NCBI GenBank assembly: GCA_021818685.1 | Contig: JAKATP010000003.1 | Location: 447-64,446, forward strand | Reading direction: 5' to 3' | DNA from: Bacillota bacterium | GTDB taxonomy: Bacteria > Bacillota > Sulfobacillia > Sulfobacillales > JAIMBI01 | Length of the DNA: 64,000 nucleotides | In this document: positions 1 to 64,000 of the stretch, in pieces | Numbering within the stretch: position 1 is the first letter of the stretch | Layout of the letters: each line of letters opens with the position of its first letter | Position numbers and translations under genes: made by a program | The notes under the pieces: generated by a model | The model's database searches: none | Told to the model about the DNA's origin: nothing | What the model saw: only the letters and a program-made list of their open reading frames with translations

Positions 1-654
1 CCGGCCACGAGGATCTATCCCTTATTTCGGCGACAAGTCGGGTATCGAAGCGGGACCGGGTCATCATCTCTGGCTGAGCGGGTCGGGAGGGGGGGCTTTT
101 GGATGTACCGCTCCGCCGCAGGGCTGCAGACCTGGACTGCCGTGACAGCCCAAAGTCCGAAGCCAGGTCCGAATTCTTGGGTTACAGGCAGCGACGCGCT
201 CGTCGAGACGTCTCCACCCCTGTTCACTTCCCGGACTGAGGGATATATACCCGCCACCGTTTTCGGTCCTCAGGATCGCCTAGCCATCTTCGCCGTGACC
301 GGACCGACCTGGCGCATCGCCCAGCTCCGAGGACTGCTGCCCTTGGCGCCCCAGTCGGTCTGGTCGCTCGCGGCCAGCGGGTCGCACACCCTGTGGGTCG
401 CCGCATCGAGACGCCTGTATCGCAGCGCCAGCGGCGGTCGGACCTGGCAGGTGGCGGGGAGCATTCCCTACCCGTGGACCTTTTTGGCCATCAGCTTTTC
501 TGGCTCCTACGGCTCCGTTTTAGCCATCCTGCCGCCCGGGGCACACCATCCGGGCCATTACGCGCTGTGGCGGACAACAACGGACGGAAAGACATGGCGG
601 GCCGTCCGTGTGTCGCGGCGTAATGCGTCTTGGGACCGAGACACCACCCCTTGA
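1..654 (+). CDS. BNR/Asp-box repeat (Ycf48/sialidase-like beta-propeller) protein, C-terminal part; 5' end probably outside the window
   Basis: Three Asp-box-like repeats (YRSAAGLQTWTAV, YRSASGGRTWQVA, WRTTTDGKTWRAV). Frame 1 has no stop between nt 1 and the listed ATG at 103. Confidence 0.45.
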   Translation, partial: PATRIYPLFRRQVGYRSGTGSSSLAERVGRGGFWMYRSAAGLQTWTAVTAQSPKPGPNSWVTGSDALVETSPPLFTSRTEGYIPATVFGPQDRLAIFAVTGPTWRIAQLRGLLPLAPQSVWSLAASGSHTLWVAASRRLYRSASGGRTWQVAGSIPYPWTFLAISFSGSYGSVLAILPPGAHHPGHYALWRTTTDGKTWRAVRVSRRNASWDRDTTP

Positions 655-714
655 CGTCCACAGAACTCTGGTCCTCCACACAGGCGGCGTTCCCCAGCTT
701 CCGGACCTTATTCG

Positions 715-2355
715 TCAGTGGCCGCGAAAGGCCCCGGCCAGCCACCAGGACGGCTCGCCGCGGGTTACTTTCGCGTCGACGACCATCGGGCGGTCGCGAG
801 GGCCTCCGATCCAGTCGGCCACTGCCTCCAGGTCGGCCGGGGCGCGGACGCTGACACCGACACAGCCGAATCCGCGAGCGATGGCCGCGATATCGGTGGG
901 CGGGAACCGGACGTGGTCGAGCGGGTGACCGTCCGGACCGAAATGGTGCACCTCTGCCCCATACGCCTCGTCGTCGTACACCACAATCAGCAAGTCCAGG
1001 CCGAGGCGGACGGCCGTCTCGAGATCGGCCAGGCCCATGAGCGTCCCACCGTCGCCGAGGGCCGCCACCGTGAGTCGATCCGGACGCGCTACCGCCGCGC
1101 CAATCGCGGTCGCGAGCCCCAGACCGATCGACTGGAAGGCCTGGGTGAAGACGAAGCCTTCGGCATCGGGAACGTCCAGGAACATGGATGGATAGCCCAT
1201 AAAATTTCCCGAGTCAACGGCAACCGTCCGGCCTGGCGGTAGCATATCGTCTAGCGCGATGGACAGGGTACGGGGATCAATCCGATCATCTTCCAGCATC
1301 TCCTGATAGGGCACATCGCGCCAGCGGCCCTCTCGGGCCAGGCGCTCGGCGACCGCGTCGGACCGATAGCCCGGCCTCGATCCGATAGCGCGCCGGTCCA
1401 GTTCCCCCAGGACCGCACGCGCTGTCGCCGCCACATCGCCGACGACGCCCAAATCGACCGGGTAGTGCGCGGCCAGGGCGTCCGGATCGATGTCGACCTG
1501 GACGACGGGAGTGCCTTGACTTACAAGCGTGCCGCCCCGCAGCGTCCACATGCTGAGCGCACATCCCCATGCAACCAGGAGATCAGCGTTCCTGATGAGG
1601 TCGGCCGCCACCGGGGTGGCGAAGCCCCCGCTCACGTCGAGATTGTACGGCGTACCACGGAACAAGCCGCGCGTGACGGCGGAGGTAGCGAGAAGCGCTC
1701 CCGTCCGCCCGGCCAACTGCTCTATCTCGGTTCGGGCGGCCCGGGCGCCACGGCCCGCGAGGAATACCGGCCGACGAGCGGCCAGGAGGGCGTCGACCAG
1801 CGCCGACACAGCCTCAGGCGCGGGGTCGCGGGTTGTAGGCGGCGGGACGGCCGGCAACGCAAACGACGAAGCGGGCTCCGCCTGCACATCAAGGGGCAGA
1901 CTCAAAAGCACCGTCCGCCGCTCCCCCACAGCCTCATGGTAGGCACGCGCCACGTCGGCGGCAGCCGTGGCTGCGGAGCCAATACGCACCGCAGTCGCGC
2001 CCACCGCCGCGGCTAGCGCCGCATCATCAAGATAGAAATTCGACCGGGGATTCGTCGCCGCGGGAGCGAGAACGATGAGCGGGGTGCGGCTTTTGGCCGC
2101 CTCGGTGATGCCTGTCAGAGCATTCGTGAGGCCCGGCCCCTGGTGCACGGACAGCACACCGAGCTTGCCGCTGACGCGGGCGTATGCGTCCGCCATCACG
2201 GCCGCGCCACCCTCGTGCCGGGCGGGGACGAACCGCGCCCCTGCCGCAGTCAACGCGTTGGTAACATGGAAATTCCCGCTTCCTACCACGCCGAACACGG
2301 TGCTGACGCCCGCTTTCGCCAGCGCGGCACCGACCGCTTCTGCGACCGTTGTCAC
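715..2355 (-). CDS. Thiamine-pyrophosphate-dependent enzyme (acetolactate synthase large subunit / benzoylformate decarboxylase family)
   Basis: 546 aa. N-terminal TPP-enzyme signature (VFGVVGSGNFHVTNAL..HEGGAAVMADAYARVSG..HQGPGLTNAL). C-terminal TPP/Mg motif (ALGDGGTLMGLADLETAVRLGLDLLIVVYDDEAYG). GTG start overlaps the TGA of the upstream cyclase gene (GTGA). Confidence 0.8.
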   Translation of the reverse strand: MTTVAEAVGAALAKAGVSTVFGVVGSGNFHVTNALTAAGARFVPARHEGGAAVMADAYARVSGKLGVLSVHQGPGLTNALTGITEAAKSRTPLIVLAPAATNPRSNFYLDDAALAAAVGATAVRIGSAATAAADVARAYHEAVGERRTVLLSLPLDVQAEPASSFALPAVPPPTTRDPAPEAVSALVDALLAARRPVFLAGRGARAARTEIEQLAGRTGALLATSAVTRGLFRGTPYNLDVSGGFATPVAADLIRNADLLVAWGCALSMWTLRGGTLVSQGTPVVQVDIDPDALAAHYPVDLGVVGDVAATARAVLGELDRRAIGSRPGYRSDAVAERLAREGRWRDVPYQEMLEDDRIDPRTLSIALDDMLPPGRTVAVDSGNFMGYPSMFLDVPDAEGFVFTQAFQSIGLGLATAIGAAVARPDRLTVAALGDGGTLMGLADLETAVRLGLDLLIVVYDDEAYGAEVHHFGPDGHPLDHVRFPPTDIAAIARGFGCVGVSVRAPADLEAVADWIGGPRDRPMVVDAKVTRGEPSWWLAGAFRGH

Positions 2356-3122
2356 TTCGCGACCAGGGCCAGCACCCGCGCCGGAGAGCCGGAGCCGGCG
2401 ACAATCGGCAGCGGCGCCGCGATGACCATCGCGCCCGTGACCGGGAGCTTATCAAGATTGCGGAGCTGGGTAAGGCCGTACTTGCCCGCGCCAAGTATCG
2501 CCTGGTGGCACGGGAACGGGGGCTCGAAGCCGAATGCCTGACCGGCATCGGTACCGACGGTCTCGACGCCCAAACCCAATAGGTCGGTGGCGGCCAGGTA
2601 TGTCGCGGCGGCGTACGTCATACCCGGGGTATGCGAACCGCGCTCGTCGGCGTTGGCATATCGCTCCGGGTCGTCGCCGCGGGTCGACCAGCCGGTGCGG
2701 AAGAGCAGCCAGCCAGCCTTCGGCAGCGGGCCGTGCTGCTGCTGCCAGTCCTCGAGGTCTGGGACATCGAGGAGGTAGTCGGGATTCCTGGTGGCCTCGG
2801 CTACCCGATCGATGATGACCGCGGGGCCAATCAGTCGGTGCGGAGGGATCTGCGACACGTCTTCCCGGTCCTTGCCGGTCACCCAGTGGTTGGGAGCGTC
2901 CAGGTGTGTGCCGGTATGCTCACCGGTCCGGAAGTTGTTCCAGTACCAGGCGGGGCCGCGGTCGTCGTACCGGCTGATCTCTTCGAGCTCGAACGTCTGC
3001 GTCTGGCCCCAGACGGGCGGCAACTGCAGGATGGGGGTCCCAGAGTGCAAAGGAGATGTGAGATCGATGACCTCGATGGACCCGTCGATAATCTGCGCTG
3101 CAAGCGAGGCGAGGTTAGTCAT
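2352..3122 (-). CDS. Cyclase family protein (kynurenine formamidase-like, PF04199-like)
   Basis: HTGTHLDAPNHW metal motif. I prefer the internal ATG at 3122 (MTNLASLAAQIIDGSIEVIDLT) over the ORF-track start at 3254. Translationally coupled to the TPP enzyme. Confidence 0.7.
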   Translation of the reverse strand: MTNLASLAAQIIDGSIEVIDLTSPLHSGTPILQLPPVWGQTQTFELEEISRYDDRGPAWYWNNFRTGEHTGTHLDAPNHWVTGKDREDVSQIPPHRLIGPAVIIDRVAEATRNPDYLLDVPDLEDWQQQHGPLPKAGWLLFRTGWSTRGDDPERYANADERGSHTPGMTYAAATYLAATDLLGLGVETVGTDAGQAFGFEPPFPCHQAILGAGKYGLTQLRNLDKLPVTGAMVIAAPLPIVAGSGSPARVLALVAK

Positions 3123-3298
3123 TTGGTTGAATGTAACCGGGCGGACGCGAGTCGTCAACGGATGGGCCCCCGTGACGGCCACCCCGTTCGCGACAGCTGC
3201 CCCGGCTTCGACAGCATCGTGGCGAAACCAGGCCGGGGGTGCCCACAGACGCACGCTTCAGCCTCTGAAATCGCGAAAGCGCCACCTCGTCCCCCCTT

Positions 3299-4609
3299 TT
3301 ACGGCCGAGACCATTGCAAGTCCTTCACCATGGCGAGCATCTGCCCAATCGGCAGCGCTGAGTCATTCACCGTGTACAGGCCGCGATCGCGAACCCACGC
3401 CATAAAAAGGGATGTCGTGGACGGCGCGCCCGGGCTGGGTTGGGAATAGTTGACCACGACCAGACCGGGGTCCGGTGGAAGCGCGTATTTTCTGAAGAGG
3501 CGGCTCAGTGCTTCGGCCATCCGCATGCCTGAAGACCGCGTGCCATTGTCTTGAAAGATGATGCTCCATGACCCCTGCGTCCACTGGATGGAGTCGCCCC
3601 AGTCCGGATATCGCACAGCATACACACTGTGGGAAAGCGAGACCGGGACCGCGGGTCCGGTATCCATCCCGGGTCCGCCGGGTCCCGGACCGATCGGCAG
3701 TGCATTCCAGAAGTATTCGAGACGGGAGTGCGCCTTCGTCGGTAGTCGTCGAACCATCTTGTTCCCGCTTATCTGCAGGAGGCCGAGCGACGGGGGCGGG
3801 GCGTGTCGACGGGAATACGGGTGGCGGGTCGCATAGTACATCACCGTGTATCCGGGCGGCGTCCCCAGATACGTTCGGCGCGTGGCGGAGACCCTCGCCC
3901 AAAGCCATCGGTCTGTCGCCGGAAGCGCGATCTGCACGGGCAGTCCGACCCGTATATCCGTATGGGCCTTCACGTACATGAACACCGCCTGCGCCACCAC
4001 GGCCGCCGTGAGGCCCCGGTCACCCGGCCGGATCGCCCCCGGTATGTTCCGCCAGACGGGAGCAGGACCCGCCGACGGTACGCGAAAACTCTCCAGCCGG
4101 CCGAAGGATTCTAGCGCGGCGAAGTTTGGTGTCTGATTGCCGATCATCATGTCGGTGACACCGTGGGTCTTCCGGTTGACGGTAAATTCCACCACCGTGC
4201 CGGTCGGCGTCGCGGCACCGGTTGGCGGGCTTGCCCAGTTGGCCGTGAACCGTCCGTACAAGACCACGAAATAGACGCGTGTGGCAGGAGCTGCGACATG
4301 TCCGTGAGGTGACCCCGTCAGGGCCATGGCCTCCGTGGTACGGATGGCGTACGCAAGTACCGGATGAGGATCACCGGATGACAGGGCCATCTCCTCGGCT
4401 GCCAGCACGACGTAGCGGGGCGGTGGAGACGCGGGGAGGTAAGCGGAAGCCCGTGTGAAAAACCAGAGGGCGCTAACTGCCAGCAGGGAGGCCCCGAGGA
4501 TTATAATGCCCACCCTTCGTCGCAAGGACTCTCCTCCCCTGCTCCGGCTCACTCGCGGCGGCCGAGCCGCCCGAACCGGTCGCTCTTGCCGGGTCAGGGG
4601 CGTTGGCAT
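3299..4609 (-). CDS. Hypothetical membrane-anchored protein
   Basis: 436-aa ORF. Arg-rich N-terminus followed by one TM helix (VGIIILGASLLAVSALWFF). No family motif recognised. Confidence 0.45.
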   Translation of the reverse strand: MPTPLTRQERPVRAARPPRVSRSRGGESLRRRVGIIILGASLLAVSALWFFTRASAYLPASPPPRYVVLAAEEMALSSGDPHPVLAYAIRTTEAMALTGSPHGHVAAPATRVYFVVLYGRFTANWASPPTGAATPTGTVVEFTVNRKTHGVTDMMIGNQTPNFAALESFGRLESFRVPSAGPAPVWRNIPGAIRPGDRGLTAAVVAQAVFMYVKAHTDIRVGLPVQIALPATDRWLWARVSATRRTYLGTPPGYTVMYYATRHPYSRRHAPPPSLGLLQISGNKMVRRLPTKAHSRLEYFWNALPIGPGPGGPGMDTGPAVPVSLSHSVYAVRYPDWGDSIQWTQGSWSIIFQDNGTRSSGMRMAEALSRLFRKYALPPDPGLVVVNYSQPSPGAPSTTSLFMAWVRDRGLYTVNDSALPIGQMLAMVKDLQWSRP

Positions 4610-5951
4610 GCCCCCGTCGCCTGGTCCTCACGCCACCGATGGCCGTGGTCACGCCCCCTGGGGTCCCGAATCGACGGTGCCTGCGGCGGGTCGGTCGTCC
4701 ACCCCACAAGCGTGACATCGTAGGGTCCTTGCATGACCCTCTCCGCCTGCTAACCCGCGGCCGGCTGACCATCGTGCCGAAGTGCGCCCCACGCTCCCCG
4801 ATTGCGCAGCACGATACCAGTCGCGTGCCCTCCGACAAGTTCTTTGTCTTGGTAACTCGACCCCTCCCCGGCCGTACGGGATGCACCACGATCGCCAGCC
4901 AAAGAGGCCTACGGGCGCCGTTCCGGCCCCCCGGTCCCAAAATGCACGTCGCAAGAGCCCTGAGCCTCCTGAGATTCTTCGTCGAGGTCTGGAACTCGTA
5001 TCCCATTATATGAGTCGTTTGCCACACTCTGCCATGAAGAGGTTCACCGGCTACGCGCCGCTCGCCTGCAAGGGCCGGAGGTAAAGAGGCCGGGCGAGAC
5101 GAGGGAGATCCGGCCAAGACGCACAGGGCTCCCAGGGCAAGCAGCGCGAGTCGATGGACGACGGGTCGTAATGCCCCAGCGTTCCCGTTCACGGACGGCT
5201 CCAGTAGGCGCGGGTGATCGGAGTCGCCGCCTAAAATGCAAAACGTGGTGGAACCCAAGGTGGTGCTGCCGCCGCCCGACGACCGCGGACGGCCCTTCAT
5301 CCGCGGGAATCGCGAGAACGCACGTCGGTTGTAGCCGCGTGATGAACAGCGACAGGCGATGCCCTTGCAAAGGGCTTAGGCGATGCGGTGTCATAAAAAG
5401 GGCTCGCGGTCTTGAGATCGGATAAGAGTGCCCGGGTCCCGCCTGCACGATGGCCGTTGACCGTTCCTCACCCCTGGCAGGACATGGCGGCACGGCCCTT
5501 ACCCCCACGTTTTCTGCGCGTCAGGGGCGGCCACGGTCGGGCGTGCCGTGGCGCCTCGGGTTTATGGAGAAGACCGGTGCCGGTCCCCGGCGCGATTGGC
5601 GGCGGAATTGGAACCCGCGCCCATGCCCGCGCAATAAAGCATTCCCTCTTCCTGCAGTACCGTGTGGCGTGGGAAGCTCTGGGGACCGCGCGTGGAACGC
5701 GTCGCGCCGCCACTTCCGCCAGGAATCGGCGACTGCACCTGCTCCCGCCGTCCATCAGACGATGGCACGGCCCTGGCGTCATCGGAAGACCGCCTAAAAG
5801 GCGCCGATGATGGCTGATGACGGAGGAAGCCTTCGAGACGGTCCGTGCCGACCGGAGCACTCAGGGCATCGGGTTCCCGAGGATCCCCTGTCCGCTCCCT
5901 CCCCTCTGCCGACGCCACGGGACCCCCGACACGGTCCCGGAACCCTGTCCC

Positions 5952-8006
5952 CTAAAGCTCCCCTCCGGTCTCACGGTTCACGAAGGTCAGGATATCGGCC
6001 GCCGCGTCCGCCTGGGCCCAGAGCGGCTTTCCGACACCGTGGCCCGCATCCGCCTCCATCCGCAGCAGGATGGGCCGGGAAGACGACGTGGAGGCTTTCA
6101 GCCGCGCCAGCATCTTTCGCGCATGCATGGGATCGACCCGACTGTCGCTCCGGGCGGCATACAAGAAGACGGCCGGGTAGGCGGTGTGCTCCACCACCCG
6201 GTGATAGGGCGAGTAAGCGTAAAGCCATCTGAACGCCTCCGGATCCTCTGGTGACCCGTATTCCCCGGTCCACAGATCGGCGATGAGAAAGCGGTGAAAG
6301 CGGATCATATCCAGGAGCGGCACGCCTATCACGACGGCTCCAAACAGATCCGGATGCTGGGTCAACATGGCGCCCGTCAGCAGTCCGCCGTTGCTGCCGC
6401 CCGAGACGGCCAGGTGCCGGGAGTCGGTTCGGCCAGTGGCGATGAGATGGCGGGCCGCGGCGGCGCAATCGTCAAACACTTGCTGTTTGTGCTCCCGCAT
6501 CCCGGCCCGGTGCCAGGCCTCCCCGTATTCTCCGCCGCCGCGGAGGACAGCCAGGGCAAACACACCGCCCCGCTCCACGAACGCCGCCAGGTCGCTTCGG
6601 AAGTGCGGGGTGGATGAGATCGCAAAGCCGCCATAGCCGGTCAGAATTGTGGGCCGGGGACCCGGCGCGGCCTCTCGCGGTGACACCACGAACAGCGGAA
6701 TGCGGGTCTGGTCGGTGGACTCATACCAGTCTCGCTCCACCACCACCTGGCTTGAGAGGTCCGCGTCGGCACCGAAGAGGCGCAGCATGCTCCCCTCCGG
6801 GGCGACGGCGTATACACCCGGCGGCGACACGAACGAATCGAATTCCACGACCGCACCCGGTGCACGGGCGTCGGCGGACAGAGATTGCAAGGATCCGAGC
6901 CCGGGAACCGCCACGGGTGTTCGGGTGCCCCCGGCATCCCATTCCAGTGCCGATGCAGCGTCCTCCATATAGTGGAGCAGGAGGCCATTCGCAGCCACGG
7001 CCATGTCGACGAGCGGCCGCCGCGGGTCCGCAGCCACCCGCTCCTCCCAGGCAGCCAACGACAGTTCCGGGATATCGGTGCTGGAGGGCCAGTCATGGTA
7101 AAGCACTCGCCGCATGGGCGCCTGCCAGTCCGAGTGGAGGTAGACGCCATCCGGTCCGAGCTCCGGATAGAACTGCGCTTCGACCCCGCCAGCCCAGCGG
7201 ACGAGTCGCTCGGGCGCATCGGCCGGTGCCAGATAGACGGAACTCGAGGTCCAGAGAAAGGTCACCGTGACCACGAGGAAGCGACCATCGGGACTCAGCT
7301 GGGGGATGAAATGATGTCGACGCTCGAACCCTTCGCCCAGAAGATCGGGATCGTCCGTGTGCGGCAGCCCCAGGCGATGATGAAAGAGGTGCTGGTGATA
7401 GTTGGGGTCCTCGGCGTGAAGCTCGCCGGGCAATGGATAGCGGCCATAAAAGAAACCGCCTTCGTCTGCGTCCCACGCGAGGGACGCATAACGGGTGCCC
7501 GGAATCGCCTCGTCCAGTTTCCCACCCCGGTCCATATCGCGCACGCAGAGCGTGCTCTTCTCATCGCCGGAACGGGAAATGCCATAGGCCACGTAACGTC
7601 CCGACGGTGACGGCGACCACCAGTCGAGAGCCGACAGCCCGTCTGATCCCTCTTCCAGCGGATCGACGATAAGGGTGGGATCTCCGCCTGTGCGGGGGAC
7701 GCGCATGAGTCGTGGTTGAGGGCGCACGCCGTCGCTCGCGACGAAATAGACAAAGGGGCCCACGATCCGCGGGGTCCGATAGGTGGGCAGCGCGGCCCAT
7801 CTTAGCCATTGCTCCCGCCAGCGTGCGTTGTCGGGGCCGTCCAAGTAAGCCCGGGTCTCTTGGTTCTCCGCCTCCTCAAACGCGCGGACAAGCGCGCTCT
7901 CCCCGTCCTCAAGCCATCGGTACTCGTCGGTAATTACGACCCCGTGGATCCTGTCCGTCACGGGTTCACGCAGAATGTGCCTGCTGTCCATCGTGTCCTC
8001 CCACAA
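5952..8006 (-). CDS. Prolyl oligopeptidase family serine peptidase (S9A)
   Basis: 684 aa with an N-terminal propeller region. Catalytic Ser motif VSGGSNGGLL, Asp in ARSDSRVDP, His in ADAGHGVGKP. Confidence 0.85.
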   Translation of the reverse strand: MWEDTMDSRHILREPVTDRIHGVVITDEYRWLEDGESALVRAFEEAENQETRAYLDGPDNARWREQWLRWAALPTYRTPRIVGPFVYFVASDGVRPQPRLMRVPRTGGDPTLIVDPLEEGSDGLSALDWWSPSPSGRYVAYGISRSGDEKSTLCVRDMDRGGKLDEAIPGTRYASLAWDADEGGFFYGRYPLPGELHAEDPNYHQHLFHHRLGLPHTDDPDLLGEGFERRHHFIPQLSPDGRFLVVTVTFLWTSSSVYLAPADAPERLVRWAGGVEAQFYPELGPDGVYLHSDWQAPMRRVLYHDWPSSTDIPELSLAAWEERVAADPRRPLVDMAVAANGLLLHYMEDAASALEWDAGGTRTPVAVPGLGSLQSLSADARAPGAVVEFDSFVSPPGVYAVAPEGSMLRLFGADADLSSQVVVERDWYESTDQTRIPLFVVSPREAAPGPRPTILTGYGGFAISSTPHFRSDLAAFVERGGVFALAVLRGGGEYGEAWHRAGMREHKQQVFDDCAAAARHLIATGRTDSRHLAVSGGSNGGLLTGAMLTQHPDLFGAVVIGVPLLDMIRFHRFLIADLWTGEYGSPEDPEAFRWLYAYSPYHRVVEHTAYPAVFLYAARSDSRVDPMHARKMLARLKASTSSSRPILLRMEADAGHGVGKPLWAQADAAADILTFVNRETGGEL

Positions 8007-8131
8007 TTTAACGACAACTTAACCTAAATTGTTGTTCACTTTGGCGGAGTCTGGGATACAATATCCGTGGAAGAGGATCCACGAACAGGGAACCATGAGT
8101 TCCAATACGAAACAGGAAGGAGGTGCCGCAC

Positions 8132-8290
8132 GTGACGATGCGCGAATGCTCTAGCTGCCGCCGCACCATCAATGTGGGCTGGTCGGTACTGGCCCGGTCT
8201 CATAGTGGCGGCGTTTTGTGCCCGGCGTGCTCGGGCCGCATGCAGCTCGACCGTCTCACCGCTTACCGTACGCCCGTCCGGCCCTACTAA
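8132..8290 (+). CDS. Small zinc-ribbon protein (52 aa), not in the ORF track
   Basis: Hand translation: VTMRECSSCRRTINVGWSVLARSHSGGVLCPACSGRMQLDRLTAYRTPVRPY (CxxC...CxxC). Strong RBS GGAAGGAGGTG ends 6 nt before GTG 8132. An alternative ATG lies at 8138. Confidence 0.4.
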   Translation: MTMRECSSCRRTINVGWSVLARSHSGGVLCPACSGRMQLDRLTAYRTPVRPY

Positions 8291-8301
8291 GCCAGACGGG
8301 C

Positions 8302-9213
8302 TTACCGGCTCCACAGCGCCCGCGCGAAGAACAGAAGGTTCGCCGGCCGCTCCGCGAGACGCCGCGTGAAATATGCGTACCAGTCGGTACCATAGGGAAT
8401 GTACACGCGGGTCCGATACCCTTCGCGGGCCAGTTCCCGCAAGCTCGCCAAATTGATCCCGTACAGCATCTGAAACTCAAACCGGTCGCGGGGAACCGCG
8501 TGCGCCCGGATATATCGGAGCGTGCTTCCGATCATCCGCTCGTCATGAGTCGCGATGGCGGTGTAATGGCCGGCTTCGAGCGACATCTCCACCAACCGTA
8601 CGAAATTGTCGTCCACGTCCGCCTTGGCCGGAAATGCACGCTCGTGGGGCTCGCTGTACGCGCCCTTCACGATCCTGAAATTCCGCGGCTCGTCCGACAG
8701 CGCCCGCAAGTCATCGACCGACCGCCGTAGATAAGCTTGCAGCACGGTGCCCACCGAACCGGGGAACGCGCCCCAAAGTTCACGATAAATTTCCAGCGTC
8801 ACCGTCGTGTAGCGGGAGTCCTCCATGTCGATGCGGACAAAGTTTTGCAGCCGTACCGCCGTCTCCACGAGCGCGCGAGTTTCCGACACCGCCAGATCAC
8901 GATCGATGTCGAGCCCCATCATCGACAGCTTCAACGACACATTGGCGTCGAGCTTTTCGGCTGCGATCCGGGCCTGAAGCTCGCCATAAGCCGCCGCTGC
9001 CGCACGGGCCTCCGCCACGTCGCGAACGCTCTCCCCCAGATGGTCGAGGGTCGCCGCCATGCCGTCCGCGTTTACCGCGCGGGTGACCGCCACCGCGTCG
9101 TCGAGCGTTTCTCCGGCCACAAAGCGACGCGCTCCCAGCTGAAACCCATAACGTTTGACCGTGTCCGACACGATACGACTGTCCGCCACACTCAAGATCA
9201 CCTGTCGAAACAT
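8302..9213 (-). CDS. Proline dehydrogenase (monofunctional, PutB-like)
   Basis: RFVAGETLDDAV..LDHLGESV..SLKLSMMGLDID..QAYLRRS pattern typical of PRODH. ATG 9213 has a GAGG RBS 5 nt upstream and gives about 303 aa. The ORF stays open to 9318, which would overlap truA. Confidence 0.8.
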   Translation of the reverse strand: MFRQVILSVADSRIVSDTVKRYGFQLGARRFVAGETLDDAVAVTRAVNADGMAATLDHLGESVRDVAEARAAAAAYGELQARIAAEKLDANVSLKLSMMGLDIDRDLAVSETRALVETAVRLQNFVRIDMEDSRYTTVTLEIYRELWGAFPGSVGTVLQAYLRRSVDDLRALSDEPRNFRIVKGAYSEPHERAFPAKADVDDNFVRLVEMSLEAGHYTAIATHDERMIGSTLRYIRAHAVPRDRFEFQMLYGINLASLRELAREGYRTRVYIPYGTDWYAYFTRRLAERPANLLFFARALWSR

Positions 9214-9295
9214 CGCTGCCTCATCCCCCTGGACCATCCGAGCTTCGTGCTGTACGTACCGGCGCCTGCTAATTCCCTTCATTGTCGGAATCCGT

Positions 9296-10027
9296 TCAGA
9301 AGAAATCAATCCGCTCAAGGGTCAGACCATGAGGCGGCGCCAGTTCGGCCGTTTTGAACCCCGGCGCGGACGCCAGGCCCGCGGCTACCAAGCCGGGACG
9401 TCTCCCACTGACGTCCGCGACCATGGATCCCACCATCAACCGCACCATGTGGTAGAGAAACCCGCTGCCGGTCACCCGGAACACAAACGCGCCTCGCTCC
9501 GCGTGCCAGCGAGCGCTCAGGATGGTGCGCACCGTTGTCCGCGCTGCCGACCCCTCGCCACGAAAGGCGTAGAAGTCGTGCGTGCCCACAAACAGACGGG
9601 CCCGATTGTCCAACGCCTGCAGGGAAACGGGAGCCGACACGGCCCAGCTGTGGGCGGACAACCACAAATCGGTACTGCCGCCAGGTACGATGCGGTAAGA
9701 ATAGGTTTTCGAGCCGGCGTGCCGGATGTCGATATCATCCGGCACGACCGTGATGGTCCGCACGCGCACATCTTGGGGCAGGCGGCCATTCAAGGCCGGA
9801 AGCAGGCGGCCGGGCGGCACCGCACAGTCATCGGGGCACCACAGGGCCACCTGCCCTTGTGCGTGGACGCCCGCATCCGTGCGGCTCGCGCCGGCCACGG
9901 CTGCGCGCCGCCCGGTAAGCTGCCACAGGGCCTCTTCCACCACTCCCTGCACCGTCCGCCGGCCGGGTTGACGCTGGAAACCGTGAAAGCCAGCCCCTTC
10001 GTAGGCGAGGACCAGTTTGTAGGCCAT
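9296..10027 (-). CDS. truA: tRNA pseudouridine(38-40) synthase TruA
   Basis: 243 aa. MAYKLVLAYEGAGFHGFQRQ and the catalytic ASRTDAGVHAQGQV motif. Confidence 0.9.
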   Translation of the reverse strand: MAYKLVLAYEGAGFHGFQRQPGRRTVQGVVEEALWQLTGRRAAVAGASRTDAGVHAQGQVALWCPDDCAVPPGRLLPALNGRLPQDVRVRTITVVPDDIDIRHAGSKTYSYRIVPGGSTDLWLSAHSWAVSAPVSLQALDNRARLFVGTHDFYAFRGEGSAARTTVRTILSARWHAERGAFVFRVTGSGFLYHMVRLMVGSMVADVSGRRPGLVAAGLASAPGFKTAELAPPHGLTLERIDFF

Positions 10028-10053
10028 AAGAGATAGTTCAATTGCTCCGGCAA

Positions 10054-10077
10054 GGAAAAAGCCGCCGGTGGCGGCTA
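10054..10077 (-). terminator. Intrinsic terminator overlapping the rplQ stop codon
   Basis: Minus-strand RNA AGCCGCC-ACC-GGCGGCU followed by UUUUU. The 7-bp GC stem includes the TAG of rplQ. Confidence 0.55.
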
Positions 10078-10416
10078 GACCAGCTCGATGATAGCCATCG
10101 GCGAACCGTCCCCCTGGCGGGGTGCCGTCCGCATGATGCGGGTGTAGCCCCCGGGACGGTCTGCATATCGCGGCCCGATCGTGTCAAAGAGCTTCTTCAG
10201 TACACTCGCGTCCAGCAAATAGGCGGCGGCCTGCCGGCGCGCGTGGAGATCGCCGCGCTTTGCCAGTGTAATCATACGCTCGGTATAAATCCGTGCCTCT
10301 TTGGCCCGGGTCACCGTTGTCGTGACGCGCTCGTGCAAGAGGATGGACGTTACCAGGTTTCGCAAGAGCGCACGCCGCTGGTCATGGGGACGGCTCAATT
10401 TGCGCACGGTTGCCAC
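10075..10416 (-). CDS. rplQ: 50S ribosomal protein L17
   Basis: 113 aa, [21 protein letters not shown]. Follows rpoA as in alpha operons. Confidence 0.95.
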
Positions 10417-10483
10417 AGCTCCTTCATCAAACTAAACACTCGCGGCCCGTCTCCGAGGATCGCCCGGGCGATCCCGGTCGACT

Positions 10484-11437
10484 TCAGTCCTCCGACGGAC
10501 GGAGAGTGAGGCCTAGGGCGGCCAGCTTCTCCTTTACTTCCTCAAGCGACTTCTTACCGAGGTTCCGGACTTTCATCATGTCCTCGTCGGTCTTGTTGGT
10601 GAGCTCCCCCACCGTGTTGATTCCGGCCCGTTTGAGGCAGTTGAAGGACCGGACTGAGAGGTCAAGCTCCTCAATCGGCATCTCCAGCAGCCGATCCCGC
10701 TTGTCTTCCTCACGGTCCACGCCAATCTCCACCGTCTCCGAAGCGTCGGACAGATCCACGAACAGGCGCAGATGGTCGGCCAAGATCTTACCGCCCATCG
10801 AGACCGCCTCCTCCGGTGACAGGGTGCCGTCGGTGGTGACCTCCAGCGTCAGCCGGTCGTAGTCCGTGATGTTGCCCACCCGCGTGTTCTCCACCCGCCA
10901 GTTCACGCGACGCACGGGGCTGAAGATCGAGTCGATGGGGATAACCCCGATGGCGGCCTCGGGCTTTTTGTTGCGGTCCGCCGCCGTGTAGCCGCGACCC
11001 CGCTCGACCGTCATCTCCATCGAGAGGTGCGCACCTTCGTCCAGATGGGCCAGCACCTGCTCGGGGTTCACCACCTCCACATCGGGATCGCTCACAATGT
11101 CTCCCGCGTACACAACACCGGGCCCGTCCTTGGTGATGTGGACAAGGTGGGGATCGTCCGAGTACATGCGCAGCGCCAGCTGCTTGATGTTGATGATGAT
11201 TTCGGTGGTGTCTTCCACCACTCCCGGAATCACCGAGAACTCGTGCAGGACGCCCTCAATTCTCACGGTGGTCACGGCACTGCCCGGCAGGGACGACAGC
11301 AACACCCGCCGGAGCGAGTTGCCGAGCGTGATGCCATAGCCGCGCTCGAGCGGTTCCACCGCGAACACGCCAAAAGTCGCTTCCTTGCCATCGTCGATCC
11401 GGTGGATCTCCGGCCGTTGCTTCTCGATCTCGGTCAT
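10484..11437 (-). CDS. rpoA: DNA-directed RNA polymerase subunit alpha
   Basis: 317 aa. N-terminal assembly domain plus C-terminal domain with [23 protein letters not shown]. Confidence 0.97.
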
Positions 11438-11478
11438 GGCCTGCCCCGGACGGGGCGCGCCCCCCTTTCTCTCAGTCC

Positions 11479-12102
11479 CTAACGGGAGTAGAGCTCGACC
11501 ACCAACTGGTCTTGGACCGGTACGTCAATCTCCTCGCGATTGGGAAGACGCAGGACGGTTCCCTTCAAGTTGGGCAGGTCAGCTTCCAGCCACGCCGGCA
11601 CCCCGCGTCCGGTTTCCTCCCGGGTAGCCGCGAAATGCCCCTTCTGGCGGGAACTCTCACGCACCTCCACGACATCGCCTACGCGCGTCGAGTAGGAGGG
11701 GATGTCCACCTTCTTGCCATTGACCAGAAAGTGTCCGTGACGGACAAGCTGACGGGCTTCGGGCCTGGAACTCGCAAGCCCCAAGCGATACACGACATTG
11801 TCGAGCCGTCGCTCTAGGAGCTGGGCCAGAGCCGTGCCCGTGACGCCCTTCTGGCGCTCGGCTTTTTCGAAGTAGCGACGGAACTGGGCTTCCATGACAC
11901 CATACGTCCGCCGCATCTTCTGCTTTTCACGCAGCTGCACGCCGTATTCGGAAAGCTTGCGGCGGCCCTGGCCATGCTGGCCGGGCGGAAACGGCCGGCG
12001 GCTGACCGGACACTTGTCCGTAAAACACTTGTCACCCTTCAAGTAAAGCTTGGTGCCCTCCCGGCGACACAGGCGGCATACCGGTCCCGTATAGCGTGCC
12101 AT
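11479..12102 (-). CDS. rpsD: 30S ribosomal protein S4 (Cys4 zinc form)
   Basis: 207 aa. [33 protein letters not shown]. Confidence 0.97.
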
Positions 12103-12207
12103 GGGTCCCTCCTTCTTCTACGTTTCTTCTGTCCTCACGAGCGATGGCCGCCAGCGCGACGTCCGGGTGTGGGCCTCGTTCGGGTACACACGCCTCGCGG
12201 CCGGTCG

Positions 12208-12600
12208 CTACACGCGGCGGCGCTTGGGCGGCCGACATCCGTTGTGCGGGATCGGCGTCACGTCCTTGATCAGGCTCACTTCCAGGCCGGCGGCCTGCAG
12301 CGACCGGATGGCCGCTTCGCGGCCCGCTCCGGGTCCCTTAACGAAGACCTCGACTTCGCGGAGTCCATATTCCATGGCTCCGCGCGCCGCCGACTCGGCC
12401 GCCATCTGAGCCGCGTAGGGCGTGCTCTTCCTCGATCCCTTGAATCCCGCCTGCCCGGAGGACGCCCACGAGAGGGCATTTCCCTGAGGATCGGAAATCG
12501 TCACAATAGTGTTATTGAACGTCGAACGGATATGGGCAATGCCGCGTTCAATATGGCGGCGGTCACGCCGCTTGGCCCTGGTTGTCCGGCGCGCTGGCAT
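12208..12600 (-). CDS. rpsK: 30S ribosomal protein S11
   Basis: 130 aa. [30 protein letters not shown]. Confidence 0.97.
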
Positions 12601-12658
12601 TCAATCCTCCCCTTCTTGCTGGCCTTCTTGATGAATCTCACGCGATGCGGTGTCATTT

Positions 12659-13030
12659 TCAGCGCTTGCGCCTGACGCCGACCGTGCGCTTCGGCCCCTT
12701 GCGCGTCCGCGCATTGGTCTTCGTGCGCTGACCGCGGACCGGAAGCCCGTGACGGTGGCGATAACCGCGATAGGTGCCGATGTCAACCAGGCGCTTGATG
12801 CTGAGCTGCACTTCCCGCCGGAGGTCACCCTCGACCCGATAATTCTGGTCGATGACCTCCCGGATGCGGTTGATCTGTTCCTCGGTCAACTCGCGCACCC
12901 GGGTGGCCGGATCGACGGCGGCTGTCTCCAGAATCCGGCGGGAGAGGGACCAGCCAATCCCGTAAATGTAAGGCAACGCCGCGTCAATCCGCTTGTCACG
13001 CGGTAGGTCGATCCCTGCGATACGTGCCAT
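12659..13030 (-). CDS. rpsM: 30S ribosomal protein S13
   Basis: 123 aa. [26 protein letters not shown]. Confidence 0.97.
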
Positions 13031-13065
13031 CCCGTTACTTCCTCGCCCTCAGTATGAAAAATTCC

Positions 13066-13179
13066 TCAGCCCTGCGCCTGCTTGTGCTTCGGGTTCTCAC
13101 AGATCACCATCACGCGCCCATGCCGCTTGATGACCTTGCACTTCTCGCACATAGGCTTGACCGATGCACGCACCTTCAC
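13066..13179 (-). CDS. rpmJ: 50S ribosomal protein L36 (zinc form), not in the ORF track
   Basis: Hand translation from GTG 13179: [37 protein letters not shown], stop at 13066-13068. Lies between infA and rpsM as expected. Confidence 0.9.
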
Positions 13180-13196
13180 GGCCCTGCTCCTTCCCC

Positions 13197-13415
13197 TTAC
13201 CGGAATCGGTAGGTGATGCGGCCCCGCGTGAGGTCGTAGGGAGACAGCTGAACCGTCACCCGGTCGCCCGGCAGGACTCGAATGAAGTTCATCCGAATCT
13301 TTCCGGACACATGCGCCAGCACGTGGTGGCCATTGGTCAACTCGACTCGAAACATGGCGTTCGGCAAAGTTTCAATCACGGTACCCTCCACCTCGATCGC
13401 GTCATCCTTGGCCAT
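13197..13415 (-). CDS. infA: Translation initiation factor IF-1
   Basis: 72 aa. [53 protein letters not shown]. Confidence 0.97.
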
Positions 13416-13539
13416 CCAGTTCCCCCCTCCCGACCTCGAGCGCCGTCACCCGAGTAAAATTCCGAAAGGCCGGCGATGCTCTCTAACGACGAGCATGAGA
13501 GCCCCCGAGGACGCGTCCCCGAGCGCTCTACCCATTCGC

Positions 13540-14334
13540 CTATTGTACCTCATGGACCCGCTCCTCGGAAAGTCGCGTCAACACTTCCACCCCTTCTTCG
13601 CCCACAAACAGCGTGTGCTCAAAATGACAGGCCCGGCTCCCGTCCCGAGTGACCGCAGTCCATCCGTCCGGCAACACCCGCACCGCATACCCACCTTCGG
13701 CCACCATGGGTTCGATGGCGAGCGCCATGCCAGGACGGATGCGGGGGCCGAGGCCGCGGGTACCGTAGTTCGGCACCTGGGGATCCTCGTGCATGGACCG
13801 TCCCACTCCATGGCCCACAAAGTCGCGGATAACAGCAAATCCGGCCTGCTCCACGACCTCCTGTACGGCGGCGCCGATATCGCCGACGTGTCCACCGATG
13901 CGGACCGCCGCGATCCCGGCATCAAGCGATGCCGCCGTCACCGCGAGCAGCTCCACCGCCCTTTCGTCGGGCGGCTGGCCGACGAATACCGAGAGCGCGG
14001 CATCGCCGACGAACCCGGATACCCGGGCTCCTAGATCGAGACTCACGAGATCGCCCTCTTTGAGGCGGCGCGACCCGGGAATGCCATGCACCACCTGCTC
14101 GTTGACCGAGACGCACACGGTGGCGGGATATGGGGGCTGTCCCTCATATGCCTGATACCCGCGAAAGACGGACAGGGCCCCCCGCTTTTTGATCTCAGCG
14201 TCGGCCAGACGGTCAAGCTCCATGGTGGGGAGCCCCGGTGCGACAGCCGCTTTCAAGATCTGCAACACCTCTGCGACCACCTGGCCGGCGGCCCGCATCT
14301 GCGCGCGCTCCTGCTCCGATTTCAGCTCAATCAT
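13540..14334 (-). CDS. map: Type I methionine aminopeptidase
   Basis: 264 aa. Metal-site regions DLVSLDLGARVSGFVGD, FVGHGVGRSMHE, LAIEPM, FEHT. Overlaps adk by 8 nt. Confidence 0.93.
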   Translation of the reverse strand: MIELKSEQERAQMRAAGQVVAEVLQILKAAVAPGLPTMELDRLADAEIKKRGALSVFRGYQAYEGQPPYPATVCVSVNEQVVHGIPGSRRLKEGDLVSLDLGARVSGFVGDAALSVFVGQPPDERAVELLAVTAASLDAGIAAVRIGGHVGDIGAAVQEVVEQAGFAVIRDFVGHGVGRSMHEDPQVPNYGTRGLGPRIRPGMALAIEPMVAEGGYAVRVLPDGWTAVTRDGSRACHFEHTLFVGEEGVEVLTRLSEERVHEVQ

Positions 14335-14971
14335 GCAGCACCTCGCGGATGCGGGCAGCCACTTCTTCGACGCTTCCGAGCCCGGATACGGTCGTCAGGA
14401 GATCCCGCTCGCGGTAGAACGCCAACAGCGGGGCCGTCTCGTCGCGGTACACTCCGAGCCGGACGGCGACCGTCTCGGCCCGATCATCCGGACGCTGCAA
14501 GAGCTCGGCCCCGCAGCGGTCACACACGCCTTCCCGGCGGGGCGCATGGTACAGGGTATGATACGTGGCGCCGCACGACGGGCACAGCCGGCGGCCCGTG
14601 ATGCGCGCCAGCAGCACGTCCTCGGGCACGTCCACCGCCACGGCGCGATCGAGATGGAGCTGCCGCGCGCGCAGCATTTCCTCGAGAGCCTCGCCCTGCA
14701 CCAGATTGCGCGGATAGCCGTCCAGGATAAAACCGGGCGCCGCATCATCGCGGTCGATGCGGTCGGCTACCATCCGGCCCGTCACGTCATCCGGCACCAG
14801 GATGCCTCGATCCATGTAACCCTTGGCTTCAAGTCCGAGCGGGGTCCCTTGCCGCAGGTTGTAGCGGAACAGATCACCGGTGGACACGTGCGGCACGCCA
14901 TAGTGTGCCGCCAGAACGTCCGCCTGCGTACCCTTGCCCGCTCCAGGCGGGCCCAACAAAATCAGTCGCAT
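14327..14971 (-). CDS. adk: Adenylate kinase (zinc-lid form)
   Basis: 214 aa. P-loop GPPGAGKGTQ and lid CPSCGATYH..CDRCGAEL. Confidence 0.96.
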   Translation of the reverse strand: MRLILLGPPGAGKGTQADVLAAHYGVPHVSTGDLFRYNLRQGTPLGLEAKGYMDRGILVPDDVTGRMVADRIDRDDAAPGFILDGYPRNLVQGEALEEMLRARQLHLDRAVAVDVPEDVLLARITGRRLCPSCGATYHTLYHAPRREGVCDRCGAELLQRPDDRAETVAVRLGVYRDETAPLLAFYRERDLLTTVSGLGSVEEVAARIREVLHD

Positions 14972-14975
14972 GCCT

Positions 14976-16274
14976 TCACCTCATGAACCCCTGGTAATTA
15001 CGCATGAGAAGGTGCGACTGCATCTGCTTTAACGAGTCGAGCGCGACACCCACGATGATAAGGAGCGAGGTACCGCCGAAGTAAAGCGACTGGATATGGG
15101 TCGCCATCACCACGAAGCTCGGCATCACGGACACGAGCCCCAAAAAGAGGGCTCCTACCCACGTGAGGCGGTAGCTGATGCGACCGAGGAACTCGGACGT
15201 CGCCTTGCCGGGACGAATTCCGGGGATAAATCCGCCCGCCTTCTTCAGATTGTCGGCGACATCGTCCGGCTTGAAGACCACCTGGGTGTAGAAGAACGTG
15301 AAGACGACCACCAGGAGGAACTCGACCACGATGTAGGGCCAGGATACAAAGCCAAAATGCTGCGTGAGCCAGGTCTGCCAGGAATGGTGCACAAACTGGG
15401 CCACCGTATACGGCAGCAGTAAGAGCGAGATGGCGAAGATGACCGGAATCACGCCCGCCTGGTTCACCCGCATCGGCAGGTGCGTTGTGCCTCCCTGATA
15501 CATCCGCCGGCCCACCACCCGCTTCGGGTACTGGATCGCGACCCGGCGGTAGCCCTCGTTCATATACACCACCGCGGCTAAAATGATGAGCGCCACGATG
15601 AGGAAGATAACGATGGTGGCCACGCTCGCGGCCCCGGCGGAAATGTACTGCCCCACTTGGTTGACCATAAACGGGACCCGGGAAATGATGCCAAAGAACA
15701 CAAGCAGCGAGATACCGTTGCCGACGCCTTTCTCCGTAATCTGCTCCCCAATCCACATCAGGAGCAGGGTACCGGCAGTCAGCAGCAGCGTCGTGAGCAG
15801 GACCGAAGCGATCCCGCTGTGAATGAAGGCGGGCGTCCCGTGGTAGGCGTAGCGCGACAGATAGTAGGAGACGCCGCCGGACTGCAGGAAGCCCAAAATG
15901 AGAGTACCCCAGCGGGTGTAGGTCTGGATGTGGCGGTAGCCTTCCTCACCCTCCTTGGACCACTCCTCGACCTTCGGAATCACGACCGTCATCAGCTGCA
16001 TGATAATGGACGCGTTGATGTACGGGATGATGCTCATGGCAAATAGGGACAACGTGGCCGTTGCCCCGCCGGAAAAGAGGTTCAAGAGCGCGAAGATCGT
16101 GGTGCCGGAATTGAACAGGGTCTGAATGACGGCCGTGTTGACACCCGGCAGGGGGATGTTGGCCCCCAGACGGAACACGACCAGGGCGGCCAGGGTGTAG
16201 AGGAGGCGGCGGCCCAGCTGGCTCTGACGAAACGCCGCCATCATGTTCGCCGTCTGGGCAGCCCGGGTAGCCAT
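14976..16274 (-). CDS. secY: Preprotein translocase subunit SecY
   Basis: 432 aa, polytopic. LGRRLLYTLAALVVFRLGANIPLPGV and the conserved position between rplO and adk. Confidence 0.96.
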   Translation of the reverse strand: MATRAAQTANMMAAFRQSQLGRRLLYTLAALVVFRLGANIPLPGVNTAVIQTLFNSGTTIFALLNLFSGGATATLSLFAMSIIPYINASIIMQLMTVVIPKVEEWSKEGEEGYRHIQTYTRWGTLILGFLQSGGVSYYLSRYAYHGTPAFIHSGIASVLLTTLLLTAGTLLLMWIGEQITEKGVGNGISLLVFFGIISRVPFMVNQVGQYISAGAASVATIVIFLIVALIILAAVVYMNEGYRRVAIQYPKRVVGRRMYQGGTTHLPMRVNQAGVIPVIFAISLLLLPYTVAQFVHHSWQTWLTQHFGFVSWPYIVVEFLLVVVFTFFYTQVVFKPDDVADNLKKAGGFIPGIRPGKATSEFLGRISYRLTWVGALFLGLVSVMPSFVVMATHIQSLYFGGTSLLIIVGVALDSLKQMQSHLLMRNYQGFMR

Positions 16275-16711
16275 CAGACGACCTCGGTCTTTCCGGACAC
16301 GGCCTCGATCTTCTCAATCGCCGACTTGGAGAACGCCTGCACCCGAACGGTGAGTGCCCGGTCCACTTCCCCTTCGCCCAGCACCTTTACGGGCAGCTTC
16401 CGACGCACGAGCCGCTTTTCGCGCAGAAGGTCCACCGTCACCTCCGTGCCAGGGGGAAACACGTTCAACTGGCCCACGTTCACGACTTCATACTCCACGC
16501 GAAAGGGGTTTTTAAACCCGCGCTTCGGAAGTCGGCGGGTGAGCGGCATCTGGCCGCCCTCAAACCCGGGCCGCACACCGCCGCCCGACCGCGCCTTCTG
16601 ACCCTTCTGGCCGCGGCCGGAGGTCTTGCCGAGACCCGAGCCCCTGCCCCGGCCGACGCGGGTCTTCCTTTTACGCGCGCCGGGATTGGCTTTCAACTCA
16701 TGCAGTCTCAC
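16274..16711 (-). CDS. rplO: 50S ribosomal protein L15
   Basis: 145 aa. [40 protein letters not shown] start overlaps the rpmD stop (GTGA). Confidence 0.96.
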
Positions 16712-17190
16712 GACGAACTCTCTCCTTCTTCGCTGGCCGGCGTCGCCTCAGCGTCTCCCGGCGGGGCGTCCGGCTTGGGCGTCGACCCCGGATCCGCATA
16801 CTCAGGCGTGTCGACCGTGACCGATTCGGCGGCCGCCGTCTGGGCCTTGCGGCTACCGGTCGCACTCCCGGTCTCTTTTGTCTGCACTTTTGTGTCCGGT
16901 TCTGCACCCGAAGGCCCGGTTGCGGGTATCTGCGCGCCCGCCGTCTCCGCGGGCGGTGCCGATATCACACGGAACTCCGGGGGGCGCGCTGCCGGCACGG
17001 GGGCAGCCCCCGCCGGTTCAATCCGGATCAGGTGGCGCACCTTGTTCAACATCCCGCGAATCGCCGGGGTGTCGTCCTTTTCGACCGTGCGCCACATTTT
17101 TCCCAGGCCGAGCGCCTTTAGGGTGACACCCTGGTCACGCTCGTAGCCGATGGCGCTTTTGACCTGCGTAACCTTAAGACGTCCGGCCAT
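16708..17190 (-). CDS. rpmD: 50S ribosomal protein L30 with an approximately 100-aa low-complexity C-terminal extension
   Basis: Residues 1-58 are a normal L30 ([58 protein letters not shown]). The frame then continues without a stop through a P/A/T/E/G-rich tail to the rplO start. RBS GGAGGG lies 4 nt before the ATG. Confidence 0.85.
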
Positions 17191-17713
17191 AATGCCCTCC
17201 GAGCTCCGCCACCGTCTTGCCGCGCAGGCGCGCGACGTTCTCGGGGCTCTTCAACATCTTCAACGCTTCCATCGTCGCCTGCACCACGTTGTTAGGGTTG
17301 GACGTTCCGAGCGACTTGGACACGATGTCGTGGATGCCCGCCATCTCAGCGATGGCTCGCACCGGTCCTCCGGCAATGACCCCGGTGCCGGCAGCGGCCG
17401 GCTTCAGCAACACACGGCCCGCGCCAAAGCGGCCTACGACCATGTGAGTAATGGTAGACTCACGCATCGGCACCTGCAGCAGGTGCTTCTTGGCGTCCTC
17501 GATGCCCTTTCGGATCGCCTCAGGAATCTCCGCCGCCTTGCCGAGCCCGGCGCCGACCCGGCCGGCCCCGTCACCGACGACGACGACGACGCTGAAGCTG
17601 AAGCGGCGTCCCCCCATGACCACCTTGGCCACGCGGTTGATGGATACCACTTTTTCCTTAAACTCGTTCTTGTCGCCGTCGCGGTCAAACCGGCGGTCGT
17701 CGCCTCTTGCCAC
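17174..17713 (-). CDS. rpsE: 30S ribosomal protein S5
   Basis: 179 aa. [28 protein letters not shown]. Confidence 0.96.
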
Positions 17714-17727
17714 TGTGTCCCTCCTGC

Positions 17728-18093
17728 CTAAAAGTCGAGGCCAGCTTCGCGGGCCCCGTCAGCCAGAGCCTTTACACGTCCGTGATATCGATAGCCGCCC
17801 CGATCAAATGCCACCTTGTCAATGCCCAGGGCGCGGGCCCGCTCGCCGATAAGCCGTCCGACAGCCGCCGCCTTCTCCACGGTAAGCCCGCCCGCCATCG
17901 CCTTCACAGGCTCGTCGAACGTGCTCGCCGCGACGAGCGTGTGGCCCTTCTCATCGTCGATGATCTGGGCATAAATGTGGCGGTGGGAGCGAAAGACATT
18001 AAGGCGCGGACGCTCAGCACTGCCCGCCAGGCGACCCCGAATCCGGCGGTGCCGGCGCTTTCTCGCCGCGTTCCTGTCAAATCGCGTGTACAT
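17728..18093 (-). CDS. rplR: 50S ribosomal protein L18
   Basis: 121 aa. [37 protein letters not shown]. Confidence 0.96.
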
Positions 18094-18102
18094 CAGTCAT
18101 CC

Positions 18103-18648
18103 TCACTTCTTGCCGGTCTTGCCGACCTTGCGGCGGACGCGCTCACCCTGGTAGCGGATTCCCTTGCCCTTGTATGGCTCGGGCGGGCGGATGGAGCGGA
18201 TGTGGGCTGCGAGCGCCCCCACGGCTTCCTTGTCGCGCCCCAGCACATGAATCGTGGTGGGGTTCGGCACCTGCACCTCAAGCCCTTCTGCCGGGGAAAG
18301 CCTTACCGGATGGGAAAACCCTACCGTCAGCACCAAGTCCTGGCCCTGCTTCGAAGCCCGGTACCCGACTCCCGACAATTCAAGCGTGCGCTGGAATCCG
18401 GTCGATACGCCTTCCACCATATTGGCGACGAGCGTCCGGTTCAACCCCCACATCGCGGCCACCCGCGGCGTCTCGGGGTCACCGTAGGGCTTGACGACGA
18501 CGACCTCACCCTCCTGCTCCACCGTCACCTCCGCATTGAGCGTGCGCTCCAGCGCACCCTTCGGGCCGGTGACCCGGACGTGGCGCCCGTCGATGTCCAC
18601 CGTCACCCCCTGCGGCACGGAAATCGGCCGCTTGCCAATCCGCGACAT
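18103..18648 (-). CDS. rplF: 50S ribosomal protein L6
   Basis: [24 protein letters not shown] 18648 is preceded by AAGGAGGG with a 5-nt spacer. The ORF-track start at 18669 is less likely. Confidence 0.95.
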
Positions 18649-18768
18649 CGGAACCCTCCTTCGACCCAAAGCTTGAACCCAGACGTTCCAACACCAAGGC
18701 TTGAACTCCGAACGTTGAAACCGTAGCCCACCGCGGGCCTGTCCGGACGAACCGGGTCCCGAGCTGAC

Positions 18769-19161
18769 CTACCAGACGAACGCCAGGACCTCACCGCCTA
18801 CATGCTGCTGCCGCGCCTCCCGATCGGTCATCACGCCATGGGAGGTGGAGATGATGGCGATACCCAGTCCGCCCAGCACCCGCGGCAGTTTGTCATGGGT
18901 CGCATACACGCGAAGACCCGGTTTCGAGATCCGTTTCAGCCCCGTAATCACCTTCTCGCGCCGGGGCCCGTATTTCAGATGGAGACGAATAGTGCCCCGC
19001 ACCCCGTCTTCCAGAAATTCCACCTCCCGCACGAATCCTTCGTCCTTCAGGATCCGGGCCAGAGACGTCTTCATGTTGGAGGCCGGCACATCCACCTGCT
19101 CGCGGTACACGATGTTCGCATTGCGGATGCGGGTCAGCATGTCGGCAATCGGGTCCGTCAA
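18769..19161 (-). CDS. rpsH: 30S ribosomal protein S8
   Basis: 130 aa. [29 protein letters not shown]. Confidence 0.97.
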
Positions 19162-19195
19162 TGAGCTCCCCCCTCCGAGGCTTCTTGCATGCCTC

Positions 19196-19381
19196 TCACC
19201 AGCTAGCCTTTCTCACGCCCGGGATCTCGCCACGGTGCGCCATTTCCCGAAAACACAGGCGGCAGAGACCAAAGTCACGGATATAAGCATGAGGGCGCCC
19301 GCATACCTTGCAACGATGGTACTGACGAACCTTGAACTTTGGCGGCCGCTTGGACTTCGCAATCAGTGACTTCTTTGCCAT
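19196..19381 (-). CDS. rpsN: 30S ribosomal protein S14 type Z (zinc form)
   Basis: 61 aa. [23 protein letters not shown]. Confidence 0.96.
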
Positions 19382-19396
19382 CTTGTCCCTCCGTGC

Positions 19397-19966
19397 TTAG
19401 TACTGGGGGTCGACCGCGCCGGCAGTGAGCGGAAGGCCAAGGCCCGCCAGGAGAACGTTGGCTTCCTCGTCGGTCATGGCCGAGGTGACGATGGTCACGT
19501 CCATGCCCCGCACCCGTTCCACCTTGTCGTATTGAACCTCGGGAAAAATGAGCTGTTCGCGGACACCGAGCGTATAGTTGCCGCGTCCGTCGAATCCGCG
19601 CGTCGATACCCCGCGAAAATCTCGCACGCGCGGCAGCGCCACAAAGATCAGTTTCTCCAGGAAATCCCACATGCGCTGGCCACGGAGCGTGACCATGGCC
19701 CCGATCGGCATACCCTCGCGCAGCTTGAACGACGCAATAGACTTCTTTGCGCGAGTCACGGCCGCCTTCTGGCCGCTGATGAGCTCGAGGTCGCCGACAG
19801 CCGCGTCCAGGAGCTTCGGGTTTCCCACCGCGTCCCCTACGCCGACGTTCACGACCACCTTCACGACGCGCGGCACCATGAGCGGGTTCTTGTAGTGAAA
19901 CCGCTCCTGCAGGGTGGTTCGCACTTCGCTGTCATACCGGTCCTTCAACGTCGATTCGATGGCCAT
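19397..19966 (-). CDS. rplE: 50S ribosomal protein L5
   Basis: 189 aa. [22 protein letters not shown]. Confidence 0.96.
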
Positions 19967-19996
19967 GGTCCCTTTTCCCCTCCCGGGCGCCCGACG

Positions 19997-20308
19997 TCAG
20001 TCGAGCACTTCCCCGCACTTTTTGCACACCCGCTGCTTCACACCCTGATCGTTGAACCGCATGGCCACCCGGGTCCGCTTCTTGCAATGACGGCATACCA
20101 TCATCACGTTGGACACGTGGACCGGCGCTTCTTTGGTCACGATCCCGCCCGCCGGCAGCGAAGGGTTGGGCTTGGTGTGACGTTTGACCAGGTTCACCTT
20201 CTCCACCAGCACGCGCTCCGCTTTCGGGAATGAGCGCATGATGACGCCCCGCTTGCCCCGGTCCTTGCCCGTGATCACCTCCACGGTGTCACCGGTCTTC
20301 ACACGCAC
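19997..20308 (-). CDS. rplX: 50S ribosomal protein L24 (Cys4 C-terminal form)
   Basis: 103 aa with a KOW motif (GDTVEVITGKDRGKRG). C-terminal CRHCKKRTRV..CKKCGEVL, which I recall also from Thermus L24. Confidence 0.95.
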   Translation of the reverse strand: MRVKTGDTVEVITGKDRGKRGVIMRSFPKAERVLVEKVNLVKRHTKPNPSLPAGGIVTKEAPVHVSNVMMVCRHCKKRTRVAMRFNDQGVKQRVCKKCGEVLD

Positions 20309-20335
20309 GATTGGTCCCCCTTCCTGTCGGGCCGG

Positions 20336-20704
20336 CTAGAGCACTTCCGGCGCCAGCGAGATGATCTTCATGAATTCGCGCTCGCGCAACTCCCGCGCCA
20401 CGGGTCCGAAAATCCGTGTGCCGCGCGGCTCATGCTCATCGCGCAGGATAACGGCCGCATTCTCGTCGAAGCGGATGTGCGAGCCGTCGGTGCGCTGCAT
20501 GCCGGTCTTGGTCCGGACGACGACCGCGCGCACCACGTCCCCCTTCTTCACCATCCCGTTCGGCGCCGCCGACTTCACGGAGGCGACAATCACGTCGCCG
20601 ATATTGGCGTATCGGCGAAAGGAACCGCCCATCACGCGAATGCACATGATTTCTTTGGCTCCCGTGTTGTCGGCCACCTGGAGCCGCGTTTGCGGCTGTA
20701 CCAC
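20336..20704 (-). CDS. rplN: 50S ribosomal protein L14
   Basis: 122 aa. [28 protein letters not shown]. Confidence 0.97.
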
Positions 20705-20751
20705 GGAACTCTCCCCCTTAGGCTTGGTTGTTGCTGGTCGCCCGCCGCCTG

Positions 20752-21024
20752 CTAGTCCTCAGCCCGGCGCAGGATCTCCACCACGCGCCAGCGCTTTTCC
20801 TTCGACAACGGACGGGTCTCGACTACCCGCACGGTATCTCCGGTCCGACACTGATTTTGTTCGTCGTGGGCCTTGAGCCGTGTCGTGCGACGAATACGCT
20901 TCTTGTACAGCGGGTGGGCAACCAGCCGTTCGACGGCCACCACCACGGTCTTCTCCATCTTGTCGCTGACGACGCGTCCCTCACGGATCTTGCGCCGCCC
21001 GTACTTGTTGTCCATCTTGCTCAC
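20752..21024 (-). CDS. rpsQ: 30S ribosomal protein S17
   Basis: 90 aa. [29 protein letters not shown]. Confidence 0.96.
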
Positions 21025-21026
21025 TC

Positions 21027-21224
21027 CTACTTCGCGGCCCGACGCATCTCGGACATGATGGTCAACACCCGGGCGATGTCCTTGCGCACCTGACGGATCC
21101 GCATCGGGTTTTCAAGCTGCATGGTGGCGCCCTGGAACCGGAGGTTGAACAGCTCCGCCTTCAGCTCGCGGAGCTTGTCGTTGAGCTCCGGCTCACTGAG
21201 CTCCCGAATCTCCCTAGGCTTCAT
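21027..21224 (-). CDS. rpmC: 50S ribosomal protein L29
   Basis: 65 aa. [18 protein letters not shown]. Confidence 0.95.
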
Positions 21225-21651
21225 CGGCTGCCTCCTCCTCCGTCATCGCCCGCGTAACGAATCGGGTGTGGATGGGAAGCTTGTGCGCCGCCAGCCGCAT
21301 GGCCTCACGTGCCACGTCCTCGGGTACGCCGGCCAGCTCAAACATGATGCGGCCGGGCTTCACCACCGCGACCCAGTATTCCGGGCTGCCCTTGCCGGAC
21401 CCCATCCGGGTCTCGGCCGGCTTCTTGGTCACCGGCTTATCGGGAAAGATCGTAATCCACACCTGGCCACCGCGACGGATGGACCGGGTGAGCGCCACCC
21501 GGGCCGCTTCAATCTGGCGGTCTGAGATCCAGGCATTCTGCAGCGCCTGCAGCCCGTACTCGCCAAACGCGACCTTGTTGCCACGCGTGGCCTTGCCCCG
21601 GCGCCGACCCCGGTGCTGCTTGCGGTAATTGGTGCGTTTGGGCGCCAGCAT
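21214..21651 (-). CDS. rplP: 50S ribosomal protein L16
   Basis: 145 aa. [37 protein letters not shown]. Confidence 0.97.
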
Positions 21652-21652
21652 G

Positions 21653-22324
21653 CTAGCGGCCTCCTTCCGCCGCCGGTCGACGCCGAACCGTCCCCGGCAG
21701 GACCTGACCCTTAAAAATCCAGACCTTCACGCCGATGACGCCGTACGTGGTCCGCGCCTCCGCAAACCCGTAGTCAATGTCCGCACGGAGTGTGTGCAGG
21801 GGGATGGAACCCTCCGCCGTCCACTCCCGGCGCGCAATCTCTGCCCCCCCCAAGCGTCCCGCCACGGCCACCTTGATGCCTCGGGCATTGCTGCGCATGG
21901 CGCGCTGAACCGCCTGGCGCATGGCACGCCGGAATGCGATGCGCTTGACCAGCTGGGACGCGATGTTCTCGGCCACCAGCTGCGCATCCACCTCGGGACT
22001 CTTCACCTCGACCACGTTCAGGTTGACCTGCTTTTTGCTCAGGGCTTCGAGATCCTTACGCAGGGCTTCCACCCCGACTCCGCCTTTACCGATGACCATG
22101 CCGGGCTTACCGGTATGGACCGTGATACGAAGACGGTTCGACGCGCCCCGTTCCACCTCGATGCGGCTGATACCCGCGTTAAAATGCTTGCGCTTGATGA
22201 AGGCGCGGATGGCACGGTCCTCCAGAAGGAGGGTGGGCACCGTCTTGCGTGTCCCGAACCACCGTGAATCCCAATCCTTCACGATGCCGAGGCGGAAGCC
22301 CTTCGGGTGAATTTTTTGACCCAT
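21653..22324 (-). CDS. rpsC: 30S ribosomal protein S3
   Basis: 223 aa. [23 protein letters not shown] plus a KH domain. Confidence 0.97.
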
Positions 22325-22342
22325 GTGTCCTCCTCTCGATCC

Positions 22343-22705
22343 CTATCGGTGCCGCTCGCGAAGCACCACCGTGATGTGGCTGGTGCGCTTCAAGATCTGA
22401 AAGACCTGTCCACGCGAGCGGAAGTGCACGCGCTTTAAGGTCGGGCCGCCATCCGCCCAGATGGCGTGTACGTAACAGTCCCGTGCCAGCATGTCATGGT
22501 TGGCCTCGGCGTTAGCCATGGCGCTCCGGAGGAGCTTCTCCACCACTTTCGAGGCACGCTTCGGCGTGTTCTGCAAAATGGCGAGTGCGTCCCCGACGGG
22601 CTTACCCCGGATCAGGTCCACCACGATGCGAACCTTACGTGGGCTGATGCGGATCCCCCGCACGATGGCGCGGGCTTCCGGCACCTCGGGCATCGTCTGT
22701 GCCAT
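22343..22705 (-). CDS. rplV: 50S ribosomal protein L22
   Basis: 120 aa. [34 protein letters not shown]. Confidence 0.96.
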
Positions 22706-22714
22706 GAGCTCCTC

Positions 22715-22999
22715 CTACCTGAGGGCCGTCGACCGCTCGGTGCGATCGCCATGCCCTTTGAACGTCCGCGTGGGCGCGAACTCGCCCAGCTTGTGCCCCA
22801 CCATCTCCTCGGAAATGTAGATGGGGACGTGCTGACGGCCGTTGTGAACTGCCACCGTGTGCCCGACCATGTCCGGAACGATGGTGCTGGCACGCGCCCA
22901 CGTGCGCACGACGCGCTTCTCGTTCTTTTGGTTCATGGCCTCAATCTTCTTCATCAACTTGGGCGCCACATAGGGACCCTTCTTGACAGACCGGCTCAT
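22715..22999 (-). CDS. rpsS: 30S ribosomal protein S19
   Basis: [23 protein letters not shown] 22999 follows GGAGGAGGGGAGAGC. The 34-codon upstream extension in the ORF track overlaps rplB and is rejected. Confidence 0.96.
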
Positions 23000-23019
23000 G
23001 CTCTCCCCTCCTCCATGGC

Positions 23020-23847
23020 TTACTTCCGGCGCCGCACGATGAGACGATCTGACCGCTTGTGCTTCTTGCGGGTTCGCACACCGAGCGCCGGTTTGCCCCA
23101 CGGCGTCACCGGATGCTTGCGGCCAATAGGCGACTTGCCCTCGCCTCCCCCGTGGGGATGGTCAACCGGGTTCATCGCCACCCCTCGCACATGGGGCCGG
23201 CGTCCCAGGTTGCGAGACCGGCCGGCCTTGCCCAGGTTGATGTTCTCGTGCTCGACATTGCCCACCTGACCGATCGTGGCCTTGCAGCTGCTGAGCACTC
23301 GCCGAAGCTCACCGCTCGGCAGGCGCAAGAGCGCGTATTTGCCCTCTTTGGCCATCAGCTGTGCCGCGGTGCCGGCCGAGCGAACCATGGCCGCACCCTG
23401 TCCGGGATTGAGCTCGATGTTGTGCACCGTGGTCCCGACCGGCATATCCGACAGCATCATGGCGTTGCCGGGACGAATCTCGGCCCCGGCTCCCGCCTGC
23501 ACCCGGTCGCCCACGCGCAGTCCCACCGGCGCCAAAATGTAGGCTTTCTCGCCATCCTGATATTCGAGGAGCGCGATCCGCGCACTCCGGTTGGGGTCAT
23601 ACTCAAGCGCCAGCACCGTGGCCGGTACGCCTTCCTTGCGCCGCTTGAAGTCGATCCGGCGATAAAGCCGCTTGTGCCCACCACCGCGATGGCGTGTGGT
23701 GATGCGGCCGTAAACGTTTCGGCCACCCGACTTTTTGAGTGGCTCGGTGAGCGACTTCTCGGGCTCCTTCTTCGTGAGCTCCGAAAAGTCCGCCACCGAC
23801 ATGCCCCGCACGCCGGGCGAAGTCGGTTTCAGGTTACGAACCGGCAT
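23020..23847 (-). CDS. rplB: 50S ribosomal protein L2
   Basis: 275 aa. [34 protein letters not shown]. Confidence 0.97.
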
Positions 23848-23871
23848 GACACACGTCCTTTCGGCGAAGCC

Positions 23872-24171
23872 TCACTGCTGAAACACTTCGATGGTGTCGC
23901 CCGGCGCCAATGTCACGATGGCTTTCTTGCGGTCGGGCGTCCGGCCCTCGGTGGTGGGGCCCCGACGCGATGTGCGCCGTTTGACCTTGCCCCGCCGCCA
24001 CAGGGTGTTGACCTTCAGCACGCGCACTTTGAAGATCTCCTGCACCGCATACCGGATCTCGTATTTGTTCGCGTCCCGGGCCACCTCGAAGGTGTACTTG
24101 TTCAGCGCCATCGCGTCGGTGCTGGCCTCGGTGATAATGGGCCGAAGAATGATGTCGTAAGGGGATTTCAC
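23872..24171 (-). CDS. rplW: 50S ribosomal protein L23
   Basis: 99 aa. DIILRPIITEASTDAMALNKYTFEVARDANKYEI. Confidence 0.96.
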   Translation of the reverse strand: MKSPYDIILRPIITEASTDAMALNKYTFEVARDANKYEIRYAVQEIFKVRVLKVNTLWRRGKVKRRTSRRGPTTEGRTPDRKKAIVTLAPGDTIEVFQQ

Positions 24172-24794
24172 CGGCCAAACACCTCCTCGATTGCCGCCAC
24201 CGCGTCTTTATCCAGCACGACGTACTGATGCTTTAAGAGCGTGTAGGCGTTAAGCGCCTCGGTGGAGGCCGTCTCCACCCGGGGAAGGTTGCGCGCCGAA
24301 AGCTTCAGATTCTCATTGGCACCCCGGGAAATCAGGAGCGCATTGGGCTCAAGATTCAGGTTCCGGAGCGTATCAGCCACCTGACGGGTCTTGACCTGCG
24401 GGTAGGCGAAGTCCGCCACCACGGTGAGCTCTCCGTCTCGGAGCTTGGCCGACAGGGCTTGGCGGATAGCCGCCTGCCGCATCTTGTGCGGGAGCTTGCC
24501 GGCGTAACTCCGAGGATGCGGCCCGAAGGCGACGCCCCCGTGCCGCCACTGCGGCGCACGGATGCTGCCCTGACGCGCGCGGCCCGTACCCTTCTGCTTC
24601 CAGGGCTTGCGCCCACCGCCGCGGACCATGGCCCGGGTCTTGGTGGAGGCCGTCCCGGCCCGCTGATTCTGTTGGTAAATCACGACGGCCTGATGAAGCA
24701 GGTTGATGTTCACCGGCGCCTCAAATACGCGCGCCGATAAGTCCATCTCCTCCAGCGGCTTGCCGTCGTGTCCGTAGACGGTCACCGTCGGCAT
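24168..24794 (-). CDS. rplD: 50S ribosomal protein L4
   Basis: 208 aa. RGGGRKPWKQKGTGRARQGSIRAPQWRHGG. Confidence 0.97.
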   Translation of the reverse strand: MPTVTVYGHDGKPLEEMDLSARVFEAPVNINLLHQAVVIYQQNQRAGTASTKTRAMVRGGGRKPWKQKGTGRARQGSIRAPQWRHGGVAFGPHPRSYAGKLPHKMRQAAIRQALSAKLRDGELTVVADFAYPQVKTRQVADTLRNLNLEPNALLISRGANENLKLSARNLPRVETASTEALNAYTLLKHQYVVLDKDAVAAIEEVFGR

Positions 24795-24797
24795 CGC

Positions 24798-25475
24798 TCA
24801 GGCCTCCTTCCTAGCGTTCCTAGCGTTTCCGGCGCGTGGGCGCGCCCGGACGGATTCACGCACCATGACCAGGCTCCCCTTGGGCCCCGGAATAGCGCCC
24901 CGTATCATGAGGAGGTTCCGGTCGGCATCCACCCGCTCCACCCGAAGCTTTAAAACCGTGACCCGCCGGTGGCCCATGTGGCCCGGCAGCTTGCGGCCCT
25001 TGAACACCCGGCCGCCGCCGCCCGACATGCGGGCGTTTAGAGAACCCGGACCCCGGTGATACTTGGAACCATGGGTCATCGGTCCCCGGTGAAATCCCCA
25101 CCGGCGGATGGCGCCCTGGAAACCCTTGCCCTTGGAGGTACCGGTCACGTCCACCATGTCGCCCACCGCAAACGCATCTTCAACCCGGTGGAGGCTCCCC
25201 TCCTCGAGGTCGAGCGCCCCCGGGAGCCGGAACTCTCTCAGCCAGCGGACGGGTTCTATCCCGAGTTTTTCAAAGTCCCGTGACTGGGGCCGGCGCACCT
25301 TGTGCGGGCGAATAAAGCCGACACCGAGCTGCGCTGCCGCGTAGCCGTGCTTCTCGGGCGTCCGCTTGCGCACCACCCGGTTGGGCTCGGCCAGGACCAC
25401 CGTGACCGGGACCGCGCGACCTTCGTCGTCGAAGATCTGGGTCATGCCCACCTTTAAGCCAATGATCCCCTTCAT
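24798..25475 (-). CDS. rplC: 50S ribosomal protein L3
   Basis: 225 aa. MKGIIGLKVGMTQIFDDEGRAVPVTV. Confidence 0.97.
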   Translation of the reverse strand: MKGIIGLKVGMTQIFDDEGRAVPVTVVLAEPNRVVRKRTPEKHGYAAAQLGVGFIRPHKVRRPQSRDFEKLGIEPVRWLREFRLPGALDLEEGSLHRVEDAFAVGDMVDVTGTSKGKGFQGAIRRWGFHRGPMTHGSKYHRGPGSLNARMSGGGGRVFKGRKLPGHMGHRRVTVLKLRVERVDADRNLLMIRGAIPGPKGSLVMVRESVRARPRAGNARNARKEA

Positions 25476-25486
25476 GTGTCCTCCGC

Positions 25487-25795
25487 CTACAGCTTGATCT
25501 CGATGTCCACCCCGGCCGGCAAATCCAGACGCATGAGCGCATTCACCGTCTTCTGACTCGGGTCCATGATGTCGATGAGGCGCTTATGAATCCGCCGTTC
25601 GAATTGCTCGCGGATGTCTTTCTCCCCGTTCGGCGCCGTCAGCACCGTGTACACGCGCTTTTCGGTCGGCAGCGGGACCGGTCCGGAGACGGCCGCGCCG
25701 TTGCGGCGTGCCGTCTCCACGATCCGCTGAGCCGATTGATCGAGCAGCTCATGATCATACGCCTTCAGCCGGATCCGGATCTTCTGGTCCGCCAT
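25487..25795 (-). CDS. rpsJ: 30S ribosomal protein S10
   Basis: 102 aa. [25 protein letters not shown]. Confidence 0.97.
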
Positions 25796-25808
25796 TAACC
25801 CGTTCCCC

Positions 25809-27011
25809 TCAGGCCTTGATGGCCGTGACCACGCCGGCGCCTACTGTCCGTCCACCCTCGCGGATGGCGAAACGCAGGCCTTCCTCCATGGCAATCGGTG
25901 CGATAAGGTCGATACTCATCTTGATGTTGTCGCCCGGAATGACCATCTCGGTCCCTTCCGGCAGCTGCACCACGCCGGTGACGTCGGTGGTCCGGAAGTA
26001 GAACTGGGGCCGGTAACCGTTGAAGAACGGCGTGTGGCGGCCGCCCTCTTCCTTTGTCAGGACGTACACTTCCGCATCGAACTTCGTGTGCGGCTTGATG
26101 CTGCCTGGCTTGGCCAGCACCTGACCCCGCTCGACGTCCTCTTTGTTGATGCCGCGCAGGAGGCAGCCGATGTTGTCCCCGGCCACCGCCAGATCAAGCG
26201 TCTTACGGAACATCTCCACACCGGTCACGATGCTCTTGTCCGCCTGCTGGTGAAGACCGACGATCTCGATCTCGTCGCCCACTTTGACCTGCCCCCGCTC
26301 CACGCGCCCGGTCACAACCGTGCCGCGCCCGGTGATGGAGTGGGTGTCCTCCACGGGCATCAAGAAGGGCTTGTCAGTGTCGCGCACAGGCGTCGGGATG
26401 TACTCGTCCACGGCGTCCATGAGCTCCCAGATCTTGCCGCACCACTCGCAGTCCCGCTTGCCGCAGCCGCATTCGAGCGCCTTTAGCGCCGAACCCGCGA
26501 CGATGGGAATCTCATCGCCGGGGAACTGATACTGGGTGAGAAGTTCCCGCACCTCAAGCTCGACCAGCTCCATGAGCTCGGGATCGTCGACCATGTCGGC
26601 CTTGTTCAAGAACACGACAATGTTGGGCACGCCCACCTGGCGGGCCAGGAGGATGTGTTCGCGGGTCTGAGGCATCGGGCCGTCGGCCGCCGACACCACC
26701 AGAATCGCGCCGTCCATCTGTGCCGCCCCGGTGATCATGTTCTTCACATAGTCGGCGTGACCGGGACAGTCCACATGGGCGTAGTGCCGCTTGTCGGTCT
26801 CGTACTCCACGTGGGCGGTCGCGATGGTGATGCCGCGCTCCCGCTCCTCAGGCGCCCTGTCGATCTGGTCGTACGCGACGAACTCAGCCTGGCCCGCGTT
26901 GGCCAGAACCCTCGTGATGGCGGCGGTCAGCGTGGTTTTCCCATGGTCCACGTGTCCGATGGTTCCGACGTTCACGTGGGGCTTGGTGCGCTCGTACTTC
27001 TTCTTGGCCAT
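25809..27011 (-). CDS. tuf: Elongation factor Tu, with a Cys4 insertion in domain 1
   Basis: 400 aa. [22 protein letters not shown]. Unusual [11 protein letters not shown] at residues 181-191. Confidence 0.98.
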
Positions 27012-27057
27012 CTCGGTCCTCCTTAGGATTCCACTCTCACGAAAGCATCCGGCTCCC

Positions 27058-29148
27058 TCAACGGGTGGCCTTGCCGGCCTGGGTTTTCATCACCTGTTCG
27101 GCCACGTGCTTCGGCGTCTCTTCGTAGTGCGCGAATTGCATCGTGTAGGTGCCGCGGCCCTGTGTTCGCGAACGAAGGTCCGTGGCATAGCCGAACATCT
27201 CAGCCAGCGGCACCATCCCGTGAATGGCCTGCACACCACCCGCGCGCGGCTCCATGCCTTCGATGCGGCCGCGCCGCGCGTTCAGATCGCCGATCACGTC
27301 ACCCATGTACTCCTCAGGCACGACGACTTCGACCGACATGATCGGCTCCAGCAGGACCGGTCGTGCCTTGTTCACGGCACTCTTGAAGCCCATCGAGCCG
27401 GCGATTTTAAAAGCCATCTCGCTGGAGTCGACTTCATGGTAGGAGCCGTCGAACAGGGTGGCGCGGACATCGACCATGGGGTAACCCGCCAAGACCCCGG
27501 TGTCCATAGCCTCCCGCACACCGGCCTCGACGGCCGGGATGTACTCGCGAGGCACAACCCCGCCCACGATCTTGTTGACGAACTCAAATCCCTGGCCCGG
27601 CTCCAAGGGTTCCACCCTCATGTAGACGTGACCGTACTGGCCGCGGCCGCCCGTCTGACGGATGAACTTCCCTTCCGCCTCCGCCGTCTGCCGGATGGTC
27701 TCCTTGTACGCCACCTGGGGCCGTCCCACGTTGGCCTGGACCTTGAACTCGCGCAAGAGGCGGTCCACGATGATCTCGAGGTGCAGTTCGCCCATGCCCG
27801 AGATAATGGTCTGACCCGTCTCCTGATCGGTGTGCATGCGAAAGGTCGGGTCTTCCTCCGCCAGCTTGCCGAGCGCCGCGCCCAGCTTGTCCTGGTCCGC
27901 CTTGGTCTTCGGCTCGATGGCCTGTGAAATGACGGGCTCGGGAAACTGCATCGTCTCGAGCAGCACCTGCTGGTTCTCGTCCGCCAGCGTGTCGCCCGTG
28001 CTGGTGTCCTTCAAGCCCACCGCCGCAGCAATGTCGCCCGTATACAGGGTCTCGACTTCCTCCCGGTGGTTGGCATGCATCTGCAGGAGCCGTCCGATCC
28101 GCTCGCGCCGTCCCTTGGTGACGTTGTAGATGTATGAACCGGACGACAGGGTGCCCGAGTAGACCCGGATGAACGCCAGCTTCCCGACGAAGGGATCCGT
28201 CATGATCTTGAAGGCCAGGGCGGAAAACGGCTCCGCATCGTTCGGCTCCCGCATCATGGGTTCCCCGTTCGATGGGTTGGTGCCGCGCACGGCCCCCACG
28301 TCCACCGGAGACGGCAGGTAGTCGACGACGGCGTCGAGGAGCGGCTGCACGCCCTTATTGTGGTACGACGAACCGCACAGCACCGGCACCAGCTTCGACT
28401 GGAGGGTGCCCGCGCGCAGTCCGCGGCGAATCTCCTCCTCGGTGAAGGCTTCACCCTCCAGGAACTTCAGCATGAGATCGTCGTCCGTCTCCGCCACCGC
28501 CTCGATCAATAGCTGGCGACGTTCTTCCGCGAGCTCACGCAGCTCATCGGGAATCTCCTCGTACTCTCCCCGTGTCCCGAGGCTGTCCAGATAGACATAG
28601 GCCTGCATGCGCACAAGATCCACGAGCCCGCAGAACGTATCCTCCACCCCGATGGGCAGCTGGATCGCGACCGGATTCGCTCCGAGGCGCGTCCGGAGCT
28701 GGTTCAGGCTGCCGAGAAAGTCAGCCCCGATGATGTCCATCTTGTTGATGTAAGCGATACGCGGCACCCGATACTTGTCGGCCTGGCGCCACACTGTTTC
28801 CGACTGAGGCTCGACGCCGCCTTTGGCATCAAATACGGCGACCGCGCCGTCCAGCACACGCAGCGAGCGCTCCACCTCCATGGTGAAGTCCACATGGCCG
28901 GGCGTGTCGATAATATTAATCCGGTGATCACGCCACTGGCATGTGGTAGCGGCCGACGTGATGGTGATGCCCCGCTCCTGCTCCTGGGCCATCCAGTCCA
29001 TCACCGCCGTACCTTCATGCACCTCGCCCATCTTGTGCACCCGGCCCGTGTAGAACAGGATGCGCTCGGTGGTCGTGGTCTTGCCCGCATCGATGTGGGC
29101 CATGATCCCAATATTGCGGGTCCGTTCCAGGGGAAACGGCCGAGCCAT
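27058..29148 (-). CDS. fusA: Elongation factor G
   Basis: 696 aa. [27 protein letters not shown]. Confidence 0.98.
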
Positions 29149-29192
29149 GATTCGGGCTCCTTCCCTCTAAACTCCGTCCGGCTCCTCGCGAC

Positions 29193-29663
29193 CTACCAGC
29201 GGTAGTGCGCGAACGCCTTATTGGCTTCCGCCATTCGGTGCGTGTCTTCCTTGCGCTTGACGGCGCCACCGCCGCCCTGACTCGCATCCACGAGCTCACC
29301 CGCCAGTTGCTCTGCCATGCCGCGCTCCCCGCGGTTGCGGGCATACTGCACGAGCCACCGGAGCGCCAGTGCGTTGCGCCGGCTCGGACGCACCTCCATC
29401 GGTACCTGGTAGGTGCTGCCACCGACTCGGCGCGGTCTCACTTCCAGCATCGGGGTGGCGTTCTTCACCGCCTCCTCGAACACTTCGAGCGGGTCCTTGC
29501 CGGTCCGGGACGCCATCTTGTCGAAGGCCTCATAGACCAGGCGCTGGGCGATACTCTTCTTCCCGTCCCACATCACCTTGTTGATCAACTTGGCCACCAA
29601 CGGACTCTGGTAGATGGGGTCCGGGGCCACTTCGCGAACCGTCGCGCTTCCACGCCGGGGCAT
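29193..29663 (-). CDS. rpsG: 30S ribosomal protein S7
   Basis: 156 aa. [31 protein letters not shown]. Confidence 0.97.
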
Positions 29664-29686
29664 CTTGTCGCCTCTTTCCTGAAATC

Positions 29687-30079
29687 CTAGGACCGGGACC
29701 GGCCGCCGGTCGACGCCTTCTTGGCGCCGTACTTGGAACGGCCCTGGGAGCGCTGCGCCACCCCGGCCGTATCAAGCGCCCCGCGGACGATGTGATAACG
29801 ACAACCCGGCAGGTCCCGCACCCGGCCCCCGCGCACCAGCACCACCGAGTGCTCCTGCAGGTTGTGACCGATGCCGGGAATGTAGGCCGTCACTTCTTCC
29901 CCATTGGAGAGCCGCACCCGCGCAACCTTGCGGAGGGCCGAGTTCGGCTTCTTCGGGGTCACAGTCCGGACCGTGATGCACACCCCGCGCTTCTGCGGAT
30001 TCGACCGGAGGGCAGGGGCGGCCGTCTTCTTCTTGGCGCGCTTGCGTCCGTGCCGCACAAGCTGGTTCATCGTCGGCAT
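29687..30079 (-). CDS. rpsL: 30S ribosomal protein S12
   Basis: 130 aa. [34 protein letters not shown]. Confidence 0.97.
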
Positions 30080-30175
30080 GCGTCTCCTCCTTCAATCCTC
30101 GATCGTGAGTCCGCAATCTTCAGTCGGCTATCATCTCGTAAACGTTCACGGCCAACCGGAGAGCCCTTCAACCCT

Positions 30176-30460
30176 TTAAGGCTGTCGGTCCGCCTGCCGC
30201 TCTGGTGAGCCGGCGTTCGGGTCGGCCAGAACGGCCGCACATGCGGCGCTGACCTGTATGCCGCACGCGCGACCCAGATTGGCCTTCGTATCGAGGTAAC
30301 GGATCGGGACGCCTCGTTCCCCGGCGACCCGCACCACGTCGTCCACAACCTCCGGCTCGGCATCCCGAGCCACAAACACGGCGGCCACCCGCCCCAGCCT
30401 TAGCTCTCTCAGGGACTGCTTGGCGCCGACGACCCGTCCGGCGGGGCGGCGGAGAGCCAT
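30176..30460 (-). CDS. L7Ae-family K-turn-binding ribosome-associated protein (B. subtilis YbxF-like)
   Basis: MALRRPAGRVVGAKQSLRELRLGRVAAVFVARDAEP...LGRACGIQVSAACAAVL. Sits between rpoC and rpsL as in Bacillus. I prefer the internal ATG at 30460 to the ORF-track start at 30505. Confidence 0.8.
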   Translation of the reverse strand: MALRRPAGRVVGAKQSLRELRLGRVAAVFVARDAEPEVVDDVVRVAGERGVPIRYLDTKANLGRACGIQVSAACAAVLADPNAGSPERQADRQP

Positions 30461-30536
30461 GGCGAGAGCGTCACTGCTCACCGGCGCACCCCCGGCGAGA
30501 CACACCAGGAGAGTCTAGCATCGGGACCCGGCGGTG

Positions 30537-33500
30537 TCAATCCGTGCCGACCTCATGCGCGGCTCCCAACTCTGCCTCGTAATAAGCCTGCTCTTCGGGT
30601 CCGAGATCGGCGTATACCGCCACGTTGCGGTAACGCGCCATCCCGGTTCCCGCGGGCACCAGCTTCCCGATGATCACGTTCTCCTTGAGCCCCAGGAGGG
30701 GATCCCGCTTGCCCTTGATGGAGGCTTCGGTCAGAACCCGGGTCGTTTCCTGGAAAGAGGCGGCCGACAGGAACGAGTCGGTGGCCAGGCTGGCTTTCGT
30801 GATACCGAGCATGGACAGCTTGCCGGCCGCCGGCAGGAGCCCCTGTCCGAGCGCCAGCGCGTTCTCGTCCTCAAACTCGAAGCGATCCACGAGCCCACCC
30901 GGCAGGAGTGTGGTGTCGCCCGCGTCTTCGATCTTGATCTTCCGCATCATCTGCCGGACCATGACCTCGATGTGCTTGTCGTTGATGTCCACGCCCTGCA
31001 GCCGGTAGACGCGCTGCACCTCGTGGAGCAGGTAGTCCTGGACGCCGCGCGGACCACGGACCTTCAGGAGGTCATGCGGGTTTACCGATCCTTCGGTCAG
31101 TTCGTCTCCCGCCTCCACCGCGTCACCGTCGTGCACCCGCACCCGTGCGCCGAAGGGGACCGGATACGTTTCCGCCTCGCCGGGGCCCACGGTCACCGTC
31201 ACCTCGCGTCGACCCTTGTTCTCGCCGACGTGCACCGTGCCCGCGACCTCGGTGATGATGGCTTGGCCCTTCGGCTTGCGAGCCTCGAAGAGCTCCTCGA
31301 CCCGCGGAAGACCCTGCGTGATGTCGGCACCGGCCACTCCACCCATGTGGAACGTCCGCATGGTGAGCTGCGTGCCCGGTTCTCCGATGCTCTGGGCGGC
31401 AATGATGCCAACCGCTTCCCCAACCTCCACCAGCGAGCCGGTGGCGAGGTTGCGGCCGTAGCATGCCACGCAGACGCCGAAGCGGGCCTGGCAGGTGAGT
31501 ACCGACCGCACCCGCACCGAGGTGACACCGGCGTCGATGATGGACTGCCCGAGCTCTTCGTCAATCATCTGGTTCGGTCCCACCAAGACGGTCCCTGTCT
31601 CGGGGTGCACCACCGTCTGGGCAGCCAGCCGTCCGACGAGCCGGTCCAGCAGACCCTCAATGAGCTGCCCGCCATCGCGGATCTCGGACACTTCGACGCC
31701 CTCGTGCGTGCCACAGTCCGGCTCCCGGATGATGACATCCTGTGCCACGTCCACGAGCCGCCTGGTAAGGTAACCGGAGTCGGCCGTCCGAAGCGCCGTG
31801 TCGGCGAGCCCCTTGCGGGCCCCGTGGGTGGACGTGAAATACTCCAGCACCGTCAAGCCCTCGCGGAAGTTGGCCCGGATCGGCAACTCGATGATCCGGC
31901 CGGAGGGGTCGGCCATCAAGCCCCGCATGCCGGCCAGCTGCGAGATCTGCTGAATATTTCCGCGCGCCCCGGACGTCGCCATCATGTACACCGGATTGAA
32001 ACGGTCGAGCGTGGCCAGGAGCGCTTCGGTCACCAGTTCCTTAGCTTCGGTCCAGATAGCAATGACCCGTTCGTAGCGCTCCTCCTGGGTGATGAGCCCC
32101 CGGCGATACTGGCGGTCCACCTGCTCAACCTGACGTTCGGCCTGCTCCAGGATCGCCTTCTTCTCCGGCGGCACCACAATATCGCTGATAGAGATCGTGG
32201 TACCGGCACGCGTAGCGTAGGTGAAACCAAGTTCCTTGACCTGGTCCAGGACGTCGGCGGTGAGCCCGTTGCCGAAGTGTCGAAACAGGTCCGACACCAG
32301 ATGGGTGAGCTCCCGGCGGTCCACGACCCGGTCGATGAAGCGGAGTTTCGGCGGCAGCGCCTCATTAAAGAGGAAGCGCCCCAGGGTCGACTGCCGCACC
32401 TCGCCATCGAACCGGAGCGTGATGCGGGCGTGCAGGTCCAAGACCCCGTGCTCGTACGCCATAATGGCCTCGGCCACGTCCGCGAGCACCATACCCTCAC
32501 CCTTCACGTTCTCGCGATCGATGGTGAGGTAGTAAGAGCCGAGCACCATGTCCTGGGTCGGGGTCACCACGGGGCGGCCGTCTTTCGGGTTCAGGATGTT
32601 ATGCGACGACAGCATGAGCACGCGCGCCTCCGACTGCGCCTCGGCCGACAGCGGCACATGCACGGCCATCTGGTCACCGTCGAAGTCAGCGTTGTAGGCG
32701 GTGCAGACAAGCGGGTGGATCTGGATCGCGCGACCCTCCACCAGCACCGGCTCAAACGCCTGAATGCCGAGGCGGTGCAACGTCGGGGCACGGTTCAAGA
32801 GCACCGGGTGCTCCCGGATGACGTCCTCGAGAACGTCCCAGACCTCCGGGCGTACCCGCTCCACCATCCGCTTGGCCGACTTGATATTGTGCGCATACCC
32901 ATCGTTGACAAGCTTCTTCATCACGAACGGCTTGAACAGCTCGAGGGCCATCTCCTTCGGCAATCCGCACTGGTGAAGCTTCAGATTCGGCCCCACCACG
33001 ATCACGGACCGCCCCGAGTAGTCGACCCGCTTTCCGAGCAGGTTCTGACGAAAGCGCCCCTGCTTACCCTTCAACAGGTCTGAGAGCGACTTCAAGGGAC
33101 GGTTTCCGGGTCCGGTCACGGGCCGGCCGCGGCGGCCGTTGTCGATAAGGGCGTCAACCGCTTCCTGCAGCATCCGCTTCTCGTTGCGCACGATAATATC
33201 GGGCGCCCCCAGGTCCAAAAGCCGCTTTAACCGGTTGTTGCGGTTGATGACACGCCGGTAGAGGTCGTTCAGGTCAGAGGTGGCAAAGCGGCCGCCGTCG
33301 AGCTGCACCATCGGGCGCAGGTCGGGCGGGATCACAGGAACCACGTCCAGGATCATCCACTCCGGCCGGTTGCCGGACTGGCGGAAGGCTTCCACCACTT
33401 CCAGACGGCGAATGGCACGAACGCGGCGTTGACCGGACGAGGAGTTCAGCTCCTCGCGCAGCTCCGCCGACATTTCCTCCAGGTCAATCTCCATGAGGAG

Positions 33501-34031
33501 TTCCTTGATGGCCTCCGCACCCATGCCGGCCCGGAAGTACTGCCCGTACTTCTCGCGGTGCTCACGGTACTCCGCCTCCACCAGCAGCTGTTTTTTCATG
33601 AGCGGCGTGGTGCCCGGATCGATTACCACGTAGGACGCGAAGTACAGCACCTTCTCGAGCGACCGCGGAGACATGTCGAGGATGAGCCCCATGCGGGACG
33701 GGATGCCCTTGAAGTACCAGATGTGCGAAACCGGCGCGGCGAGCTCAATGTGGCCCATGCGCTCACGACGCACCTTGGCCCGCGTAACCTCGACGCCGCA
33801 ACGGTCGCACACCACACCCTTGTACCGGACGCGCTTATACTTGCCGCAATGGCATTCCCAGTCCCGGACAGGTCCGAAGATCTTCTCGCAGAAGAGGCCT
33901 TCGCGTTCGGGACGCAAGGTCCGGTAGTTGATCGTCTCCGGCTTCTTGACCTCGCCTTTGGACCATTCCCGGATCTGCTCGGGCGACGCCAAGGCGATCC
34001 GCATCGAGTCGAAGTTATTGACGTCCAACAC
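30537..34031 (-). CDS. rpoC: DNA-directed RNA polymerase subunit beta'
   Basis: Zn-finger [21 protein letters not shown] and catalytic [10 protein letters not shown] place the start at GTG 34031, one nt after the rpoB TAA and 6 nt after GGAGGAG. The 54-codon upstream extension in the ORF track overlaps rpoB. Confidence 0.97.
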
Positions 34032-34032
34032 G

Positions 34033-37000
34033 TTACTCCTCCTCGCCTTCGTCGCTGTCCTCGTCGGTCGCGTCCGCCTCGGCCTGGCCGCGGCGTAGGA
34101 TAGAGAACACCGTGTCGCTCTCCGCGTCCTCGAGGTCTTCATCTCCACTGTTCTGCTCGGAGAAGCCTTCCGGCACCTTGCGCGCGGGTTCACTGGACTG
34201 GTCGCCCATGAGCCGCTTCAGCTCACGTTCGCGGGCGCCGTCATCATCCAAAGACCCTGGAAGCAGTTCGCGGCGGGGCTCCATTGGCTCGTCGTCGATC
34301 TCTCTCAGTTCAATCTCCTCATCGAGCTCGTTCAGGACCTTCACATCCAGGCCCAGGCTCTGCAATTCCTTGATCAGCACCTTGAACGACTCCGGGACGC
34401 CCGGCTCCGGCACATTCTCGCCCTTCACGATGGCCTCGTAGGTCTTCACCCGGCCGACAATGTCGTCGGATTTGACCGTCAAGAGTTCCTGAAGCGTGTA
34501 GGCGGCGCCGTAAGCTTCGAGAGCCCACACCTCCATCTCCCCGAAACGCTGCCCGCCAAACTGGGCCTTGCCTCCGAGCGGCTGCTGCGTCACGAGCGAG
34601 TACGGACCCGTCGACCGCGCGTGGATCTTGTCGTCAACCAGGTGAGCCAGCTTCAGCATGTACACCACGCCCACCGTGATGGGGTTGTCGAACGACTCCC
34701 CGGTGCGGCCGTCGTAGAGGACGGTCTTGCCGTCGCGGGGCAGTCCCGCCCGATGCAGGAAGTCGGCCACCTGATCCTCCGAGGCGCCGTCGAAGACCGG
34801 ACTCGCCACTTGCATGCCGAGCGCTTGCGCGGCCCATCCGAGGTGTGTCTCCAGCACCTGGCCGATGTTCATCCGCGAGGGCACCCCGAGTGGGTTCAGC
34901 ACGATGTCAACCGGCGTCCCGTCCGGCATGAAGGGCATGTCTTCTTCAGGCAGGATCTTGGAGATGACCCCCTTGTTGCCGTGACGGCCGGCCATCTTGT
35001 CCCCTTCCGAGATCTTCCGCTTCTGGGCGATGTATACCTGGACCAGCTGGTTTACACCCGGCGAGAGCTCCTCATCCTTGTTCTCACGGCTGAACTCTTC
35101 CACTTTGACCACGATGCCCGATTCACCGTGCGGCACCCTGAGGGACGTGTCCCGCACCTCGCGTGCCTTTTCGCCGAAGATCGCGCGCAATAGACGCTCT
35201 TCCGCCGTAAGTTCCGTCTCGCCCTTGGGGGTGACCTTGCCGACCAGGATGTCTCCCGGACGCACCTCGGCGCCGATGCGGATGATCCCCCGGTCGTCCA
35301 GGTCCTTTAGGACTTCCTCGCCGACGTTTGGAATGTCACGGGTAATCTCTTCAGGCCCGAGCTTGGTGTCGCGGGCGTCACACTCATACTCCTCGATGTG
35401 AATACTGGTGAACACGTCGTCCTTGACCAGCCGCTCCGAGATGAGAATCGCGTCCTCGTAGTTGTAGCCCTCCCAGGGCATGAAGGCGACCAACACGTTA
35501 CGGCCGAGTGCGAGCTCTCCCGCATCCGTGGAGGGCCCGTCCGCGAGCACGGCGCCCGCCTGAACCCGGTCCCCCCCGTGTACAATGGGCCGCTGGTTAA
35601 TGCAGGTACCCTGGTTGGAGCGCGCGAATTTCTGGAGCTTATAGGATTTCACCCGCCCCGAGGCGTAGCGCATGGTCACATGGTCCGCCGCCACGCTCTC
35701 CACCACGCCGTCCTCTTCCGCCACGACCAGCACGCCCGAGTCGCGTGCCGCCTTGCCTTCCATCCCGGTGCCCACGACGGGAGCGTCGGTGCGCAAGAGC
35801 GGCACAGCCTGCCGCTGCATGTTGGCGCCCATGAGCGCCCGGTTGGCGTCGTCGTGCTCCAGGAACGGGATAAGCGCCGTCGCGATGGACACGACCTGCT
35901 TGGGCGACACGTCCATGAAGTCCACCTGATTCGGGTCGACAGCCAGAATGTCGTGCTTGTAGCGTACGGTAACCCGGCCGAGTGGATCGGTGGGCTGGAA
36001 GCGCCCCGCATCGTCCAGCGGCTCGTTAGCCTGGGCAATGACGGCGTCGTCTTCCTCGTCCGCGGTCAGGTATACCACCTGATCCGTCACCACGCCGCGC
36101 TCCTTGTCCACCGGCCGGTAAGGGGTTTCCATGAACCCGAACTCGTTGACGCGCGCGTATGTCGACAACGACCCGATGAGACCGATGTTCGGACCCTCAG
36201 GGGTCTCAATCGGGCACATCCGACCATAGTGCGAGTGATGGACGTCGCGCACCTCGAAGCCGGCCCGCTCTCGAGAGAGGCCGCCCGGTCCGAGGGCCGA
36301 CAGACGCCGCTTGTGCGTCAGCTCTGCCAGCGGATTGGTCTGGTCCATGAACTGCGAGAGCTGCGACGATCCGAAGAACTCCTTGACGGCCGCCACGACC
36401 GGCCGGATGTTGATGAGCGCCTGCGGGGTAATGGATTCGACGTCTTGGATGGTCATGCGCTCGCGCACGACCCGTTCCATACGCGCGAGCCCTACCCGGA
36501 ACTGGTTTTGCAAGAGCTCGCCCACCGATCGCAGCCGCCGGTTGCCGAGGTGGTCGATGTCATCAACCGAACCCACACCATAGTGCAGGCACATCATGTA
36601 GTTGACGACCGCCACCACATCCTCCGACGTAATGGTCTTCTGGTCGCGGTCCGGCTGGGCGTTGGAGACGACCAGGAGCTCGCGGCCATCTTCCACCCGG
36701 ATGCTCATGGAGCGCACGCCCGCCCGGTCGATGGCCTCGGCCATCTCGCGGCTGATGCGCTCGTCCTCGTGCACTAATACCTCGCCGGTCTCCGGGTCCA
36801 CAACCGTCTCGGCCGCCACCTGCCCGATGATACGCCGACGGATCGCGAGCTTCTTGTTAATCTTGTAACGGCCGACTCCGGCCAAATCGTAGCGTTTGGG
36901 CTCAAAGAACAGCGACTGCAAGAGGGTGTTGGCGCTCTCCACGGTCGGAGGCTCGCCCGGACGCAGGCGCTTATAGATCTCAATCAGCGCCTCCTCCATT

Positions 37001-37674
37001 GTCCGGCTCGGGTCCTTGGCCAGGGTCTGCTGGATGCGGGCGTCATCGCCGACGGCTTCCACGATCTGCTGGTCCGTGGTTATGCCCAGAGCCCGGAGCA
37101 GGATCGTGGCCGGAATCTTGCGGGTCCGGTCGATGCGGACCGACAGCACATCATTGGCGTCCGACTCAAACTCAAGCCACGCGCCGCGGTTCGGGATAAC
37201 CGTCGACGAAAACAGGCGCTTTCCGGCGAGGTCCAGCTCTTCATCGAAGTACACGCCGGGCGAGCGGACCAGCTGACTCACGATGACGCGCTCCGCCCCG
37301 TTGATGATGAAGGTGCCTTTGTCCGTCATGAGCGGGAAGTCGCCCATGAACACATCCTGCTCCTTTATCTCTCCGGTCTCCTTGTTAAGGAGGCGCACGC
37401 GGACGTGAAGCGGTGCCGAATAGGTGACGTCTCGCTCCTTGCAGTCCTCAACGGAATACTTGGGATCCTTAAGCTTGTGGTCGACAAACTCCAGCTGGAG
37501 ATTCCCCGTAAAGTCTTGAATGGGAGAAATATCCCGCAGAAGCTCGGTCAGGCCTTTTTCCAAAAACCAGTGATAGGAATTCTGCTGCAGCTCGATCAGG
37601 TTCGGCATGTCCAGCACTTCATTGATAGAGGCGAAACTCACGCGCTCGGAGCGATTCTCGAGGGGTTGGGCCAT
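34033..37674 (-). CDS. rpoB: DNA-directed RNA polymerase subunit beta, with an acidic C-terminal tail
   Basis: 1213 aa. Conserved blocks such as [25 protein letters not shown] and [13 protein letters not shown]. Confidence 0.98.
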
Positions 37675-37768
37675 TCAGGTGTCAGCTCCTTGTTCCCGAT
37701 TAGGTCTAAAAAACGGCTTCGGCGCCCAGGACAAGGCACTCAAGGTGGACGTAAAATAGCAAGTCTAT

Positions 37769-37797
37769 ATAATACGGCACGCCCGCAACCCAGTCAA
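37769..37797 (-). promoter_or_regulatory. Sigma-A-type promoter upstream of rpoB
   Basis: Minus strand TTGACT (37797-37792), exact 17-nt spacer, TATTAT (37774-37769). Lies about 95 nt upstream of the rpoB ATG. Confidence 0.55.
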
Positions 37798-37823
37798 GAA
37801 CACGCGCTCGACTGGGTGCGGGC
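37781..37823 (-). terminator. GC-rich hairpin just after rplL (possible partial terminator or attenuator)
   Basis: GCCCGCA-CCCAGUC / GACUGGGUUGCGGGC arms, about 14 bp with one bulge. There is no clean U-tract, and the 3' arm contains the -35 of the rpoB promoter. Confidence 0.35.
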
Positions 37824-37838
37824 TTCCGATGCAGTTGT

Positions 37839-38222
37839 CTACTTGATCTCGACGCTGGCGCCTGCCTCTTCGAGCTTCGCCTTCGCCGCCTCGGCGTCGG
37901 CCCGGGAGATCTTCTCCTTGACCGCCTTCGGGGCCGCGTCCACGACTGCTTTGGCTTCCGTGAGGGACAGCCCCGTCAGCTCGCGAACCGCCTTAATCAC
38001 CTGAACCTTCTTGTCGCCCGAGGCCGTAATGATCACGTCAAACTCGGTCTGCTCCACAACCTCGGGGACTTCCGCCGCAACTGCCGCCGCCGGCGCCGCC
38101 GCCATTGCCATCGGCGCGGCCGCGCTGACACCAAACTCTTCTTCCAGGGCCTTCACCAGCTGCGACAGTTCCAGCACGTTCATGCCCTTGACGCTCTCGA
38201 TGATTTCTTCGACCTTCGCCAT
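37839..38222 (-). CDS. rplL: 50S ribosomal protein L7/L12
   Basis: 127 aa. Ala-rich hinge and a C-terminal domain ([32 protein letters not shown]). Confidence 0.97.
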
Positions 38223-38277
38223 CCAGATCCCTCTTCCTTAAAAGACTATAGCCTCTAGTGGGTCGTTACCAGGGGGC

Positions 38278-38808
38278 TTAAGCCGTTTCGGCCGCCGCCC
38301 TTTGCTGCCGAACTTGGTCAAGCACCCGCGCCAACCCGGCAATGGGGGCGTCGAGCACTGTCACCAGCATGCGGATCGGCTGCACCAGCGTGCCCACCAC
38401 CTGGGCGCGAAGTTCCTGCTGACCGGGAAGATTGGCGAGCCGTCTGACGTCATCCGCGTCCAGCACCCGCCCCTCCAAGAGCCCTGCCTTGATCTCAAGC
38501 GTGCGAAGCTCGCGTGCCTTTCGCTGGACCCCCCGGGCGGGGGCTACGGGGTCCGACGTCGACGCCATGACAATGGTCGGGCCCGCGAGAAATGGATCGA
38601 GTCCGACAATCCCCACCTCGTCCGCGGCCCGCTTGATGAGAGTGTTTTTGATGACACGGACCTGCACCCCGGTCTCAGCCAGATCGCGCCGCATCTTGTT
38701 CATCTGCGCGACCGAGAGCTGCCGATAATCGGCCAGCACGACCGCCTGGGCCTCACGGAGCATATCCGCGGTCTCATGCACCGTCTCCACCTTCTGCGGA
38801 GTCGGCAT
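38278..38808 (-). CDS. rplJ: 50S ribosomal protein L10
   Basis: 176 aa. AQAVVLADYRQLSVAQMNKMRRDL. Confidence 0.96.
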   Translation of the reverse strand: MPTPQKVETVHETADMLREAQAVVLADYRQLSVAQMNKMRRDLAETGVQVRVIKNTLIKRAADEVGIVGLDPFLAGPTIVMASTSDPVAPARGVQRKARELRTLEIKAGLLEGRVLDADDVRRLANLPGQQELRAQVVGTLVQPIRMLVTVLDAPIAGLARVLDQVRQQRAAAETA

Positions 38809-38940
38809 GGCTCACCTCCTCACAACAAAAAACCTCTGTCCGCCCAAGACAGAGGATCAGTCGCCGCGGCATGCCGCTTTTCTGAAACTCGTCGCCTGGA
38901 CAGGATGATTAAGCACAAAGCCCCTGTCGTCTTGGGCGTC
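38809..38940 (-). promoter_or_regulatory. rplJ (L10) leader with terminator/antiterminator architecture
   Basis: Minus-strand hairpin CCUCUGUC-UUGGGCG-GACAGAGG followed by UUUUUUGUUGUG (38822-38855), just 5' of RBS GAGGAGGUGA. An upstream 9-mer GCCCAAGAC (38929-38937) is perfectly complementary to GUCUUGGGC inside that hairpin. Confidence 0.6.
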
Positions 38941-38946
38941 CGTATA

Positions 38947-38975
38947 GATTTACCACATATGCCGCCGGGCGTAAA
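38947..38975 (-). promoter_or_regulatory. Candidate promoter for rplJL
   Basis: Minus strand TTTACG, 17 nt, TGG-TAAATC (extended -10). Confidence 0.4.
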
Positions 38976-39143
38976 GCGAGCCGCCCGCGCTCTCACCGGC
39001 TTTCCATGTGCCGGGTATGTCGGTCCGGACCCCCGACGCTCCCCGGACGATTATCGCTTCCAAGGCTCTCGGCTTACACGTCTGAGGCTCCGGGCGGAGC
39101 CAACCAACAAGAGAGGCCAGCGGATATTCTACAACCCCGTCTG

Positions 39144-39527
39144 TTATGTGCCGGGCCGAATGCGTATCACGGCTGCTTGCAGAGGGGTGCCGCCGCGCTT
39201 TTCCAACACGGTCACGACTTCTCCCGCCTTGAGGGCGGAGGCCGAAGCTTTCGTGCGTCCGCTTCTCACCCTCGTGGTGCTTCCGAATTGAAGCGTGTAG
39301 ACGCTCCCGTGCTTCGTTGTGATGGTCAGCGTAGATGACGTCAGCTTCGTGATCTTCCCGTGTAGGCGCCTGCGCTTCTTATGAGGAGACGAGTGGTGAT
39401 GTGAAACCGGGCTCGTAGCGGATGCAGCCGCGGTGGGGGTGGCGGACCCGCACGCCGCGATGCCGCCTGCCAGCAAAACCACCTCCGCCATCAGCAGTCC
39501 TCGCCGCAGCACTTGCTTCAACTTCAT
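39144..39527 (-). CDS. Lipoprotein (DUF5666-like beta domain)
   Basis: 127 aa. Signal peptide plus lipobox LLAGGIAAC. Followed by a His-rich linker and a TLTITTKHGSVYTLQFGSTTRV..LKAGEVVTV pattern. Confidence 0.6.
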   Translation of the reverse strand: MKLKQVLRRGLLMAEVVLLAGGIAACGSATPTAAASATSPVSHHHSSPHKKRRRLHGKITKLTSSTLTITTKHGSVYTLQFGSTTRVRSGRTKASASALKAGEVVTVLEKRGGTPLQAAVIRIRPGT

Positions 39528-40088
39528 AGCATGACCTCCGCCGTCTTTTCAGGCGCAGCCCACAGCGAGCCATCCCGGCTGTGACATGCGCGCCGTCGTC
39601 GACAATCCTCGTTGTGGCATGGCATGAGACGCATCGCAGTGTAGACCCCCGGTGTCAAGGTCCTGTCAAGAAATCCTCATGCCGCCCTTAAGCTTTGATG
39701 GTCCAACACCCAGGGGACCGCGACCGCTCTCCCTGGCTCGCCCCGTCTCCACCAGGAACGAGACGATCACGAAAAACGGCTCGGCACCGAGGGCGGCCTT
39801 CGGACATGACTGCGCAGACGGGGCCACGCGATCCCGAGGACTCCACGAACGGGCCCATCCGAAGGCTGGGGCACCGGACGATCCCATTACCGTCCCCTGC
39901 CGGTGCTGCAGGACTCCGGCGGAAGGGCCGGGGGCACTCCTGTCCGGTTCTTGTCGGCCTTGATGGCTTCTTGACAATGGCTTGCTAATGTCGCCCTGAT
40001 CCGATCTTTCTCCATCCAACAATCGTGAATAGAGGCCCGGCTGCCGTCAATCGCGCGAGCTTTGCACGGGCCCTTCATAAAGGGAAGG

Positions 40089-41603
40089 ATGAGAACCCTG
40101 CAGACACCGCTCGAGCCGGGTCCGCATCGTGGTAGGCCTTGGCTTTCCATGCCCCGTGTCGTCCTGTTGGCTACCGGAACCGGCCTCGTGCTGGCCGGTG
40201 CCACCTACGGAGTCGTCCGTGCAAGCAAGCCGCCCCCCCCTATTCGGTACGTCACGGCCCCGGTGCGCCGCGGCGCCGTCACTCTCACGTATCAGGACAC
40301 AGGCGAGGTACTGCCCGCTGCCACGGCTACGTTCACACTGCCCGACGCATCGGCCAGCGTGAGCACGCTCAGCGTTCAGCCAGGTCAGGCGGTGACAGCG
40401 GGTCAGATTTTGGGCCAGCTGAGTGACCCCACCTTGCAAACCGCGCTGTCCAGTGCGGACGCAACCCTGCAGAAAGCGCAGGCGGCACTGGCGGCCGCCG
40501 AGAACCCGGCCGCCAGTGCGGAGGCCGCAGCCAGCATCCAAGAGGCACGCGACAATGTGGCGGCCGCCGAAGTTACCCTCCAAAGCGACCAGACGCTCCT
40601 GTCCTCCTTGACGGTCCGTGCCTCGGTCAGTGGGCCCGTTCACCTTTTCGTGACGAAGGGCCAGGACGTCACGGCGGGAGAGCCCCTGGCCACCCAAGGT
40701 GGGACGACCTATACCAGTCCCGCAGCCGGGTCGGTGTCCAGCATCAACATCGCGCAGGGCGCCACGGCCCAACCCGCCACGGTCCTCCTGCAGATAAGCG
40801 ACCCGGCTCTGGCGGCCAGAGTTGTGCAGGATGAGAGTGCGCTTGCCGCGAGTCAGGTTGCCTTAAACGCCGCGCTGGTCAATGACAGTTCCGCCGCCTT
40901 GAGCGGCACGGTGGCGCAGGACCGATCGCTAGTGGAGGCCGACCAGGCCACCGTCTCTGCCATCACCCAAGAGGTCGACGCCTTGACGATGCGAGCGCCG
41001 TTCGCGGGGACGGTGACCACGGCGAACAGCAATCCGGCGGGAGTCAACGGGCCCGTGGTTACGGTGGCGTCCAACAGCCGGTCCGTCACGGTGACGGTGC
41101 CGGAAACCAATATCGGGGCGGTGCACACGGGTCAGAGCCTCGTCGCGAGCCTGCCCGCATACCCGGGCCACCGGTTGACGGGCGTCGTGACGGCCATCGC
41201 CCCGATGGCCGCCTATACAAACGGTGTGGCCTCCTTTACGGTCACGGCCCAGTTAAACGACTGGCCCCATTTTCCCTACTACGGTGTCAGCACCAACGTG
41301 AGCATCGTATTAAAAAAAGTGAAAAACGCCCTCACGGTGCCCTTGGCGGCCCTGCGCACCCGCAACGGTCACACGATGGTGCTGGTGCCAAGCGGCTCCA
41401 CCACCAGGGCCGTTCCGGTACGGGTGATCCTGGAGACGCCGTCTAAGGTGGCGGTAAGCTCGGCGGCTCTCCATGTGGGAGAGCGGGTCGTGGTGGCCGT
41501 CCCCGTTTCCACGCCTGGCAAGCTCAGGCTGAAAGCCCGCGGGCGCGGCCTGCATCATGCCGGCGCGAAGCGACGAGGGGCGCGGACGGGAGGTAAGGCA
41601 TGA
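40089..41603 (+). CDS. HlyD/MacA-family periplasmic adaptor (efflux membrane fusion protein)
   Basis: N-terminal TM helix (VVLLATGTGLVLAGATYGVV), Ala/Gln-rich coiled-coil segment, then beta-barrel-like repeats. The stop overlaps the ATPase start (ATGA). The start is uncertain (TTG 40062, ATG 40089 or ATG 40149). Confidence 0.75.
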   Translation: MRTLQTPLEPGPHRGRPWLSMPRVVLLATGTGLVLAGATYGVVRASKPPPPIRYVTAPVRRGAVTLTYQDTGEVLPAATATFTLPDASASVSTLSVQPGQAVTAGQILGQLSDPTLQTALSSADATLQKAQAALAAAENPAASAEAAASIQEARDNVAAAEVTLQSDQTLLSSLTVRASVSGPVHLFVTKGQDVTAGEPLATQGGTTYTSPAAGSVSSINIAQGATAQPATVLLQISDPALAARVVQDESALAASQVALNAALVNDSSAALSGTVAQDRSLVEADQATVSAITQEVDALTMRAPFAGTVTTANSNPAGVNGPVVTVASNSRSVTVTVPETNIGAVHTGQSLVASLPAYPGHRLTGVVTAIAPMAAYTNGVASFTVTAQLNDWPHFPYYGVSTNVSIVLKKVKNALTVPLAALRTRNGHTMVLVPSGSTTRAVPVRVILETPSKVAVSSAALHVGERVVVAVPVSTPGKLRLKARGRGLHHAGAKRRGARTGGKA

Positions 41604-42295
41604 TCCGGGTCCGCCATCTGACCAAAGACTATCGCCTGGGTTCCAACACGTTTCGGGCACTGCACGACGTAACATTTGACGTCGAGACCGGTGCCATGGT
41701 GGCCATCATGGGGCAGTCCGGATCTGGAAAGACGACGCTCATGAACGTGCTCGGCGGACTAGATACGCCCACCGACGGCCAGTATTGGCTGAACGGGCGG
41801 GAAGTGGGGCGTTTTGACCCCGTGACATGGTCGCATATTCGCAATCGAACGATCGGCTTCGTTTTTCAGAACTTTAATCTCGTCCCCACCCTGACAGCCA
41901 TCGGCAACGTGGAACTGCCCCTCATCTACCGACGCGTCCCTCCCCGCATCCGACGGACGCGAGCTGTGGAGGTGCTGGGAGCCATGGGGCTAGGAGAACG
42001 ACTCCACCACTATCCGACTCAACTGTCAGGAGGGCAGCAGCAGCGGGTCGCGATCGCCCGCGCTCTGGTGGGTGACCCGCCCTTGCTGCTGGCCGACGAA
42101 CCTACGGGCAACCTGGACGTCAACACCGGCCGGGAGATCTTGAGCGTGCTGCAAGAGCTGCACCAGGCAGGACGCACCGTGGTGGTGGTCACCCACGCGC
42201 CTGAGGTGGCAGCCGTGTGCGAGCGCGTGCTGCGCATGCAGGATGGACGCATGGAGGCTCAGCGCTTCGAGGAGGATGCCCATGAACTGGAGTGA
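41600..42295 (+). CDS. ABC transporter ATP-binding protein, MacB/LolD type
   Basis: 231 aa. Walker A GQSGSGKTT, signature LSGGQQQRVAIARAL, Walker B LLLADEPTGNLD. Confidence 0.93.
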   Translation: MIRVRHLTKDYRLGSNTFRALHDVTFDVETGAMVAIMGQSGSGKTTLMNVLGGLDTPTDGQYWLNGREVGRFDPVTWSHIRNRTIGFVFQNFNLVPTLTAIGNVELPLIYRRVPPRIRRTRAVEVLGAMGLGERLHHYPTQLSGGQQQRVAIARALVGDPPLLLADEPTGNLDVNTGREILSVLQELHQAGRTVVVVTHAPEVAAVCERVLRMQDGRMEAQRFEEDAHELE

Positions 42296-43448
42296 CGCCG
42301 TGCGCGTGGCCTGGCATGGCGTCTGGGGTCACAAGCTTCGCGCCTTGTTGACTATGCTGGGCGTGGTGATCGGCGTCGCCGCCGTCATTGTCCTGGTCGC
42401 GATCGGCAACGGCGCATCGAGCGTTGTCGCGTCCCGTATCGAAACCCTGGGTACCAACGTGCTCTTTGTCAGCCCAGCCGCAGGCACCCCGTTCACGACC
42501 GCCCAGGTACCCTACATCCGTCACAATGTGTCGATGGCGCATCGTATCGTACCGATACTGGACTCTGCCGGCAAGATCACGGTGGGTACGACCACGATGG
42601 GGGCACCGATTGTGGGAACGACCCCGGCCTACGCCGATCTGGGATCTCTGCATGTCGCCGGCGGCCGCTTTCTCACGCCGGTGGACGCGCAGTTCGACCG
42701 TCATGTAGCCGTCTTAGGGGCCAATGTCAGCGCCAATCTCTTCGGACACAGCGATCCGGTCGGACAAACCGTTGCGCTTTTGGGGCAGCAGTTTCGCGTC
42801 GTGGGGGTGTTGAATCCCGTGGGTCAGGGACCGGGCACCAGTCAGGATAATGAGGTGTTCATCCCGTTGTCCACGGCCCAGGCTCTGCTCGGCACCAACG
42901 GCCTGAGCCTGGTGATGGTCCAGGCCGCCTCCCCATCGCAAGCGTCATTAGTGGACGACTGGCTCACCAACCTCTACACGAACCTCTACGGCAGCCCGAG
43001 CGCGGTGAGCGTGCAATCGGAAGACCAGGTCCTCGCCACGCTGTCGGCGACGCGCCAGACGTTCACCGACCTTCTGGCCGGCACGGCCGCGATCTCGCTG
43101 TTGGTCGGCGGCATCGGCATCATGAACATCATGCTGGTGTCGGTCACCGAGCGAACCCGCGAGATCGGCATCCGACGGGCGGTCGGAGCTGTTCCGGAAG
43201 ACGTGGTGCTCCAGTTTCTCCTGGAGTCCATGGGGGTGAGCCTGGTCGGCGGGGTCATCGGAATCGGCCTCGGGGTCATCCTTCTGCGGCTGGCACCTCT
43301 CATCCTGCACAGTCCCGCCGTCTTCTCGCCGACGTCTGTCGTGCTGGCATTCGTGTTCAGTACGGTCGTCGGACTCGGCTTCGGGCTGTACCCGGCCCTG
43401 CGTGCCTCGCGGCTTAACCCTATCGAGGCACTCCGCTACACGGGATAG
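42282..43448 (+). CDS. ABC transporter permease, FtsX/MacB type
   Basis: MNWSDAVRVAWHGVWGHKLRALLTMLGVVIGVAAV and a C-terminal FtsX domain (GGIGIMNIMLVSVTERTREIGIRRAVGA). ATG 42282 follows GAGGAGGA. Confidence 0.9.
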   Translation: MNWSDAVRVAWHGVWGHKLRALLTMLGVVIGVAAVIVLVAIGNGASSVVASRIETLGTNVLFVSPAAGTPFTTAQVPYIRHNVSMAHRIVPILDSAGKITVGTTTMGAPIVGTTPAYADLGSLHVAGGRFLTPVDAQFDRHVAVLGANVSANLFGHSDPVGQTVALLGQQFRVVGVLNPVGQGPGTSQDNEVFIPLSTAQALLGTNGLSLVMVQAASPSQASLVDDWLTNLYTNLYGSPSAVSVQSEDQVLATLSATRQTFTDLLAGTAAISLLVGGIGIMNIMLVSVTERTREIGIRRAVGAVPEDVVLQFLLESMGVSLVGGVIGIGLGVILLRLAPLILHSPAVFSPTSVVLAFVFSTVVGLGFGLYPALRASRLNPIEALRYTG

Positions 43449-43856
43449 GTCACCAGGGCCCGGGGGGCCGAAGGCGGTCGCGCCGATGTCGGAGAGTCCC
43501 CTGTTGGAGGACGACGATCCCATGCGGCGGTGCGGCACCTGGCCGACGAGCGGCTCGCCCGGGGCCAGCCCCTCGGCCCACGACCCCCAACATGTGCACG
43601 GCGGGAAAGAGAGCGCCTGGCCCTGGCGCCTTCCATATCCCGGCCAGCCCGGACGGAACCCCGATCCCGACCGAGCATCGTTGCCTGAGATCCGTCCACC
43701 CGAACCCATCGCTCATGTCGCCGGGGACGACCGAGCCCGGACTCAAGGGCGCCTCGGCCTCAATACAGAGAGGGCAGAGTGGCTTTTCGCGAGAGCGTCT
43801 TGGGCGGATGGTCTTCGCCGTGGCATACCACGGTCCGGAGGCCCCGAGGGCCCACA

Positions 43857-44999
43857 TTATCGTCGCGGCCCGGCGTCTTCCCCCCGCACCGGCTCCGGCA
43901 TCAAAAGCGGGCTTTGCAGCACCAACCGCCGGCGCCAGGCACCCACCCCCGCGATCCAGGCGGCCACGATGATGCCGGCCACCGGTACGGCGAAGACCGC
44001 GCCCCAGATGCCAAGCAAGAGCGCCCCCGTCATGAGGGCCACCACGGACAGCACGGGATGAAGGCCCACCTGGCTCCGCATGATGCGCGGTACCAGGATC
44101 TGTGACTCCAGCACATGAACTGCCGTATAGAGCACCACCACTTCCAGCACCTGCACATACGGATGGTGACCGAACAGGGCCAGGAGGAAGGGAATGATGG
44201 CCGCCAGCACCGGTCCAAGCAGTGGGATGAGCTCCATGAGGCCGGCGAACACTCCGAGTGCGAACGGATAGGGTAGGCCGATGAACCAGGAGCCGAGACC
44301 AAAGCCGAGGCCCACCACCAGTGACAGCATCAGCTGACCCCGGAGGTAGCCGCGAATGACGCGGGTGACCGTGGTCTGGACGTCCAGCATGCTGGAGCGG
44401 TTACCGGTCGGCACGAGGCGCAGGATGGCTGCCTGGATGCGGTGGGTGTCGAGCAGTAGATAGACCGTGATAAAAATTGTGATGACAGCGTCGCCCAGGG
44501 CCGAAACGAGCCCGAGCAGAAAATGCAGAGACTGCGTCAGGACCACCCGCGACACGGTTCCCACGTTGGATACGAGCCGCCCCTCCAGCGAACTGACCTG
44601 GGCGCTTACGCCCAGCTGTTTCGCCAGGACAAGCAGGTGGCTGGCCGAGTTGGCCACCTGGGTAAGCTCGTGCGGCAGGTTGGCGGCCAACCCCGCCAGC
44701 TGTCCGATGAGCACGGTGATGACGAGGACGCCGCCGCCCAGAAACAGGGCCGTCGCCGCGGTCACGACGATGAGCACAGCCCACGGGCGGCCCATGTACC
44801 GGTTCAGCACCTTCACAGAAGGTGACAGAAACATGCTGAACATCGTTGATAGGATGAGGACCAGAACGACGTCGCCAACGCGGGAGAGGACGGACCAGAT
44901 AGCGACCACGATGACGCCCGCGCCAAGCAACACCAGCACGACGTCGCGCGCAAACGCGACCTTTTCGCGAAAACTACGTGGCGGCTGCACGCCGGGCAT
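43857..44999 (-). CDS. AI-2E family transporter (PerM/YhhT-like)
   Basis: Polytopic. GLMELIPLLGPVLAAIIP..VLESQILVPRIMRSQVGLHPV. ATG 44999 is preceded by GGGAGGG with a 5-nt spacer. Confidence 0.85.
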   Translation of the reverse strand: MPGVQPPRSFREKVAFARDVVLVLLGAGVIVVAIWSVLSRVGDVVLVLILSTMFSMFLSPSVKVLNRYMGRPWAVLIVVTAATALFLGGGVLVITVLIGQLAGLAANLPHELTQVANSASHLLVLAKQLGVSAQVSSLEGRLVSNVGTVSRVVLTQSLHFLLGLVSALGDAVITIFITVYLLLDTHRIQAAILRLVPTGNRSSMLDVQTTVTRVIRGYLRGQLMLSLVVGLGFGLGSWFIGLPYPFALGVFAGLMELIPLLGPVLAAIIPFLLALFGHHPYVQVLEVVVLYTAVHVLESQILVPRIMRSQVGLHPVLSVVALMTGALLLGIWGAVFAVPVAGIIVAAWIAGVGAWRRRLVLQSPLLMPEPVRGEDAGPRR

Positions 45000-45155
45000 T
45001 GGTGCCCTCCCGTCTTGAAGCTTAACAGTCTTTGGCAAGGAGGGGCACGGATGCGGGAATCCAGCCGTCACGGCGCAGCGCCCGTTCGGATCGGCTGCCT
45101 GACGCGCGGCCGGGCCGTGTACAGACGCCCCCCGCGTCGGCGGAGCCTTGCCGGT

Positions 45156-46208
45156 TCAGAGCTTTCGTTCGCGCTCCGCTCGCCGCAGAGCCAGCCGGAC
45201 GAGGCGGTCGACCAGGGCGGAGAACTCGATGCCCGCGGCCCGGGCCGATCGGGGCAGAAGCGAGTTTGGGGTCATGCCGGGAATGGTATTGATTTCGAGC
45301 ACCACCGGTCCACGCTCGGTCCAGATCATGTCGGTGCGGGAGAACCCCGCGCAGCCGAACGCCCGATGCGCCGTGAGGGCCGCCTTCTGGCAGGCGTCCT
45401 TCACCTCGTCGGCAATACGCGCCGGAACAATCTCGTCGGCCCCGCCGCTTTCGTATTTGGAGGCGAAGTCGAAGAACGCGCCGCGGTGCGGAACGATCTC
45501 AATGACGGGGAGGGCCTCCGGTACCCCCTCTTCATTTTCGAGGACCGGGCAAGTGAGTTCGGTCCCCTCCACTTTCTCCTCCACCAGCAGATAAGCGTCT
45601 TGCCGCGCCGCCTCCCTGAGGGCGGCCTGCAATTGGTCGCGCGTCTCCACGAGACTCACACCGAGACTTGAGCCCCCCTGATTGGGTTTCACCACCGCCG
45701 GGATCCCCACGGCCGCGAGGAGCCCGGAAACGGTGCCCGGCAGGTCGGCTCGCACCTCTTCGACTGTCACCCCCCGCCCCTCCGGGACCAGAAGCCCGTT
45801 TAAACGGAGTATGTCCTTGGCCTTATCTTTGTGCATGGCCAGCGCCGAGGCCAGGGGGCCGCTTCCGGTATAGGGGATCCCGAGCGTTTCCAGCATGCCC
45901 TGCAAGGTACCGTCTTCCCCGAACTTTCCGTGAAACGCCAGGAACACGCAGTCCGCCCGACCGAGCTCCTGCATCCCGGCGAGCGTTTCGGAAGGGTGCG
46001 CAGGTACCATCGCGCCCTCCACCGGGTGCGGTTCCAGCGCGGCCAGCTCTTCGGGGGCCTTCAACACCCACCGTCCGTCACGCCCGATGACGATCACGGC
46101 GACGTCGTATCGATCTCGGGGCAGCGCAGCCGCCACCATGCGCCCTGATGCGAGCGAGACTTCATGCTCCGACGACGGTCCGCCCATCATCACGATGACC
46201 CGCGGCAT
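45156..46208 (-). CDS. ddl: D-alanine--D-alanine ligase
   Basis: MPRVIVMMGGPSSEHEVSLASG..AFHGKFGEDGTLQGMLE..EINTIPGMT. The ORF-track N-terminal extension to 46388 is Arg-rich and I reject it. Confidence 0.93.
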   Translation of the reverse strand: MPRVIVMMGGPSSEHEVSLASGRMVAAALPRDRYDVAVIVIGRDGRWVLKAPEELAALEPHPVEGAMVPAHPSETLAGMQELGRADCVFLAFHGKFGEDGTLQGMLETLGIPYTGSGPLASALAMHKDKAKDILRLNGLLVPEGRGVTVEEVRADLPGTVSGLLAAVGIPAVVKPNQGGSSLGVSLVETRDQLQAALREAARQDAYLLVEEKVEGTELTCPVLENEEGVPEALPVIEIVPHRGAFFDFASKYESGGADEIVPARIADEVKDACQKAALTAHRAFGCAGFSRTDMIWTERGPVVLEINTIPGMTPNSLLPRSARAAGIEFSALVDRLVRLALRRAERERKL

Positions 46209-46225
46209 GAATCTATCACTCCTTC

Positions 46226-46417
46226 TCACTTGCCCGGCGTCCCTTCGTATGAACCCGCGACCACAACCAAAAGGGCAATGCCGAGGACGAACGCCAGGGC
46301 CCCCAGCAACAGATGATGGCGGATTTCGAGCGTTCCTCCGGACATGATAGCGACTAGGCCGAGACACGCGAAACCCACGCGGATGCATAAGCTCCTTGTC
46401 TCTTTCACTACATTCAC
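46226..46417 (-). CDS. Possible small two-TM membrane protein
   Basis: 63-aa ORF ending 17 nt before the ddl ATG, with two hydrophobic segments (VGFACLGLVAIMSGG, LLLGALAFVLGIALLVVVAG). No clear RBS. Confidence 0.3.
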   Translation of the reverse strand: MNVVKETRSLCIRVGFACLGLVAIMSGGTLEIRHHLLLGALAFVLGIALLVVVAGSYEGTPGK

Positions 46418-46518
46418 CCGCCCGCGCGCCCGAGGGATTCAGACTCGGAACACAGGGTATGCGGCCGGTCTGTAAGCGCTCGCACGCGTTAGGCTTCCCG
46501 GTTGTGTCCTATCGGACC

Positions 46519-46561
46519 ACAAACAAAGACTGGCCCCCATCCCTCGTAAGGTGGGGGCCAG
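46519..46561 (-). terminator. Intrinsic terminator after rplA
   Basis: Minus-strand CUGGCCCCCA-loop-UGGGGGCCAG (10-bp stem) followed by UCUUUGUUUGU, 22 nt after the rplA stop. Confidence 0.75.
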
Positions 46562-46583
46562 TCCGGTGACAGGGCCGGCGGCG

Positions 46584-47294
46584 TCACGCGGACGCGGACA
46601 GGCGCTCCATGCCCGCGGGGTTCACCTTGATGCCGGGGCCCATCGTTGTCGAGAGCGCAATGGTGCGAACATACTGTCCCTTCGCCCCAGCGGGCTTGGC
46701 TCGCACGATGGCGTCGATGAACGCGCGCACGTTTTCCAAGAGCGCCTCATCCTCGAAGCTCACCTTGCCCATCGGTCCATGCACGATCCCAGCCTGGTCG
46801 CAGCGGAACTCCACCTTACCCGCCTTGATCTCCTGGACGGCATGGGCCACATCAAAGGTTACGGTGCCGGTTTTGGGGTTCGGCATCAGTCCGCGCGGAC
46901 CGAGGATGCGCCCGAGCTGACCCACGGCACCCATCATATCCGGGGTGGCGACCGCTGAATCAAAGTCGAGCCAGCCTTCACGGACGCGGGCCACCAGGTC
47001 TTCAGCGCCCACCACGTCGGCCCCCGCCTGCTCCGCCTCTTTCGCCTTATCGCCCTTGGCGAAGACGACGACCCGCGCCATCCGGCCCGTGCCGTGCGGC
47101 AGGACCACCGCCCCACGCACGACCTGATCGGCATGACGGGGGTCGACTCCGAGGCGAATGGCCACCTCGACGGTCTCGTCAAACTTGGCCCGCGCGAGCT
47201 TTCGGGTCAGGGACACGGCCTCTTCGAGGCTATACAGCCGGTCCCGATCGTAAAGTTCCGCGACTTCCCGCTGGTGCTTGGTCTGCTTCGGCAT
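46584..47294 (-). CDS. rplA: 50S ribosomal protein L1
   Basis: [30 protein letters not shown] 47294 is preceded by AGGAGGG with a 6-nt spacer. Confidence 0.96.
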
Positions 47295-47344
47295 TTTCTT
47301 CCCTCCTGTGGTCAAACGGCGCGAGAGCCTCCCACCAACGTCTG

Positions 47345-47770
47345 TCAGTCGACGATCTCGACGCCCATGCTCCTGGCAGTCCCGGCGATCATTTGCATGG
47401 CGGCCTCCAGGTTATCGGTGTTGAGATCCGGCAGCTTCGTCTCCGCAATCTCGCGCAGCCGCGCCCGGGTCAACTGCCCAACCTTCTTCGTGTTGGGCGT
47501 GTTGGAGCCGCTTTCGATATTGAGCGCCTTCTTGATCAGGACCGCAGCCGGCGGGGTCTTGGTCACAAACGTGAACGACCGGTCCTCGAAGACGGAGATC
47601 TCGACTGGGATCACGAGACCCGTCTGGCTCGCGGTGCGCTCGTTGTACTCCTTGACAAACGCCATGATGTTCACGCCGTGCTGGCCGAGCGCGGGGCCAA
47701 CGGGCGGGGCCGGGGTGGCCTTACCCGCCTGGATCTGCAGTTTAATGACGGCCACGACTTTCTTGGCCAT
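47345..47770 (-). CDS. rplK: 50S ribosomal protein L11
   Basis: 141 aa. [35 protein letters not shown]. Confidence 0.97.
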
Positions 47771-47815
47771 GCGTTCTACGTTCCTCCCACTCCGCTGCCG
47801 CCTGCTCGCGCCGAC

Positions 47816-48349
47816 CTAATGCAGCTCTTGAATCTGACCGAAATCCAATTCCAATGGTGTGTCGCGTCCGAACATGGAAACGACCACCCGCACCTTGCCG
47901 CGGTCCGGATGGACTTCCTCCACGACGCCGGTGAATCCCTCGAAAGGCCCGTCCCGAACTTCTACGGACTGGCCCACCTCTACCCGGATCTTCGGCACCT
48001 GCACCTCGCGTTTGACCTGGCCGAGGATGATCTTCATTTCCTCCTCCAGGAGCGGGATGGGGCGGGAACCGGAACCGACGAAGCCGGTCACACCCGGAGT
48101 GTTGCGCACCACGTACCAGGAGTCGTCGGTCATGATCATCTGCACGAGGACGTAACCGGGGAAGGTCTTCTTTTTCACGAGACGCTTCTTGCCGTCCTTG
48201 ACCTCGAGCTCCTCTTCCATGGGAACTTCGACCTTAAAGATCTTGTCCTCCATGTTCATAGACTCCACACGCTTTTCCAGGTTGGCCTTCACCTTGTTCT
48301 CGTACCCGGAGTACGTATGGATGACGTACCATTCCTTTTCCGTCTCCAA
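47816..48349 (-). CDS. nusG: Transcription termination/antitermination factor NusG
   Basis: KEWYVIHTYSGYENKV and a KOW region (GQSVEVRDGPFEGFTGVVEEV). The start is uncertain: TTG 48349 gives 177 aa, and the ORF stays open to TTG 48394. Confidence 0.92.
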   Translation of the reverse strand: METEKEWYVIHTYSGYENKVKANLEKRVESMNMEDKIFKVEVPMEEELEVKDGKKRLVKKKTFPGYVLVQMIMTDDSWYVVRNTPGVTGFVGSGSRPIPLLEEEMKIILGQVKREVQVPKIRVEVGQSVEVRDGPFEGFTGVVEEVHPDRGKVRVVVSMFGRDTPLELDFGQIQELH

Positions 48350-48410
48350 GGTTAGGTGCCGCCTCCCCAACAAAAATACGCCGGAGCCACCCAATCCGAC
48401 GTGTGAAACC

Positions 48411-48641
48411 CTAGGGCACGATCTTGCCGATGGCGAATCCGAAAATCAGGTCCAAAACCACCGTCAACAACGAGACCACGATGACCGCCAGGATAACAAA
48501 ACCGGTATACCCTAACGCTTGGCGCGGCGTAGGCCACACCACCCGCTTCAGCTCCAGCGTCACGTCGCGCGCCAGCTGCTGAGGGCCGGACGGCTCCGTG
48601 GGCCGCGTTGATCTCCCTTTCGGTCCCATCTTCATCCCCAT
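48411..48641 (-). CDS. secE: Preprotein translocase subunit SecE
   Basis: 76 aa. ELKRVVWPTPRQALGYTGFVILAVIVVSLL. Confidence 0.9.
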   Translation of the reverse strand: MGMKMGPKGRSTRPTEPSGPQQLARDVTLELKRVVWPTPRQALGYTGFVILAVIVVSLLTVVLDLIFGFAIGKIVP

Positions 48642-48682
48642 TAACAGGTCGCCCGCTTTCCGGGAGATGAGCCGTTCAGGCG

Positions 48683-48832
48683 TCAGCGCGTTTCACGATG
48701 GACCGTGTGCGTGCGGCACCACCGGCAGTACTTCCGGCGCTCGAGGCGGTTCGGGTCGTTCTTCTTGTTCTTGCTGGTGGTGTAATTGCGTCGCCGACAC
48801 TCCGTGCAGGCGAGCGTAATAACCGTGCGCAC
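48683..48832 (-). CDS. rpmG: 50S ribosomal protein L33 (zinc form), not in the ORF track
   Basis: Hand translation from GTG 48832: [59 protein letters not shown] lies 7 nt upstream. Confidence 0.9.
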
Positions 48833-48860
48833 GACGCCATCCTCCCATCGATGCTGAACG

Positions 48861-48890
48861 ATAGTAGCACCCGCGCCAGGTAAGTGTCAA
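48861..48890 (-). promoter_or_regulatory. Sigma-A-type promoter for rpmG-secE-nusG-rplKA
   Basis: Minus strand TTGACA (48890-48885), 18-nt spacer, TGC-TACTAT extended -10 (48866-48861). Lies about 30 nt upstream of the rpmG start. Confidence 0.6.
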
Positions 48891-49034
48891 TTTGGCGGCA
48901 GGCGGAGGGCGACATCTCGACGCGGGACTTCTGTAGCACGAAGAGGGGCTGATTGGATCCGCTGCCGGGACCATCCGACCCCTGCTCTTCATAATTCAAC
49001 ATGTGTATAAATTAGGAAAGCTGGAGGTGAGGCC

Positions 49035-50144
49035 GTGGGAGCCATGATCGTAAAGGAATTCCTGGAGCTGAGACGCGACCGCCGCACGCTCGCCATGCTG
49101 GTCCTGCTCCCCATCATGCTGCTTATCGTGTTCGGCTACGCGGCACGATTTGACGTGAACAGCATCCCGACGCTTGCCGCAGGTCCCCGGGCCACGACTG
49201 TTGCCGCCACCCTCAAATCTCCGTTCACGGTAAAGGCAGTGGTACCGTCAGACGGGCCATCCCAGATCAAGGCCGCTATTAGGAATGGAACCTATGACGT
49301 GGCGGTGTACGCCACCAGAGCCGGCACCCGCTTTTACATCAACGGCGCCGATCTCTTTGTTGCCCAGACCGCAGCGGCGTCGCTCGGACGGGTGAGCACT
49401 CCACTGGCGTCCCTCAAGAAGTTCCTCGGCACATTGCCGCCGGCCGTGCGCCCTCGGCTGCCGGCCGCCCCCACGGTCGACGTGCTGTACAACCCGGGGC
49501 TCAAGACCGCCGTGGTGATGGTCCCGGCCATCGCCGGTATCATTCTGGTCTTTATCGGCACCCTCATCGCCAGCCTGGGCGTCGTCCGCGAGCGGCAGGC
49601 CGGCACTCTCGCGCAGCTGGCGGTCATGCCGCTCTCGCCGTGGGATGTGCTGGTCGGGAAGATCGCACCATACTTTCTGGTGGCGACCGTGGACATGGGC
49701 ATTGTGCTCGGCCTCGGTATGTGGCTCTTTGCCGTGCCCATGCGCGGATCGTGGGCAGGACTCATCGTGGGCTCACTGCTCTTCCTCTTCGTCACCCTCA
49801 GCATCGGCGTCCTCATCTCCAGCGTCTCCCAGAACCAGGGGCAGGCTATGCAGCTTTCGATGATGACCACGCTACCGCAGGTCCTCCTCTCCGGCTTCAT
49901 CTTCCCGGTGGCGTCGATGGCCCCGGGCGTGCGATGGATCTCCAACATTCTGCCCCTCACCTACTTCGCCGAGATCAGCCGGGGAATCATGCTGCAGGGA
50001 ACACCGGTGGACCACCTCCTGCGCCCGTTTCTGTCACTGGCGGGGCTCGGCACCATCACCGTCACCCTGGCCATCCTGCGCTTTCACGCTCTGTTGCATC
50101 CGGTCCGTTCCCGGCGCCGGCCGGCCAGGGCGGGAACGTCATGA
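49035..50144 (+). CDS. ABC-2 type transporter permease
   Basis: 369 aa. MIVKEFLELRRDRRTLAMLVLLPIMLLIVFGYA, a large extracytoplasmic loop, then 5 C-terminal TM helices. RBS GGAGGTGAG. Confidence 0.85.
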   Translation: MGAMIVKEFLELRRDRRTLAMLVLLPIMLLIVFGYAARFDVNSIPTLAAGPRATTVAATLKSPFTVKAVVPSDGPSQIKAAIRNGTYDVAVYATRAGTRFYINGADLFVAQTAAASLGRVSTPLASLKKFLGTLPPAVRPRLPAAPTVDVLYNPGLKTAVVMVPAIAGIILVFIGTLIASLGVVRERQAGTLAQLAVMPLSPWDVLVGKIAPYFLVATVDMGIVLGLGMWLFAVPMRGSWAGLIVGSLLFLFVTLSIGVLISSVSQNQGQAMQLSMMTTLPQVLLSGFIFPVASMAPGVRWISNILPLTYFAEISRGIMLQGTPVDHLLRPFLSLAGLGTITVTLAILRFHALLHPVRSRRRPARAGTS

Positions 50145-50980
50145 TGTGGGCACTCAGGGACGTCTCGGTGTACTTCGGCCCGCGCGCCGCACTGCAAGGC
50201 GTCAACTTAGAGGTCAAGTCCGGGTCGATCGTAGCCGTGGTGGGCGGCGACGGGGCTGGCAAGAGCACCCTATTGGGTCTCTTGGCCGGGACCGTCGGGA
50301 CCTCCTCCGGACACCTGGAACGTCCGCCTCTGGCTCGCCTCGGATATCTCCCGACGAGCTCCGGGGTGTATCTCGACCTATCGGTGGCCGAAAACCTGGC
50401 CTTCGTCGCGCGGGCGCACCGTCTGGCGCGGACCCGGACCCTCGAGCGAACGCACGCGCTCCTTGAGCGCGCAGGTCTGGCCGGATTTGAAAACCGCCTG
50501 GCGGGCGAACTCTCCGGGGGCATGCGGCAGAAGCTCGGACTGATCCGGGTCCTCCTCCCAGAACCCGACCTGCTGGTACTGGATGAACCCACCACCGGCA
50601 TCGACCCCGTCAGCCGGAGGGCACTCTGGGCCATCGTGGCGCGCGCCGCCGCAGATGGAGCGGCGGTCGTGGTGTCGACATCCTACCTCGACGAGGCGGA
50701 GCGCGCTGCGCACATTCTGGTCCTGGACCGGGGCCGGCCCTTGGCGGAAGGAACCCGTGAGGATATCTTGCGCCGCACTCCTGGCATACTTACCGCCGCC
50801 AACGCACCGCCCGTAGGGGAGACCGGGGTACGTTTCTGGCGCCGGGGAACCCGCTGGCGGATCTGGTGGCCCCATGGGGTGGCGGCGGCGGATGGCGCGG
50901 GGGAGCTGGTTGTCCCCGATCTGCAGGACGCCGTCACCATTGCCGCCCTACAACACGAGGCGGAGGAGGTGAGCCTATGA
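50141..50980 (+). CDS. ABC transporter ATP-binding protein (canonical motifs)
   Basis: The ATG overlaps the permease stop (ATGA). Walker A GGDGAGKST, signature LSGGMRQK, Walker B LLVLDEPT. Confidence 0.9.
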   Translation: MMWALRDVSVYFGPRAALQGVNLEVKSGSIVAVVGGDGAGKSTLLGLLAGTVGTSSGHLERPPLARLGYLPTSSGVYLDLSVAENLAFVARAHRLARTRTLERTHALLERAGLAGFENRLAGELSGGMRQKLGLIRVLLPEPDLLVLDEPTTGIDPVSRRALWAIVARAAADGAAVVVSTSYLDEAERAAHILVLDRGRPLAEGTREDILRRTPGILTAANAPPVGETGVRFWRRGTRWRIWWPHGVAAADGAGELVVPDLQDAVTIAALQHEAEEVSL

Positions 50981-51849
50981 ACCCGGTCGTCGCCCAGACC
51001 AAGCACCTCACCGTCCGCTACGCGGCACAGCGGGCGGTGGACGACGTGAGCCTCGAGGTTCATCAGGGCGAGGTGCTGGGTCTTCTGGGCGCCAACGGTG
51101 CCGGCAAGACCACGCTGTTGAAGACGCTCCTCGGCCTCGTACCCCAAGACACGGGAGACACCCTCCTCTTTGGTGCCCCGCCGACCCGGCAAAGTCGTCG
51201 GCGGGTTGGCTATGTCCCTCAGGGACTGGGTCTGTATGAGGATCTGAGCGCCGCGGAAAACCTGCGCTTTTCGGCCGCCGTGTATGGGCGTCGCCCGGCG
51301 GCCCGGGCCGACTTGATGAACGACCCAGCCCCCGTTCGGGCACTACCCCTCGGAACCCAGCGCCGTGTCGCGTTTGCCGCCGCGCTCCAGCATGAGCCAG
51401 ATCTCTTGCTGCTAGACGAGCCGACCTCCGGCGTCGATCCGCTTGAGCGCGCCCGTCTCTGGGACACCATCCGCGCGGCCGCCAGCCGCGGCGCCGGCGT
51501 GATAGTGACGACACACCACATGGACGAGGCAGAACAGTGCGACCGCCTGATCATCATGGCCGAAGGCCGCGTGATTGCTGACGGCACCCTCGCGGATGTG
51601 ATCGGCAGCCATGAGGTGGTTATCATTGAGACCCCCGATTGGGCCAGGGCGCTGCGACGATTGGAGGCACACGGCCTGGACCCGTCTCTTGTGGGACGGA
51701 CGCTTCGCCTAGGCGAGGTGCCCGAGGCCGTGCTTGCCCGTGCGCTGGACGGCGTGCCCCACCGGTTGACGCAGGTGCCGGCTTCCCTCGAGGAACGCTT
51801 TGTGAGCCTGGTTCGCGCCGGGGCCCCCCGCAGTGGAGAGGGATTCTAG
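50977..51849 (+). CDS. ABC transporter ATP-binding protein (degenerate signature motif)
   Basis: ATGA overlap with the previous gene. Walker A GANGAGKTT and Walker B LLLLDEPTSG. PLGTQRRV sits where LSGGQ is expected. Confidence 0.88.
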   Translation: MNPVVAQTKHLTVRYAAQRAVDDVSLEVHQGEVLGLLGANGAGKTTLLKTLLGLVPQDTGDTLLFGAPPTRQSRRRVGYVPQGLGLYEDLSAAENLRFSAAVYGRRPAARADLMNDPAPVRALPLGTQRRVAFAAALQHEPDLLLLDEPTSGVDPLERARLWDTIRAAASRGAGVIVTTHHMDEAEQCDRLIIMAEGRVIADGTLADVIGSHEVVIIETPDWARALRRLEAHGLDPSLVGRTLRLGEVPEAVLARALDGVPHRLTQVPASLEERFVSLVRAGAPRSGEGF

Positions 51850-52484
51850 TGCCGCGCGGCAGACGACGCGGATCGCCGCCCACCCGCCAGACCATTTTAG
51901 CGGCGGCGTTGGGCCGCTTCACCAATGAGGGATATGACCGCGCCAGCCTGCGTGACATCGCGACCGATGCCGGCGTCGATCCCTCCCTCATCATTCACTA
52001 CTTTTCCAATAAGGAAACCCTGTTCGCCGAAGCGCTGCACCTGCCCCGCATATCCGAGGCTCTTCATCGCACGCTCGAAGCGGCCGGACCGGGGTCCGAA
52101 GAGGAGCTTGGCGCCCACATTGCGCAAGCACTGGTCGGACTCTTAGAAGTCAGCACCCTGGCGCCAGCAGTGACGGCCCTGATTCGGTCGGCCGCCAGCA
52201 ACGAAGATGTCTCGCGAATACTGCGGGAGTTTCTGACCCGGACGATTCTCCGGCGGATCACGGCCAGCCTTACGGCGCCGGACCCCGCCTTTAGGGCGGC
52301 GCTGGTGGCGAGTCAGGTCCTCGGTGTCATGATGGCGCGGTTCGTCCTCCGCCTGGAGCCGTTGGCCAGCGCGGACCCGGGCCTCCTTGCCCGAGTAATC
52401 GCTCCAAACCTCCAGCACTATCTCACCGGAGACCTGGGAGGATACAACCACCCGGAGCGCCAATCTGCCCCCCCATGGTCGTGA
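51849..52484 (+). CDS. TetR/AcrR family transcriptional regulator
   Basis: GTG start overlaps the previous TAG (TAGTG). HTH region ILAAALGRFTNEGYDRASLRDIATDAGVDPSLIIHYFSNKETLF. Confidence 0.88.
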   Translation: MPRGRRRGSPPTRQTILAAALGRFTNEGYDRASLRDIATDAGVDPSLIIHYFSNKETLFAEALHLPRISEALHRTLEAAGPGSEEELGAHIAQALVGLLEVSTLAPAVTALIRSAASNEDVSRILREFLTRTILRRITASLTAPDPAFRAALVASQVLGVMMARFVLRLEPLASADPGLLARVIAPNLQHYLTGDLGGYNHPERQSAPPWS

Positions 52485-53425
52485 GCCGCGCTCGCGGTCG
52501 ACCGCTCCCGAGCCCTCGGCTGTGGGAGGTCCACGCGTACGCGATAGAGAGTCTCCGGTAACTAAGTGACGCGACCGCGCTTTCCCCCCGACGCAAGACA
52601 AATGACGAACATGACGGATGGTGGTTACCGTCGACACGCGCAAGGGACCTGACTGGCCGGAGAGGGGGTGGCGACCGGGGCGGCCGGTTAATGCCGTTCA
52701 GGCCGCGTACACCGCTGATGCCGTCGGCATAAGACGTGGCCCAGGACACCTTTGCCAAAGTGTCCAACCGGGTGGCGAGACACCTGAACGGCGCCGGCCC
52801 ATCCCGGCCTCCCCTTCGGCACCGCGGGCAATCTGGCCCGAGACCGGTGGCGCCGACAGGAACGCGCCTGCCACGCTCCTAATCGTCGGGGGAAGACGGC
52901 CGTGCAGGTTCGGCATCTTCTCCACCGCCTGACCACTGCTATGACCTTATCCGGCGGCCACGCAGATACGCCGTCTCGCATCGCACCATTCAGGGCTGGC
53001 AGCTGAGCGTAGACGTGGACCGCTTCCCGGGCTTTTCCAACCGGACAGCGCTCGCCTCCGCTCGCCGCCGGTTACACGCTCCATGGCGCATTGGTGGCGC
53101 TCGAGGCGAGGCCGGCGAAAAACCCGTCCCGAAGGCCGCGCGGGAAAGTGGGCGGTATCCGTATCCTAGGTGACCGCAGTGGGACTGTATGTCTGCCGTT
53201 ATGAGACCATCTCCGGGTGGCGTGGGAACATGGCCGGCTAACGTCGTATGTCTTACTGTGGGTGACAGCGAGACTCTCCTACCGCTCTGGCCTCCGGCAC
53301 CATTTCACGGTCACCGAAACCTGGACTGGGAGTCGCGACGGCACCTTCCCGACGACCGCGAAAGGCGGACACGCCCCCACAGCCCGTGTTTCCCGTCCTG
53401 AGGGCGCGGTCCCTCCCGTCCGTTG

Positions 53426-53674
53426 CTAAAGCCAGCGGATGATGGGGATGCTCTTCAGCAGCACCGTGATAGCCCCCAGCACGATGCCCACGATGGCGAG
53501 GCCCCGGGCTCCGGGTCTCAGCAAGCCGACGATGCCGGCGACGATCGCGACGAGACCCAGGATATCGCCGAAGGCAATGCCGATGATCGGGATCCAGCTC
53601 AGAACGAAGCCCAACACCCCTGAAAGAGCGGACAGGATTGACCACCCGCTCCGGCTCCGGTACTCGATGTACAT
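53426..53674 (-). CDS. Small membrane protein (DUF4190-like)
   Basis: 82 aa with two Gly/Ile-rich TM helices (VLGFVLSWIPIIGIAFGDILGLVAIVAGIVGLL; LAIVGIVLGAITVLL). Confidence 0.6.
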   Translation of the reverse strand: MYIEYRSRSGWSILSALSGVLGFVLSWIPIIGIAFGDILGLVAIVAGIVGLLRPGARGLAIVGIVLGAITVLLKSIPIIRWL

Positions 53675-53685
53675 GGCTCCCTCCT

Positions 53686-54333
53686 CTATCGGCGATCCGG
53701 GTTTGGCAGCGCGGTGGAATACCGGCCGTAAAACTCGTCGCGCAAGATGCCGTATACGGCAAGGTCAGTGCGGACCCCCTGGTGCACTTCGTGACGCCGG
53801 AGCGTCCCCTCATGCTGGAAGCCCACTTTCTCAAGAAGCCGGAGCGATGCCCGGTTGAACGGGTACACCTCCGCGTAGATGCGATCCAGATCCTCGAGCG
53901 AGAAACCATAATCCAGCATAAGCACGACGGCGTTGGTGGCGACGCCGTGCCGGCGCACATCCTTCTCCCCAATCACGAAGCCGATGGCAGCTCGGCGCGA
54001 GATGCGGCTCATCTCGGCGAGCTCGATATACCCGACCAGGCGATCCCCGTACTCCACGCCGAAGAGCACGAAGTCTTCTGGCGGTTCCCGCACCACTTCC
54101 TCGTAGCGGTGCAAGAAGCGGGCCCGCGACATTCTGGGACCCCATCCCGCCCAGGCATCAATCTCGGCGTCCTGGTGCCATTCGTACAGCTTGTCCAGGT
54201 CCTCAAGATCCAAAGGCCGGATCCTCACGCCATTCCGCTGCAGCACGCGATCGCCCCCGTCGACGTCATCATAGCAAGGTCCTGGGGGCCGGTCCGATCC
54301 GCATGCCAGGCCTGGAAAGCCCTCTGGTACCAT
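53686..54333 (-). CDS. GNAT family N-acetyltransferase (RimJ/RimL-like)
   Basis: VRIRPLDLEDLDKLYEW..GYIELAEMSRISRRAAIGFVIGEKDVRRHGVAT..NRASLRLLEKVGFQHEGTLR. Start is ATG 54333 or GTG 54246. The ORF-track extension to 54522 is rejected. Confidence 0.85.
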   Translation of the reverse strand: MVPEGFPGLACGSDRPPGPCYDDVDGGDRVLQRNGVRIRPLDLEDLDKLYEWHQDAEIDAWAGWGPRMSRARFLHRYEEVVREPPEDFVLFGVEYGDRLVGYIELAEMSRISRRAAIGFVIGEKDVRRHGVATNAVVLMLDYGFSLEDLDRIYAEVYPFNRASLRLLEKVGFQHEGTLRRHEVHQGVRTDLAVYGILRDEFYGRYSTALPNPDRR

Positions 54334-54354
54334 GGGAAGCGCGAGGAGGCAGTC

Positions 54355-54690
54355 ATGGTTCTTCCTGAGGTTGGAGAGGTCACTTTCGACGAGGACGTGC
54401 TCCGCTCGCCCGTGCCGGTGGTGGTCGTGTTCGGGGCGCCTTGGTGACCGCACTGCCGGCGGCTGGGTCCAGTCGCAGAACAGGTGGCAGACCACGTCGG
54501 GGATGGAGTCGTGATGGTGCACGTCGACACCGACGAGGAGCCGGAGTTGGCATCGCGATATCGCGTGGTCGGAATTCCCACGACCATCCGGTTCGTGAGC
54601 GGTGAAGAGACGGGCCGGCTCATAGGCTTCCGATCTGAAGAGGAGCTCACGGCCTTCGCCCGAGGCATTAAGAAGCCGCGGACGGTATAG
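54355..54690 (+). CDS. Thioredoxin with an in-frame TGA (54445-54447) at the first active-site Cys; candidate selenoprotein (W-U-P-H-C), otherwise a pseudogene
   Basis: RBS GAGGAGG lies 4 nt before ATG 54355. Joined translation: MVLPEVGEVTFDEDVLRSPVPVVVVFGAPW*PHCRRLGPVAEQVADHVGDGVVMVHVDTDEEPELASRYRVVGIPTTIRFVSGEETGRLIGFRSEEELTAFARGIKKPRTV. It is colinear with classical Trx (WCGPC, cis-Pro GIPT). Confidence 0.65.
54453..54483 (+). promoter_or_regulatory. SECIS-like stem-loop downstream of the thioredoxin TGA
   Basis: Upper stem GCGGCUG/CAGUCGC (54459-54465 / 54470-54476; 6 Watson-Crick pairs plus 1 G-U) with apical loop GGUC at 54466-54469. That places the loop at +22..+25 from the U of UGA. 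A lower 3-bp stem CUG/CAG lies at 54453-55 / 54481-83. Confidence 0.55.
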
Positions 54691-57129
54691 CTACGGGGAC
54701 GGTTCCGCCCCTGCCGCCGACAGGACCACGATGTTGAGGGTCCGGCCGGGCACGTAAACGACGCGCGCCGGCGGTCCTGACAGCGCGGCTTTAACGCGAT
54801 CCCGCTCCATCGCGAGGGCGACTGCCGCCTCCTCGGGCAGGTCCACGGGTACCGTCATGCGATCGCGCACCCGGCCGTTAACCTGGATTGGAATCTCCAC
54901 CTCGTCGTCCTTCAAGTAGCGCTCGTCTGCGACCGGCCAGGACGCGGTCCAGATCCCGCCCGCATGTCCCGTCCGTTCCCACAGTTCGTCCGCGATCGCG
55001 GGCGTGAACGGCCACAAGAGGATGAGCAGCGTTTCTACGTCCTCTCGGGCGGTTCCGTTCAGGCTGAGAGCATTTACGTATTCCATCAGCGCGGCCACGG
55101 CGGTGTTGTAATGCAGCACCGCGATGTCGCGGGTCACCCGGGCGATGGTGCGGTGACGAATGCGCACCGAGGCCTCGGTCGGCGCACCGCGATACCCCTG
55201 TACAGAAGCGCCGTTCACCAGATCCCACACCCGGTGCAGGAACCGCTCGATACCGCGGATACCCTGATCCGAAAAGTCTGAACCTTCCTGGTAGGGACCC
55301 ATGAACATGAGGTACATGCGAGTAGTGTCGGCGCCATAACGGTCAAAGAGGTGATCGGGGTTCACCACGTTGCCCCGGGACTTTGACATCTTCGCCCCGT
55401 TCATGATCATCATCCCGTGCGCCCGGAATTGCTGAAACGGCTCATCAAACCCAATGACGCCCATTTCCTTCAGCACCATGCACACGAAGCGCGTGTACAA
55501 GAGATGCAGCACCGAGTGCTCCTTGCCACCGATGTACATGTCGACCGGAAGCCACCGGGCTGTCCGTTCCGGGTCCACGATGCCGGCATCGCAGTCGGTG
55601 GAAGGGTAGCGCAGGTAATACCAGGCCGAGTCGAGAAAGTTGTCGGACACGTCGGTCTCCCGCCGCCCCGGCCCCCCGCAGCGGGGACAGGTCGTGTTCA
55701 CAAACTCAGGCACCGCCGCCAGCGGAGACACTCCCGTCCCGGTGGGCCGGAAGTCCTCGACGTAGGGCAGCACCACAGGCAGGTCCTCTTCCGGGACTGG
55801 AACGATACCGCACCGGTCGCAATAGATGAGGGGGATGGGCGGTCCCCAGTAGCGCTGGCGAGAGATGAGCCAGTCACGCAGACGATAGGTCACACGGCGA
55901 TGCCCGAGTCCCTCATGCTCGGCCCACTCGATGACGGCCTCTTTGGCATCCGTACTGGAAAGACCGTCGTAGGGTCCGGAATGAACCACGGTGCCTTCCC
56001 CACCAAACGCCTCGGTGAGCGGTTCTGACAGCCCTCCCGCTGGTGTTACCACCACCGGCGTCGGCAGACCAAATACCTGCGCAAATGCGAAGTCGCGTTC
56101 GTCGTGTGCCGGTACCGCCATGATGGCGCCCGTACCGTAGCTGCCCAGAACATAGTCCGCGACCCAGATGGGAATCTCCTCGCCGGTCGCAAGATTGAGC
56201 GCCCGCGCTCCGGTGTCCACCCCCGTCTTTGCCCGCGTCATGTCCATGCGGTCCGCATCTCGGCGCACTGACGCCTCGCGGACGTAGGCATCCACCGCGG
56301 GCCGCCGGTCCGGCGTCACGATGTCCGCCACCAGAGGGTGCTCCGGCGCCAGGACCATGAAGGACGCGCCATAGATGGTATCGGGGCGCGTCGTGAAAAA
56401 GGCCACTTCGAGCCCGGGGCGGCCCACGACCGGAAATGCCATTTCCAGGCCCTCGCTCCGGCCGATCCAATTGCGCTGGGCGGTCTTCACCACCTCGGAC
56501 CAGTCAAGATCGGGCAGGTGGTCAAGCAACCGGTCAGCATAGCGGGTGATCTTGAGGAACCACTGCTCAAGGTTCTTGGTCACCACAGCCGTCCCGCAGC
56601 GCTCACAGGCTCCTTGGATCACCTGCTCATCCGCCAGCACGGTCAGGCAGGACGGGCACCAGTTAACAGGCGCCATGCGACGCTCTGCCAGACCCCGTTT
56701 GAACATCTGCAGAAAAATCCACTGCGTGAAGCGGTAGTACTCTGGCGACGTGGTATCCACCTCGTGCGACCAGGCGAACCGGCCCTCCATACGGTGGAGT
56801 TGCTCGCGGAAATGGCGAACGTTCTCCGCCACCAGCTGCATCGGATGCTTATTCACTTTGAGCGCAAAGTTCTCACTGTGCATGCCGAATGCGTCAAAAC
56901 CGATGGGCTCAAACACGTCATAGCCGCAGAGCACCTTGTAACGCCCGTGGACGTCCACGCCCGTGAAGGCAAACACGTTGCCGATGTGCAGCCCCTCAGC
57001 GGACGGGTACGGGAACATAAGCAAGTTGTAGAAGGGCCGCGGGGCATGGTCGAGATCTACCTCGCCCACCCCTTCATCCGCCCAGCGCTTCCGCCACTTG
57101 GCCTCGATGGTTCCCGGGTCGTAGCCCAC
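54691..57129 (-). CDS. leuS: Leucine--tRNA ligase
   Basis: 812 aa with a GTG start. HIGH region PYPSAEGLHIGN and KMSKS region GAKMSKSRGN. Confidence 0.97.
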   Translation of the reverse strand: MGYDPGTIEAKWRKRWADEGVGEVDLDHAPRPFYNLLMFPYPSAEGLHIGNVFAFTGVDVHGRYKVLCGYDVFEPIGFDAFGMHSENFALKVNKHPMQLVAENVRHFREQLHRMEGRFAWSHEVDTTSPEYYRFTQWIFLQMFKRGLAERRMAPVNWCPSCLTVLADEQVIQGACERCGTAVVTKNLEQWFLKITRYADRLLDHLPDLDWSEVVKTAQRNWIGRSEGLEMAFPVVGRPGLEVAFFTTRPDTIYGASFMVLAPEHPLVADIVTPDRRPAVDAYVREASVRRDADRMDMTRAKTGVDTGARALNLATGEEIPIWVADYVLGSYGTGAIMAVPAHDERDFAFAQVFGLPTPVVVTPAGGLSEPLTEAFGGEGTVVHSGPYDGLSSTDAKEAVIEWAEHEGLGHRRVTYRLRDWLISRQRYWGPPIPLIYCDRCGIVPVPEEDLPVVLPYVEDFRPTGTGVSPLAAVPEFVNTTCPRCGGPGRRETDVSDNFLDSAWYYLRYPSTDCDAGIVDPERTARWLPVDMYIGGKEHSVLHLLYTRFVCMVLKEMGVIGFDEPFQQFRAHGMMIMNGAKMSKSRGNVVNPDHLFDRYGADTTRMYLMFMGPYQEGSDFSDQGIRGIERFLHRVWDLVNGASVQGYRGAPTEASVRIRHRTIARVTRDIAVLHYNTAVAALMEYVNALSLNGTAREDVETLLILLWPFTPAIADELWERTGHAGGIWTASWPVADERYLKDDEVEIPIQVNGRVRDRMTVPVDLPEEAAVALAMERDRVKAALSGPPARVVYVPGRTLNIVVLSAAGAEPSP

Positions 57130-57385
57130 GATGTTAGCCTCCTATGACAACCGTGACAACCGCCGGTGAACCGGTAAACCCCGGGTAACGGGGCAGGACA
57201 CCGATGGCGGCGGCTTTCGGTCCGTCCGTCAACCGGCACTCCGGTTCTTTGAAGGATAAGTCTTGCTGGCCAGTGTAACATCGTCGGCCCCCGCCACGAT
57301 AGCTTCACCCTGCGTCATGTGCTTGTCCGACCGTCCACCGATGAAGAGACGCGGCAGCAAGCTCCGCTTACTCTGCGGGACCGAG

Positions 57386-58201
57386 TCACGAACGCATATT
57401 CCACGCCCGATCCTTGCTCCCCCGACGCCGCCGCCAGGTCGCCCGAAAGGCCGTGAGTGCTTCGCGGTCGCTCGGATGGGATTGCACATAATCCCGGACG
57501 AACTCCGACGCCCCCGAGCATCCAACCGCCAGGATCCGTCGGCTCGCAGCCTCGACATCGTAGACAGTCTGCCGAAATACTACTGTCGGACCCAAAACCA
57601 ATGACGAAGCTCCATCATGTCCATAGGGCATGCCCACACTCCCGGCATTCGCAACCAGACACCGATCCACGCGGCGGTAAAAAGGCATATGCGTGTGTCC
57701 CAGTACGATCGCGGCGGCGTCCGTGCCCGCCAATACGGCATCCCACCCCGCCATGGGTGTGTCCACCAGCACGATGTCCATGAGCGACCGGGGCGTAGCA
57801 TGAACGAAGAGGACGTCGCCGATGCCGTCGATAGGAAGGGTGGCCTTTGTCGGCCAGCCGGCAATCAGATCCCGCGTGGTCCGAGCCATGTGCGGCGCCG
57901 TCCATAAGGTCAGAGCGTCCCAGTCGTGGTCGCCTGTGGCCGGGTACCGGCCGTCAACGGCATCCACCACCTCCTGATCGGCGTTACCCCGAATAAAATG
58001 TACGGGATACGGCAGGGCCAGCAGGAGATCGAGGGTCCCTCGGGGATCCGGCCCGGTCAGCACATCTCCGGTGACCACCACGGCGTCAACACGCGACCCC
58101 TCCCCCTCCGCCAGCACGGCCTCCAGTGCCGGCGTGTTGCCGCGGATATCCGGAGCACCAGCACCCGCATCGGGTTCAACACTTCTTTGTGCGGCCAACA
58201 C
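57386..58201 (-). CDS. Metallophosphoesterase family protein (YfcE/MJ0936-like) with an atypical motif I
   Basis: VVVTGDVLTGPDP, FIRGNADQ, FVHATPRS, IVLGHTHMPF. The first motif reads PDIRGN where SDIHGN is expected. Confidence 0.75.
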   Translation of the reverse strand: MLAAQRSVEPDAGAGAPDIRGNTPALEAVLAEGEGSRVDAVVVTGDVLTGPDPRGTLDLLLALPYPVHFIRGNADQEVVDAVDGRYPATGDHDWDALTLWTAPHMARTTRDLIAGWPTKATLPIDGIGDVLFVHATPRSLMDIVLVDTPMAGWDAVLAGTDAAAIVLGHTHMPFYRRVDRCLVANAGSVGMPYGHDGASSLVLGPTVVFRQTVYDVEAASRRILAVGCSGASEFVRDYVQSHPSDREALTAFRATWRRRRGSKDRAWNMRS

Positions 58202-58290
58202 CGCTTCCTTCTGGCTCCGGAAAATGGCCTCCCCGCTCCTCGCCGATCATGTCCCGTCTGCCCGCCGCACGTGACACGCCCACAGCGCCT

Positions 58291-59295
58291 TTATGGACCT
58301 TCATCCGCCCGCACAGGGCATCCAGCCTCCGCCAGTCTCTCTTCGGCAATCTGAACCGCCTCTGGCAGACGATCCACCAGGTAGAAGCGGCGTCCGGTCC
58401 GGCAGGCAGCCACACCGGTGGTACCGGATCCGGCCATGAAGTCGCCGATCAGCCCGCCAGGGGGTACACTGGCCCGGCAGACGCGCTCCAAGAGCGCGAC
58501 CGGCTTCTGGGTGGGATAACCGGTGCGTTCCTCTGCGCTGGTGTTGATGATGGGGATGTCCCAGACACTGTCGACGGCACGACCGCGGCTCACCTGCTCA
58601 TCCACGTAGATCCGGTACGCCTTGGACCGGCCGCGGCCGGCATGCCCCCAGATCCACTCGCGGCCGTCGGGATCGTGATGAAGCTGTTGACGCTTCATGT
58701 GAAGGTAGTCCTCCCGGCTCCAGGCCTCAGCCAGGGGACTCAGACGGCTCTTGTCGCCGCGTGCATACAGCAAGAGCGTATCGTGTTTCTGGTTGAATCG
58801 GCGGTCGGCCGGTGTCCGGCGCCCCGTATAATGCCAGACTATCTCGTTCCGAAAATGGCGCGCCCCGAAGATCCCGTCCGTCAGCACCTTCGCGTAGTGG
58901 ACGCTGTGCCAGTCGAGATGAAGCCAGAACCAGCCGGCCGGGACCAGGAGCCGGTGCGCCTGTGCAACAAACGGGGAGAGCCAGTTCAAATAGGCATCCA
59001 TGCTGGGCCACTGGTCGGTGAACAGCCCCCGATCGCCGCGTTTAGGCTTGCCGGTACGGAACGGCGGATCGAGGTAGATGGCGTCGAATGAGGCGTCAGG
59101 GAGGGCGCGCATGGCCGTAAGCCCGTCTCCCAGTGCGATCCGCCCCACCGCCTGGGCCGTGCCGACCGACTGCTCCGCTCCCGTCAGGTCCCTGCCCATA
59201 GTCTCACTGTTCCGCGACGGCACGTACACACCCCGTTCACTCACGACGGCATACTCCGTGAAGTGTAGCTGCTTGTGCGTCTTCGATCGCGCCAT
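58291..59295 (-). CDS. Site-specific DNA methyltransferase, beta class (N6_N4_Mtase family; DPPF suggests N6-adenine)
   Basis: Motif IV FDAIYLDPPF precedes motif I DFMAGSGTTGVAA (beta permutation). Strong RBS GGGAGGTG. No nuclease gene recognised nearby. Confidence 0.85.
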   Translation of the reverse strand: MARSKTHKQLHFTEYAVVSERGVYVPSRNSETMGRDLTGAEQSVGTAQAVGRIALGDGLTAMRALPDASFDAIYLDPPFRTGKPKRGDRGLFTDQWPSMDAYLNWLSPFVAQAHRLLVPAGWFWLHLDWHSVHYAKVLTDGIFGARHFRNEIVWHYTGRRTPADRRFNQKHDTLLLYARGDKSRLSPLAEAWSREDYLHMKRQQLHHDPDGREWIWGHAGRGRSKAYRIYVDEQVSRGRAVDSVWDIPIINTSAEERTGYPTQKPVALLERVCRASVPPGGLIGDFMAGSGTTGVAACRTGRRFYLVDRLPEAVQIAEERLAEAGCPVRADEGP

Positions 59296-59479
59296 CTCAC
59301 ACCTCCCACCGCCTCATTGGAGGCTTGTGGACGAAGTCGCCGCCGCGCGGATGCCCATCGGTGCCGCAGGCGGGCCCTTCGACCTCGGCCTCGGGTGCGT
59401 GGCGTCCCTCCGAACGTACGCCACGCCGCGGCCGCCTGGCGGCCGATATTTCTGACAGACGACGGTGTGCGCCACCACC

Positions 59480-59764
59480 TCAAGACCCGATGGCGGGCGA
59501 GCCATCCGTCCCCCGGAGCCGCGCATACAGTCGGGGCGCCTGCTCGCGTGCGACCTGGAGGAGCTCGCCCCACGTCTTTGGATCCACGATGAGGGGCGAG
59601 CGGTGAAACCGGCCGCCGTGGTCATACCAACAAAAGCGCAGGAGTTCAGAGCCGTCCTGCATAAAAATGAGCTGCGCCACGGCCACGTGATACGGCGTGG
59701 TCAGGCGCACCTCCTCCGCCACGGTTCCCTCGCCCCAATGCAGATGCACCTTAGCTGCAGCCAT
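59480..59764 (-). CDS. Hypothetical small protein, paralog B of a tandem pair
   Basis: 94 aa. RBS GGAGGA lies 5 nt before the ATG. Shares HLHxGxGxVxEEVR..QLI..DGSELLRxCxYDHxG..APRLYA with the upstream ORF. Confidence 0.6.
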   Translation of the reverse strand: MAAAKVHLHWGEGTVAEEVRLTTPYHVAVAQLIFMQDGSELLRFCWYDHGGRFHRSPLIVDPKTWGELLQVAREQAPRLYARLRGTDGSPAIGS

Positions 59765-59832
59765 CTTATTCCTCCGCCCTCAACGCCACGAGCGTCGCCA
59801 ACGTCCACGGGGGTGGCACGCGACGATGAGCG

Positions 59833-60180
59833 CTATATTGGCCCGTGCGGGTTCCTAGACCATGCCTCCCGACGACCGCCGAGTCCACCAGGTCCACCGC
59901 ATCTTCTATCTATGAACGACCCAGCACCCGTAAGAGGCGCGTAGAGCCGCGGCGCTGAACACCCTGCGGCGCAAACAACCTCAAGCCCGGTTTCGGACTC
60001 CCGGATGCAGGGCCTCAGATGAAGCCACCCCTCATGGTCGTACCGGCACAGGCGTAGAAGTTCGCTGCCGTCATCCCCATCGATAAGCTGCGGGCCGACA
60101 ACGTGCGGGGCAGTCGGATACCGGACTTCCTCCACCACCATGCCGTCGCCCCCATGGAGGTGTGCCCGCGCGTCACGCAT
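59833..60180 (-). CDS. Hypothetical small protein, paralog A of a tandem pair
   Basis: 115 aa. RBS GGGGGAG lies 4 nt before the ATG. The start overlaps the stop of the upstream HEAT-repeat gene by 8 nt. The C-terminal third diverges from paralog B. Confidence 0.55.
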   Translation of the reverse strand: MRDARAHLHGGDGMVVEEVRYPTAPHVVGPQLIDGDDGSELLRLCRYDHEGWLHLRPCIRESETGLEVVCAAGCSAPRLYAPLTGAGSFIDRRCGGPGGLGGRREAWSRNPHGPI

Positions 60181-60949
60181 CGAACTCCCCCCGCTTAAGC
60201 AATCGACCGAGGCCGCTCAGGACAGGTTTCGGCAACGCTTCCCGAGTCCAGACGCCGAGGACCTCGCCAATCACGTCCTGATTGGCCCGCGCGCCGGCAC
60301 TGCGAAGCGCGTCCGCTACGTTCTTCCAGAAGGTTCGACTGACCCTCCCCGTCTCCACGCGTGTTTTCAGAAAGGCGGCCGTCTCGGTCGGATAGCGCCG
60401 GAGCAGTGCATCCCCGATGAGAAACCCACCGACGTTCGCCTGTACATACACGTCTGCATCGTCAATGACGACCTCGAGGAGCGAAAGCGAGTCCGAGGCG
60501 GACAATGAGCCGTCCAGCACGAGGCTCCGGATCGCCAGCACGGCAGCCCGCCGAAGGCGCCCACCGGCGCTAATCCACTCCTGAAGACCCGGGATCGGAT
60601 CCTGACCCAGGGTTTTTCGATAAGGATCTACGGCCCATTCCCGCACTTCCCAGTCTTCGTCGAGAGCGAGGGTGCGGGCGCGGGTCTCGACCTCGGCCTC
60701 CGGATACACGCCCAGGGTCAGAAGACAGGCGCCTACCTCGCGCACGGCGGCCAGTGCATGGGTGAGAAGGACATCGACTGCACCCAGGTCGCCAGCGGGG
60801 ATGACTTGCTCGAAACGGCGCGCAAACCGGCGCTTCGCCGCCGCGGGAAGCCCGGGCTTGCCGTGGTGGATGGTATGCGTGGCCTCGTCGACCAATTGGC
60901 CCAAGAGTTCCTCGAAGGCCGCGGACCCGGTCATCGTCACCGGCTTCAC
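60173..60949 (-). CDS. HEAT-like repeat protein, DNA alkylation repair (AlkD/PF08713)-like
   Basis: 258 aa, all-helical pattern. DEDWEVREWAVDPYRK and RLRRAAVLAIRSL resemble the W-x-x-R-E / RAA repeats of this family. Assigned from memory of family motifs only. GTG start. Confidence 0.5.
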   Translation of the reverse strand: MKPVTMTGSAAFEELLGQLVDEATHTIHHGKPGLPAAAKRRFARRFEQVIPAGDLGAVDVLLTHALAAVREVGACLLTLGVYPEAEVETRARTLALDEDWEVREWAVDPYRKTLGQDPIPGLQEWISAGGRLRRAAVLAIRSLVLDGSLSASDSLSLLEVVIDDADVYVQANVGGFLIGDALLRRYPTETAAFLKTRVETGRVSRTFWKNVADALRSAGARANQDVIGEVLGVWTREALPKPVLSGLGRLLKRGEFDA

Positions 60950-61029
60950 CTAGTCGACCGCGTTCGCCATCATCGCCCTCCATTCCTTCGCGCCCAGAGG
61001 CCGAGACATCACCTGGCTCCACCCACCTA

Positions 61030-61060
61030 AAAAAGCTGCCCCGGCATAACCGGGACAGCC
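61030..61060 (-). terminator. Intrinsic terminator after the tRNA cluster
   Basis: Minus strand CUGUCCCGG-UUAU-GCCGGGGCAG (one mismatch) followed by CUUUUUU. Confidence 0.7.
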
Positions 61061-61066
61061 AATCCT

Positions 61067-61219
<153 letters not shown>

Positions 61220-61226
61220 ATATCAA

Positions 61227-61312
61227 TGGTGGAGGGGGTTGGATTCGAACCAACGTAGGCGTAAGCCAGCGATTTTACAGACCGCCCCCTTTAGCCTCTC
61301 GGGCACCCCTCC
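61227..61312 (-). tRNA. tRNA-Tyr (anticodon GUA), class II long variable arm, CCA encoded
   Basis: GGAGGGG TG CCC GAGAGGCTAAA GGG G GCGGT CTGTAAA ATCGC TGGCTTACGCCTAC GTTGG TTCGAAT CCAAC CCCCTCC A CCA. Confidence 0.88.
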
Positions 61313-61368
61313 GAAGTACTGTGTCACGGCAACGCCGTACCCTACGCATGCGCCGCCCGTGTCGCTCA

Positions 61369-61398
61369 GAATATCACGCAGCGCGATTTCTCCGCAAC
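61369..61398 (-). promoter_or_regulatory. Candidate promoter for the tRNA cluster
   Basis: Minus strand TTGCGG, 18 nt, TGA-TATTCT (extended -10). Lies about 55 nt upstream of tRNA-Tyr. Confidence 0.35.
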
Positions 61399-61453
61399 CC
61401 GAATGAGGTGGACCACCGTGCCATTTAGCGGATCGTTTTGCGCGGCTGCCGGA

Positions 61454-61705
61454 TCAAGATGATACTCCCTGACGCCACTGTCGGTTGAACAGAATCCAGT
61501 CACGCTCGGACTCCGGAACCCGATCCAGCGGAAAGATGGCGCCGACCGGGCACACGGGGTCGCATAGGCCGCAATCGGTGCATGCATCAGGGTCGATAAG
61601 GCGCGTGAAGCGTCCTCGGTGAATAGCCTTAGCCTCGCACACGCGCTCGCACTCCGGCTCAAACGTGGCTTCATCGATACAGGCCGATGTGATAACGTAC
61701 GCCAC
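61454..61705 (-). CDS. Ferredoxin (FdxA-like, 7Fe-type Cys pattern)
   Basis: 83 aa. MAYVITSACIDE..C..C then CTDCGLCDPVCPVGAIF. Confidence 0.75.
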   Translation of the reverse strand: MAYVITSACIDEATFEPECERVCEAKAIHRGRFTRLIDPDACTDCGLCDPVCPVGAIFPLDRVPESERDWILFNRQWRQGVSS

Positions 61706-61739
61706 GACCTGGCTCCTCTCTCAGTGGTGCTTCGAGTGT

Positions 61740-62720
61740 TTAGAACAGTGCCGACCGCGTGCCTGCCGGTCGGACGCTGCTGCTGGACGTCTCGATTTCG
61801 GCCTGGCGCGTGAGATATCCCGGCACCATCATGAGGCCCAAGAGCGGCATGGTGTTGGGATCAGTGGAAAATCCGGTGAATATGGCGCCCATCCCCTGAC
61901 CGCACCACCACAGCATGAACATTAATACGCCCGCCACAATATACGCCAGGCGGCCCGCTCGCCGCGTGGCCAGACGCCAAGCGACGAATGCGAGTCCCAA
62001 GATAAGCACGAGATTCACCGTCACCGGGTGATCGTACGACAAGACGACCGCCCAGAACATCGTATGTTGAAAAAATGCGGGCTCGAGGCTCCAGGTCGAC
62101 TGAAACTGAGAGGCGAGACCCATCGGCGTCCAGAAGAGCGGCGCCGTCTGCTGTAAGGCGGCCAAGCCGAAAAACACGGCCGGAGCGTCCCGGACCGCGT
62201 TCAGGCGAGTGCCGAACTGCCAGTGCCGATCTGACAGGAGGAGCATAGCAGCCATCCACCCGTAAAGGAGCACAGCGCCGGGCTCCCCGCTCACCACGGT
62301 CGCACTGCCGGTCAGGATGCCCCCGAGGCCTTCGCCAAACAGCCACACGACGGCCGTCCAGCCGATGGACAGCCACAGGCCGGTGCGGATGATCGCCCGT
62401 TGACGTCCGAACACCATGAGACTCCCGACAAGAAGCTCCACGGCGACGATGACGAGGTTCCAGGCCACGACATGCGGAGTCATGAACCGAATCGCCCAGC
62501 TCACGGTGTTCGCAATCCACAGCGGCTGGCTCACCACCAGCGGCTCCATGACCGTGTGCAGCATCGCGGTTTCGAACATGCGTGGCTGCAACTGCAAGAG
62601 CCCGTCCAGGATCCAAAAGCCGCCAAGCGCGCGGCGCATAAGATCCTTTATCCGCGACATCCTGAATGTTGGGGAAATCCGGGCACCGGCGTCCGTGGAG
62701 AGGGGGGTCGCACACTCCAT
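61740..62720 (-). CDS. Uncharacterised polytopic membrane protein (about 8 TM)
   Basis: 326 aa, with AGGAG upstream of ATG 62720. Trp/Gly-rich helices and several intramembrane His. No family recognised. Confidence 0.6.
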   Translation of the reverse strand: MECATPLSTDAGARISPTFRMSRIKDLMRRALGGFWILDGLLQLQPRMFETAMLHTVMEPLVVSQPLWIANTVSWAIRFMTPHVVAWNLVIVAVELLVGSLMVFGRQRAIIRTGLWLSIGWTAVVWLFGEGLGGILTGSATVVSGEPGAVLLYGWMAAMLLLSDRHWQFGTRLNAVRDAPAVFFGLAALQQTAPLFWTPMGLASQFQSTWSLEPAFFQHTMFWAVVLSYDHPVTVNLVLILGLAFVAWRLATRRAGRLAYIVAGVLMFMLWWCGQGMGAIFTGFSTDPNTMPLLGLMMVPGYLTRQAEIETSSSSVRPAGTRSALF

Positions 62721-62803
62721 CGGTCGGCCACTCCTGCTCTAGGGTTTTCGAAACGGCAACCGTCCGGAAGGACGCTCGCCTGGCTGGTCTTGCCGGATCC
62801 CGC

Positions 62804-63391
62804 TTATGCCTGGACCTCGACGTTGCCCGTCATGTAGCCGACCGTCGCCATGGGTCCACTCCAACCGGTGCCGCCCGTTCCGCACGGGGCCATGCACTGC
62901 CAGCGGAACGTCCCGGCCCTGGTCACCCGGAAGGTAGCCTCGACGGTAACGGTCCCATGATTCGGCGCCGCCGGCACCACGATGTTCAATCCCAGGGCGG
63001 GGACGGTAAATGTGTGGGCCACAATACTGCTCGACATCTCGATGGCCTTGCCATTTACGCGCTCAGGTCCGATGAGGCCCTCCGGACGACCAAACGGGCC
63101 CGCAAGCGCGCTCCCGCCGTTGTCGTTGTTCACGATGGTAAGATGGATAATCGCGTGATCCGGAAGCTTTAGCTGGCTCAACGTATACGTCGGCCACCCG
63201 TGCGGACCGTTGGCGTTGATGACGAGCCGCACGTTCACGATCCGGCCCGTGGTACTGGCCGCACCAAGCGGTGGCGGCGCCGTGCTCTTGCCGGCGGCCA
63301 CGCGGGTGCCGCTCAGCGTAAACATAAGGGCCAAGGTGACCAGCATGATGACGGTCATGGCGGTCGTAATTCGCTTCAGCACGGGGTCCAT
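62804..63391 (-). CDS. Membrane-anchored cupredoxin protein, cytochrome oxidase subunit II (CuA domain)-like with a variant metal site
   Basis: N-terminal TM helix. HTFTVPALGLNIVVP resembles the COX2 HSFxVPxLGxKxDxxPG block. FRWQCMAPCGTGGTGWSGPM carries CxxxCG but no His before the Met. Confidence 0.5.
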   Translation of the reverse strand: MDPVLKRITTAMTVIMLVTLALMFTLSGTRVAAGKSTAPPPLGAASTTGRIVNVRLVINANGPHGWPTYTLSQLKLPDHAIIHLTIVNNDNGGSALAGPFGRPEGLIGPERVNGKAIEMSSSIVAHTFTVPALGLNIVVPAAPNHGTVTVEATFRVTRAGTFRWQCMAPCGTGGTGWSGPMATVGYMTGNVEVQA

Positions 63392-63671
63392 GGGTCTGCG
63401 CCTCCCGGAGTCGCTGTCTATATCTCGACTTTAGGAGGGTGCCCATCGAGGAGCACCGGTCATCGGAACCACCGCAGCCGCCCTGACCGATCCTGAATGT
63501 GGAGCCGTTAGGACCCTCCGTACAGGGCTGTTGGGCCCACGCGCGTTTTTCCGCACCCGGCCCGGATGCAGGTCGCACCGCAAGATCCCCGGACGGGGAA
63601 GGGATGGCTAAGGCGGCCGACCATCCCTACCTCCCCCGAGGTTATTCCCCGTGACACCCGCTCTGTAGACG

Positions 63672-64000
63672 TCACGTCTGGGTTCCGATGTTCTTCACGA
63701 GCTCCTGGTATATGGCGGGCGTCGCATAGCCGACCTGCCACAGTGCCACGCCGGCCAGATGATCCTTCTTCGCCAGGGCAATCTTCTGCGCGATGCCCTT
63801 CCGGTTTTCCCACCAGTAGATGTGGCTCCCGATCGTGGCCGTCATCTCGTCGTATCGGGCGTTCCAGGTTCCCTTCGCCTTGATGGCTGGGGTGATCGCG
63901 TCGTAGGGAATTGTGGTGGCGTGGGTGCTGCCGCTCGTCCACTCGTACCCATAAAGCGCGATGCCGAGGTCGATCTTGGAGCTCGGCACCACGTTCTTCA
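63672..64000 (-). CDS. Glycoside hydrolase family 18-like protein, C-terminal fragment (5' end beyond the window)
   Basis: KIDLGIALYGYEW..WWENRKGIAQKIALAKKDHLAGVALWQVGYATP, typical of the GH18 C-terminal strands. The ORF runs off the right edge. Confidence 0.6.
   Translation of the reverse strand, partial: KNVVPSSKIDLGIALYGYEWTSGSTHATTIPYDAITPAIKAKGTWNARYDEMTATIGSHIYWWENRKGIAQKIALAKKDHLAGVALWQVGYATPAIYQELVKNIGTQT

Follow-up and report, generated by a model that had tools for sequence, protein, structure and literature searches.

The interval 54355..54690 (+) of the window, the whole 64-kb stretch of DNA that was analysed, very probably holds a thioredoxin gene of the selenocysteine type, complete with an in-frame SECIS hairpin, that gene callers have split. 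A Sec-decoding UxxC thioredoxin rather than a pseudogene had been proposed at this position from the letters alone (hereafter the sequence-only reading). The proposal was supported by the conservation of the TGA codon and of the hairpin, by the selection acting on the gene and by the loss of the hairpin in Cys forms. The remaining doubt concerns the inserted residue and the presence of the Sec machinery.

The coding sequence (54355..54690, + strand) was delimited by translation, by its match to PF00085 and by dN/dS. It consists of 111 codons, counting UGA-31, and runs from an ATG at 54355 to a TAG stop codon at 54688..54690. A Shine–Dalgarno sequence, GAGGAGG, is located at 54343..54349 (+); the spacer to the start codon was measured as 5 nt and not 4 nt as first given. 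The predicted product reads MVLPEVGEVTFDEDVLRSPVPVVVVFGAPW-[TGA]-PHCRRLGPVAEQ...VVGIPTTIRF... and is interrupted by one in-frame TGA only, at 54445..54447 (+). This triplet, the proposed Sec codon U31, falls at the nucleophilic Cys of W-C-x-x-C, and the redox centre reads W30-TGA-P-H-C34. The resolving Cys34 of U-P-H-C is encoded by TGC at 54454..54456 (+) and is invariant in 8/8 orthologues. The cis-proline codon (P75 of G-I-P-T) is found at 54577..54579 (+), and G-I/L-P is kept across the alignment. The 111-codon frame, the placement of the TGA at the first Cys and the intact cis-Pro motif described in the sequence-only reading were all verified.

Two long ORFs at the locus were rejected as artefacts. 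In the ORF at 53638..54447 (+; 269 aa), which is antisense to a GNAT gene, the last 30 codons alone are real, and in that at 53686..54522 (-; 278 aa) the last 186 codons alone are real. Over-extended and antisense long ORFs occur near the thioredoxin gene because the DNA has a G+C content of 64%. The expectations that standard callers would miss the gene and that neither ORF piece could fold alone also held: the database entries are fragments and the whole thioredoxin fold is present in neither piece.

Cys was written in place of the TGA for the Pfam profile search. PF00085 (Thioredoxin) was matched with E = 5.6e-22 (78.1 bits versus a cut-off of 23.5), residues 8-102 being aligned on model positions 7-101 of 103. 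Solved thioredoxins align over product residues 3-102 (for example 6gn9_A, residues 3-101 versus 5-103), and the end-to-end alignment with classical thioredoxin claimed earlier was thus reproduced nearly end to end with solved structures. The W-C-x-x-C position and the cis-Pro loop are conserved in the eight orthologues, the first Cys being replaced by a TGA codon in the Sec-type genes. The cut-offs of the thioredoxin equivalog TIGR01068 (76.2 bits versus 96.8) and of TrxA NF006898 (48.7 versus 138) were not reached, and no dedicated NCBIfam selenoprotein model was matched by the window protein. The best full-length Cys thioredoxins outside the clade show about 40-48% identity to it. By these sequence scores the window protein is a divergent member of the thioredoxin family and not a housekeeping TrxA equivalog.

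Classical TrxA (E. coli Trx1, PDB 2h73; 6gn9) and the window protein are alike in their fold-length alignment, in the W-C-x-x-C position and in the cis-Pro G-I-P-T, and a signal peptide is absent from both; the window gene differs in having UGA for the first Cys codon and a P-H dipeptide. DsbA, a periplasmic protein with an inserted helical domain, has the active site C-P-H-C. The P-H dipeptide between the redox residues is common to DsbA and the window thioredoxin, but the latter has a plain cytoplasmic thioredoxin fold, and the likeness is taken as a lead concerning redox potential and not as membership.

A SECIS-like hairpin was assigned to 54459..54476 (+) on the basis of pairing, conservation and likeness to fdhF. 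It is formed by a 5' arm GCGGCUG (54459-54465), a GGUC loop (54466-54469) and a 3' arm CAGUCGC (54470-54476). Of its seven pairs one is G.U, and its free energy is -9.9 kcal/mol. It begins 11 nt past the TGA, spans nt 15-32 and places its loop at +22..+25, with G23 at 54467 and U24 at 54468. The 7-bp stem, the loop and both distances agree with those in the sequence-only reading. In the bacterial SECIS consensus (PMC13188914), the loop has 3-9 nt, lies 16-37 nt from the UGA and carries a G in its first two positions, the upper stem has 4-16 bp, and the MFE is at most -7.5 kcal/mol. The window hairpin (4-nt loop, 7-bp stem, loop G, 18-nt spacing, -9.9 kcal/mol) lies within all of these published limits.

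The E. coli K-12 fdhF gene was read directly; its UGA is codon 140 and a GGUC loop is found at +22..+25, so that the apical GGUC at the same spacing, cited in the sequence-only reading, is confirmed from the gene itself. The upper stem-loop of the fdhF SECIS covers nt 15-31, with conserved G23, U24 and bulged U17 (PMC8659212). The 11-nt start, the GGUC at +22..+25 and G23/U24 are common to fdhF and the window hairpin (PMC8659212), whereas the bulged U17 required by E. coli SelB is absent from the window, where position 17 is a paired G. The 7 bp of the window stem are uninterrupted, include one G.U pair and are richer in G+C, and the host protein and organism differ. As judged from this comparison, the window hairpin has the geometry and loop of fdhF without reproducing the E. 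coli element itself.

For DNA of 64% G+C, the 61-nt region folds with an ordinary energy (z = -0.44). No match covering a SECIS-like family was obtained when the whole window was searched against Rfam at the gathering score, and a permissive Rfam scan of 54300-54750 (E up to 10) gave chance-level matches alone (E of 5 or more). The hairpin by itself therefore proves nothing, and the comparative evidence is decisive. Only 0.93% of the synonymous recodings of R-R-L-G-P-V-A retain all seven pairs. Both strands of ~220 kb were scanned for chance occurrences of TGA with an RGUC-looped hairpin (stem of 6 bp or more) 16-24 nt further on; the scan found the thioredoxin loci plus one true stop only. 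The latter, at 2454 (-) in the window, is a TGATAA at an ORF end followed by a 6-bp hairpin with a GGUC loop, which is a chance or terminator-like hairpin. A screen for other TGA-split ORFs across the window yielded 296 candidates and was uninformative in such G+C-rich DNA.

Close relatives were recovered by protein searches as C-terminal fragments only, because a TGA occurs at the same codon in the DNA upstream of each. Counting the window itself (TGA at 54445), six distinct lineages carry a TGA in place of the catalytic Cys codon; their sequences come from assemblies that are independent of one another (NCBI, ENA, JGI and Logan). The others are the related loci L001 (identical to L006; TGA at 5950; 81% protein identity to the window), L002 (assembly GCA_049964315.1; TGA at 5066; 79%), L013 (identical to L014-16; TGA at 9959; 66%), L009 (TGA at 478; 44%) and L017 (identical to L018-19; TGA at 285; 40%). 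The window's own fragment was found on 23 contigs. No further in-frame stops or frameshifts were present in the six Sec-type lineages, and a GGAGG-type ribosome-binding site precedes the N-terminal start in 8/8 orthologues.

In L012 (P0301) and L020 (P0300) the orthologous gene, of 106 residues, is uninterrupted and has TGC in place of the TGA. Both read W-C-P-H-C-R-R-L-G-P-V-A and therefore form a Sec/Cys pair with the TGA-containing genes. In all other thioredoxins a Cys of W-C-x-x-C is aligned with the TGA. Further orthologues, at an intermediate distance, are P0302, P0304 and P0305. In a neighbour-joining tree the Cys pair was nested with L017 and L009, with 92% bootstrap for the four; the tree suggests, with moderate support, that Sec is ancestral and Cys derived.

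Other candidates were retrieved and set aside. A search of genome contigs with the C-terminal 80 residues returned, among the matches listed, ordinary thioredoxins that are 26-30% identical (L003 and L004), and a metagenome contig search with a three-sequence alignment returned, among the matches listed, one partial 47% match (L005). At L007 and L008 (LeuRS identity 73-75%) synteny is lost and the thioredoxin is absent. The fragments P0125 and P0140 from the representative search are not Sec genes, and L011 is a Cys thioredoxin at a contig edge. L010 1707-2089 was considered as a CxxU selenoprotein and rejected, having an N-terminal in-frame TAA and a TGA at the second Cys (W-C-G-P-TGA); this 2.2-kb Logan contig with two stops looks like a pseudogene or an assembly error. 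P0076 (102 aa) has an aberrant N-terminus, ...FGLHGAAPCRM..., where W-C-x-x-C is expected, and may be another miscalled or recoded thioredoxin. A literature search for the assembly and protein accessions gave no match.

Selection on the protein was estimated as dN/dS by the Nei–Gojobori method, over the first 30 codons, up to the TGA, and over those past the hairpin. The values were 0.08-0.38 upstream of the TGA and 0.11-0.19 downstream; those of the Cys–Cys pair (L012/L020), 0.04-0.10, are similar to the Sec-type values. Since dN/dS is low on both sides of the TGA, the whole frame is maintained as protein and decay is ruled out. Extra stops or frameshifts in relatives had been named beforehand as the mark of decay; none were found, and dN/dS stayed at 0.08-0.38.

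Selection on the RNA was assessed with a frozen-codon test on codons for which all six Sec-type genes specify one and the same amino acid. Such codons are identical at the nucleotide level in 4/5 cases inside the hairpin versus 1/21 elsewhere (Fisher p=0.0016), and the codons flanking the hairpin (Pro +1, Cys +3 and Ala +10) vary freely. All hairpin pair cells are formed across the six sequences (42/42). The sole stem change is G18 to A in L017, by which G.U becomes A-U, and the sole loop change is G22 to A in L009, with G23 and U24 retained. The Sec-type hairpins have a GGUC loop (AGUC in L009), a stem of 7 bp (9 bp in L017) and energies of -9.9 to -10.5 kcal/mol. Compensatory changes in both partners of a pair were absent from the six sequences, the single change from G.U to A-U being the only one at a pair. 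Of the two signs of a functional hairpin that had been proposed as a check, conservation was thus seen and covariation on both sides of a pair was not.

In the two Cys-type genes R-R-L-G-P-V-A is unchanged, but 5 and 6 nucleotides differ, respectively, and the hairpin is thereby destroyed. The codons of the hairpin region are CGA CGG CTA GGG CCG GTG in L012 and CGA AGA CTA GGG CCA GTA in L020, and the energy of the forced hairpin is -1.1 and +2.3 kcal/mol, respectively, versus -9.9 kcal/mol in the window. Over the ten codons after the TGA, the proportion of synonymous differences was 0-0.32 for Sec-type pairs and 0.59-0.83 where a Cys-type gene was in the pair. The hairpin is kept with TGA and lost with TGC, and selection therefore probably holds it only where the codon is TGA. 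This is the outcome of the comparison of Cys codon and TGA across orthologues that the sequence-only reading had put forward as a check. An overlapping antisense gene was rejected as the cause of the frozen codons: the GNAT gene extends no further than 54246, and no gene was called across the hairpin in the related loci.

The window and L002 form a mosaic at this locus. The intergenic region and first 30 codons are almost identical (window 54260-54447 versus L002 4881-5068; proportion of synonymous differences 0.30), and the sequences diverge strongly after the hairpin (0.65; about 27% of residues differ). The pattern suggests that recombination took place here, the breakpoint lying close to the SECIS.

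Among the ordinary stop codons of the window TGA is the most frequent, ending 21/38 long ORFs, among them an EF-Tu-sized ORF (25809-27011) and the Pfam-confirmed RpoA gene. Global reassignment of TGA was ruled out by this stop-codon usage. tRNA-Sec (selC) was not found in the 64-kb window or, by ARAGORN, in L001, L002 and L006-L008, selA, selB and selD were not found among the 20 window proteins scanned, and the SelA, SelB-wing and AIRS-type Pfam families were not found among the genes called in the related loci. The window and related loci cover a small part of a genome, and the absence of sel genes from them says little.

If the gene is decoded as proposed, translation would start at ATG 54355 behind the strong ribosome-binding site and the ribosome would then meet the UGA at 54445-54447. 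The hairpin at 54459-54476, 11 nt downstream, would present G23 and U24 in its GGUC tetraloop and tether SelB-GTP-Sec-tRNA(Sec), so that the UGA would be decoded as Sec and not as a stop. The product would be a single cytoplasmic thioredoxin of 111 residues whose redox centre reads W-U-P-H-C, U being selenocysteine, and in which Sec31 and Cys34 would cycle via a selenenylsulfide; failed decoding would leave a 30-residue peptide only. SelB binding, Sec insertion and the redox chemistry are what we infer from the comparisons above.

The comparative data point to decoding of the UGA and to a need for the hairpin, and not to a particular residue. The UGA might be read through otherwise than as Sec: a near-cognate Trp or Cys tRNA could decode it, or a dedicated UCA-anticodon tRNA charged with Cys and brought in by a SelB-like factor, the hairpin acting as a read-through or recruitment signal. 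That Sec machinery was seen neither in the window nor in the related loci and that close relatives function with Cys at the same position would both suit such a mechanism, which we nevertheless consider improbable. Recoding of UGA as Cys is very rare; the recoded site is moreover the nucleophilic Cys of a redox motif, a typical Sec site, and the loop carries G23/U24 at the fdhF spacing. The hairpin also fits the SelB-type SECIS consensus, and the UxxC thioredoxins are an experimentally verified selenoprotein family (PMC13188914).

It is very improbable that the TGA is a genuine stop which leaves a 30-residue peptide and an internally started C-terminal fragment of 58-68 residues, with a regulatory or attenuator-like hairpin. 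Gene callers do give C-terminal fragments of 58-73 residues, and a 30-residue product in L006, and TGA is a normal stop in the window's genome. The internal start, however, is unconserved (GTG or ATG at differing codons by lineage), and P-H-C-R-R-L-x-P-V-A, which lies between the TGA and any internal start, is conserved as protein. Neither piece holds a whole fold, whereas the joined product can be aligned with solved thioredoxins from end to end, and the TGC orthologues are single ORFs of equal length. A decaying pseudogene, or a TGA introduced by sequencing or assembly error, is scarcely credible. A single in-frame stop does split the gene, and another thioredoxin-like locus, L010, looks decayed (in-frame TAA and TGA), but the same TGA recurs in six lineages from independent assemblies, with the window fragment on 23 contigs. 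Apart from this TGA the six frames are free of stops and frameshifts, dN/dS stays at 0.08-0.38 both before and after it, and the ribosome-binding sites are intact; as far as sequence data go, decay or error is refuted.

The gene immediately upstream, which is not part of the recoding device, encodes a GNAT acetyltransferase (53686..54246, - strand; 186 aa, GTG start; Acetyltransf_3, E = 1.1e-23) and is divergent from the thioredoxin. A GNAT gene (Acetyltransf_3, 186-189 aa) also adjoins the thioredoxin in L001, L002, L006 and L013-16, and a small protein of 82-96 residues without a Pfam match comes after it. The GNAT and small-protein genes together occupy 53426-54246 (-) in the window, 4837-5688 in L001, 4047-4867 in L002, 12947-13798 in L006 and 8869-9752 in L013. 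All high-G+C lineages keep the GNAT arrangement, including those in which LeuRS, the neighbour on the other side, has given way to PhoU/PHO4; a functional link between GNAT and thioredoxin is possible.

On the other side, the gene for leucyl-tRNA synthetase (LeuRS; 54691-57129, - strand) converges on the thioredoxin gene, and the stop codons abut at 54690/54691. The window's LeuRS falls in one 90%-identity cluster with MCL5967092.1. Only relatives whose LeuRS is at least 81% identical, the closest ones, show this adjacency; where the identity is 73-75% a holA-like gene adjoins LeuRS instead, and the next LeuRS relatives, at 61% identity, include Thermaerobacter. Elsewhere in the window a ribosomal protein L10 leader (Rfam RF00557, 48 bits) was found at 38818-38954 (-) in the ribosomal/rpoBC cluster, and a tRNA-Thr/Met/Tyr cluster at 61066-61312 (-), the same trio being present in L006. 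L006 also carries a Cas3 gene (Cas3_HD, Cas3-like_C_2) at 1-221, at the contig edge; the gene indicates a type I CRISPR-Cas system in this close relative.

Sec-thioredoxins had been described in the sequence-only reading as predicted or shown in a few bacteria, and they have indeed been catalogued since 2005-2006 (PMC1794560, PMC13188914). Seven were listed in 2006, among them those of Treponema denticola, Carboxydothermus hydrogenoformans (Firmicutes), Geobacter species and Anaeromyxobacter (PMC1794560), and one Sec-thioredoxin (PF00085, UxxC), WP_010956703.1, has been verified experimentally (PMC13188914). Compared with these by description, the window gene is similar in encoding a single domain of ~110 residues with Sec, in the window gene predicted, for the first (nucleophilic) Cys of CxxC, in having its SECIS hairpin inside the coding sequence directly past the UGA and in having Cys orthologues. 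It differs from them, again by description, in its dipeptide, P-H (W-U-P-H-C) and not the usual G-P, and in its lineage, an uncultured high-G+C clade labelled Bacillota/Clostridia. As a Sec-thioredoxin the window gene is new and unannotated, and the UxxC family and Sec/Cys exchange are already established; the current understanding of both is not overturned.

There is a small chance that the W-U-P-H-C clade is more than routine, either through non-canonical UGA recoding (Cys or another residue, via a SelB-like factor and a UCA-anticodon tRNA) or through the combination of P-H with Sec in a selenenylsulfide catalyst that is cytoplasmic and unusually oxidising. Functional coupling of this catalyst to the divergent GNAT acetyltransferase would then be conceivable, and the U-P-H-C motif is of possible interest for redox-potential engineering. 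The TGA and TGC orthologues constitute a natural experiment in which the SECIS is left to erode at synonymous sites while the protein sequence is kept, and the contrast points to the nucleotides that are held by RNA function. At present, the window gene and its Sec-type orthologues lie in public databases as fragments of 53-73 residues labelled 'thioredoxin family protein', 'thioredoxin 1' or 'thioredoxin-like negative regulator of GroEL'. With corrected annotation an uncultured high-G+C lineage labelled as Bacillota would gain a selenoprotein and, implicitly, the trait of Sec decoding.
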